From positions 120,001 to 152,000 of the forward strand of contig NC_014824.1 in assembly GCF_000179635.2 (NCBI RefSeq): DNA of 32,000 bases, written 5' to 3'. A program made the position numbers and the translations under genes. How positions within the stretch are numbered: position 1 is the first letter of the stretch; every line of letters begins with the position of its first letter. This document shows, in pieces, positions 1-32,000 of the stretch. The DNA is from Ruminococcus albus 7 = DSM 20455. GTDB lineage: Bacteria; Bacillota; Clostridia; Oscillospirales; Ruminococcaceae. The notes under the pieces were generated by a model that was given only the letters and a program-made list of their open reading frames with translations, was not told the DNA's origin and made no database searches.

Positions 1-2
1 AT

Positions 3-137
3 TCTCCGACCATCGTTCCTGTATCAGTTCCTTGCTCAAACGAAAATATCCGCATTGAGAAAAACGGACTTCAAATATCTCTTCCGGCAGATATATCTGC
101 GGACACTCTGACCGCTTTGGTGCATGAGCTATGCTGA
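3..137 (+). CDS. IS66-family accessory protein Orf1 (TnpA-like), C-terminal fragment cut by the window edge
   Basis: Frame 3 is open from the window edge (...NIRIEKNGLQISLPADISADTLTALVHELC*). Its TGA (135-137) overlaps the ATG (131) of the next ORF as ATGCTGA, the usual orf1/orf2 coupling of IS66 elements. Confidence 0.55.
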   Translation, partial: SPTIVPVSVPCSNENIRIEKNGLQISLPADISADTLTALVHELC

Positions 138-487
138 ATGATCTGGCAGCGGACGCACAGGTCTATCTTGTTACGGGATACACCGACCTTCGACGCGGGA
201 TAGACGGACTTGCGACTATCGTTCAGGCTCAGCTTCGACTTGACCCGTTCTCGAAAGCATTGTTTTTGTTCTGCGGCAGACGTTGTGACCGCATCAAAGG
301 TCTGCTGTGGGAGGGCGATGGTTTTCTGCTGTTGTACAAGCGCCTTGACAACGGAAGATTCCAGTGGCCGCGCAGTGAGACCGAAGCAGTAATGCTCACA
401 TCTCAGCAAATTCGCTGGCTTCTGGAAGGCTTGAAAATAGAGCAGCCGAAGGCTATCCGTGAGGGAAAGCCGGGGGCGCTGTATTAA
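131..487 (+). CDS. tnpB: IS66-family Orf2 / TnpB accessory protein
   Basis: 118 aa. YLVTGYTDLRRGIDGLATIVQ...DPFSKALFLFCGRRCDRIKGLLWEGDGFLLLYKRLDNGRFQWP matches the highly conserved IS66 Orf2 pattern. Sits between the orf1 tail and the transposase. Confidence 0.9.
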   Translation: MLNDLAADAQVYLVTGYTDLRRGIDGLATIVQAQLRLDPFSKALFLFCGRRCDRIKGLLWEGDGFLLLYKRLDNGRFQWPRSETEAVMLTSQQIRWLLEGLKIEQPKAIREGKPGALY

Positions 488-579
488 GGCAATACTTACC
501 GAATATTCAGAATATGTGCTTGAAAAGCCCCTCTTTTCGTGGTATCATTAAAGTATCATAACGAACGGAGGGGTGCTTT

Positions 580-2091
580 ATGTCCGAACCAAATATGACA
601 TCGGAAATTGTATCGCTCCGTAATGAAAACGCTGTTCTCAAGGAAGAACTAGCACTTGCCAATCAGCAGTTAGCGTGGTTCAGAAAGCAGATATTCGGAA
701 GAAAAACAGAGCAGACATCTGTTGTTATGGAAAAGGAGTTCGGTGTTCAGCTTTCCATGTTCGGAAACAATGAAGAAAAATCCGCAGCTAAATCTGCCGA
801 AACAATTACTGTTCCCGAACACAAGCGCAAGAAAAAACGCACTCACGATGAATGGATGAACAATCTGCCTGTAAAAGAAGAACATCACAAAATTGACAAC
901 CCGGTATGCGAAATATGCGGCGCCGAAATGGAAGAACTGACTCCCGAAAAGGCTTACGATGAACTTATATTTACGCCGCCAAAATATCATATCCGCAGGC
1001 ATATAGTACATAAGTACAAGTGTCCCGAGTGCGGAGAAAAGCCCGAAGAAAGGGACGAACCTTGTCATATCATCCGTGCGCCATATCCTCACGCTATGAT
1101 CCCGGGAAGCTATTGCTCTCCCGAACTTCTGGCTCATATCATCTACGAAAAATATGCAAAGTCAGTACCTCTGCACCGTCAGGAAAAGGACTTTAATTCC
1201 AAAAACATACCTCTGCTCAAAGCGACTATGTCTAATTGGGTAGGCACTGCTGCCGAAAAATGGTGTTTGCCGATTGTGGAGAAAATGCATGAGACGCTTA
1301 TCGCAGGGCAGATGATCCATGCCGATGAAACGACCGTTCAGGTGCTTCACGAGGAAGGCCGAAAGCCTACCACGACATCAAGAATGTGGGTCTACTGCAA
1401 CGGCAAAATGAATGACAGGAGCATCATCATTTTCGATTATCAGCCGACACGAAAGGGTGAGCACGCCTCGAATTTCCTGAAAGGATTTATCGGCTATCTT
1501 ATCTGTGACGGATACGATGCCTACAATGCAGTCGAGGGTGCTAAGCGATGCGGCTGTATGACTCATGCAAGGCGTGGTTTTATTCAGGCTCTTCCGAACG
1601 ACCAAAAGCTGCACAGCACTTCTGTTGCGGCAAAGGCAGTAGAATATTTCAACAAGATATATCACGAAGAAAATCTGCTTGCCGACAGCTCCACAGAATA
1701 CAGATATAAACAGCGCCTTGTGAAGGTAAAGCCTTTGCTTGACGAGTTTTTTGCGTGGCTTGAAAATGTTCAGGTCAGTGGTAAGGGCAAGCTGACAGAT
1801 GCAGTAAGATATGCGTTGAATGAACGGAAATATCTTTACACGTTTCTTGAAAACGGAGACGTGCCTATCGACAACAACAGAGCCGAAAACGCAATAAGAC
1901 CGTTTGCGTTAGGCCGAAAAAATTGGCTGTTTTCAAATACAGCAAACGGAGCCAGATCAAGTGCAACGCTGTATTCGATCATTTCAACTGCACAGGCGAA
2001 CGGTGTTGATGCTGAGAAATACCTGACCGAGCTGTTTTCACAGCCTGCGGGAACGATATTATTACCATGGAGGGAAGAAAATGAAACTTAG
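580..2091 (+). CDS. IS66-family DDE transposase (TnpC)
   Basis: 503 aa. N-terminal leucine-zipper-like segment, Cys pairs CEICG...CPECG (zinc-finger region), a central DDE region (IHADETTVQV...ICDGYDAY...NNRAENAIRP), and the C-terminal NWLFSNTANGARSSATLYSIISTAQANG motif typical of IS66 transposases. RBS GGAGGGG lies upstream of ATG 580. Confidence 0.93.
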   Translation: MSEPNMTSEIVSLRNENAVLKEELALANQQLAWFRKQIFGRKTEQTSVVMEKEFGVQLSMFGNNEEKSAAKSAETITVPEHKRKKKRTHDEWMNNLPVKEEHHKIDNPVCEICGAEMEELTPEKAYDELIFTPPKYHIRRHIVHKYKCPECGEKPEERDEPCHIIRAPYPHAMIPGSYCSPELLAHIIYEKYAKSVPLHRQEKDFNSKNIPLLKATMSNWVGTAAEKWCLPIVEKMHETLIAGQMIHADETTVQVLHEEGRKPTTTSRMWVYCNGKMNDRSIIIFDYQPTRKGEHASNFLKGFIGYLICDGYDAYNAVEGAKRCGCMTHARRGFIQALPNDQKLHSTSVAAKAVEYFNKIYHEENLLADSSTEYRYKQRLVKVKPLLDEFFAWLENVQVSGKGKLTDAVRYALNERKYLYTFLENGDVPIDNNRAENAIRPFALGRKNWLFSNTANGARSSATLYSIISTAQANGVDAEKYLTELFSQPAGTILLPWREENET

Positions 2092-2293
2092 TAATGAAGA
2101 TGCAAAGCTGTTTTATGAACTGTTTTTTCCACTGCTTGACTATGTGAACAGAGAATATCATATACTTCCTGAGGAAGATTATTTCGGGCAAGGAATGATC
2201 GACCCACAGGATGCTGCGGAGGTTGCCCACTTTTTATGGGAACGGACATGGATCATTGATGATTATCTTGAGCGATCGGATCTGCCCGAATAA
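2081..2293 (+). CDS. Hypothetical protein (70 aa); start overlaps the transposase stop. Possibly the first half of one gene split by an in-frame TAA
   Basis: ATG 2081 lies inside the last codons of the transposase. The ORF is in the same frame as 2297-2620, separated only by TAA (2291-2293) plus one codon. Lies inside the proposed IS boundary. Confidence 0.4.
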   Translation: MKLSNEDAKLFYELFFPLLDYVNREYHILPEEDYFGQGMIDPQDAAEVAHFLWERTWIIDDYLERSDLPE

Positions 2294-2296
2294 CAC

Positions 2297-2620
2297 ATGG
2301 AGATACTTAAAAGCTGGAAAGGGTGCATCACCGGCAGATTTATCATTGAGCGACATTTGAAAAAGGGATCGGTATTTATATCGATCGATGACAATTCTGT
2401 TTTTCTTGTAAACGGCATTGTCAGCAGTTGGGAGGAAATGCTGAGAAATGCACCGATGCCAACTTTGCTTGATGCAGCGCTTCTGCCATTTAAAAATGCG
2501 ATCATTTCCGATGGCCTTGTATCTGTTATGCCGATCATATTCGGTCCGAACAGCAAAGCTGATTTCAAAGAAATATACATGGACGCAAAGAGAAATGGAG
2601 AAATCAAAGCCAGAATATGA
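2297..2620 (+). CDS. Hypothetical protein (107 aa), IS66 passenger ORF or second half of a split gene
   Basis: Open frame with balanced amino-acid composition, followed directly by a strong hairpin terminator. No recognisable motif. Confidence 0.4.
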   Translation: MEILKSWKGCITGRFIIERHLKKGSVFISIDDNSVFLVNGIVSSWEEMLRNAPMPTLLDAALLPFKNAIISDGLVSVMPIIFGPNSKADFKEIYMDAKRNGEIKARI

Positions 2621-2624
2621 TGTT

Positions 2625-2660
2625 ACAGCCGGGTGTTATCTGCCCGGCTGTTTGCTTTTA
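2625..2660 (+). terminator. Rho-independent terminator
   Basis: Perfect 9-bp stem ACAGCCGGG (2625-2633) / CCCGGCTGT (2643-2651), 9-nt loop, then a T-rich tail TTTGCTTTTA. Confidence 0.7.
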
Positions 2661-2789
2661 TGATGCGGGGGGTTATACGCTTACCTTAAAATTCTACACT
2701 TTTTGTGTGAATATTCAAGGGGATCGTATAAATTTTTAATCTTTTCACATATATCTGTTTATAGTAGTTAATAATTTTACAGAGATTTA

Positions 2790-3167
2790 TTATTGTTTAA
2801 CAAATAATGTATCTTCATTCAATACGCTCCAGCTGTACCTGTCTCCTATTTCTTTTTTTCCTTTAAACTTTATGATCAACTTGGTTGCATTGTATTCTCC
2901 TTCAAGGTGGCAATATATATATCTATCATTATACTTATCAATTATAATATTACCATGTACAATTAATTCCTGATTTTCATCTGATTCATAACCTGCTTCT
3001 GATGCTTTGCGAAAAGTTTCATCGACCAAATAATGAGTATACTTGTCTTTTATATGGTTTTCAAACTTTGTTCCAAAAATCTTATTATCGGTTTTAGGAT
3101 CTGGAATATAAGCACACAGTAATAATACTAAAATTACACTTAATGTTATTATAATTGTTTTTTTCAT
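2790..3167 (-). CDS. Small secreted protein or lipoprotein (125 aa), coupled to the upstream giant protein; candidate cognate/immunity partner
   Basis: N-terminus MKKTIIITLSVILVLLLCAY is signal-peptide-like with a Cys that could be a lipobox. RBS GAGGTG precedes the ATG. Only 18 nt downstream of the stop of 3186-5783. Confidence 0.65.
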   Translation of the reverse strand: MKKTIIITLSVILVLLLCAYIPDPKTDNKIFGTKFENHIKDKYTHYLVDETFRKASEAGYESDENQELIVHGNIIIDKYNDRYIYCHLEGEYNATKLIIKFKGKKEIGDRYSWSVLNEDTLFVKQ

Positions 3168-3185
3168 AATACACCTCGAAATAAC

Positions 3186-5783
3186 TCACATTAATCCTAT
3201 TGTATTTTTAATAAAAAGAGGACTGAATGTTTTTTTCAGTTTTCCATCACTATCCTTTATAGAGTATGAAGTAGTTTTATTGTATCCAATAGGATCATAA
3301 TTACCACTTGATGCATCATCTCCAAACATTTTTTTAAAATCTACAACCGTCTTAATCGCAACATACGGCTTAAAGTAGTTACCGTTATTTGTGAAACTAT
3401 AACTGCGAGTTGTATAATCATATAATTTCGTTTTCTTATTTAATTTACCGAGTGTTAAGGAATACTTCCAAGAAGTTCTATCACAACTGTAACCAAATTC
3501 CCACTTGCCTTTATACTTAACCCAAGTATATTTCATGGTTGTATTTAAACATACATCTGATAAACGGAGAAAGTTTGCACTAGTAGTATATAAATCGTGA
3601 GGTGAAGGTGTATAGTTGAAAAGGGTCTTAATGGCAACACTGAGTGTTTTACCTGCTACAGGGTGACCAGCGCAAGAAAGCAATGCAGACACTCCAGTAC
3701 CAAATAAATTTTTCATTGCTGTATTTAATAATTTCTTTGCCCTTGTCGGATTGGTGCATTCTCCAATCAGATATATTCCGGGAGAGTAATTGCATCTCAG
3801 CTTTGGATTTTTAGTTGATACCTTATCACTTACACTTAATGAATAGTACTGATATGATTTTCCATTATATGTATATGTAGAAGAAGTACGTATTACATCA
3901 TACATTTTATCAATACCATTGCAAGGATGAAAGTCAGATTTAGCTTTTTTTATTACGTTTTTAGTGAAAATAGGATGTGTTTGTTTGTCAAATAATTCGG
4001 AGATTTCCTGATTACTTAATAATATATTTTTTTCTTCCAATGAATCTCTTAGATATTGATACTCATTTATTATATTGAGATTCTCTGGATCGTCCTTTAA
4101 TTCTTCAACCTTTTCATAATAATCTTCAATTAGTTTATCGGTATCTTGCTGATATGATTGCTCTAATTGATAAAAAGATGAAAAAACATCTGTGCTTTCT
4201 GATATAATTACATTTTCTCCATCTAATAAAATACCAGATGCGATTATGAATCCTTTAAAGTTGATCTCTTTGGAATTAATTTCAACATAACCATTTGGCG
4301 CAAAAATAATACCAGAGTAGTTGAATTCATCTGAATTAAAAGTTATATTTCCATTTTTTGAAGCAATAATTTGCGCATCGTCTTGTTGAGATATAATCGA
4401 TGAAGCATCAATCATGATCTGGTTATCAGAATATATGTTGCCATTAAGCTTAAAATCATTAGCACAGCAATTTACGTTTGAAAAATATCCATCTTCATCA
4501 ATGGTATATGAATCGGTGGTCATTTCCAATTTGTTGCTTTGGGTATTGTTATAATCAGAAAATAACGCATTTAACGAATCATAAATAAAATCATTATCGT
4601 TTTCTGTTTTATTTCCTATTTCTTTTCTTATATTTGATGAAATATAAATTTTATTGGCTGAAGAAATATTTCCACTACATTCAAAATAATTGGATTTTAT
4701 AGTTATATTATTATCTTTTCCAATAGAATTTAGTACAAATGGAGTTGCAACACTATTATCATCTATATCTAATGAATTATTAACATCTACCGTGACATTA
4801 GCATCTTTAGGGTCAATGACAATTGTATTGCTTTCAACTATCCTATCACCGTAATTACAAGCGATTTTAATATATTTTCTTTTATTAAAAGAATTAACTG
4901 CATATGAATAGGAGTTCCTGTCATAGACTTCATCCACTAAATTAAATATCTCATTATCTTCTGACTCCAGAATATCATAAACAGCATTTACATTAGATTC
5001 CCATTCAATATCTATGGATGAGTTTTTATAATCACATGCTGCAAATAATTCAATGGTTGGAGTAATATCTTCATTCATGCCATCACTTTCAGATTTACTA
5101 TTAACGAAGTCGATAAACTCATTATTAGTATTTATATTGACGGTAGAAGAATTAAAACAAATCTTTTGGGCGATTACAATTGTATTATTAAGATTTACAT
5201 TGTCAGAATTGAATATTACTGAGCCATTAGGAGCATATATTAATCCTGTAATGTTAGTGTTATTTGATGTGAAATTTATATCTCCATTTTTAGAGTATAG
5301 AACTATGTCATTATTAGTACTTGTATTTCCTTCAACCGTAATTTCATCTGTTGACATAATACTTTTATTTAGAAGTATATTTCCTTCTAATCTAATCTCA
5401 CCATCACATATGATAGGCGTGTTAACAGATATGTTTGTGTCAACCCAAGTATAATCTTCTGAATAATTATCAGATCCTTCATTGAAAAATCTGTCTGAGA
5501 TTTTATTGTTCAAATCTGGTATGTCTTTTTCAACGGATTCAAAAATATTATTAATAGTACAATTTGATATTACATCACCATTTGTACAAATACTTCCATT
5601 TAAATTAAATGTAGATGAAGAAATATTAACAGCGTCTTCTTCAAAACTTCCTGCAAATAACGCATAGGAATACATATTGTTACATGATGATTCAATTGCA
5701 ACTACAGGTATTAATCCTGATATATTAAACATTATAGCGGATGAAATAATACCGGCTGTAAATCTTTGAAACATTGTTTTCAT
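3186..5783 (-). CDS. Large secreted Asn-rich beta-helix-like protein (865 aa) with an internally duplicated N-terminal module and an unknown C-terminal domain
   Basis: Hydrophobic N-terminal segment (FTAGIISSAIMFNISGLIPVVAI). Two copies of a ~170-aa module (aa ~38-215 and ~366-525), ending GLIYAPNGSVIFNSDNVNLNNTIVIAQ and GIIFAPNGYVEINSKEINFKGFIIAS. The same module opens the protein at 13065-16250. The C-terminal ~260 aa are unrelated. RBS AGGGAG lies upstream of ATG 5783. Confidence 0.85.
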   Translation of the reverse strand: MKTMFQRFTAGIISSAIMFNISGLIPVVAIESSCNNMYSYALFAGSFEEDAVNISSSTFNLNGSICTNGDVISNCTINNIFESVEKDIPDLNNKISDRFFNEGSDNYSEDYTWVDTNISVNTPIICDGEIRLEGNILLNKSIMSTDEITVEGNTSTNNDIVLYSKNGDINFTSNNTNITGLIYAPNGSVIFNSDNVNLNNTIVIAQKICFNSSTVNINTNNEFIDFVNSKSESDGMNEDITPTIELFAACDYKNSSIDIEWESNVNAVYDILESEDNEIFNLVDEVYDRNSYSYAVNSFNKRKYIKIACNYGDRIVESNTIVIDPKDANVTVDVNNSLDIDDNSVATPFVLNSIGKDNNITIKSNYFECSGNISSANKIYISSNIRKEIGNKTENDNDFIYDSLNALFSDYNNTQSNKLEMTTDSYTIDEDGYFSNVNCCANDFKLNGNIYSDNQIMIDASSIISQQDDAQIIASKNGNITFNSDEFNYSGIIFAPNGYVEINSKEINFKGFIIASGILLDGENVIISESTDVFSSFYQLEQSYQQDTDKLIEDYYEKVEELKDDPENLNIINEYQYLRDSLEEKNILLSNQEISELFDKQTHPIFTKNVIKKAKSDFHPCNGIDKMYDVIRTSSTYTYNGKSYQYYSLSVSDKVSTKNPKLRCNYSPGIYLIGECTNPTRAKKLLNTAMKNLFGTGVSALLSCAGHPVAGKTLSVAIKTLFNYTPSPHDLYTTSANFLRLSDVCLNTTMKYTWVKYKGKWEFGYSCDRTSWKYSLTLGKLNKKTKLYDYTTRSYSFTNNGNYFKPYVAIKTVVDFKKMFGDDASSGNYDPIGYNKTTSYSIKDSDGKLKKTFSPLFIKNTIGLM

Positions 5784-6768
5784 TTTATTCTCCCTAAATT
5801 ATGATGTGCTGACTTAATGTCTAAATCATGCCAGCCAATTTTATTGTATCATTTGTTGTTGAAAATTCTTATAGTAATCAATTTTTCTGCATTTTTTCTT
5901 TAATGAAATATAGCCAACTTAAAATTCTGAATATTATTCCTATGTTAACCTCCCTCATTATTCAAGATTTAATTCCTAAATGATTATTTATTATCACAAC
6001 CCGTCTCAGTAGTGTATATAATAACACTTTAGAATAATTATTACTACCCACAGCGTTTTTCTCAGACCAGAGAACTGGAAACACACGTTACTATGAGCAA
6101 TAGCTGCAACTTAGTCAAAACCATTCGCAGCAATGCTTTGAGGTACTGCATTGCTTGTTAACGTTAGCGAAAGTGCTGTTATAAGAGCAACATTTTTCTT
6201 TGAACTTTTTATAATTGACCATTCCGTTCTTTGAATTTTTGCTTTTAAAAGGGTAGTTATTGTTATTGAATTCCTCAAAAGACACTTGATAAGTGTAGCA
6301 TGTTTTTGTTATTATATCAAGACTGATTTTTTAATGTTTTGTGTAATATTTAAAATAAGTCAATGTAAGATTGTATTAGGGAATATTCGCTATTATAACA
6401 GTGTTGAGAAAAATGCCGTCATAGTACTATTATGGCGGGATCAGCCTGTCTCCAAACTCTATATCCAACGCGAATAACAATTCAAGCATATTTCCGTCTA
6501 AATTCTTTCGTTCTTCTGTTTAAAAAATATTTATTCTAAAATAAAAAAATAATTTAATTTGCGAAGCCCTTAAAACCGCGCGTTTTCGGACAATATCAAC
6601 CACATATATTTATTAATATGACATTTACAAAACTTTAATAAAAGATTTTTTGAAAAATAAAATTCCCAAAAAGCCCGAAAATAAGCCATTTGAGCAAAAT
6701 TCGTTTTTAAAAGAAGCCAAAAAACAAGAAAGAAATAGTTTTTTTCGTTTTTATTTTTCTAAGTTTTC

Positions 6769-6777
6769 TGCTATAAT
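6769..6777 (+). promoter_or_regulatory. Candidate extended -10 promoter (TGcTATAAT)
   Basis: TG at 6769-6770, TATAAT at 6772-6777. The upstream -35 region is just AT-rich (no clear TTGACA). Confidence 0.3.
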
Positions 6778-6784
6778 ACTCGTA

Positions 6785-7036
6785 GTGATAATAATTGATA
6801 ACTTGGAGTCTAGTGATCATCAAAAATAACCTTATGAAATACCTATCGAAATACATAATGAAGAAAATAACAGATACTTTTCCATGACTTAATACGATTT
6901 AAACTTTCAGATCAACTAACAGATTAAATACAAAGTATTTGTAATAGTAAGCATCATACCCAAAAACAAACAACTCTATGAAGGTTAAAGATGATCTAAT
7001 TATGCCGGACTCGGAATAAACTGAGTCCGGTTTTTT
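6785..7036 (+). ncRNA. Candidate ~250-nt non-coding transcript bracketed by a promoter-like element and an intrinsic terminator
   Basis: No ORF above 16 codons and no SD-preceded start between the TGcTATAAT element and the terminator at 7005-7036. Purely structural inference. Confidence 0.2.
7005..7036 (+). terminator. Rho-independent terminator
   Basis: Stem CCGGACTC (7005-7012) / GAGTCCGG (7023-7030), followed by TTTTTT (7031-7036). Confidence 0.65.
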
Positions 7037-7161
7037 ATTTGTAGAAGCTAGAATATTCGTTTTTATTATTTAAACACATAATTGTTTTTATTTTTTCAAA
7101 AAAAACAATTATAATATCAAAAGGAAACCGCCGGAATTGCCCTAGGGGAGCAAAACACAAC

Positions 7162-7189
7162 ATGGCACAAAATGAATATTTTGTGCCAT
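7162..7189 (+). promoter_or_regulatory. Perfect 12-bp-stem hairpin/palindrome abutting the recombinase RBS
   Basis: ATGGCACAAAAT (7162-7173), loop GAAT, ATTTTGTGCCAT (7178-7189). The SD AGAGGAG starts 2 nt later. Confidence 0.45.
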
Positions 7190-7207
7190 AAAGAGGAGTG
7201 ACCTGCC

Positions 7208-8188
7208 GTGAAAGAAAGCTATAAGAACGATTGCCCTTATTATCTTGAGGATTTTTTGATAAATTTAAGTGTAATAAAAAATCGTGGTGATCTTACTTCA
7301 AGTGAATATTATCTTGATATAAGAACATTTTTAAGATACTTAAAGGTAAAGAATAAAATGGTTTCAGCTGAGACCAAGTTCAATGACATCACTATAAGCG
7401 ATGTTCCTATAGAAATGATAGAAAACTTTACTAAAAAAGATGCTTACCTTTATATGGTATGGCTCAAGGATGAAAGACAGAATGGAGCTTCCGCCAGAGC
7501 AAGAAAAACTACCTCACTGAAACAGTTCTATGATTACCTGGCTAATAAAGCCCAACTGATACCTAAGGATAATATGGTTTCTCTGGAAGTTCCGCACGTA
7601 AAAAGGGCCTTGCCTAAATACCTTTCACTTGACGAAGTCCAGAAGCTGCTTTCTTCCATCCGTACCAAAAACACTGAAAGAGATTATTGTATAATAACTC
7701 TGTTTTTGAATTGCGGAATGAGACTTTCTGAATTATGCGGTATAAATATAAATGATATAAGTTTTGAAAACAAGACTTTAAGGCTGATGGGTAAAGGAAA
7801 AAAAGAAAGAATAATAACCCTGAATAACAATTGTCTTGATGCTATTGAAAAATATCTTCCATACAGGAAAAATTACGAGATGGCACAAAATGAAAAAGCC
7901 TTGTTCTTGTCTTCCAGAAAGAACAGACTATCTAGACGGAGAGTTCAAAAGATAATTGAAGAATGCATAATGGATGCAGGCTTAAAAAATACGGGTGTAA
8001 CTACTCACAAGCTCAGACATACAGCTGCTACTCTGATGTATAATAATAATGGCGGAGATATTCTTGCTGTAAAAGAGATCCTTGGTCATGAAAGTACGGC
8101 AACAACAGAAATTTACACTCATCTCGGATCAGAAAAAATGAAAAATACTATGGATGTTATGGAAGATCTTCTAAAGAAAAAAGATTGA
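7208..8188 (+). CDS. Tyrosine site-specific recombinase/integrase, XerC/XerD-like
   Basis: 326 aa. N-terminal SAM-like core-binding region (LKQFYDYL). Catalytic signature GMRLSEL ... HKLRHTAATLMY ... LGHESTATTEIYTH (R...HxxR...H...Y). GTG start with SD AGAGGAG. Confidence 0.9.
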   Translation: MKESYKNDCPYYLEDFLINLSVIKNRGDLTSSEYYLDIRTFLRYLKVKNKMVSAETKFNDITISDVPIEMIENFTKKDAYLYMVWLKDERQNGASARARKTTSLKQFYDYLANKAQLIPKDNMVSLEVPHVKRALPKYLSLDEVQKLLSSIRTKNTERDYCIITLFLNCGMRLSELCGININDISFENKTLRLMGKGKKERIITLNNNCLDAIEKYLPYRKNYEMAQNEKALFLSSRKNRLSRRRVQKIIEECIMDAGLKNTGVTTHKLRHTAATLMYNNNGGDILAVKEILGHESTATTEIYTHLGSEKMKNTMDVMEDLLKKKD

Positions 8189-8282
8189 GCACTTCCCTGC
8201 TTTTATGGTTCAGTTCTGGTTTGTATCGGGCTTTTTTAGTCTATCCAGAATTTTAGTAAACCTTGAAGCAGTGTGTAATAAA

Positions 8283-8330
8283 AGAGACACTATACTCTTT
8301 TATTACACTGGTTTTCGTTTACACACAATT
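8283..8330 (+). terminator. Hairpin with 14-bp perfect stem downstream of the recombinase (terminator, or a recombinase-related inverted repeat)
   Basis: GTGTAATAAAAGAG (8283-8296) / CTCTTTTATTACAC (8306-8319), followed by TGGTTTTCGTTT. Confidence 0.5.
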
Positions 8331-8344
8331 CGGGAACCTATTTA

Positions 8345-8617
8345 TTGTTACACTTTAATGCTACTCAAATCTTTGTAGAACAATTGCGTTCGTATGGCTT
8401 GTATATTGATCGTGAAAAAGAAATGATTGCAAGTATAGAAAAGCTTATGAGTGATTTTTCCACTAATTTTGATAATAGATTTATCCCTAAGACACTATTA
8501 ATTAAGAGAAGTGGTGCTATTGCTTTACTGTGCGATGATGTCAAAAATCCTGATGAAGGAATTGCAATTTGTCTGTTCCCAGAAAAGTGTGTTATATCTC
8601 AAGATGATTATCTGTAA
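8345..8617 (+). CDS. Hypothetical protein (90 aa; TTG start in the ORF track, no clear SD)
   Basis: Only an open frame. No motif, weak start context. Confidence 0.25.
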   Translation: MLHFNATQIFVEQLRSYGLYIDREKEMIASIEKLMSDFSTNFDNRFIPKTLLIKRSGAIALLCDDVKNPDEGIAICLFPEKCVISQDDYL

Positions 8618-9124
8618 TAGTTATTGGTAGATGTAGATCTAAAGGAGTTTTTGTCGACCACCAAATCGTTTTTTAACAAATTTGCGACACATGACGTGTT
8701 TACGAACTTTACTCTGTAAATCCACAACAAGTTGCTGTGAATTTAGATACTGACGTCCAAGACTCACTCTCAAACCTCTCGTTTCAAGGGATTTGTTGTC
8801 AGTATGACATCAAATGCTGGCTTCCGAGACACGTTGAGTGCATAGTTCTGCTGTTAAGAGGGAAATCCTAAAATAGCGTATTTACGCGATTTATAGGCAT
8901 CACCCTTTTTCGATAATAGCAGTTTTACCCACTCAAAATTTGTATGAGGAAACAGGTAAAAGGGCAAAAACACGTACACGGCGCGTTTGACAATCAATCT
9001 GCACACTTTGATTTTTGACAACTATAGGAATAATTAGAATACTTATTATATATACTATAATCATCGAATTTTCATGATCAGAATCAAATAATAGCACAAA
9101 ATTTCCTAATTTTAAATTTTAATA

Positions 9125-9153
9125 TTGACTTTTGAAGACTTATGCGTTATAAT
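9125..9153 (+). promoter_or_regulatory. Near-consensus sigma-A promoter for the ATPase/TOPRIM pair
   Basis: TTGACT (9125-9130), 17-nt spacer, TATAAT (9148-9153). This places the ORF-track ATG at 9142 inside the promoter. Confidence 0.6.
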
Positions 9154-9174
9154 AGAACTGAAAGGAGTATTGTT

Positions 9175-10566
9175 ATGAAAAAGGAGAAAACTAGAATCAT
9201 AAGCATTTCCATTGAAAATATTAAAAATGTTTCTAAAGGCTCGGTGCTTTTAAATAATATAAAAGAGGATTCCATGGGTGCAAGTGTAATTGGCGTTTAC
9301 GGACAAAATGGTTCAGGTAAAACTGCACTTATATGGGCTATTGGTTTTATAAAGGATGCTATTTCTGGAGCCATTCTGCCTATGGACTCACATTATTATA
9401 TACGCCAAAAATCAGAACGAACACTTATTCAGGTGAAATTTGAAATAACAATACTTGAAAGAATATACGATGTATATTATGGCATTTCATTTGGCACAAC
9501 AAACGATAGAATTCAGATACTTTCTGAAAGCATCGACTATAGTGCTAAAGCAACTGAATCATTACCAAGAATAAACAAAACACGAATTATTGGTATTGAT
9601 TATCCAATGAACTCTACGGGTCTTGATGAATGCTTTTATATCCCCGATACTCGTATTGATGAAATGGCAAGAATAAATAAGCCTGTTCGTCAAAAGCTGC
9701 TTGTTCTTCAAGCGTTGGCAAACGAAAAAATGACATCTTTCATTTTTAATGACAAAATGATGGAACTTTTAAAGGCATCATTTACTAATGATATCTTCTT
9801 TAAAATATTAGATGAACTCCGCTTTTTTGCACGAATGAATCTTTTTGTGCTTAATAAAAACTCGGAATCATCATATAATATGAATCTTCTTCCGTTAAGT
9901 ATGCGATTGAGCACACAGAATACTATCTCAAAGTCAGATGCAATTCCAGTTGGGCTCGGTCAAAATAGTGCTTCGGCTGATGCCTTTAGAACCATTCAAA
10001 GTATAATTGCGCAAATTGATCTTTTAATCGGCAATATTGTGCCTGGTCTAAAAATTGACATAATCAATAAGACATCACAATTTAATGAAAGGGCAGAAGA
10101 AGAGCTGGTATTTGAATTAGCATCTAATCGCAATGGCATCATTACACCTTTAAGATATGAATCCGAAGGAATCAAGAAGATACTATGTATTTTGAGTTCA
10201 TTGATAGCAATGTACAATGATAGTTCAATATTTGTTGCCATCGATGAAATGGATGCAGGGATCTTTGAGTATCTGTTAGGTGAAATACTTGAAACAATCA
10301 AATCTACAGGAAAAGGACAGCTTTTATTCACATCCCATAATATGCGACCTTTGGAAGTGCTGGATAATTCAAGTATTTATTTCACAACGACTAATCCTAA
10401 TAATAAATATATTAAATTTACTGGAATCAAAAACAATAATAACCTGAGAACCACTTTATTGAGAACAATAGATTTAGGCGGACAAAAAGAATCAATTTAT
10501 GAAAATACAAGTACCTACCAAATTGGAAAGGCATTTAGGAAAGCAGGGGTGCTTGTAAGTGACTGA
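9175..10566 (+). CDS. ABC/SMC-like AAA ATPase (AAA_21/AAA_15-type, AbiL-i / RloA / AriA-like)
   Basis: Start moved to ATG 9175 (SD AAAGGAG 8 nt upstream). Walker A GQNGSGKT. A long inserted region between Walker A and an ABC-signature-like YESEGIKK. Walker B IFVAIDEMD. H-loop LLFTSHN. Confidence 0.85.
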   Translation: MKKEKTRIISISIENIKNVSKGSVLLNNIKEDSMGASVIGVYGQNGSGKTALIWAIGFIKDAISGAILPMDSHYYIRQKSERTLIQVKFEITILERIYDVYYGISFGTTNDRIQILSESIDYSAKATESLPRINKTRIIGIDYPMNSTGLDECFYIPDTRIDEMARINKPVRQKLLVLQALANEKMTSFIFNDKMMELLKASFTNDIFFKILDELRFFARMNLFVLNKNSESSYNMNLLPLSMRLSTQNTISKSDAIPVGLGQNSASADAFRTIQSIIAQIDLLIGNIVPGLKIDIINKTSQFNERAEEELVFELASNRNGIITPLRYESEGIKKILCILSSLIAMYNDSSIFVAIDEMDAGIFEYLLGEILETIKSTGKGQLLFTSHNMRPLEVLDNSSIYFTTTNPNNKYIKFTGIKNNNNLRTTLLRTIDLGGQKESIYENTSTYQIGKAFRKAGVLVSD

Positions 10567-11266
10567 GAGCAAAATTATTTTATTTATTGTTGAGGGAATG
10601 AGCGATGAAGTAGCACTTGCCCCTGCGCTTGAACAAATTATTACAAGCAATACAGTCAAATTCAAAGTAATGAGGTCAGATATTACCTGTGATTTTTCTT
10701 CTACAGTTAGCAATATTGAACGTAGGATTAAAAAATTAGGCGTAAAAAAGTTCCTTGATGAAAACGCTCAGTTTAACGAAAATGACATTTGCGCAGTAAT
10801 TCATATTGTCGATTTAGATGGGGCATTTGCACCAGATTCGATTGTTATTGAAGATAACACCATAGACAAAGCGCAATATCATGACGATTCCATTGTATGT
10901 AAGGATCGAAATCTTTTTTTACAAACAAAGAATAATAAGGAACTTATCCTGTTACATTTATGCACTTTAAAAGAGATAGCCATTCCTCATGGAATTAAAG
11001 TACCATATTCTATTTATTATATGTCATGTAATCTGGATCACGTTCTTCACGATAAGAGAAATTCAACAGTTGAAGAAAAGAAAAATAATAGTTTAGATTT
11101 TTCTGATAAATATGATGACCCACTATTATTTGAAAAGTTCTTTAATGAAGGAGACATTAAAATCAATGGAACATATGAGGAAACATGGAAATACGTTCAA
11201 CAAGGATTAAACTCTTTATTGAGAGGATCAAATTTCTGGATTTGTATTAATAATCATAAGAGTTAA
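10559..11266 (+). CDS. TOPRIM-type putative nuclease (RloB / DUF4435 / OLD-TOPRIM-like), partner of the ATPase
   Basis: GTG start overlaps the ATPase stop by 8 nt. KIILFIVEGMSDEV (TOPRIM Glu), IHIVDLDGAF (DxD), YMSCNLDHVLHD resembling the RloB S-N-x-x-F-E-x-W-L-L-H block. Confidence 0.7.
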   Translation: MTESKIILFIVEGMSDEVALAPALEQIITSNTVKFKVMRSDITCDFSSTVSNIERRIKKLGVKKFLDENAQFNENDICAVIHIVDLDGAFAPDSIVIEDNTIDKAQYHDDSIVCKDRNLFLQTKNNKELILLHLCTLKEIAIPHGIKVPYSIYYMSCNLDHVLHDKRNSTVEEKKNNSLDFSDKYDDPLLFEKFFNEGDIKINGTYEETWKYVQQGLNSLLRGSNFWICINNHKS

Positions 11267-11276
11267 TATGATTACT

Positions 11277-11306
11277 CCCGCACCACTGAATGACCAGTGA
11301 TGCGGG
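11277..11306. terminator. Hairpin between convergent genes (possible bidirectional terminator; no clear U-tract)
   Basis: CCCGCACCACTG (11277-11288) / CAGTGATGCGGG (11295-11306): 11 of 12 pairs, 6-nt loop. Confidence 0.4.
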
Positions 11307-11318
11307 GCTTGCTCTATC

Positions 11319-11537
11319 CTATTCATTTTCAACGACCATTCTTGCGCCCGACTTGAATTGGAATTCCAGATAAGTCTCGCCTATCTTTCCATTTACCACT
11401 ACCATCTTTATAGTGGTAATGCTGGCTACCTGCCAGAACATTGTTTGAAGTGTATGATTCCTTGGAGTTTTTTCTATATCTTTTTTTATTTCCCTAAAAT
11501 AATACTTTTCTCGCCTAAAAAGGCGGGATTTTTTCAT
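11319..11537 (-). CDS. Hypothetical small protein (72 aa)
   Basis: Open frame directly downstream of 11550-11771 on the same strand. No motif recognised. Confidence 0.4.
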   Translation of the reverse strand: MKKSRLFRREKYYFREIKKDIEKTPRNHTLQTMFWQVASITTIKMVVVNGKIGETYLEFQFKSGARMVVENE

Positions 11538-11549
11538 ATGAACAACCTT

Positions 11550-11771
11550 TTACTTACGAATATAAGCTATATCGATGCCAAAACACTGTGCTCCGACAAG
11601 CCATCCCGTAGATAATACCTCATATTCTAAAAGATCAGCAGGTACTCCATCTAATCTTCCGTGGTAATATTCCTCCACAAGACAATCACAATCATCATCC
11701 GGATTTCTTCCTTCAATTTTCACAATAGTGTCAGGCTCATTTTCTTTCACAAAATCGCTTATTTTAGCCAT
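11550..11771 (-). CDS. Hypothetical small acidic protein (73 aa)
   Basis: Open frame MAKISDFVKENEPDT... with AGGAAT-type SD context. No motif recognised. Confidence 0.45.
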   Translation of the reverse strand: MAKISDFVKENEPDTIVKIEGRNPDDDCDCLVEEYYHGRLDGVPADLLEYEVLSTGWLVGAQCFGIDIAYIRK

Positions 11772-11782
11772 ATAATCATTCC

Positions 11783-11925
11783 TTTATTTTAATATACTGT
11801 CTTTAATAAGTCTGAGGTTTTTGGTGTTCCAATCCCACGTGGGACCCTTTTTTTCGTTTTCTTCGATTTGAATATCAAGTTTCTGGATAACATCACAAAG
11901 AGAGGCAACTGATTTATATTCAGTT
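11783..11925 (-). pseudogene. C-terminal remnant of an unknown gene, truncated at the ~11925 junction
   Basis: Protein-like open frame without a start (...ATEYKSVASLCDVIQKLDIQIEENEKKGPTWDWNTKNLRLIKDSILK*). It ends 12 nt upstream of the 73-aa ORF and is closed by a stop just inside the GC-rich patch. Confidence 0.3.
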
Positions 11926-12298
11926 GCTGAATATCATCGACACTCTCACCGACAAGGGCGTTACCCTCGTCAGTCACAAGGAGAGCATTGATACCAACAC
12001 GCCTACGGGCAAATTCATGTTGACCGTGTTTGCTGCCCTCTCGCAGTTGGAGCGTGAACAGCTCAGACAGCGACAGCGTGAGGAAATCGAGATTGCTAAG
12101 GCACAGGGCAAGTATACGGGACGGAAACCTATCCCGACTGACTGGACGAGGTTCGGGCAGCTCTATGGGGAATGGAGAGCCAAGCGCATCACGTGGCGTG
12201 ACTTTATGCGTAAAATGGATATGTCGGCAAACACTTTTTACCGCCGTGTGCGTGAGTATGAAATTCGCAACGGCATCACCGAGCAGACCTCTGCTTGA
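11924..12298 (+). pseudogene. Serine recombinase (resolvase/invertase), 5-prime-truncated: catalytic N-terminus missing
   Basis: LNIIDTLTDKGVTLVSHKESIDTNTPTGKFMLTVFAALSQLEREQLRQRQREEIEIAKAQGKYTGRKP plus a C-terminal HTH (ANTFYRRVREYE) matches resolvase residues from ~aa 75 onward. There is no Ser-nucleophile segment. An abrupt AT-to-GC composition jump occurs at ~11925. Confidence 0.8.
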
Positions 12299-12516
12299 CG
12301 ATAACCGTCGGGCGAACGGAAATGCCCCACAGCACCGTCCGATCCTGCGGAGCAGAAAACTAACCGCTGAAAAGAAAAAGCCCTCAGAAATGCTTGTAGA
12401 GCGTTTCCGAGAGCTTGCGGTTAGTGTTCTGTTCCATTTGGGTATGTGCCTATTGTGGTATGCTCCACAATTCCGATTATGACCCCAGTGGAACGGTTTT
12501 TGAGTGTGCCAGTAGG

Positions 12517-13068
12517 CTATGGTCTAAAAGCAGTAACGATAATCCATTTATTGTCATCATATTCTAAATATAACCTATTTGGCATCCCATCATACCCTAT
12601 ATCATAGTTGTAAGTTTCACCATTTTTTTTATAAGTTGCATGATATTCACATCCATAAAAAAATATAGCTTTATTCTTATGCCTTAGTACATCTGTTTCT
12701 TTAATAACAAATTGTTCATCTGTTATCTCATAATTATTTTCGGATAGAAAATCACGAGGATTTATATATGAAAAAGTATGGTCTGATATTATTCCTTGTA
12801 ATTCCTCTGTCAGTGTTCCATTGTAATTTAAAGAATCGTTAACTACTTTATTACCTAAATTTTCTATCTCATCTTTATCTTTAGAATGCAGAATAAATCT
12901 AAGATCCCAAACATTTAAGTATTCAGCATCTGTTTTACTTGGCTGATTATCATCGTAGTATTTATTGTTCCAGTATACCGTTCGAGTAAAAATAAATAGT
13001 ATTATGCCGAAAGATAAAGCTGCTATAATCATCACAGAGATTAGTATAACTCTTTTTCTCTTTGTCAT
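12517..13068 (-). CDS. Membrane-anchored protein (183 aa), translationally coupled to the giant amidase-domain protein; candidate immunity/cognate partner
   Basis: N-terminal TM helix VILISVMIIAALSFGIILFIF after a KRKR stretch. Its ATG overlaps the upstream stop as ATGA (13065-13068). Confidence 0.7.
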   Translation of the reverse strand: MTKRKRVILISVMIIAALSFGIILFIFTRTVYWNNKYYDDNQPSKTDAEYLNVWDLRFILHSKDKDEIENLGNKVVNDSLNYNGTLTEELQGIISDHTFSYINPRDFLSENNYEITDEQFVIKETDVLRHKNKAIFFYGCEYHATYKKNGETYNYDIGYDGMPNRLYLEYDDNKWIIVTAFRP

Positions 13069-16000
13069 AACGCATCACTCATTTGAACAATATAAACATA
13101 ATCGTAAAGATAATCATTTGGATCTTCGGTATCTTCATCAGGAGTCATTATCTTATCTGAAAGCGGTGTCATACTTGCAGGATTTGAATGACCTGCATAG
13201 TATATTTCGGAATCATCGATTTTACTAATAATGGTTGCGTGAGTAACCTCTTTTTTGGGCTTATGAACATTATGGAAATATAGTGTATCCCCAACCTTTA
13301 TTTCGAGATGATTTTGAACAAAATCTGATATTGAATCTCCACGATTAATTTTATAATATGCAATAGAATATGTTTCTTTAAAATATTTATATTGTGCTTC
13401 AGCATCAGTCCATTTTAGAGACCATTTTAATGATAAATCTTGGGCTCTATCTCCCCATACGGTAGTTATGTAATCAAATAGATTATTTTTCTTAACATAC
13501 CATAAACTATTCATCTGCATTCCACCTGCATAAACACATTGTGAAACAAAATTAGCACAATCAGAATCGATTCGCGGGTATTCTGAATTAAAAGTATTAT
13601 AATATTTCTGAGAGTATTCATATGCTGCATTTCTATCATAGATAGTATCAGAAAGATTTAATGGATATTTGTCTCTACCATCAAGTGCTCCATCATCATC
13701 TGTATCATCATCAAAAGCATTTGTGGCTGCAATCAATTCATGATAGTCATCTAATTCATCATCATCAGTATCCGGATCAGTTGGGTCACTTGTTGGTTTA
13801 AACTTAAAAATATTTATTGTTTCAAATTCCTCATCGAAAGTTTCGACCATTATCTTTTGAATGTACAAAGATTCATTTACTTCTTGACCGTCGGTCAAAT
13901 CATCTCCATCGGAATCTGGCTTATTGGGATTTGTAAAAACCAATTTTCCGTTTGGGAGTGGAATACCTGAAATATACTCTATATCATTAGGAAGACCATC
14001 ACCATCGCTGTCCTCCATCTCTCTAAAGTCAGTCATATTATTGTAAGCATAACTCTCGTATATTTTAGTAAGTCCCTCTGCTGTAGTTGCTGTAAGAGGT
14101 GTTCCACCTGTATCATTAGCGTATTGTTTTAACAGCTGGCTATTAGCCCCGGAACCAAGTGCAACTGTATGTATTCTTATTCCATTGTTTTTACAATATT
14201 TTATATTATCATCGGAAACATTTACATCTCCATCGGAAAGAAGGATAATATTTTTCTTTCCATAAACATGATTTAATTCATCAATAGCAATATCAATAGC
14301 ACTGTTAGCATTCGTTCCTCCTCTATTGTAGAAGGAAGCCTTACCGCTTAATGTACGCTTATTATTTGTCATTTCGCACTCCTCAGATGCTGATGATTCG
14401 AAAGTAATAATACTTGCGTTGTCAAAAACAAACATTGACTCAACATAATTCTGTACTGCTATGTTTCTATAACAAGTTAATACACCATTATCGTCTTTAA
14501 AGCTTTTGTCATTGGTTGACATACTTCCGGAGCAATCAACGCATATTGCAGTATATGAAGGAATTGCAGAAAAAATAGCGGCGTAGGAATTATAGATTTT
14601 TCTCCAGTTATTAAACCATTCTGTTTTATCTACAACCATATACTTACTAAAATGTTCCGTTTCAATGGAAACAATAGAGTTTTCACTATCATAGAAGGTA
14701 TCAAGTTCTACAAACTCTTTTTTCTTTTCATCATACCATAAAAACATCAGATTGTCAAACTCTGTATCGCCCAGCTTGCTCTGATCTATTTTAAAGCTCA
14801 AAGTAGCTTTTTTATATTCTGATGAAATTTTAATAGAGAAAGGTTCTCCAACAAGTCCCACAACATCTGTACACATTTTGTCTTTGTTCATGACACTTTT
14901 AATTTTTGCAGTCTTCTGAAGATTACCCGTACCCTCCATAGAAACGATAACTTCTGTTACAGCACAATCCTCGTTCTCTACCTTGTGGGTAAATGTCTGA
15001 GAACGTCTCTCTTCGCCGTCAAGTTCACCATCATCGTCAGTATCGGGATCGTTGGGGTCTGTACCGAAATATATCTCGTCATCATCATTCAGACCGTCCT
15101 TGTCGGTATCCATTTCGAGAGGATCAGTGTAATATTTATCACCCTCTTCGCCGTCTTTGAGGTTATCTCCGTCGGTATCATCAGCATAAGGTCTTGTGCC
15201 TATCTCATATTCACGACCGTTTGAAAGACCATCTTCATCGTAATCTTCATCGTAATCAGATACGCCATTATTGTCTGTATCGATTTTCAAAGGATCGGTT
15301 CCGAGAGAAAGTACTTCATATCCATCAGGCAGAAGATCTCCGTCAGTATCAGCCTCATAAGGCTTTGTACCTATTTCCTTTTCTATAATGTTTGGCAGAC
15401 CGTCTTTGTCTGTATCAGCAAGATACTTCCAATCAGCAAAAGTCCAGCTTAGTTCTTCGGTTTCAGTACCTACAAATTCTGCCCATGTGTTGCTGTAATT
15501 GATGTTAGCACCATAGCGGCTGCTAATAACAACATTCTGTGCGATTATGATACCGTTCAGATTAAAATTGTCACAGTCGATGGTAACTGTACCAAATGGC
15601 GCATAGATCAGACCGTTCATTGAAGCTTGGCTTTCATCGATCTTTATATCACCGAATTTGGAATAGATCACAGCATTGTTGCCGTTGAGATTTCCGCCGC
15701 TTAGAGTAACATCGGAAACCGCACCGATTGCGGTATTCAGAGCCATATTGCCATTATATGACATCTTGCCTGTAACATATACAGGCGAATTTAGGTTGAT
15801 GTTCATCTCTGACAGAGTGTAATCATTATCAAAGTTCCTGCCATTATTGAACCAGCCGGTCATCAGCTTGTTGTGGATATAGATCATATCCCTGCTGATA
15901 TCGAAAGCTTTAGCGCTGTCCTGTGCATCGGTGGCGTTTTCATCATCGGTGACTACCTCATCAACAGCAAGTGCTTCGTTCTCCAAAATAGTACCATTTA

Positions 16001-16250
16001 CATTCGGATACTTTGCAGTTGTCGAATAAACACCGTTTGTACAAGCATTGCCATTGACCGTCAGATAATTAAGGTCAAGCTTAATGCCACCTAGTTCATC
16101 CGCAGCAAATATCGCATACGGATATGCTTCCTGCTTACTTGCAGAGTCAGCACTTGCAGGTAAAACTGCTGACATACTTGTTGTTATCATAGCTAATGAT
16201 AACAGCCCGGAAACAATACGTTTCTGGTTTTTTGATCGTTTTTGATCCAT
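13065..16250 (-). CDS. Giant secreted multidomain protein: beta-helix-like module + TSP3-type Ca-binding repeats + vWA domain + TSP3 repeats + C-terminal Amidase_6/NlpC-P60-like putative amidase
   Basis: Start moved to ATG 16250 (SD GGAGGG 5 nt upstream).
Domains, numbered from the ORF-track M1:
- Signal peptide LLSLAMITTSMSAVLPASA.
- Module with GLIYAPFGTVTIDCDNFNLNGIIIAQ (aa ~55-265).
- Asp-rich repeats DTDKDGLPN / DTDGDLLPDG / GTDP...DTD (aa ~291-427 and ~758-872).
- vWA MIDAS VDCSGSMS, GGTNANSAI, IILLSDGD (aa ~578-745).
- C-terminal YDRNAAYEYSQKY...DCANFVSQCVYAGG...THATIIS...YAGHSN (aa ~883-1040). Confidence 0.88.
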   Translation of the reverse strand: MDQKRSKNQKRIVSGLLSLAMITTSMSAVLPASADSASKQEAYPYAIFAADELGGIKLDLNYLTVNGNACTNGVYSTTAKYPNVNGTILENEALAVDEVVTDDENATDAQDSAKAFDISRDMIYIHNKLMTGWFNNGRNFDNDYTLSEMNINLNSPVYVTGKMSYNGNMALNTAIGAVSDVTLSGGNLNGNNAVIYSKFGDIKIDESQASMNGLIYAPFGTVTIDCDNFNLNGIIIAQNVVISSRYGANINYSNTWAEFVGTETEELSWTFADWKYLADTDKDGLPNIIEKEIGTKPYEADTDGDLLPDGYEVLSLGTDPLKIDTDNNGVSDYDEDYDEDGLSNGREYEIGTRPYADDTDGDNLKDGEEGDKYYTDPLEMDTDKDGLNDDDEIYFGTDPNDPDTDDDGELDGEERRSQTFTHKVENEDCAVTEVIVSMEGTGNLQKTAKIKSVMNKDKMCTDVVGLVGEPFSIKISSEYKKATLSFKIDQSKLGDTEFDNLMFLWYDEKKKEFVELDTFYDSENSIVSIETEHFSKYMVVDKTEWFNNWRKIYNSYAAIFSAIPSYTAICVDCSGSMSTNDKSFKDDNGVLTCYRNIAVQNYVESMFVFDNASIITFESSASEECEMTNNKRTLSGKASFYNRGGTNANSAIDIAIDELNHVYGKKNIILLSDGDVNVSDDNIKYCKNNGIRIHTVALGSGANSQLLKQYANDTGGTPLTATTAEGLTKIYESYAYNNMTDFREMEDSDGDGLPNDIEYISGIPLPNGKLVFTNPNKPDSDGDDLTDGQEVNESLYIQKIMVETFDEEFETINIFKFKPTSDPTDPDTDDDELDDYHELIAATNAFDDDTDDDGALDGRDKYPLNLSDTIYDRNAAYEYSQKYYNTFNSEYPRIDSDCANFVSQCVYAGGMQMNSLWYVKKNNLFDYITTVWGDRAQDLSLKWSLKWTDAEAQYKYFKETYSIAYYKINRGDSISDFVQNHLEIKVGDTLYFHNVHKPKKEVTHATIISKIDDSEIYYAGHSNPASMTPLSDKIMTPDEDTEDPNDYLYDYVYIVQMSDAL

Positions 16251-16568
16251 TTTAACCCTCCTGAATAAATTTTCATGCCGAATTTGCATGGCGAATTACT
16301 TATAATTGATAACGCGCGAAAGTTAATATATCATGTTCATTATAGAATGTCAATAAATTAGTATACGATTTAGGATTATATACTTAATTATTGTTAATCA
16401 ACCAAATTACCACATTATAGAATAGACAATTAACTCGATACGCAAAAGCAGTCACACTTCACTTATGGTTAAAACTAATCGATTTCGGTGTTTTAGAAAA
16501 AAAGCCAAAATTGAATCAAAATATGATCAATCAACAACAGTGATAGACAAATTCAACTCCATAAGATG

Positions 16569-16605
16569 AAAAACTCTGAGGTTCATTTTGTATCTCAGAG
16601 TTTTT
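16569..16605. terminator. Bidirectional intrinsic terminator (serves the minus-strand gene 16620-16835)
   Basis: AAAAACTCTGAG (16569-16580) / CTCAGAGTTTTT (16594-16605): a 7-bp GC-containing core flanked by A and T runs on either side. Confidence 0.7.
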
Positions 16606-16619
16606 ATATGATTTTCCGT

Positions 16620-16835
16620 TTATTTCTTTTTTTGTTTTTGCAATGCTTTCTTTAACTTAGAATTTTCTTTTTGCAGATTTCTTATCTGCCGATTTTGCGC
16701 AGAGATAGTATTTTGATGCTTTATCACTTCATCTCTAAGCCTGACTATCTCCTTGAACTTTTCATCCAGCATAAGTCGGTATCTACGGCAAATACCCGCA
16801 AATTCCAGGCATATTTTGCTGTAGTTTTCATTCAT
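16620..16835 (-). CDS. Small coiled-coil protein (71 aa), hypothetical
   Basis: Heptad-like, Lys/Gln-rich C-terminus (QNRQIRNLQKENSKLKKALQKQKKK). Followed by a terminator. Weak SD. Confidence 0.45.
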   Translation of the reverse strand: MNENYSKICLEFAGICRRYRLMLDEKFKEIVRLRDEVIKHQNTISAQNRQIRNLQKENSKLKKALQKQKKK

Positions 16836-16870
16836 TATCTGATACTGTTCCTAGGGAGAATTCACTTTGC

Positions 16871-16968
16871 CAAAGGCCCCGGTATATACGTTTTTCATAT
16901 TACTCATAGTAAGTTTATTTCACCTTATGTATCGTCACGACGTTCTCATATTCTGCGTTTACGATCAC
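16871..16968. repeat. Repeat R1, copy A (98 bp)
   Basis: About 95/98 identical by eye to 28465-28562, same orientation. Confidence 0.9.
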
Positions 16969-17120
16969 CGGGGAGACCCTTTTTACAGTAAGCTGTCGTT
17001 CTCCCGATTTGCTGCCAGTGCAAAAGTGATTAATGTGTTTTCTCATTGCGTGAGTTCATTTTCGACTATGAGAACCTTGTCTTGTAGATCCGGCAGATTT
17101 CTTTGATTTCATCTACCAAA

Positions 17121-17324
17121 TTACTCCTCATTGTATAATCCTTCATGCGTAAGGAAGTAATCTATCAACTTGATTGTATACTCGTGACAGTTGCTTTTTC
17201 CTCCGTCCCAATTCTCGATAGTTCTCTTGGGAATCCCGAGGAGCTTTGCGAACTGGGCTTGGGATAGCCCTGTTTTCGCACGCATTTCCTTTACGGTCAT
17301 AATATCACATCCTTTAAAAGCCAT
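17121..17324 (-). CDS. XRE-family helix-turn-helix protein (antitoxin-like small regulator); start may be ATG 17300
   Basis: MTVKEMRAKTGLSQAQFAKLLGIPKRTIENWDGGKS is a canonical HTH_3/XRE motif with the ...TIxNWExG tail. Driven by the promoter inside repeat R2. Confidence 0.8.
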   Translation of the reverse strand: MAFKGCDIMTVKEMRAKTGLSQAQFAKLLGIPKRTIENWDGGKSNCHEYTIKLIDYFLTHEGLYNEE

Positions 17325-17347
17325 ATACCATTCCGTAAAACGACGTT

Positions 17348-17453
17348 TTCTTGATTACATTATACCACCATCTTGGTGACGCATCAAGCACTTTACCACC
17401 ATTATAGTGAGCTTTGGATACTTGCACAAAACTAAATCCAGATTTCATGCAAT
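17348..17453. repeat. Repeat R2, copy A (106 bp)
   Basis: About 104/106 identical by eye to 28759-28864, same orientation. Contains a minus-strand promoter. Confidence 0.9.
17359..17387 (-). promoter_or_regulatory. Strong sigma-A promoter (minus strand) inside R2
   Basis: Read on the minus strand: TTGATG (17387-17382), 17-nt spacer ending in TGG, TATAAT (17364-17359), i.e. an extended -10. An identical element lies at 28770-28798 in copy B. Confidence 0.6.
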
Positions 17454-17851
17454 TTGACATTTTGATACAATAGCCATTGCAAAACAGAGAATGTGAAATT
17501 GTCATTTGTGCTGATGCCGAATTGTGTAGAACATTTAGAAATTATTTAGCTAAACAAAGCATTTTTGGCGGTATCCGAACGGTATGCTGAAAATGGCTGT
17601 ACTGTATCTCCCCGACGGAAAGAACAAGAGAATGATCGTATTTGACACCTCAGGCAATGTGATCTCGGAAATAGAGGACAGAACTTACACCGCTGCAAAA
17701 CATTAACGACCATAACACAAAGATACTTCTGACTATAGATAACGATCCGCCTGTATCATATAATGGGATCAAACAGAAACTGGTTACTTGATAAATGATC
17801 TGTAAAGGAGTTCGTTTATATCAATATACTCATCTATAAAATATTATGATG

Positions 17852-17880
17852 TTGACATCTCTTTGGAATGATGTTATAAT
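17852..17880 (+). promoter_or_regulatory. Consensus sigma-A promoter of the LysR gene
   Basis: TTGACA (17852-17857), 17-nt spacer, TATAAT (17875-17880). Confidence 0.65.
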
Positions 17881-17905
17881 GAACAAAACTGACGGGGGTG
17901 AATTT

Positions 17906-18838
17906 ATGAATATCATACATATGAAATATGCTGTCGAGGTGGCGAGGATAGGCTCGATAAACAAGGCGGCAGAGGAACTGCTGATAGCACAGCCAAACCT
18001 CAGCAGAAGCATAAAAGAGCTTGAAGCAGATCTGGGAATTACTATATTTTCAAGAACTTCCAAGGGTATGAACCTTACTTCCGAGGGCGAAGAGTTTATC
18101 GGATATGCACGCAAGATACTTGACCAGATAGACGATGTTGAGCGTATGTACCGTCAGGGCGTGCCGAAAAAGCAGAAATTTTCTATCTCTGTTCCCAGGG
18201 CCGGTTATATCTCGGAAGCCTTTGCTGAATTTTCACGAACGATCACAGGTGATTCGGCAGAGCTTTCCTATTATGAAACCAATGCTCACCGCGCTATAGA
18301 TAATATCTTTACTTTAAAATACAAACTTGGTATAATCAGGTATGCCTCCGTATATGATAAGTATTTTAAACGCTTTCTTGAGGAAAAAGGTCTTGAATAT
18401 GAACTCATAGCTGAGTTTTCGAATATGCTTGTAGCGAGCAGAGAGAGCAGTATAGCATCGCTTGATGAAGTGCATTTCGATAATCTCACGAATATGATCG
18501 AGATAGCCCATGCTGACCCTTATGTGCCGTCGCTGCCGCTTTCAAACGTTAAAAAGGAAGAGCTGCTTGACAGCATTGGCAGGAGAATATTCCTGTTCGA
18601 GAGGGGGAGCCAGTTCGATCTTTTATCTTTGAATCACGAGACTTATATGTGGGTGTCGCCTCTTCCTGACAGGATACTGGATATTTATGGTCTTGTGCAG
18701 AAAAAATGCATAGACAACAAGCGCCTGTACAAAGATGTTTTGATATATCGTAAAGGATATAACCTTACCGAACTTGACCACAGGTTCATAACAGCGCTAA
18801 TCAAATCGAAGAGGGCTTATTTCACTAAAGATAGCTAA
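17906..18838 (+). CDS. LysR-family transcriptional regulator
   Basis: Start moved to ATG 17906 (SD GGGGGTG). N-terminal HTH MKYAVEVARIGSINKAAEELLIAQPNLSRSIKELEADLGITIFSRTSKGMNLTSEG, followed by a ~200-aa substrate-binding-type domain. Confidence 0.9.
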   Translation: MNIIHMKYAVEVARIGSINKAAEELLIAQPNLSRSIKELEADLGITIFSRTSKGMNLTSEGEEFIGYARKILDQIDDVERMYRQGVPKKQKFSISVPRAGYISEAFAEFSRTITGDSAELSYYETNAHRAIDNIFTLKYKLGIIRYASVYDKYFKRFLEEKGLEYELIAEFSNMLVASRESSIASLDEVHFDNLTNMIEIAHADPYVPSLPLSNVKKEELLDSIGRRIFLFERGSQFDLLSLNHETYMWVSPLPDRILDIYGLVQKKCIDNKRLYKDVLIYRKGYNLTELDHRFITALIKSKRAYFTKDS

Positions 18839-18860
18839 AATGACGTAAATACGAGTTTTA

Positions 18861-18897
18861 ACACAGTTTTCTGTAAATTGGAAACTGTGTTTTTTTA
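18861..18897 (+). terminator. Rho-independent terminator after the LysR gene
   Basis: ACACAGTTT (18861-18869) / AAACTGTGT (18882-18890), followed by TTTTTTT. Confidence 0.7.
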
Positions 18898-18909
18898 TTT
18901 GGTTGCGGT

Positions 18910-18936
18910 TATATCGATAAAGATAATATCGATATA
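18910..18936. promoter_or_regulatory. Candidate operator: perfect 10-bp inverted repeat with 7-bp spacer
   Basis: TATATCGATA (18910-18919) aagataa TATCGATATA (18927-18936), ~35 bp upstream of the operon -10 element. Confidence 0.4.
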
Positions 18937-18968
18937 CTTTTTTGGTTATTCCGTTCAAATTAAAAAGA

Positions 18969-18977
18969 TGTTATAAT
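18969..18977 (+). promoter_or_regulatory. Extended -10 promoter of the rex-adhE-hyd operon
   Basis: TGtTATAAT (TG 18969-18970, TATAAT 18972-18977), 21 nt upstream of the GTG start. SD GGAGGTG lies between. Confidence 0.5.
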
Positions 18978-18998
18978 TGAATTATCGGAGGTGAGATA

Positions 18999-19601
18999 GT
19001 GAAAGGACCGATATTTTCCAAAGCAACGCTTGGTAGACTACCTGTATATCTGGATTATCTGAGGACAGGCGACCATGGCGAGAACATCTCTGCTGCTGAG
19101 ATATCAAGGGCATTAGGGCTTGGTGGTGTTCAAGTGAGAAAAGACCTTAACGCAGTCAGCGGTACAGGCAGACCAAAGGTAGGCTACAAGACCACTGAAC
19201 TTATCGCGGCACTTGAAGCTGTTCTCGGCAGAAAAGCAGCGACCCCTGTTGTTATTGTCGGTGCGGGAAAACTTGGCAAAGCACTGCTTGATTTCGAGGG
19301 GTTTGAAGAATACGGGATAAAGATCTCTGCGGCGTTTGATGTTGATAATAGCCTGCTGTGCGACAGGATACTCTCTATGGATACTTTTACCAACTACTGT
19401 CGGCTATATGATATCCATGCTGGAATAATCACAGTGCCTGCCGCCTGTGCGAAAGAAGTCTGCGGGATCATGATAAAGAGCGGGATAACTGCGATATGGA
19501 ATTTTGCACAGATCGAGCTGGATGTCACGGATAATATAACGGTTTGTCAGGAGAATCTGGCGCTTTCACTGGCACATCTTACCATGAAACTCAGGAAATG
19601 A
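18999..19601 (+). CDS. rex: Redox-sensing transcriptional repressor Rex
   Basis: 200 aa. ATLGRLPVYLDYL...ISAAEISRALGLGGVQVRKDLN (winged helix), plus the Rossmann motif VVIVGAGKLGKALL and ...IITVPAACAKEV...GITAIWNFA. Confidence 0.92.
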   Translation: MKGPIFSKATLGRLPVYLDYLRTGDHGENISAAEISRALGLGGVQVRKDLNAVSGTGRPKVGYKTTELIAALEAVLGRKAATPVVIVGAGKLGKALLDFEGFEEYGIKISAAFDVDNSLLCDRILSMDTFTNYCRLYDIHAGIITVPAACAKEVCGIMIKSGITAIWNFAQIELDVTDNITVCQENLALSLAHLTMKLRK

Positions 19602-19617
19602 TATGGAGGAAATTTCA

Positions 19618-22335
19618 ATGGCAAAGAAAGAATACGAGATCGTTGACGGTGTTGAAAAGCTGGAAGCCGCCCTTGAAAGAGTAAGGGCAGCACAGAGAAA
19701 AATGGCAACATTTACTCAGGAGCAGGTAGACAGGATATTCTTAGCTGCTGCCACCGCAGCAAACCGCGCAAGAATAGATCTTGCTGAGCAGGCTGTTGCA
19801 GAAACGGGTATGGGTATCGTTGAGGACAAGGTCATCAAGAATCACTATGCCAGCGAATACATATACAACAAGTACCGCGATACCAAGACCTGCGGTGTTC
19901 TTGAAGAGGATAAATCAGCAGGCATAAAGAAGATAGCAGAGCCTATCGGCGTTATCGGAGCGGTAATACCTACTACCAATCCTACTTCCACTGCGATATT
20001 CAAGTCTCTTATCGCACTGAAGACCAGAAACGGTATCATCATCAGCCCTCACCCACGTGCAAAGGAGAGCACCATAGCAGCAGCAAAGGTTGTACTTGAA
20101 GCAGCTGTCGAAGCGGGCGCTCCAGAGGATATCATTGCATGGATAGACATACCCAGTCTTGAAATGACAAATATGCTGATGAAAGAAGTAGATATCATAC
20201 TCGCTACCGGCGGTCCCGGAATGGTACACGCTGCATATTCCAGCGGTAAGCCTGCACTGGGCGTAGGTGCGGGAAATACTCCTGCTATCATTGATGAAAG
20301 TGCAGATATATTGCTTGCTGTAAACTCTATCATTCATTCCAAGACTTTCGATAACGGCATGATATGCGCTTCCGAGCAGAGCGTTATCGTACTTGACAGC
20401 ATATACGATGCAGTAAAGACAGAGTTCGCTGCAAGGGGCTGTTACTTCCTCAAACCCGATGAACTGAACAAGGTAAGAAAGACCATCATCATAAACGGTG
20501 CGCTCAATGCGAAGATAGTTGGACAGTCTGCCGCTAAGATAGCTGAACTTGCAGGCGTGACAGTTCCCGAGGGTTCAAAGATACTTATAGGTGAAGTTGA
20601 GAGCGTTGATATCTCCGAGGAGTTCGCCCATGAGAAACTCTCTCCGGTACTTGCTATGTATAAGGCTTCCGATATTCAGGATGCTTTCGGCAAAGCAGAA
20701 CATCTTATTGCTGACGGCGGATACGGACACACTGCTTCCATATATCTTGATGCGGTAAGGGAACAGGAAAAGCTTTCCGAGTTCGGTGAAAGAATGAAGA
20801 CCTGCCGAATTCTTGTGAATACACCATCTTCTCAGGGCGGTATCGGTGACCTTTATAACTTCAAACTTGCGCCATCACTTACCCTCGGCTGCGGTTCATG
20901 GGGTGGAAACTCGGTAAGTGAGAATGTAGGAGTAAAGCATCTGCTCAATATAAAAACAGTTGCCGAAAGGAGAGAGAATATGCTTTGGTTCAGAGCGCCC
21001 GAGAAGGTATATTTCAAGAAAGGCTGCCTGCCTGTTGCTCTTGATGAACTGAAAAATGTGATGGGCAAGAAGAAAGCATTCATCGTTACTGACAGTTTTC
21101 TCTTCAAGAACGGATTCACTAAGCCTGTAACAGATAAGCTTGACGAAATGGGTATAGTACACGAGACATTCTCCGATGTTGCTCCCGATCCGACACTTGC
21201 CTGTGCTGTGGAGGGCGTAAAGGCTATCAGAAGTTTTGAGCCTGATGTGATCATTGCTATCGGCGGCGGTTCTGCTATGGATGCTGCTAAGATAATGTGG
21301 GTAATGTATGAGCATCCCGAAGCTGACTTTATGGATATGGCGATGCGTTTTGTTGATATCAGAAAAAGAATATACACATTCCCGAAAATGGGTGAAAAGG
21401 CATATTTCATATGCGTTCCTACTTCTTCCGGTACAGGTTCTGAGGTAACACCTTTTGCTGTTATCACCGATGACAAGACAGGTCACAAGTATCCTCTTGC
21501 AGATTACGAACTTATGCCAAATATTGCAATAGTTGATACCGATATGATGATGAGTGCTCCAAAGGGACTTACTGCTGCATCCGGTCTGGACTGCATGGTA
21601 CACGACCTTGAAGCACTGGTATCAGTAATGGCTACACCGTTTACTGATGGTATCGCTCTCGAATCGCTGAAAATGACCTTTGATAATCTGCCCGAATGTG
21701 TTGAGAACGGTCAGACAGCTGTAAGGGCAAGAGAAAATATGGCTCATGCGGCTACTATGGCAGGTATGGCATTTGCTAATGCATTCCTGGGTATCGGTCA
21801 CTCACTGGCACATAAGCTGGGTGCATATCACCACCTGCCTCACGGTATATGCTGTGCGTTGGTGATTAGCGAAGTTATAAGATTCAATGCTTCTGATGTT
21901 CCTGTTAAGATGGGTACATTCCCACAGTACGAATATCCTCAGGCTGCCGCTAAGTATGCTAGGATAGCAAGATATCTCGGTGTACAGGGCAGCGGCGACA
22001 ATGAACTTGTCGAAGGTCTTATTGCAAAGATAGAAGAACTCAAAGAAGCTGTGGGCTGCAAGAAGACTATCGCTGAGTACGGTATCTCCGAGGAAGACTT
22101 CCTCGCTACTCTTGATAAGATGTCAAGAGATGCATTTGATGACCAGTGTACAGGTGCTAACCCCAGATATCCTCTCATCAGCGAGCTGAAGCAGATATAT
22201 ATGAACGTATACTACGGCAGAACTTTCACTGAGACTGAGAAGCCCGATGCTAGCCAGATAGACAGTTCTGAAAGCAGCAAGGATTTCAAGCAGGCATTCA
22301 ACCGTGCAGCAAGCAGCGGCAAAAAAAGAGTATAA
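19618..22335 (+). CDS. adhE: Bifunctional acetaldehyde-CoA / alcohol dehydrogenase AdhE
   Basis: Start moved to ATG 19618 (SD GGAGGA). N-terminal ALDH domain (catalytic-Cys context FDNGMICASEQS), C-terminal Fe-ADH domain (GGGSAMDAAK, HSLAHKLG). A ~35-aa Ser/Lys-rich C-terminal tail. Confidence 0.95.
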   Translation: MAKKEYEIVDGVEKLEAALERVRAAQRKMATFTQEQVDRIFLAAATAANRARIDLAEQAVAETGMGIVEDKVIKNHYASEYIYNKYRDTKTCGVLEEDKSAGIKKIAEPIGVIGAVIPTTNPTSTAIFKSLIALKTRNGIIISPHPRAKESTIAAAKVVLEAAVEAGAPEDIIAWIDIPSLEMTNMLMKEVDIILATGGPGMVHAAYSSGKPALGVGAGNTPAIIDESADILLAVNSIIHSKTFDNGMICASEQSVIVLDSIYDAVKTEFAARGCYFLKPDELNKVRKTIIINGALNAKIVGQSAAKIAELAGVTVPEGSKILIGEVESVDISEEFAHEKLSPVLAMYKASDIQDAFGKAEHLIADGGYGHTASIYLDAVREQEKLSEFGERMKTCRILVNTPSSQGGIGDLYNFKLAPSLTLGCGSWGGNSVSENVGVKHLLNIKTVAERRENMLWFRAPEKVYFKKGCLPVALDELKNVMGKKKAFIVTDSFLFKNGFTKPVTDKLDEMGIVHETFSDVAPDPTLACAVEGVKAIRSFEPDVIIAIGGGSAMDAAKIMWVMYEHPEADFMDMAMRFVDIRKRIYTFPKMGEKAYFICVPTSSGTGSEVTPFAVITDDKTGHKYPLADYELMPNIAIVDTDMMMSAPKGLTAASGLDCMVHDLEALVSVMATPFTDGIALESLKMTFDNLPECVENGQTAVRARENMAHAATMAGMAFANAFLGIGHSLAHKLGAYHHLPHGICCALVISEVIRFNASDVPVKMGTFPQYEYPQAAAKYARIARYLGVQGSGDNELVEGLIAKIEELKEAVGCKKTIAEYGISEEDFLATLDKMSRDAFDDQCTGANPRYPLISELKQIYMNVYYGRTFTETEKPDASQIDSSESSKDFKQAFNRAASSGKKRV

Positions 22336-22350
22336 ACGGAGGAACGGTAT

Positions 22351-23100
22351 ATGAATCTGGATCGTGTAATAGCTGTCAGAAATACCAAGACGGTGTATCG
22401 TGACGGTGATAAGTGTATAAAAGTATTCAATGATACTTACAAGAAGTCTGAAGTGCTCAACGAGGCATTGAATCAATCCATGGTTGAAGAAACAGGCATA
22501 AATATGCCACGCCTGAAAGAGGTTCTTATGATAGATGGCAAATGGTCTATCGTTTCTGAATATATAAACGGTAAGACCCTTGCACAGATGATGGAAGAAG
22601 AACCTGAAAAGAAGAGAGAGTACATCGAAAAGCTGGTAGATATCCAGCTTGATATACACTCCAGAACCTGTCCCATGCTGAGAAAGCTGAAAGACAAGAT
22701 GAACAGTAAGATAAGTCAGACTGACCTCAATGCAACAACAAGATATGATCTTCATACACGCCTTGAAGGTATGCCCAAGCACTATAAGCTCTGCCACGGT
22801 GACTTCAATCCCTCAAATGTAATAATTACTGAGGATGGAACTCCCTATATCATCGACTGGGCACACGCTACACAGGGCAATGCTTCTGCTGATGCAGCAA
22901 GAACGTATCTCTGCTTCTGGCTGGACGGAGATATTGAGGGCGCAGATATGTATCTCGACATATTCTGCGAGAAGAGCAATACCGCCAAGCAATACGTTCA
23001 GAAGTGGATGCCTATCGTTGCGGCTTCGCAGTCGGTGAAGGGCAATGCTAAAGAGCGTGAGTTCCTGCTTTCTTGGGTAGATGTTGTAGATTATATGTAA
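22351..23100 (+). CDS. Small APH/choline-kinase-fold protein kinase-like protein
   Basis: 249 aa. Brenner-type motif LCHGDFNPSNVII and the downstream IIDWAHATQGNASADAARTY, typical of the aminoglycoside-phosphotransferase/kinase-like fold. Confidence 0.8.
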   Translation: MNLDRVIAVRNTKTVYRDGDKCIKVFNDTYKKSEVLNEALNQSMVEETGINMPRLKEVLMIDGKWSIVSEYINGKTLAQMMEEEPEKKREYIEKLVDIQLDIHSRTCPMLRKLKDKMNSKISQTDLNATTRYDLHTRLEGMPKHYKLCHGDFNPSNVIITEDGTPYIIDWAHATQGNASADAARTYLCFWLDGDIEGADMYLDIFCEKSNTAKQYVQKWMPIVAASQSVKGNAKEREFLLSWVDVVDYM

Positions 23101-23117
23101 TATGTGAGGTGCTAGAT

Positions 23118-23357
23118 ATGAAGGTAACTGTATGTATTGGTTCTTCCTGCCATCTGAAAGGCTCGCGTCAGGTTGTCGAGCAGCTTCAGTATCTTATCGC
23201 AGAAGAAAAATTAGGTGACAAGATAAAGCTTGGCGGAACATTCTGCATGGGCAAATGTCAGCAGGGTGTATGTGTAACTGTTGATGATGTGTTCTACTCG
23301 GTAACTCCCGAAACGGTCGGAGAGTTCTTCGAGAAAGAGATCAAGCAGAAGGTATAG
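23118..23357 (+). CDS. Thioredoxin-like [2Fe-2S] ferredoxin (NuoE/HndA-type small protein), copy 1
   Basis: Start moved to ATG 23118 (SD GAGGTG). Cys pattern CIGSSCHLKG ... FCMGKCQQG (C-x4-C ... C-x3-C). Confidence 0.8.
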   Translation: MKVTVCIGSSCHLKGSRQVVEQLQYLIAEEKLGDKIKLGGTFCMGKCQQGVCVTVDDVFYSVTPETVGEFFEKEIKQKV

Positions 23358-23362
23358 TAACC

Positions 23363-23614
23363 ATGATCATTCAGATATGTGTCGGCTCATCATGTCATCT
23401 GAAAGGTTCGGAGGATATGATCGAGCTGCTGAAACAGGCGATAGCGACTCATGATCTTGAAAACGAAATTACACTTGCCGGCAGTTTCTGTGCGGGCAGA
23501 TGTAATCGCGTGGGTGTGACTGTCACTGTAGACGATGAAGTATACACAGGTGTGACCCCCGAGGGGTTCACCGAGTTTTTTCAGAAAGCTGTAATGAACC
23601 GTATAGGAAAGTGA
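23363..23614 (+). CDS. Thioredoxin-like [2Fe-2S] ferredoxin, copy 2 (tandem paralogue)
   Basis: CVGSSCHLKG ... FCAGRCNRVG. Same length and layout as copy 1. Confidence 0.8.
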   Translation: MIIQICVGSSCHLKGSEDMIELLKQAIATHDLENEITLAGSFCAGRCNRVGVTVTVDDEVYTGVTPEGFTEFFQKAVMNRIGK

Positions 23615-23615
23615 G

Positions 23616-25301
23616 TTGTCATCTATGAGCAGCTGTTTAACATTAAAAAAATCAAATTGTAAAAACTGCTATAAATGCATCAGACACTGCCCTGTAAAGT
23701 CCATAAGATTTTCGGGCAACCAGGCGCACATAATCGAACAGGAGTGCATATTGTGCGGTCAGTGCGTAGTAGTCTGTCCCCAGGATGCAAAGCAGATAGT
23801 TGATGAATCTGAAAAGGTAAGGGTACTTTTACAAAGCGGTTCTCCTGTAGTTGTGAGCCTTGCACCGTCATTCATTGCAAATTATCACGGGGCGGGCATA
23901 GAACAGATGCGTGATGCACTTAAAAAACTTGGTTTTTATGATGTTGAAGAAACAGCTGTAGGCGCGACCCATGTAAAGCGTGAATATGAGCGGATACTAA
24001 AAGAAGAAAACAGGGACGTTGTGATATCGTCCTGCTGCCATTCGGTAAACCTGCTGATACAGAAGTACTTCCCCGATCTTCTGCCCATGCTTGCTGATGT
24101 TATATCTCCGATGCAGGCGCACTGCGCAGATATCAAAAGGCGTATCCCCGATGCAAAGACTGTTTTCATAGGTCCGTGTGTTTCCAAAAAGGATGAAGCC
24201 CAGCATTATGGCGATACAGTCGATGCTGTGCTCACCTTTGAGGAACTTTCAGTCTGGCTGAAAGAAGAGAATATCGAGATAGAACGCAGTTTTTCTGCCG
24301 ATGAACACAGCCGTGCAAGATTTTTCCCGACAGCGGGTGGTATACTCAAAACCATGGATTGCGATTTGCCTGATTACACATATATCGCGATAGACGGCAT
24401 TGAAAAGTGCATATCCGTTCTGCGTGAGCTTGAAAAGGGAAGTATACATAAATGCTTCATTGAGATGTCAGCCTGCAACGGAAGCTGTATAGGCGGCCCT
24501 GTTATGGAGAATGCTCGGTATACTCCTATTGAAGACCAGATGCTGATAGCAGGATATGCAGGCTCAAAGGATTATGAAGTTGAACAGCCTGATATGCTGT
24601 ACATGAAAAAGCAATTCTCCTTGATAGATCTCGGGCATGCACAGCCAACTGAATCGGAGATACGTCAGATACTGGCGCAGATGGGCAAGTTCGATACTTC
24701 CGATGAACTCAACTGCGGTTCCTGTGGATACAATACCTGCCGTGAGAAAGCGATAGCGATATATCAGGGCAAAGCAGATATATCCATGTGCCTGCCTTTC
24801 CTGAAAGACAAGGCAGAGAGTTTCTCGGATACCATAGTCAGGAATACTCCCAACGGTATCATAGTGCTTAACGATTCACTGGAGGTACAGCAGATAAACT
24901 CCGCTGCTATGGAGATGATGAATATACGTTACGCATCCGATGTTCTGGGAGATCAGGTGGTGCGGATACTCGACCCGAAGGTATTTATGGAAGTAAAGCG
25001 GACAGGCAAAGGAGTATATAACGAAAGGATATTCCTGACCGAATACCAGAGATATGCCGAGCGCACCATCGTGCTTGACCGCGAGAGCAAAATGCTCATA
25101 TGTATCATGCGTGATGTTACCGATGAGGAGAACGCACGCAGTAAAAAGGAAGAGATAAGCCGCAATACTATCGAAGTGGCTGATAAGGTTATTGATAAGC
25201 AGATGAGGATAGTTCAGGAGATAGCGTCGCTTCTCGGAGAAACTACTGCTGAAACGAAGATAGCGCTATCAAAACTCAAGGAGTCGATACAGGATGAATA
25301 A
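23616..25301 (+). CDS. hydS: Putative sensory [FeFe]-hydrogenase HydS (H-cluster domain + extra 4-Cys motif + PAS-like domain)
   Basis: TTG 23616 or ATG 23625 start. Two 4Fe-4S ferredoxin motifs (CKNCYKCIRHCP, CILCGQCVVVCP). H-cluster motifs ISSCCHS, GPCVSKKDE, EMSACNGSCIGGP. C-x2-C-x4-C-x16-C (NCGSCGYNTC...SMC). C-terminal PAS-like IVRNTPNGIIVLNDSLEVQQINSAAMEMM... Confidence 0.88.
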   Translation: MSSMSSCLTLKKSNCKNCYKCIRHCPVKSIRFSGNQAHIIEQECILCGQCVVVCPQDAKQIVDESEKVRVLLQSGSPVVVSLAPSFIANYHGAGIEQMRDALKKLGFYDVEETAVGATHVKREYERILKEENRDVVISSCCHSVNLLIQKYFPDLLPMLADVISPMQAHCADIKRRIPDAKTVFIGPCVSKKDEAQHYGDTVDAVLTFEELSVWLKEENIEIERSFSADEHSRARFFPTAGGILKTMDCDLPDYTYIAIDGIEKCISVLRELEKGSIHKCFIEMSACNGSCIGGPVMENARYTPIEDQMLIAGYAGSKDYEVEQPDMLYMKKQFSLIDLGHAQPTESEIRQILAQMGKFDTSDELNCGSCGYNTCREKAIAIYQGKADISMCLPFLKDKAESFSDTIVRNTPNGIIVLNDSLEVQQINSAAMEMMNIRYASDVLGDQVVRILDPKVFMEVKRTGKGVYNERIFLTEYQRYAERTIVLDRESKMLICIMRDVTDEENARSKKEEISRNTIEVADKVIDKQMRIVQEIASLLGETTAETKIALSKLKESIQDE

Positions 25302-26463
25302 CTTGTGTGCGGATATCGGATTCAAAAGCATAAATCATGTAGGTGAACAGCTGTGCGGAGATCATATCGATATCGTTGAGAATGATGATTCCACAGTTAT
25401 AGTTCTTGCAGATGGTCTTGGCAGCGGGGTGAAGGCTAGCATACTTTCCACCCTGACATCGAAAATAATCTCCACCATGCTTGCGGCGGGGCTTCCCCTT
25501 GAAGACTGCGTTTCGACTATCGCGGGCACACTGCCTATATGTTCGGTGAGGGGAGTTGCATACTCTACTTTCACGATAATCCACATCATAAATAATGAAA
25601 CTGCTGTGCTTATACAGTATGATAATCCTCTGAGCATACTTATACGCAATGAAAAGGTGTACGACTATCCCAAGACGGAGATGAACATTGGCGGCAAGAA
25701 GATATACCGCTCTGAGATAAGGTTACAGGAGAATGATCTTATCATATCCATGAGCGACGGCTGTCCTCATGCAGGTATAGGTATGGCATATAATTTCGGA
25801 TGGAAGCGAGAAGATATCGCGTCTTTTATGGAAATGCTGGCACCTGTGGGGTATACAGCAAAAACTCTATCAACTATACTTGTGGATGAGTGCGACAATC
25901 TATACGGACATGAGCCGGGTGATGATACTACTGCCTGCGTTATCCGTATACGCCGCCGCGTTCCGATGAATATACTATTTGGCCCGCCCTCAAACAAAGA
26001 CGATTGTGACAGGATGATGAGTCTGTTTTTCTCGAAAGAGGGCAAGCATATAATCTGCGGTGGAACGACCTCGACCATAGCTTCCCAGTGGCTGAAAAAA
26101 CCGCTGGTGGCAAGTCTTAGCTTTGAACACAGCGACGTACCACCCATTGCGACTATTGAGGGTGTTGACCTAGTGACTGAGGGTGTTATCACAGTCAACC
26201 GCGTGCTTGAATATGCAAAAGATCATATCGGCGAAAATCTGTTATACGAAAAATGGAGTCACGGCAGAGACGGAGCGTCTCTTATCAGCAGGATGCTTTT
26301 TGAGGAAGCTACCGATATTAATTTCTATGTTGGCAGGGCTATAAATCCTGCGCATCAGAATCCCGATCTGCCGATAAATTTCAACATCAAGATGAACCTT
26401 GTGCAGGAACTCTCAAAGGCTCTGGGCAAGATGGGAAAACGCATCAAGGTCAGCTATTTTTAA
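25294..26463 (+). CDS. PP2C/SpoIIE-family protein phosphatase with an uncharacterised ~170-aa C-terminal domain
   Basis: Overlaps hydS by 8 nt. GEQLCGDHIDIVENDDSTVIVLADGLGSGVKASILS... and ...ISMSDGCPH...DDTTACVIRI are SpoIIE/PP2C-like metal-binding blocks. The C-terminal half has no motif I recognise. Confidence 0.8.
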   Translation: MNNLCADIGFKSINHVGEQLCGDHIDIVENDDSTVIVLADGLGSGVKASILSTLTSKIISTMLAAGLPLEDCVSTIAGTLPICSVRGVAYSTFTIIHIINNETAVLIQYDNPLSILIRNEKVYDYPKTEMNIGGKKIYRSEIRLQENDLIISMSDGCPHAGIGMAYNFGWKREDIASFMEMLAPVGYTAKTLSTILVDECDNLYGHEPGDDTTACVIRIRRRVPMNILFGPPSNKDDCDRMMSLFFSKEGKHIICGGTTSTIASQWLKKPLVASLSFEHSDVPPIATIEGVDLVTEGVITVNRVLEYAKDHIGENLLYEKWSHGRDGASLISRMLFEEATDINFYVGRAINPAHQNPDLPINFNIKMNLVQELSKALGKMGKRIKVSYF

Positions 26464-26479
26464 GGGTGTGAACAGATAA

Positions 26480-27916
26480 ATGAAAAACAAGAGAGTATTT
26501 GATACCAAGGTACAATATCTGAAATATAAGGTCCTGCGAGAGGTCGCAAGAGAGGCGTGGGATGATAAGCTGCTTGAAGATCTTCTGGATATCCCGAAGA
26601 AAATAGTATCAGGCAAGACTCCTACTATGCGCTGCTGTGTTTATAAAGAAAGAGCCATAATCGCCGAGCGTGTAAAGATGGCTATGGGCGGCGATAAGGA
26701 AAATCCCAATGTCATCGAAGTTATTGATATCGCCTGCGACGAATGTCCTGCGGCAGGATATGAGGTCACGGATTCATGCCGCGGCTGTCTTGCCCACCGT
26801 TGCGAGGATGTATGTCCCAGAGGGGCTATCTCCTTTGATCACAACCATGTGGCACATATCGACAAAAGCAAGTGTATAGAATGCGGCAGATGTTCCAAAG
26901 TCTGTCCCTATTCGGCGATAACCAACCGTGTGCGTCCATGTCAGAATGCATGTAAGATCAAGGCGATAAGCATAAATGAAGACAGCGTTGCAGCTATCGA
27001 TAACAAGAAATGTATATCATGCGGTGCCTGCGTATACCAGTGTCCATTCGGAGCTATAACCGATAAATCTTTTATCCTCGATGTTATCGACATGATAAAG
27101 AAAAACAGCCGCGATAAGAAGTCGAAACTTTATGCGGTAGTTGCGCCCTCGATATCCAGCCAGTTCACATACGCGAAGCTGGAACAGGTGGTATCAGGGC
27201 TGAAAAAGCTCGGATTCCATGCGGTAGTAGAAGCTGCACTTGGCGCTGATATGGTAGCATATTCCGAATCAAGAGAACTGGTAGAAAAAGGCTTTCTGAC
27301 CAGTTCCTGCTGTCCTGCGTTTGTGGCATATGTTAAGTCTGCTTTTCCTGAACTTACAGAGCATATATCGCACAATGCATCACCGATGGCTGCGATTGCG
27401 AAATATATTAAGGAGATAGAGCCGTCTGCAAAGGTGGTATTCATAGGTCCGTGTACCGCTAAAAAAGCAGAAGCTCAGCTGAAGGATGTCAGAGCCTATG
27501 TTGATTCAGTGCTGACTTTTGAAGAACTCCAGGCACTTTTTGACAGCCGCGATCTTGACATTACACAGCTTGAAGAAGAAGCACTTGACAATGCTTCCTA
27601 CTTTGGAAGAATTTTTGCACGCAGCGGCGGTCTATCTGATGCGGTCGCAGAGGCGATCAAAGAACAGAGGATAGAGGACTTTGAACTCCTGCCATGTTCC
27701 TGTGATGGAATTGAAGAGTGCCGAGCAGCACTGATGAAGAAAAAACGCGGTGTGCTCAATGAGAATTTCATCGAAGGTATGGCTTGCATCGGCGGCTGTA
27801 TAGGCGGCGCGGGCTGTCTTACTCACGGTGAGAAGAACAAAGCTCAGGTTGATGCTTACGGCAGAGAAGCTCTGGAAAAGACGATCTCTGATGCTATCTC
27901 GGTGCTTAAAATGTGA
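26480..27916 (+). CDS. hydA: Catalytic monomeric [FeFe]-hydrogenase (HydA2-type)
   Basis: 478 aa. Several ferredoxin-type Cys clusters (CIECGRCSKVCP, CISCGACVYQCP and others). Canonical H-cluster motifs TSSCCPAF, GPCTAKKAE, EGMACIGGCIGGAGC. Confidence 0.92.
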   Translation: MKNKRVFDTKVQYLKYKVLREVAREAWDDKLLEDLLDIPKKIVSGKTPTMRCCVYKERAIIAERVKMAMGGDKENPNVIEVIDIACDECPAAGYEVTDSCRGCLAHRCEDVCPRGAISFDHNHVAHIDKSKCIECGRCSKVCPYSAITNRVRPCQNACKIKAISINEDSVAAIDNKKCISCGACVYQCPFGAITDKSFILDVIDMIKKNSRDKKSKLYAVVAPSISSQFTYAKLEQVVSGLKKLGFHAVVEAALGADMVAYSESRELVEKGFLTSSCCPAFVAYVKSAFPELTEHISHNASPMAAIAKYIKEIEPSAKVVFIGPCTAKKAEAQLKDVRAYVDSVLTFEELQALFDSRDLDITQLEEEALDNASYFGRIFARSGGLSDAVAEAIKEQRIEDFELLPCSCDGIEECRAALMKKKRGVLNENFIEGMACIGGCIGGAGCLTHGEKNKAQVDAYGREALEKTISDAISVLKM

Positions 27917-27955
27917 CTTATTGTTTTTGCATAACTGATATATAATGAGAAAAGA

Positions 27956-27990
27956 CATCTCGTTTATACTGAACGGTGATGCCTTTTTTC
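27956..27990 (+). terminator. Rho-independent terminator ending the operon
   Basis: CATCTCGTT (27956-27964) pairs with AACGGTGATG (27972-27981) with one bulge and one G-U pair, followed by CCTTTTTTC. Confidence 0.55.
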
Positions 27991-28124
27991 TTTGTATTAA
28001 TTAGTCTCTCCTCAATTCAAATAAAACCCTCGTAGTATCGACAAAAGCGATAAAACATGGTATAATAGAAGTGCAAGTAAAAAGCCTGAAAACGAGCAAA
28101 AAGCTTGCACTTTGGAGGATGCCA

Positions 28125-28470
28125 TGTATAAGTTCAAGAGAGAAAAGCAGATTTCATTTACCGATTTCTATCAGCCGCTGGGAATGCAAATGAACCCGGA
28201 TAACCGCTGGGTGAATAAAGCAGCAATGATTCCGTAGGAAACGATCGAGGCTGAGTATGCGAAGCTGTTCCCGAGCCATACCGGTATGCCTGCAAAGCCC
28301 CTGCGCATGGCACTCGGTTCGCTGCTGATTCAGAAGCAATATCACTATCCTGATGAGAAACTGGTCGAACAGATCAGAGAAAACCCGTATTATCAGTATT
28401 TCATCGGTCTGCCCGGATATGAAGACAAGATTCCATTTGTGCCGTCTCTGCTTGTTGAATTTCGCAAAGG
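28125..28470 (+). pseudogene. IS1182/IS5-type transposase, N-terminal fragment with an in-frame stop, truncated by repeat R1
   Basis: MYKFKREKQISFTDFYQPLGMQMNPDNRWVNKAAMIP*ETIEAEYAKLFPSHTGMPAKPLRMALGSLLIQKQYHYPDEKLVEQIRENPYYQYFIGLPGYEDKIPFVPSLLVEFRK is the conserved InsH-N-terminal/DUF772-type block. The expected Trp codon reads TAG. The reading frame runs straight into R1 at ~28465-28470 and the DDE domain is absent. Confidence 0.8.
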
Positions 28471-28562
28471 CCCCGGTATATACGTTTTTCATATCACTCA
28501 TAGTAAGTTTATTTCACCTTATGTATCGTCACGACGTTCTCATATTCTGCATTTACGATTAC
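28465..28562. repeat. Repeat R1, copy B
   Basis: See copy A (16871-16968). Confidence 0.9.
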
Positions 28563-28758
28563 TGAATTTATACTATTTTAAGCTTTATTCTAGGTTAGTA
28601 CTTCGGACGAAAATTTAAACTATTTCAAAACGGATCTTAATAGCTTCCCAATAGTACGTAGCATATTCCTTATTATTGAAAATCTGGTCGGGATTACAAT
28701 AGCTGCTCGGCAGTTCCGTTTTATATCCATCCTTATTCGTATAGGTTTCACCATCATC

Positions 28759-28864
28759 TTCTTGATTACATTATACCACCATCTTGGTGACACATCAAGC
28801 ACTTTACCACCATTATAGTGAGTTTTGGATACTTGCACAAAACTAAATCCAGATTTCATGCAAT
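28759..28864. repeat. Repeat R2, copy B (contains the same minus-strand promoter at 28770-28798)
   Basis: See copy A (17348-17453). Confidence 0.9.
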
Positions 28865-29211
28865 ATATATCAAGCAGTGTTTGCATCAGGTAAAGATAAT
28901 TGCTTTGAGTTTCCTAAAAAATAAGAGCCCACCACATTGGCTAATGTGACAGACTCTTGGGTTAAAATGAAACAAATATAGTATACCATAATCACAAAAG
29001 CTTGTCAACCCTTAGAAAATACGTTATCTTTTTTCTCAATATTTTTCTCATAGAATACTCCAAAAGCTTTTCTATATATAATTTTTATCAGCCGCAATAT
29101 TCTGCTATAATTTTAATATAAAAACAAAAACTTCAATCCGATGGATTCCATATATATTATAGCAGATTTATTTAAGAATAAAAAATTATATATACTTAAA
29201 AGTTTTGCTGT

Positions 29212-29237
29212 GATTGTGTCACGCGTGACACAATCAG
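29212..29237. repeat. Perfect 26-bp palindrome
   Basis: TGATTGTGTCACG|CGTGACACAATCA; the two halves were checked as exact reverse complements. Confidence 0.9.
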
Positions 29238-29272
29238 AATTCAATTTTTCTTTTTATGAGGTTTAAGATGCA

Positions 29273-29341
29273 GAAAGACAGCTAATCTTACTCACCTAGC
29301 TGTCTTTCACTTAAGAATTATAGTATCTGACATTCTTAAGT
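29273..29341. other. Two back-to-back hairpins, each with a perfect 11-bp stem
   Basis: AAAGACAGCTA (29273-29283) / TAGCTGTCTTT (29296-29306), immediately followed by CACTTAAGAAT (29307-29317) / ATTCTTAAGTG (29331-29341). Confidence 0.8.
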
Positions 29342-29642
29342 GAGGCTTACAGTTTACAAGACGAAGTATATGATCAGGACTTCCTGTATTTAGTAGTTCT
29401 TACGATATAGTATTACAATGAATATACATACCTCGACCATGCACAACAGAATGTCTAGAAATGCCGCCTAACTCATGACTAAAGTCACGAGCGTGCGGCG
29501 GCAAAATCGTCAAAAATGGCGTATTTACGCCGTTTTGTGAAAAGCTCGATTTTCAATCGGTTCTATGAGGGGGTTCAACAGGTTCAGTGAGGGGTATATA
29601 AAACCTCGATTTTACGCCGTTTTCAAGCATCTTACATAATAG

Positions 29643-29684
29643 AAAAAACCGCCGTTCAGGTTCGTACCCTGACGGCGGTTTTGT
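29643..29684. terminator. Bidirectional intrinsic terminator (serves the ATPase gene on the minus strand)
   Basis: AAAAAA-ACCGCCGTTCAGG ... CCTGACGGCGGT-TTTT. GC-rich ~12-bp stem with one bulge, A-run on one side and T-run on the other. Starts 4 nt beyond the stop of 29688-31043. Confidence 0.75.
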
Positions 29685-29687
29685 GGT

Positions 29688-31043
29688 TTACAGGTCTTTT
29701 TCTTCATCGAATGTTCCGGCTTTCAGAAACTCTCTGAGCAAAAATGTGCAAAAATATGGAAATGTGTAGATATGATCGCTGTAGCCGATATTGCCGTTTA
29801 TCATTTTAACACCAAAGCGTATGTCAGCATATTTTTCCGAACTGATCAGTGTCCGCAGGGACTTTGCTCTGCCGTTCTGTGATTTCACTTCAACAGGAAC
29901 AAGAGAATTGCTTGTTCTCAGAAAGAAATCCTGTTCGAGCGTAGAGTCATCACGCTTGTAATAACACAGCTCACAGCCGCTTTTTACCAGTGCTTCACCA
30001 ACCATATTTTCATAAAGAGCGCCTTTGTAAACGCCTAAATTTTTGTTGGCACGAAGGTCGTCCTGTGCTTCATCATCAAGCATTGCTACAAGCAGTCCGC
30101 TGTCTGAAAAATACAGCTTGAATTTATCAGGATCAATGTTGCCCTTCAGCGGCAGTTCAGGAAAATTCATACAATTACATACATTAACGATCCCTGCGTC
30201 GGTGAGCCATTCAATACAACCTCTGTATGTGTGAAAGCGTGCTCCGGAAGCGACTTTTGAGATTTGGAATTTCTTATTCTCTTTTGCAAGCTGCGGTGCT
30301 ATGCTATTGAAGACATTGATGATCCTGGTCTGGTCTACACCGTCTGCATATTTTCTGATATCTTCTTTATAGTCCTCTATCAGCTGTCTTTGCGTATCGA
30401 GAGAGCCTTCAAAAATACCGCTCTCGATATACTGCTTCACAACGGCTGGCATACCCCCGAGTACACAATAGTCAAGAAACAATGAACGGTACACTGCCAT
30501 TTCCGGCTCGCTGAACGGTCTCAGCTCCAGCATAGCACCGAGCAGATCGTCATGCAGCGAAGCATCATATCCTTTTGCCCACAGGAATTCTTCAAAGTCA
30601 AGCGAGTACATGATATAGTCTTTTTTGTAGCCTACACTGTTGCTTTCTATCCTGCGGTAATTGATGCCCAGCATCGAACCGCTGCATATCACATCAAAGC
30701 GTCCGTCTTGTTTGAAGAATTTCAGACTTGTGGCAATATCGGGAAAGTGCTGTATCTCATCGAAGAAGAGCAACGTTTTTCCGGGGATAAATTTTTTGGT
30801 TGGGTCGATCAGTGAGATGTTTTTGATGATTGCATCGCTTTTATAACCGTCTGCGATTATCATCGTGTATTTCGGTTCTTCTACAAAATTTATCTCTATA
30901 ACGCTTTCGTAGTGTTCTGCTGCAAAGTGGCGGATTGATTCGGTCTTACCTATCTGACGTGAACCTTTAATGATAAGCGGCTTTCTGTCGTTGTCAAGTT
31001 TCCAGTCGCTTAGAAACCGGTCTATTTTTCTTCGCATATACAT
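29688..31043 (-). CDS. AAA+ ATPase with C-terminal DUF4143-type domain (ATP-binding protein of unknown role)
   Basis: Start moved to ATG 31043 (SD AGGAGGTG 7 nt upstream). Walker A GSRQIGKT, Walker B LLFFDEIQ. Overall layout is typical of the AAA_14 + DUF4143 family. Confidence 0.85.
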   Translation of the reverse strand: MYMRRKIDRFLSDWKLDNDRKPLIIKGSRQIGKTESIRHFAAEHYESVIEINFVEEPKYTMIIADGYKSDAIIKNISLIDPTKKFIPGKTLLFFDEIQHFPDIATSLKFFKQDGRFDVICSGSMLGINYRRIESNSVGYKKDYIMYSLDFEEFLWAKGYDASLHDDLLGAMLELRPFSEPEMAVYRSLFLDYCVLGGMPAVVKQYIESGIFEGSLDTQRQLIEDYKEDIRKYADGVDQTRIINVFNSIAPQLAKENKKFQISKVASGARFHTYRGCIEWLTDAGIVNVCNCMNFPELPLKGNIDPDKFKLYFSDSGLLVAMLDDEAQDDLRANKNLGVYKGALYENMVGEALVKSGCELCYYKRDDSTLEQDFFLRTSNSLVPVEVKSQNGRAKSLRTLISSEKYADIRFGVKMINGNIGYSDHIYTFPYFCTFLLREFLKAGTFDEEKDL

Positions 31044-31502
31044 ATTGCTGCACCTCCTGATACTATCATACAATAATCTGAGCCAAAAGTCAAGAGGTTA
31101 TAACATTTTTAGAGTGAATTTATAAATTAACAATACAAAATTCGAGCGAATTATTATGTCTTCGTTACAAAATATCAGTGAAAAGTGTTTCTCCGCCGAT
31201 CAGATCAAATCCGTCTGTGTCCTTAAAATCAAATCCAACGGTGCAGACAAAGCCTATGTTCCTTTTCCTGACGGCATTCTTCAAGCGTCATCGGTCTGTC
31301 GAGGTATTTGCATTCGTTGAGATCATTCTGCTTCACATATAATCAATAAGAAGAAATCCACAATCATATATAACACATATACATAATTATATAATTAATG
31401 CGTAGTGAGAAGCTGTTTTTTATACAACGATTGGAATCATTCTAACAAAACCATCTTCTTTCTCCCTTGCACTCCCCTTCCCACCCCCAAAATTATTCCC
31501 AC

Positions 31503-31537
31503 CAAAAAGAGCCGTGCTGACTGACAACACGGCTCTT
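31503..31537 (-). terminator. Rho-independent terminator (minus strand)
   Basis: AGAGCCGTG (31508-31516) / CACGGCTCT (31528-31536). On the minus strand the stem is followed by TTTTT. Confidence 0.6.
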
Positions 31538-31581
31538 CTGTATATCATATGCTGGAAACAACTATACCTGACTGCACCTTA

Positions 31582-32000
31582 CTACACCTTTGCTTTGCAT
31601 ATACTCATTTCCGATATTGTAACTGACTCTACCTGACTATACTTTTTCTTGCAGAAATCAGGCAGGCTGTCGCTCCACGGCATCAGAGCTTCAAGCTGTT
31701 CCCTTGTCGGAGTATGACCGTACTTCGGCAGCTCTGTCAGCAGATGTAGGAGATACCCTACACATCAAGACCATTTCGCTTAGCTGTCTCGATAATTGTC
31801 ATAACCGCCGCGCTTGCGTGAGCACCCTTCTCGGTACAGCTGAAAAGAAAATTCTTCCTTGATGACCTTGAGCTTACTGCCGCAAACAGCACAGTTACAC
31901 TTGTTTTCGGGCAGCTTCGATACGATCTTCTCTTTGGAAGATCTTCTCTGAGCTTATTTTTGCCGCGGTGTTCACCGGTCTTTTGGGACTTTCTTTTACA
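31582..32000 (-). pseudogene. Decayed IS66-family transposase remnant (frameshifts, an in-frame stop, and a large internal deletion); runs off the window edge
   Basis: Minus-strand pieces in different frames: ...GEHRGKNKLREDLP / KEKIVSKLPENKCNCAVCGSKLKVIKEEFSFQL (zinc-finger region), joined directly to ...EKGAHASAAVMTIIETAKRNGLDV* / YLLHLLTELPKYGHTPTREQLEALMPWSDSLP (the extreme C-terminus of IS66 transposases). The whole DDE core is missing. Confidence 0.75.

Follow-up and report, generated by a model that had tools for sequence, protein, structure and literature searches.

What does a gene pair in the DNA of Ruminococcus albus 7 encode? The window that we analyzed is a 32,000-nucleotide stretch of this DNA. 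It contains a putative toxin gene, A (865 aa; 3186-5783, minus strand), and a 125-aa ORF that begins 18 nt past its stop. The first-pass annotation, which was made from the sequence alone, called both ORFs and the gap between them exactly, and it interpreted the pair as a member of a polymorphic toxin family. We asked if A does belong to such a family, and if so, what the C-terminal "tip" of A might attack.

Domain content of A

A begins with a putative Sec-type signal peptide (aa 1-29; 5697-5783, minus strand), whose n-region is basic (K2, R7) and whose hydrophobic core ends in ...PVVA|IE. The same layout is seen in the consensus of 47 homologues. Given this signal peptide, we infer that A is exported by the Sec pathway.

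In the AlphaFold (AF2) model of aa 30-560 (pLDDT 87), the signal peptide is followed by two beta-solenoids with an FN3-like domain between them, and then by a long helix. The solenoids correspond to a module that was reported to occur twice in A and once in the protein of another locus in the window (B), and sequence comparisons agree. Module copy 1 (aa ~30-225; 5109-5696, minus strand; pLDDT 92-98) is supported by BLASTP, in which A aa 6-232 is 31% identical to B aa 23-278 (E = 4e-29), as well as by Pfam, AF2, and Foldseek. Module copy 2 (aa ~349-529; 4197-4739, minus strand; pLDDT 85-98) matches B over a shorter stretch (A 472-520 vs. B 207-255, E = 1e-5) or, with composition correction turned off, over a longer one (A 337-550 vs. 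B 46-295, E = 3e-8). The two copies also align to each other as an internal repeat (A 80-205 vs. A 400-516, 31% identity, E = 7e-8), and copy 2 is homologous to the single module in relatives of ~560-580 aa (P0024-P0027).

The shared module had been left without a name, but A passes the gathering threshold of an uncharacterized Pfam family, DUF7305 (PF23981), with 40.9 bits in two stretches (E = 2.6e-10; the threshold is 27). The module was also expected to be a beta-helix, and the AlphaFold model does match the beta-solenoids of ice-binding proteins. Foldseek matched the scaffold model to 5uyt (E = 5.9e-6, probability 1.0), a two-domain ice-binding protein (IBP) from an Antarctic Flavobacteriaceae bacterium, and to 7bwy. 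As in 5uyt, the solenoid of A, which may have the DUF3494 or IBP-1 fold, is present in two copies. In sequence, A is only ~10% identical to these ice-binding proteins, and neither A nor its homologues have a DUF3494 match in Pfam; five homologues have weak matches to another ice-binding-like adhesive domain (pAdhesive_15). Whole-chain TM-scores to IBPs are low (0.2-0.26) because the query has multiple domains. Ice binding is implausible for the family because the source organisms are anaerobes of the gut and rumen. By sequence, A had no matches to PDB chains (E up to 1), and neither A nor the 125-aa ORF had any match in NCBIfam.

The FN3-like beta-sandwich between the modules (aa ~246-324; 4812-5048, minus strand; pLDDT 84-93) had many FN3 matches in Foldseek (target-normalised TM of 0.5-0.68), and it is shared with P0005, P0007, P0008, and P0016 from the main part of the family. 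The helical linker that had been predicted before the C-terminal domain is the long helix of the AF2 model (aa ~531-605; 3969-4193, minus strand; it begins at residue 502 of the modeled fragment). This coiled-coil-like linker is kept in every relative that bears A's tip. Overall, the scaffold of A is probably a surface-binding or spacer structure, and the solenoids might contribute to adhesion.

A family with a conserved N-terminus and polymorphic tips

To describe the family, we searched species-representative genomes with an alignment of five module sequences. (An alignment of 16 module sequences was too diverse to use for this, and a profile search with it gave few further proteins.) The 76 loci that we found include 48 complete homologues from other genomes, which together with A and B make a set of 50 module-bearing proteins. 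The N-termini of these proteins form one cluster (49 members), while their C-termini fall into 30 clusters. Thus, the module is not confined to one type of C-terminus.

Some of the tips are known toxin domains: among the homologues we found AHH (three proteins), DUF4474 (seven proteins), Ntox44, CDI_toxin_EC869_like, DUF3289, and Peptidase_M23, and B has Amidase_6. Most of the tips in the family have no match in Pfam. About 43 of the 48 homologues have a closely spaced downstream ORF, and these ORFs co-vary with the tips. When clusters of downstream ORFs were compared to clusters of tips, the agreement was 7/7, 3/3, 3/3, 2/3, 2/3, and 2/2, with no mixing between tip types. In one relative, the CDI_toxin_EC869_like tip, a DNase of the CdiA type, is followed by CdiI. 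The kind of partner also depends on the tip: AHH nucleases are followed by proteins with no membrane segment, DUF4474 tips by lipoproteins, and the amidase of B by a membrane-anchored protein.

The switch from scaffold to tip is abrupt. The proteins at loci L033 and L038 share 94% identity over ~940 aa and are unrelated beyond ...LPILS|DPTDEDTDDD. This recombination junction fits a motif of the main family, ...YYLPI[LH]S|DPTxxDTDDDG, which B also bears (...PTSDPTDPDTDDD). We saw the motif in the main family; A is in a rare sub-lineage that has a second solenoid and a coiled coil in place of the usual TSP3/VWA scaffold, and within this sub-lineage, we saw no swapping of tips.

The polymorphic-toxin interpretation of the first-pass annotation is therefore well supported by the single N-terminal cluster and 30 C-terminal clusters, the known toxin tips, the co-variation of tips and ORFs, and the abrupt junctions. 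The hosts are gut and rumen Clostridia (Ruminococcus, Lachnospiraceae, and Oscillospiraceae), and several copies per genome are common among the 76 loci. Four of the loci (L019, L031, L033, and L038) are from cultured Ruminococcus albus and R. flavefaciens. Bacteriocin and quorum-sensing genes adjoin related loci. In a literature search, we found no paper that describes a DUF7305-type module as the N-terminal signature of polymorphic toxins, and searches on DUF7305 and on DUF4474 returned no papers. The polymorphic toxins with this module appear to form a large, undescribed family in Clostridia of the gut and rumen.

Could A instead be a secreted or surface adhesin, with a tip that binds a ligand and a 125-aa accessory protein in the membrane (such as an anchor or a chaperone)? 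An ice-binding-like solenoid and FN3, as well as the TSP3 and VWA of its relatives, are typical of adhesins. DUF7305 is also found, together with Tad (PF13400), on TadG-like pilus proteins (388 aa); these begin like pseudopilins and lack a toxin tip. But dozens of relatives carry bona fide toxin domains and cognate immunity genes on the same scaffold. We return to this alternative once we have described the tip of A.

The paralogous locus B

B (13065-16289, minus strand) has a signal peptide, one module, TSP3 repeats, VWA, and the Amidase_6 tip, as judged from Pfam and the shared module. Its candidate immunity protein is a 183-aa ORF (12517-13068, minus strand) that overlaps B's stop by 4 nt and has an N-terminal membrane anchor; it begins with MTKRKRVILISVMIIAALSFGIILFIF. 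The C-terminal domain of A had been described as unlike the amidase of B, and the 125-aa ORF as unrelated to the 183-aa ORF. Both statements hold: the C-terminal ~250 aa of A have only chance-level matches to the Amidase_6 domain, and the best comparison of the two small proteins has E = 5.9.

B does not match DUF7305 (E up to 1). Among the homologues, 21 of 47 N-termini match at E < 0.01 (P0002 has 30.8 bits). The model misses B as well as about half of the other members, so it covers the module only partly.

Comparison to known systems

Sec-dependent polymorphic toxin systems were defined by Zhang, de Souza, Anantharaman, Iyer, and Aravind in 2012 (PMC3482391). The family resembles those systems in that a variable C-terminal toxin follows a signal peptide and a long, conserved scaffold. 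As in those systems, an immunity gene adjoins the toxin gene on its downstream side and co-varies with the tip, the recombination junctions are sharp, and there are several paralogues per genome; AHH, Ntox44, and EC869-like tips are also shared. The N-terminal domains that are listed for the Sec route are MAFB-N, MicroscillaN, and APD1/2 (Table 1 of PMC3482391). In contrast, the scaffold of this family is not RHS/YD, ALF, FilH, MAFB-N, MicroscillaN, or APD1/2. Instead, it has an ice-binding-like (DUF7305) beta-solenoid, to which most members add FN3, TSP3 repeats, and VWA. We found no RHS/YD repeats of the WapA type in A, B, or the homologues that we sampled. (WapA/WapI from Bacillus subtilis is an example of a Sec-dependent polymorphic toxin system.)

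Modular tips with cognate immunity are also seen in contact-dependent inhibition (CdiA/CdiB) and in the LXG toxins of type VII secretion (T7SS). Unlike CdiA/CdiB systems, A and B have no TPS domain, FHA repeats, or CdiB according to Pfam, and a sub-threshold match to Fil_haemagg (E = 0.004) was seen in only 2 of 47 homologues. Unlike LXG toxins, A has a classical signal peptide and no LXG domain, and there were no WXG100 or T7SS genes among the ORFs of the window that we scanned.

A mobile cassette

A and its partner lie in a 4.2-kb cassette (2684-6870, minus strand), which runs from an upstream non-coding region through toxin gene A and the putative immunity gene a to a short tail. Over 4,196 nt, the cassette is 98% identical to four other metagenome contigs (L087-L090), whose flanks are unlike those of the window on both sides. 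The toxin homologue P0001 is accompanied by the 125-aa protein in all four. As judged from these alignments, the pair travels between differing flanks as a 4.2-kb unit. The low-GC island around A carries an integrase and IS66.

The AT-rich upstream region (5784-6870, minus strand) is kept along with the cassette and contains no ORF of at least 80 aa. Presumably, it is a promoter and leader. It contains promoter-like hexamers, but these are unremarkable, and scans for promoters and terminators are uninformative in such AT-rich DNA. Searching the whole window against Rfam gave no matches. In a repeat scan of the cassette, the only matches were those expected by chance in AT-rich sequence, and terminal repeats were absent. 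We found no orphan tip or immunity modules 3' of the 125-aa ORF within the window.

The 125-aa candidate immunity protein

The 125-aa ORF (2790-3167, minus strand) encodes a candidate immunity protein that is predicted to be anchored in the membrane by its N-terminus, with a domain that faces outward. Its homologues are found behind A-type tips at L002 (49% identity), L001 (partial), and L084 (hhalign probability 92%, E = 6.7e-7). Counting the window, the tip and the 125-aa protein are paired in all four of the distinct loci with downstream DNA, even though one of these is only 37% identical in the tip. As in the rest of the family, where downstream ORFs do not mix between tip types, the small protein is kept with its tip.

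This protein was originally described as lipoprotein-like. The N-terminal segment is indeed hydrophobic and contains a cysteine, but the lipobox would be LLLC, versus the canonical [LVI][ASTVI][GAS]C, and the cysteine is absent from the segment in the homologues from L002 and L084 and is displaced in L001. So, we predict that the 125-aa protein is membrane-anchored and faces outward, and that it is not a conserved lipoprotein.

The tip of A is novel

The tip, a candidate toxin domain, spans aa ~617-865 (3186-3935, minus strand, including the stop codon). Among 1.84 billion (1.84e9) proteins, we found 10 representative relatives of the tip (E up to 0.001). Neither A's tip nor these 10 homologues had any meaningful match in Pfam. 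A profile of the tip had a lone match in PDB, to a peptidoglycan-recognition protein, which is at chance level (E = 0.42). The AF2 model of the tip has a pLDDT of 70.7, with a confident beta core, and Foldseek found nothing in PDB or BFVD at E up to 0.001. The lack of a fold match may partly reflect model error, because the pLDDT is only moderate. The top matches were pore assemblies (CsgG, a gasdermin pore, PlyB, and polyC9), but none of them reached significance (best E = 0.078, TM < 0.2). The tip is not like an adhesin, a lectin, or another known fold, and it is new in that it is unlike any Pfam family, PDB sequence, or fold that we searched.

Inside the tip is the Gly/Ala-rich stretch that had been noticed in the sequence. 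It is a Gly/Ala/Ser-rich, amphipathic insertion (aa 675-734; 3582-3761, minus strand) that was modeled as low-confidence helices (fragment residues 76-135). Relatives keep its small-residue-rich and moderately hydrophobic character, with a best 19-residue Kyte-Doolittle window of 0.7-1.45, which is less hydrophobic than a typical transmembrane helix.

The invariant residues of the tip are mostly aromatic, along with D629, R632, and D653 (and also K654). There is no conserved Cys/His-type catalytic set among the relatives. We considered two enzymatic assignments. A cysteine peptidase (C621, H707, and H729/D730) was rejected, as these residues are lost in relatives with 28-37% identity. An ADP-ribosyltransferase (R-S-E, judged by eye) was dropped, as the spacing is wrong and the TTS is not conserved.

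These results bear on the idea that A is an adhesin. The tip has no recognizable catalytic motif, and in 0 of 10 representatives is it joined to another delivery domain (it always lies behind the solenoid and coiled coil), both of which would suit an adhesin. But the tip is better conserved than the scaffold (~60% identity to P0002, vs. ~32-35% for the scaffold). Also, the tight pairing, the mobile 4.2-kb cassette, and its setting in an island with mobile elements fit a conflict system. We consider it very unlikely that A is an adhesin.

What might the tip attack?

We think that the cassette at 2684-6870 is, quite probably, a self-contained toxin-immunity unit of a Sec-exported polymorphic toxin family, whose tip attacks the envelope from outside. 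The signal peptide would export the 865-aa protein, and the scaffold (two DUF7305-type solenoids, the FN3 domain, and the coiled-coil stalk) would present the C-terminal tip. The 125-aa protein would be anchored in the membrane of the producer, exposing its domain on the outside, where it would neutralize the tip and so protect both the producer and its kin. Because the immunity protein is predicted to face outward, the envelope is the most likely site of action of the tip. Within the envelope, the best candidate for its target would be the membrane, via the amphipathic insertion, or alternatively the wall or a lipid-linked precursor.

If the membrane is the target, then the tip could be a pore-forming or membrane-depolarizing toxin: the amphipathic segment would leave the beta-sheet core and insert, and the 125-aa protein would block its insertion or oligomerization. 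A small-residue-rich amphipathic insertion of ~50 aa between long beta-strands, with low model confidence, is as expected for a refolding segment, and the unconserved catalytic-type Cys and His, the membrane-anchored and outward-facing partner, and the pore assemblies among the top fold matches point the same way. Besides the insignificance of those matches, the modest hydrophobicity of the insertion is broken by lysines, there is no canonical GxxxG zipper, and the invariant D629, R632, and D653 could as well be catalytic. We view this specific form of envelope attack as possible but somewhat unlikely.

Those acidic and basic residues, with K654, would instead suit an extracytoplasmic enzyme that acts on peptidoglycan, teichoic acid, or a lipid-linked precursor, with the 125-aa protein as its extracellular inhibitor. 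The logic would be like that of TelC/TipC or of amidase effectors. For effectors that target the wall or lipid II (TelC/TipC and the Tae/Tai families), immunity proteins face outward as a rule, and at the sister locus B, a wall amidase does have a partner that is anchored in the membrane. The marginal profile match to a peptidoglycan-recognition protein would also fit, except that it is no better than chance, and the tip is unlike any family of hydrolases, amidases, lipases, or phosphatases by sequence or fold. We view an enzymatic tip as somewhat unlikely, too.

More broadly, an ice-binding-like (DUF7305) solenoid directly behind a Sec signal may be an undescribed platform for interbacterial toxins in gut and rumen Clostridia. 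The tip of A would then be a new-fold toxin that acts on the envelope or membrane from outside, and the membrane-anchored immunity proteins that block it would be a new family as well. We put this forward as plausible rather than probable.

Implications

Antagonism among the Bacillota that dominate the gut and rumen is far less understood than the T6SS warfare of the Bacteroidales. To our knowledge, T6SS is largely absent from gut and rumen Clostridia, and T7SS is often absent, too. According to a 2026 study, the secretion route of nuclease effectors in such Clostridia is unknown (PMC13556189). This family is a concrete and abundant handle on antagonism in Bacillota, with 76 loci and 30 or more alternative tips, with candidate immunity genes of their own, on a scaffold that is probably Sec-exported. 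Because most of the tips have no match in Pfam, the family supplies candidates for new toxin and immunity families, and the junction motif can be used to mine for further tips. It also raises the question of how a scaffold of beta-solenoids, FN3, TSP3, and VWA delivers nucleases across the Gram-positive envelope. As for A, its compact and rare tip, together with its partner, could show a new way in which the envelope is attacked and the attack is neutralized.

Two gene pairs with a shared N-terminal module

On the minus strand of the window, a candidate toxin of 865 aa (A; 3186-5783) is followed, 18 nt away, by a 125-aa ORF (2790-3167), its candidate immunity protein; both ORFs and their spacing are as the first-pass annotation described. 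A paralogous candidate toxin of 1074 aa (B), whose variable C-terminal domain, or tip, is an Amidase_6 domain, lies within 12517-16289 together with its 183-aa partner, which overlaps it by 4 nt. The N-termini of A and B, basic and then hydrophobic, are predicted Sec-type signal sequences.

The proposal that one module occurs once in B and twice in A holds: residues 6-232 of A are 31% identical to residues 23-278 of B (E = 4e-29), and the second copy in A matches the first (E = 7e-8) as well as B (E = 1e-5 with composition correction, 3e-8 without). Also, the single modules of shorter relatives fall on the first copy of A in a MAFFT alignment, which shows again that the two copies are homologous. 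The module had been taken for an unnamed domain. In fact, A matches Pfam's DUF7305 (PF23981) in two stretches, with 40.9 bits against a gathering score of 27. But this family is uncharacterised and captures the module only in part: Pfam does not detect it in B, and just 21 of 47 homologous N-termini match it (E < 0.01). Five of the 47 weakly match pAdhesive_15, an ice-binding-like adhesive family.

The expected beta-helix is borne out by structure prediction. Residues 30-560 of A were modelled by AlphaFold2 from a 22-sequence alignment (mean pLDDT 87.2) as a beta-solenoid (pLDDT 92-98), an FN3-like sandwich, a second solenoid (85-98), and a long helix. The top PDB match with Foldseek is a two-domain ice-binding protein (5uyt, E = 5.9e-6), followed by another ice-binding protein and pectate lyases; the middle part matches many FN3 domains. 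This solenoid/FN3 scaffold, to which most family members add TSP3 repeats and a VWA domain, resembles adhesins, and DUF7305 is also found on TadG-like pilus proteins. By analogy, we infer a surface-binding or stalk role for the scaffold.

One scaffold with many tips

A word-indexed protein search with A as the query returned 17 proteins, of which two are full-length relatives (P0001, 99% identity; P0002, 41%). The other 15 match A over its N-terminal 25-40% only; they contain TSP3 repeats and VWA, and they end in DUF3289, Peptidase_M23, CDI_toxin_EC869_like, or Ntox44. In a pattern scan that covered one genome per species, we found 76 module loci, nearly all in Ruminococcus, Lachnospiraceae, or Oscillospiraceae, and several genomes have more than one. 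Three loci (L014, L046, and L055) are from MAGs titled Muribaculum or Alistipes (Bacteroidota); because the distribution is otherwise strictly clostridial, these may be binning contamination. Nine module loci (L091-L099) are on IMG/VR contigs of 17-85 kb that are classed as viral or prophage, so some family members may be phage-borne.

The 76 loci yielded 48 complete ORFs of 550 aa or more, which we compared together with A and B. By their first 260 aa, 49 of these proteins group into a single BLAST cluster, as expected since the N-termini were the basis for picking the loci. Their last 250 aa, which are free of this selection effect, split into 30 clusters. Most tips of the 48 ORFs have no Pfam family; those recognised are DUF4474 (7 members), AHH (3), DUF3289, Ntox44, and CDI_toxin_EC869_like. 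One module with swapped C-termini, toxin domains among them, is the hallmark of polymorphic toxins that had been proposed from A and B. The C-termini of two homologs, P0003 (aa 937-1222) and P0005 (aa 923-1246), share a domain (31% identity), probably PF27189 of the precomputed annotation, which appears to be a further tip family.

The proteins from L033 and L038 share 94% identity over ~940 aa and turn unrelated right after ...RYYLPILS|DPTDEDTDDD. Many pairs diverge at this same point; its counterparts are ...PTSDPTDPDTDDD in B (aa ~835-850) and ...YSDPTKEDTDGDG in P0003. The pre-tip motif (...YYLPI[LH]SDPTxxDTDDDG) is the last TSP3-type repeat and is kept at ~aa 930-960 in L033, L038, L031, L043, L061, and L025. 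This junction acts as demarcation motifs do in other families of polymorphic toxins, and the motif could serve to mine further tips.

Downstream ORFs co-vary with the tips

Of the 48 homologs, about 43 are followed by an ORF (50 aa or longer) whose start lies between -29 and +140 nt from the stop codon. Clusters of these ORFs reproduce the tip clusters (7/7, 3/3, 3/3, 2/3, 2/3, and 2/2) with zero cross-assignments, in agreement with the proposed swapping of cognate small proteins. For instance, a CdiI-family protein follows the EC869-like tip, and a 186-aa ORF follows the Ntox44 tip. The topology of the immunity proteins tracks the type of tip: partners of AHH nuclease tips lack a membrane segment, partners of DUF4474 tips are lipoproteins, and the 183-aa partner of B's cell-wall amidase tip is membrane-anchored. 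By every computational criterion, this family fits a polymorphic toxin system.

The 125-aa partner of A has no relationship to the 183-aa partner of B, as the first-pass annotation had stated. Its homologs follow the same tip in L002 (130 aa, 49% identity, also 18 nt downstream) and L001 (a partial ORF), and a tip 37% identical to A's in L084 (163 aa; hhalign probability 92%, E = 6.7e-7). Two successive immunity-like ORFs (L084:4750-5361) follow this distant relative of A, and the second starts MSRTSIVKKIIIIVL...PSAEFDG, as does the copy in L001; the two are suggestive of tandem immunity paralogs.

All homologs of the 125-aa protein have a short basic N-terminus and then one hydrophobic segment, so that by the positive-inside rule its ~100-aa domain is predicted to be outside the cell. 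The earlier description as lipoprotein-like is only partly right: the homologs do not keep the cysteine that the window copy has in this segment, so the protein is not a conserved lipoprotein. We consider it quite probable that A and the 125-aa protein are one toxin-immunity cassette of the family. Given the topology of this partner, with the partners of the AHH, DUF4474, and B tips as internal controls, we lean towards a tip that acts outside the cytoplasm.

Architecture and tip of A

A belongs to a rare sub-lineage without TSP3 or VWA. Behind the N-terminal module and FN3 that it has in common with the main family lie its second solenoid, a helical linker of ~75 aa, and the tip. In four shorter relatives (P0024-P0027; 560-580 aa), the signal peptide is followed by one solenoid, the linker, and the tip; A therefore looks as if a main-family head had been joined to such a protein.

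A and P0002 are about 60% identical in the tip (aa ~617-865) and about 32-35% identical in the scaffold. Among 1.84 billion representative proteins, an exhaustive HMMER search detected just 10 relatives of the tip, down to 28% identity, all in the same solenoid-linker context. The tip has no Pfam family (including the newer precomputed annotation of P0001), no PDB relative by sequence, and, for its model, no fold match at E <= 0.001 in PDB or BFVD. Thus, it has no detectable relative outside its family. One 412-aa protein (P0021) joins an FtsW/RodA-like N-terminus to the tip's last ~175 aa, exactly at the shared GLFGKGFG; rather than a real fusion, it most likely represents a chimera from assembly.

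The tip model (pLDDT 70.7) has a confident beta core with very long strands and a low-confidence helical insertion at residues 675-734. This insertion is the Gly/Ala-rich hydrophobic stretch noticed earlier: its Gly/Ala/Ser-rich, small-residue character is conserved, but it is only moderately hydrophobic, less so than a transmembrane helix. D629, R632, D653, and a set of aromatics are invariant, and distant members do not conserve C621, H707, or H729. A tip that perforates the membrane and a tip that is an enzyme are equally tentative readings.

Mobility and neighborhood

Positions 2684-6870, which include both genes and 1.1 kb upstream, are 98% identical in four other metagenome contigs (L087-L090). 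Homology ends abruptly at both positions, and the flanks differ on both sides: these contigs have ClpA/ClpS (downstream) and LRR genes, and in the window the cassette sits between an IS66 transposase and a tyrosine integrase. We found no terminal repeats at the ends of the cassette. Its AT-rich non-coding part (5784-6870), conserved with it, has no ORF of at least 80 aa and no Rfam match; it may be a long leader or a regulatory region, or it may contain genes for small peptides.

Small ORFs lie upstream of the IS66-family transposase (580-2091). On the plus strand, the adjacent ORFs 2081-2293 and 2297-2620, which end at a strong terminator-like hairpin (2625-2651), look like one disrupted gene. 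A and B lie within a ~15-kb low-GC stretch (0.27-0.36, versus about 0.45 outside). Between them (9142-11266, plus strand), a 474-aa AAA_21 ATPase that matches AbiLi in PADLOC (E = 3.8e-30) overlaps a 235-aa partner without a family match; this is probably an AbiL-type phage-defence pair. Related toxin loci (L001:1063-4216; L002:6591-9114 and 10285-10875; L005:92-2118) adjoin a lactococcin-972-type bacteriocin/ABC locus, Agr-like quorum-sensing genes (LytTR, HATPase_c_5, and AgrB), and a PT-HINT fragment, which hints that antagonism genes are clustered and possibly quorum-regulated.

Relationship to known systems

Combined literature searches found no description of this toxin family, and full-text searches for DUF7305 and DUF4474 had no result. 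In the polymorphic-toxin survey of 2012 (PMC3482391), the Sec-route N-terminal domains given in Table 1 differ from this scaffold, and the first 300,000 characters contain no mention of Ruminococcus, vWA, or a beta-helix. According to a 2026 paper, no known system for toxin secretion is present in most Ruminococcus genomes that carry Tde nuclease effectors (PMC13556189). This kind of system is already known; the scaffold class, the architecture of A, its tip, and the immunity family of that tip appear to be new.

Follow-up and report, generated by a model that had tools for sequence, protein, structure and literature searches.

A probable polymorphic toxin of the Sec pathway and its candidate immunity protein, encoded on a low-GC mobile island in Ruminococcus albus

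Sec-exported polymorphic toxins, catalogued by Zhang et al. (2012; PMC3482391) and described as S8-PTS in Gram-positive bacteria (PMC9424270), carry a signal peptide, a conserved N-terminal region and a recombining C-terminal toxin domain. In the 2012 catalogue (PMC3482391), the immunity gene lies directly downstream and is stable with the toxin, and polyimmunity loci are found near recombinases or mobile elements. All these traits recur in the gene pair described here and in its family, as does one type of tail, Tox-REase-7 with HEAT-repeat immunity (PMC3482391). In contrast to the catalogued systems, the pair has no RHS, filamentous-haemagglutinin, LXG or HINT elements and, unlike S8-PTS (PMC9424270), no linked S8 peptidase. 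Within its family, most tails seem aimed at the envelope, and a membrane or lipid anchor is present in most candidate immunity proteins. The terms 'vWA', 'thrombospondin' and 'Ruminococcus' gave 0 matches in the text of PMC3482391, and the trunk architecture was found neither in that catalogue nor in the literature searched. The architecture of the trunk is new; the kind of system, a polymorphic toxin system, is known.

TelC acts on cell-wall precursors, at the membrane's outer face, and an extracellular immunity protein anchored in the membrane blocks it. The LXG/T7SS toxins with such surface immunity (TelC-TipC, PMC5555719) are, like the toxin proposed here, interbacterial toxins of Firmicutes, but the present protein lacks an LXG domain and has a classical signal peptide instead. 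The Tae/Tai pairs of the T6SS (Tae3-Tai3, PDB 4HZ9), as is proposed for the present pair, use a papain-like Cys-His peptidoglycan amidase as an antibacterial toxin, and the adjacent gene encodes an extracytoplasmic immunity protein that neutralises it; however, Tae proteins are injected into the periplasm, whereas the present enzyme would be exported by Sec from a Gram-positive cell and is fused to an 835-aa trunk. The Myxococcus surface protein CglD is likewise secreted and joins a MIDAS vWA to TSP3 repeats that bind Ca, but it has neither a toxin tail nor a linked immunity gene, and the match to it covers the repeats alone and scored 48.9 bits, where the cutoff is 400.

Both genes lie on the minus strand of the window (the whole stretch of DNA analysed, 32,000 nucleotides), where the first-pass annotation had placed them, on a low-GC island that also bears an integrase, the remnant of a resolvase, an IS66 element and an abortive-infection-like gene; the right flank of the locus consists of housekeeping genes. 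The features are as follows:

12517..13068 (-), candidate immunity gene, 183 aa, ATGA overlap with the toxin stop codon (13065-13068)
12523..12933 (-), predicted extracytoplasmic domain of the partner, aa ~46-182, NTF2-like (alpha+beta cone), AF2 mean pLDDT 85
12985..13065 (-), predicted membrane anchor of the partner, aa 2-28, after MTKRKR, hydrophobicity 2.96, helix at aa 2-28 in the model
13065..16250 (-), probable toxin gene of 1061 aa and a stop codon, with Pfam matches
13158..13640 (-), C-terminal Amidase_6 domain, aa ~871-1031, Pfam PF12671
13671..14015 (-), second block of TSP3-like repeats, aa ~746-860, containing the trunk/tail breakpoint at ~aa 835 (window ~13746)
14058..14546 (-), vWA domain with complete MIDAS (D572, S574, S576, T646, D673), Pfam VWA 37.4 bits, VWA_2 33.4 bits
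14616..15005 (-), conserved middle domain, aa ~416-545, no Pfam match, many invariant columns
15006..15422 (-), first block of TSP3-like Asp-rich repeats, aa ~277-415, D.D.D..D at aa 301, 332, 358, 381 and 403
15465..16130 (-), N-module, aa ~41-262, modelled as a right-handed beta-helix plus one long flanking helix, AF2 core pLDDT > 90
16149..16250 (-), Sec signal peptide, aa 1-34, basic n-region and hydrophobic core, likely cleavage ASA|D, read from the sequence
16256..16262 (-), ribosome-binding site AGGAGGG of the toxin gene, 5 nt upstream of the ATG at 16250, read from the sequence
16325..16353 (-), promoter-like site, TTGACA, 17-nt spacer and TG-extended TATATT, by consensus match alone

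The longest open reading frame of the toxin gene spans 13065..16289, and the ATG at 16250 was taken as the likely start because AGGAGGG (16262-16256) and the promoter-like site precede it; the latter has a near-consensus extended -10 (11/12 matches) and lies ~75 nt upstream of this ATG. The protein is 100 % identical to the NCBI entry 'amidase domain-containing protein [Ruminococcus albus]', and its domains follow the order signal, beta-helix, TSP3-like repeats, presumably beta-rich middle domain, vWA, repeats and Amidase_6, with Pfam and fold scores far beyond chance. Secretion, as first proposed, agrees with the signal peptide, whose residue A34 was invariant in 19 aligned homologues; aa 1-40 were modelled at pLDDT < 50.

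The N-module, initially described only as beta-helix-like, gave an ice-binding-protein-like beta-helix in the AF2 model and Foldseek search: its top 27 matches in the PDB were all DUF3494-type ice-binding beta-helices (best match E 3e-5, prob 1.0, TM 0.42/0.50), and the modelled fold shares with these proteins the right-handed beta-helix and the long flanking helix. Since ice binding would be of no use to an anaerobe of the gut or rumen, the fold is here probably a module that binds a surface or a glycan, or a spacer. The trunk does not correspond to the 120-aa BetaH domain.

The two blocks of Asp-rich, putatively Ca-binding repeats that the first-pass annotation had noted hold eight D.D.D..D motifs (aa 301-411 and aa 779-857); TSP3_bac itself scored 19.1 bits, under its cutoff of 25, homologues carry PF18884, and the first block partly matches the CglD repeat region. 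Between the first block and the vWA domain, the middle domain, possibly a beta-sandwich to judge from its sequence, was the most uniformly conserved block of the trunk (72-84 % identity in all homologues compared). The vWA domain scored well above the Pfam cutoff of 23.8 bits, and its MIDAS, reported as intact, is so across 19 homologues, with D572, S574, S576 and D673 invariant and T646 nearly invariant. The domain as a whole is nevertheless the most variable block of the trunk, with ~51-52 % identity where the N-module is 94-96 % identical.

The assignment of the C-terminal Cys/His domain to Amidase_6 was borne out by the PF12671 match (71.2 bits with the whole protein, 75.8 bits with the tail alone, cutoff 23.2). 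The candidate catalytic residues C898 (13557-13559), H1004 (13239-13241) and H1021 (13188-13190) were invariant in both amidase subtypes of the family. Together with the literature, this match and these residues point to an NlpC/P60 fold. Amidase_6 is a Cys-His papain-like group of peptidoglycan amidases placed with Tae3 by one paper (PMC10318531), from which the suggested link between the two is taken; a profile search of PDB sequences retrieved nothing significant, and Tae3 (4HZ9) was not recovered even at E<=10.

The partner gene starts within the 4-nt overlap, and the single-pass topology claimed for its product fits the Lys/Arg-rich N-terminus, which orients it by the positive-inside rule, the modelled helix and the folded C-terminal domain. 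Every interpretable Foldseek match of this ectodomain was NTF2- or cystatin-like (prob 0.9-0.99, with weak E values of 0.01-0.1), and no Pfam match was found for the partner at E<=10. The NTF2-like fold is already employed by immunity proteins (PMC3482391, PMC3924330). In Csd6, Pgp2 and Bd1075, NTF2-like domains occur together with peptidoglycan peptidases, so the partner could be an accessory protein instead of an inhibitor. Its family is very small, with 40 of 1.84 billion representatives, and some members adjoin ordinary genes (FBPase; ABC/FtsX transporters), which fits orphan immunity and also a toxin-independent role.

When homologues of the toxin were compared, the first ~835 residues were found to be retained, followed by at least 29 unrelated C-terminal tails (29 tail clusters in 67 genomic loci). 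Most of the best 120 homologues, with at least 14 tail types, cover just 73-83 % of the query, and most alignments stop at query aa 791-850, where a conserved F..SDP...D(T/S)D.D motif stands just before the divergence. In two homologues (P0009 and P0010), unrelated tails go with N-modules that are 94-96 % identical to that of the query, whereas a third (P0099) has an amidase tail 56 % identical and an N-module just 38 % identical. Likewise, the loci L022 and L011 share trunks that are 96 % identical and differ in both tail and downstream gene.

The downstream gene was found to follow the tail. The same tail and the same downstream cluster coincided in 38 locus pairs against 2.3 expected (permutation mean, maximum 13), a number that 0/5000 permutations reached, and just two locus pairs shared a downstream cluster with different tails. 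Different downstream clusters accompanied the same tail cluster in 69 pairs, part of which may stem from crude ORF calling. The lack of synteny that would have spoken against the first-pass reading was not seen: the partner itself adjoins homologous amidase tails at four other loci (L097, L098 and L102/L103; three sequence-distinct versions), all with the 4-nt overlap. Tail and partner were 88 and 84 % identical to the query pair in L102, 70 and 73 % in L098, and 56 and 47 % in L097, so that the partner keeps to the amidase tail even where trunk identity is down to 38 %. Downstream of a more distant amidase subtype (31-34 % identical), another membrane-anchored ORF is found.

Other members of the family carry known toxin and immunity domains. 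In L093, a Tox-REase-7 tail (79.9 bits) is followed by a gene for a non-membrane HEAT-repeat protein, a pairing listed in PMC3482391, and sister loci have tails of DUF3289, which comprises colicin M-like antibacterial effectors (PMC11148199). A chagasin-type peptidase inhibitor is the downstream gene in five loci, and HEAT and ankyrin immunity types also occur downstream. Most downstream ORFs begin with a membrane or lipoprotein signal, and the partner of the nuclease tail has no such signal, a distribution that matches what PMC3482391 describes for immunity to surface-acting toxins. Toxin-less arrays were also found: in L107/L108, two partner paralogues lie beside two genes of DUF5104, the downstream family of DUF4474 tails, and adjoin ParA/ParB, and in L104-106 two partner paralogues accompany a homologue of another locus's downstream gene.

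Because the tails swap on a conserved trunk and the downstream gene follows the tail, the pair is likely a Sec-dependent polymorphic toxin with its cognate immunity protein, in a large swappable-warhead toxin family of gut and rumen Clostridia. The first-pass annotation had proposed a secreted cell-wall-targeting effector, antibacterial or autolytic, on a Ca-stabilised stalk with a cognate protector, and the polymorphic tails, the co-varying downstream gene, the domains of the sister loci and the toxin-less arrays lend support to it. The trunk might alternatively be the functional part of an adhesin or colonisation factor that binds plant fibre, mucus or other cells, with the enzyme remodelling the cell's own wall or a substrate and the 183-aa protein acting as anchor, chaperone or regulator. 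The resemblance to CglD, a gliding adhesin, the recurrence of the TSP3-middle-domain-vWA core at ~30 % identity in haloarchaeal and Vibrio proteins, weak Foldseek matches of the N-module to the fold of tapirin, a cellulose adhesin, and the company that NTF2 domains keep with peptidoglycan peptidases would suit such a role. This reading was judged unlikely, as it leaves unexplained the swapping among unrelated tails (a nuclease toxin and a colicin M-like domain among them), the fidelity of the downstream gene to the tail, the protease inhibitors and HEAT/ankyrin types downstream, and the build-up of downstream genes in toxin-less arrays. The adhesin role suggested earlier is no rival to the toxin/immunity reading: within one and the same weapon, the vWA/TSP3 trunk probably does the binding.

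The pair might otherwise form an autolysin of housekeeping or development, whose membrane-bound inhibitor governs turnover of the producer's own wall, separation or lysis. Such a role would agree with the frequent autolytic function of Amidase_6 and NlpC/P60 enzymes, and a regulator dedicated to one enzyme could well be coupled to it so tightly in translation. Yet the genes sit on a mobile-element-bearing island, the partner family is very small, and sister genes in related strains combine nearly identical N-termini with quite different tails, which is unexpected for a conserved housekeeping function; an autolysin is thus considered quite unlikely, and an antibacterial role likelier than an autolytic one. 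That the effector is aimed at rumen protozoa, fungi, host tissue or phage, the downstream gene merely limiting damage during export, seems very improbable despite the lipase, lectin-like (ricin B, F5/8 type C) and alpha/beta-hydrolase tails of the family and the defence-like gene on the island, since the present tail is an amidase of the peptidoglycan type, the extracytoplasmic immunity and the polyimmunity arrays imply exposure of bacteria themselves to the toxins, and neither protein matched PHROGs or PADLOC.

As a toxin/immunity pair, the two proteins may work as follows. After export, the Ca-stiffened trunk would attach to neighbouring bacteria, with the vWA and/or the beta-helix binding a ligand on their surface, and the amidase tail would cut peptidoglycan from outside, so that no cell entry would be needed. 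The delivery steps are conjecture, as no release protease, anchor or dedicated secretion gene was found for the toxin; WXG100 and EssC were absent among the window ORFs scanned with Pfam. The translationally coupled partner, held in the membrane with its NTF2-like domain outward, would bind the toxin and block the amidase at its site of action, and producer and kin would thereby survive. Warhead/immunity cassettes would be exchanged by recombination near residue 835.

The toxin gave no Pfam match to DUF3494 or DUF7305 at E<=0.1, whereas an 865-aa paralogue on the same island (3186-5783), to whose N-terminus the N-module is 31 % identical, matches DUF7305 at 40.9 bits.

The gene pair lies on the minus strand as a large ORF (13065..16289) encoding a candidate toxin (below, the toxin) and a 183-aa ORF (12517..13068) encoding its partner, with the following signals:

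16353-16325, minus strand: promoter-like extended -10, near-consensus, found by consensus match
16262-16256, minus strand: AGGAGGG before the toxin ATG, read from the sequence
13065-13068, minus strand: ATGA overlap of the toxin and partner genes, read from the sequence

The toxin likely starts at the ATG at 16250, giving 1061 aa, because AGGAGGG precedes this codon and the N-termini of homologues begin at the equivalent position; on these same two grounds, a longer 1074-aa version from the ATG at 16289 was discarded. No intrinsic terminator was detected past the partner gene. The toxin was 100 % identical to the NCBI entry 'amidase domain-containing protein [Ruminococcus albus]', and the entry for the partner is a 'hypothetical protein'.

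The first-pass annotation had described two genes in an ATGA overlap, coding for a secreted protein with Asp-rich Ca-binding repeats, a vWA domain with an intact MIDAS and a C-terminal putative amidase, and for a membrane-anchored partner; all the features that it listed were confirmed. The toxin begins with a typical Sec signal (ASA-D at its end), and the partner shows a basic N-terminus and a single hydrophobic helix, with its C-terminal domain expected to point outward. Eight D.D.D..D motifs were found in the toxin, arranged in two blocks; the profile TSP3_bac (PF18884), carried by many of its homologues, scored 19.1 bits in the toxin itself, under the cutoff of 25. The vWA domain was detected by Pfam as VWA (37.4 bits, cutoff 23.8) and VWA_2 (33.4 bits, cutoff 27), and the metal-site residues D572, S574, S576, T646 and D673 (DxSxS...T...D) were conserved in 19 homologues. 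The tail matched Pfam Amidase_6 (PF12671) with 75.8 bits when searched alone and 71.2 bits in the full protein (cutoff 23.2), and C898, H1004 and H1021 were invariant across seven tails from two amidase subtypes that are only about 30 % identical. In PMC10318531, Amidase_6 and Tae3 are described together among the peptidoglycan amidase effectors, Amidase_6 as a papain-like Cys-His group. The prediction that the tail is an Amidase_6 papain-like peptidoglycan amidase rests on this classification, the Pfam score and the three invariant residues. An alignment of the tail with the NlpC/P60 hydrolase 9ubf was weak (E 1.8), with DC.., GD..H and YHAG in register. Searches of PDB sequences with the tail, the N-module (aa ~41-262) and the tail profile gave no significant match, and Tae3 (4HZ9) was not recovered with the tail profile.

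The N-module was modelled from aa 1-275 with a 29-sequence alignment (mean pLDDT 79.9, core >90), resulting in a structure made nearly entirely of beta-strand plus one long helix. Every one of the top 27 PDB matches in Foldseek was an ice-binding protein of the DUF3494 type (best E 3e-5, prob 1.0, TM 0.42/0.50), and the earlier description of this module as beta-helix-like holds at the level of fold, the model predicting a right-handed beta-helix with a flanking helix. No match of the toxin to the DUF3494 or DUF7305 profiles was obtained at E<=0.1. The model of the partner, built from 12 sequences (pLDDT 85), contains a helix at aa 2-28, a disordered linker, and helices packed on a five-stranded curved sheet. 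The interpretable matches were all NTF2- or cystatin-like, including the Csd6 C-terminal domain, ARC6/PARC6, the CaMKII hub and SnoaL-type enzymes, with probabilities of 0.9-0.99 and E-values of only 0.01-0.1. The outer domain is thus predicted to adopt an NTF2-like alpha+beta cone fold, and NTF2-fold immunity proteins are known (PMC3482391, PMC3924330). None of 12 members of the partner family gave a significant Pfam match to DUF4829 or another NTF2 family, the NTF2_YvbJ profile reaching E 0.47 in one of them. UniRef names the partner 'DUF4829', a label that Pfam did not confirm, even at E<=10. As no NTF2 family matched significantly, these proteins were treated as a small separate family (40 representatives).

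When 5.8 billion proteins were searched for homologues of the toxin, 3774 matches were obtained, of which the best 120 were examined. These were Ruminococcus-type proteins of 770-1350 aa, most of which aligned over just the first 73-83 % of the query, the alignments ending at residues ~790-850, right after a conserved F..SDP...DTD.D motif. The breakpoint between a common trunk and the tails was located at about aa 835, and past it at least 14 unrelated tail types were found among the best 120 of the 3774 matches. A scan of one genome per species yielded 78 loci from Ruminococcus, Lachnospiraceae and Oscillospiraceae, and the 67 with complete tails were used, their tails falling into 29 clusters. 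Pfam identified among these 67 tails DUF4474 (10), Amidase_6 (3), DUF3289 (2), Lipase_3 (2), PG_binding_1 (2), Peptidase_C39_2 (2) and Tox-REase-7 (1), as well as lectin-like and hydrolase domains. Of these, DUF3289 has experimental support as an antibacterial effector of the colicin M-like kind (PMC11148199), and Tox-REase-7 is catalogued as a polymorphic-toxin nuclease (PMC3482391).

Block-wise identities to the query were discordant, showing the genes to be mosaics. The homologues P0009 and P0010 were 94-96 % identical to it in the N-module, about 51-52 % in the vWA domain and not at all in the tail; P0013 was 82 % identical in the vWA domain and 37 % in the N-module; and P0099 was 38 % identical in the N-module and 56 % in the amidase tail. 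A second amidase subtype (P0011, P0013 and P0127) was 31-34 % identical to the tail of the window toxin, retained the motifs DCANFVSQC...HAT.IS...YA(G/A)H, and was followed by a different membrane-anchored ORF. Between close relatives, the vWA domain (14058-14546) was far more divergent than the N-module (15465-16130), with invariant MIDAS residues; the domain may be diversifying in its recognition specificity, or it may be a second module for recombination.

Most loci have a small ORF that begins about -80 to +40 nt from the toxin stop and usually bears either a lipoprotein signal or a membrane helix at its N-terminus. Tails and downstream ORFs were clustered independently and the labels were then permuted in 5000 trials. 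Thirty-eight pairs of loci were alike in both tail and downstream cluster, and 2 had the same downstream cluster with different tails; the permutations gave 2.3 concordant pairs on average and never more than 13, with 0/5000 reaching 38. Simple co-descent would not account for this concordance, because loci L022 and L011 have 96 % identical trunks followed by different tails and different downstream genes, whereas L045/L044 and L070/L056, with trunks about 41-43 % identical, agree in both tail and downstream gene.

The downstream families included DUF5104 (7, every one after a DUF4474 tail), the chagasin-type inhibitor I42 (5), RCC1, ankyrin and HEAT. At locus L093, a Tox-REase-7 nuclease tail precedes a HEAT-repeat protein that lacks a membrane anchor, a toxin-immunity pairing already tabulated (PMC3482391), and this fits the rule that the immunity protein is located where the toxin acts. 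At five loci (L033, L044, L045, L054 and L087), one tail type without Pfam match precedes a lipoprotein with a chagasin-type (I42) cysteine-peptidase inhibitor domain; given this consistent position of the inhibitor, the tail is therefore predicted to be a papain-like peptidase.

Homologues of the partner formed 12 clusters in an indexed search, and the 40 representatives came from an exhaustive profile search of 1.84 billion proteins; nearly all had 160-200 aa and the same layout as the partner. Where they follow an amidase tail, the identities of tail and partner to those of the window were as follows:

L102: amidase tail 88 %, partner 84 %, ATGA overlap
L098: amidase tail 70 %, partner 73 %, ATGA overlap
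L097 (encoding P0099, N-module only 38 %): amidase tail 56 %, partner 47 %, ATGA overlap

Partner homologues also occurred at loci lacking a toxin: at L013-L017 they follow a lipoprotein and an ABC/FtsX transporter, at L005-L008 they follow FBPase, and elsewhere they belong to two kinds of array. In the L107/L108 array (7001-9514), two partner paralogues and then two DUF5104 genes adjoin ParA/ParB and a giant MuF_C protein, and in L104-L106 (L104 258-8374), two partner paralogues and a homologue of the downstream gene of L025 adjoin an ABC/FtsX transporter. These toxin-less arrays, made up of candidate immunity genes, match the 'polyimmunity loci' of PMC3482391 and resemble polyimmunity or acquired-defence islands. 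Within L104, a 201-aa membrane protein (6399-7004) ends in DYAYIIQMSDAL, corresponding to the last 12 residues of the toxin (10/12 identical). It is otherwise unrelated to the toxin and overlaps a partner homologue by 4 nt, and L104 is homologous to the window at the DNA level from some 35 nt ahead of the partner ATG. This ORF and the partner homologue look like a displaced toxin-end/immunity cassette.

The pair is a polymorphic toxin system in every respect that can be tested computationally. As in the systems described by Zhang et al. (2012), a conserved N-terminal region is joined to many unrelated C-terminal domains, the downstream gene co-varies with the tail (with identities that track each other in L097, L098 and L102), and there are mosaic recombination and displaced cassettes, including 96 % identical trunks with different tails. 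Several of the tails (Tox-REase-7, DUF3289, Lipase_3, Peptidase_C39_2) and downstream proteins (HEAT, ankyrin, chagasin I42) are likewise those recognised in such systems. The trunk is absent from that 2012 catalogue (PMC3482391), in the text of which vWA, thrombospondin and Ruminococcus do not appear. Among described delivery types, LXG/T7SS toxins differ from the window toxin, which has a Sec signal peptide instead, and no Pfam match to an LXG domain or T7SS genes was found in the toxin or the window ORFs scanned. The family differs from both RHS and CDI filaments. S8-PTS (BetaH toxins) combine a BetaH domain of 120 aa with a linked S8 peptidase, which is also a different architecture, and none of the window ORFs scanned encoded an S8 peptidase. 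PHROGs and PADLOC were blank for both toxin and partner, which makes a prophage lysin or a known defence system unlikely. No description of the toxin family was found in the literature searched, which covered few subscription journals, so that an earlier one may exist; the subjects covered were DUF7305, DUF4474 and DUF5104, and also DUF3494 and vWA, each in connection with polymorphic toxins.

The earlier reading of the pair as an effector with a cognate protector was therefore supported by the polymorphic tails, the co-variation of the downstream gene (38 vs 2.3) and the way in which partner identity tracks the tail. We regard the toxin/immunity interpretation of 13065-16250 and 12517-13068 as quite probable, on evidence that is all computational. 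The computed features are a Sec signal, a modular trunk, an exchangeable enzymatic tail and a co-varying, translationally coupled, outward-facing partner. In the mechanism that we propose, the Ca-loaded repeats of the exported toxin would act as a rigid spacer, while the MIDAS vWA and/or the beta-helix would attach to neighbouring cells at their surface; of the blocks of the trunk, the vWA domain varies most, as expected of a recognition element. The amidase tail would then cut peptidoglycan from outside, and the membrane-anchored NTF2-like partner would bind the amidase and so protect the producer.

The core formed by TSP3 repeats, middle domain and vWA is older and wider; versions of about 30 % identity occur on haloarchaeal megaplasmids and on plasmid pA of Vibrio nigripulchritudo. 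A plasmid search returned only distant TSP3-vWA proteins and no close relative of the toxin. On the conjugative plasmid pA (L109 4863-8745), the core protein adjoins an AHL synthase and LuxR, and on pHMA288 of Haloarcula marismortui (L110 4557-10312) it is about 30 % identical; both core proteins have long unannotated C-termini and a small downstream ORF.

Agr/LytTR-type modules lie near many Firmicute bacteriocin loci. No Agr-like quorum-sensing genes were found in this window, and at other loci such a module occurred at most 8 kb away: AgrB was present at 8 loci, and about 16 of roughly 80 had both a regulator and a kinase. Genes for AgrB, for short peptides resembling AgrD, for a LytTR regulator and for a histidine kinase were observed at L009 4959-7967, L010, L018 113-1006 and some 16 further loci, immediately upstream of several members of the family, which suggests density-dependent expression.

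A single gene pair of this kind is ordinary once classified; the family is large, occurs in keystone gut and rumen bacteria and is apparently unstudied. With much less assurance than for the pair itself, and as a proposal that we would not quite back, the trunk could be a major unrecognised platform by which Clostridia of the gut and rumen (Ruminococcus, Lachnospiraceae, Oscillospiraceae) deliver interbacterial toxins through Sec; it would comprise thousands of proteins and dozens of mostly envelope-aimed warheads, with a variable vWA domain for target recognition, loci often wired to Agr/LytTR, and mobile polyimmunity islands as a counter. If true, this platform would be a Gram-positive analogue of CDI/T6SS warfare without a dedicated secretion machine, its delivery relying on Sec export and a binding stalk only. 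Ruminococcus species are keystone fibre degraders of the rumen and the human colon. Competition among their strains, as of R. albus against R. flavefaciens, was already described in the 1990s and is credited to few molecules (PMC8092306); a toxin family in which warheads can be exchanged, each with its own antidote, and in which antidotes also travel in mobile arrays, would point to concrete genes by which members of these communities exclude one another. Testable roles would also follow for DUF4474 with DUF5104 and for the partner family.

The pair lies within a low-GC stretch at roughly 2.6-18 kb of the window (GC 0.27-0.41 vs about 0.46 in the flanks), which also contains a tyrosine integrase, a truncated resolvase and an AbiLi-like ATPase. 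The main features of this region were:

580-2091: IS66 transposase, at the left edge of the low-GC stretch
2790-3167, minus strand: small lipoprotein-like gene, 125 aa, 18 nt past the 865-aa gene
3186-5783, minus strand: second secreted protein, 865 aa, Pfam DUF7305 (40.9 bits)
7208-8188: tyrosine integrase
11924-12298: resolvase remnant, just the last ~64 residues of the catalytic domain

Given the transposase, the integrase, the resolvase remnant and the drop in GC, the toxin genes lie on a composite mobile island. No island ends were identified and no tRNA genes marking an integration site were found in the window; the right flank is housekeeping (Rex, AdhE, hydrogenases). Dedicated secretion genes were not found among the window ORFs scanned.

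The 865-aa protein shares its N-terminal ~230 residues with the toxin (31 % identity, E 5e-29) and has an unrelated, unannotated C-terminus; it carries a partial second copy of the beta-helix module around aa 470-520, without TSP3 or vWA. Together with the 125-aa gene (2790-5783), it may form a second toxin/immunity pair on a shorter trunk. No relationship was found between the partner and the 125-aa protein. In R. albus KH2T6, a gene resembling the 865-aa one is present near a trunk-type gene (L021 17055-17984).

On the plus strand at 9142-11266, an AAA_21 ATPase gene with a PADLOC AbiLi match of 103 bits overlaps that of a 235-aa protein without family match, possibly constituting an AbiL-like abortive-infection pair on the same island as the toxin. 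Downstream of the partner, two small ORFs of 73 and 72 aa (11319-11771, minus strand) had no family match, and both were also called as genes in the metagenomic copy of the locus (L001).
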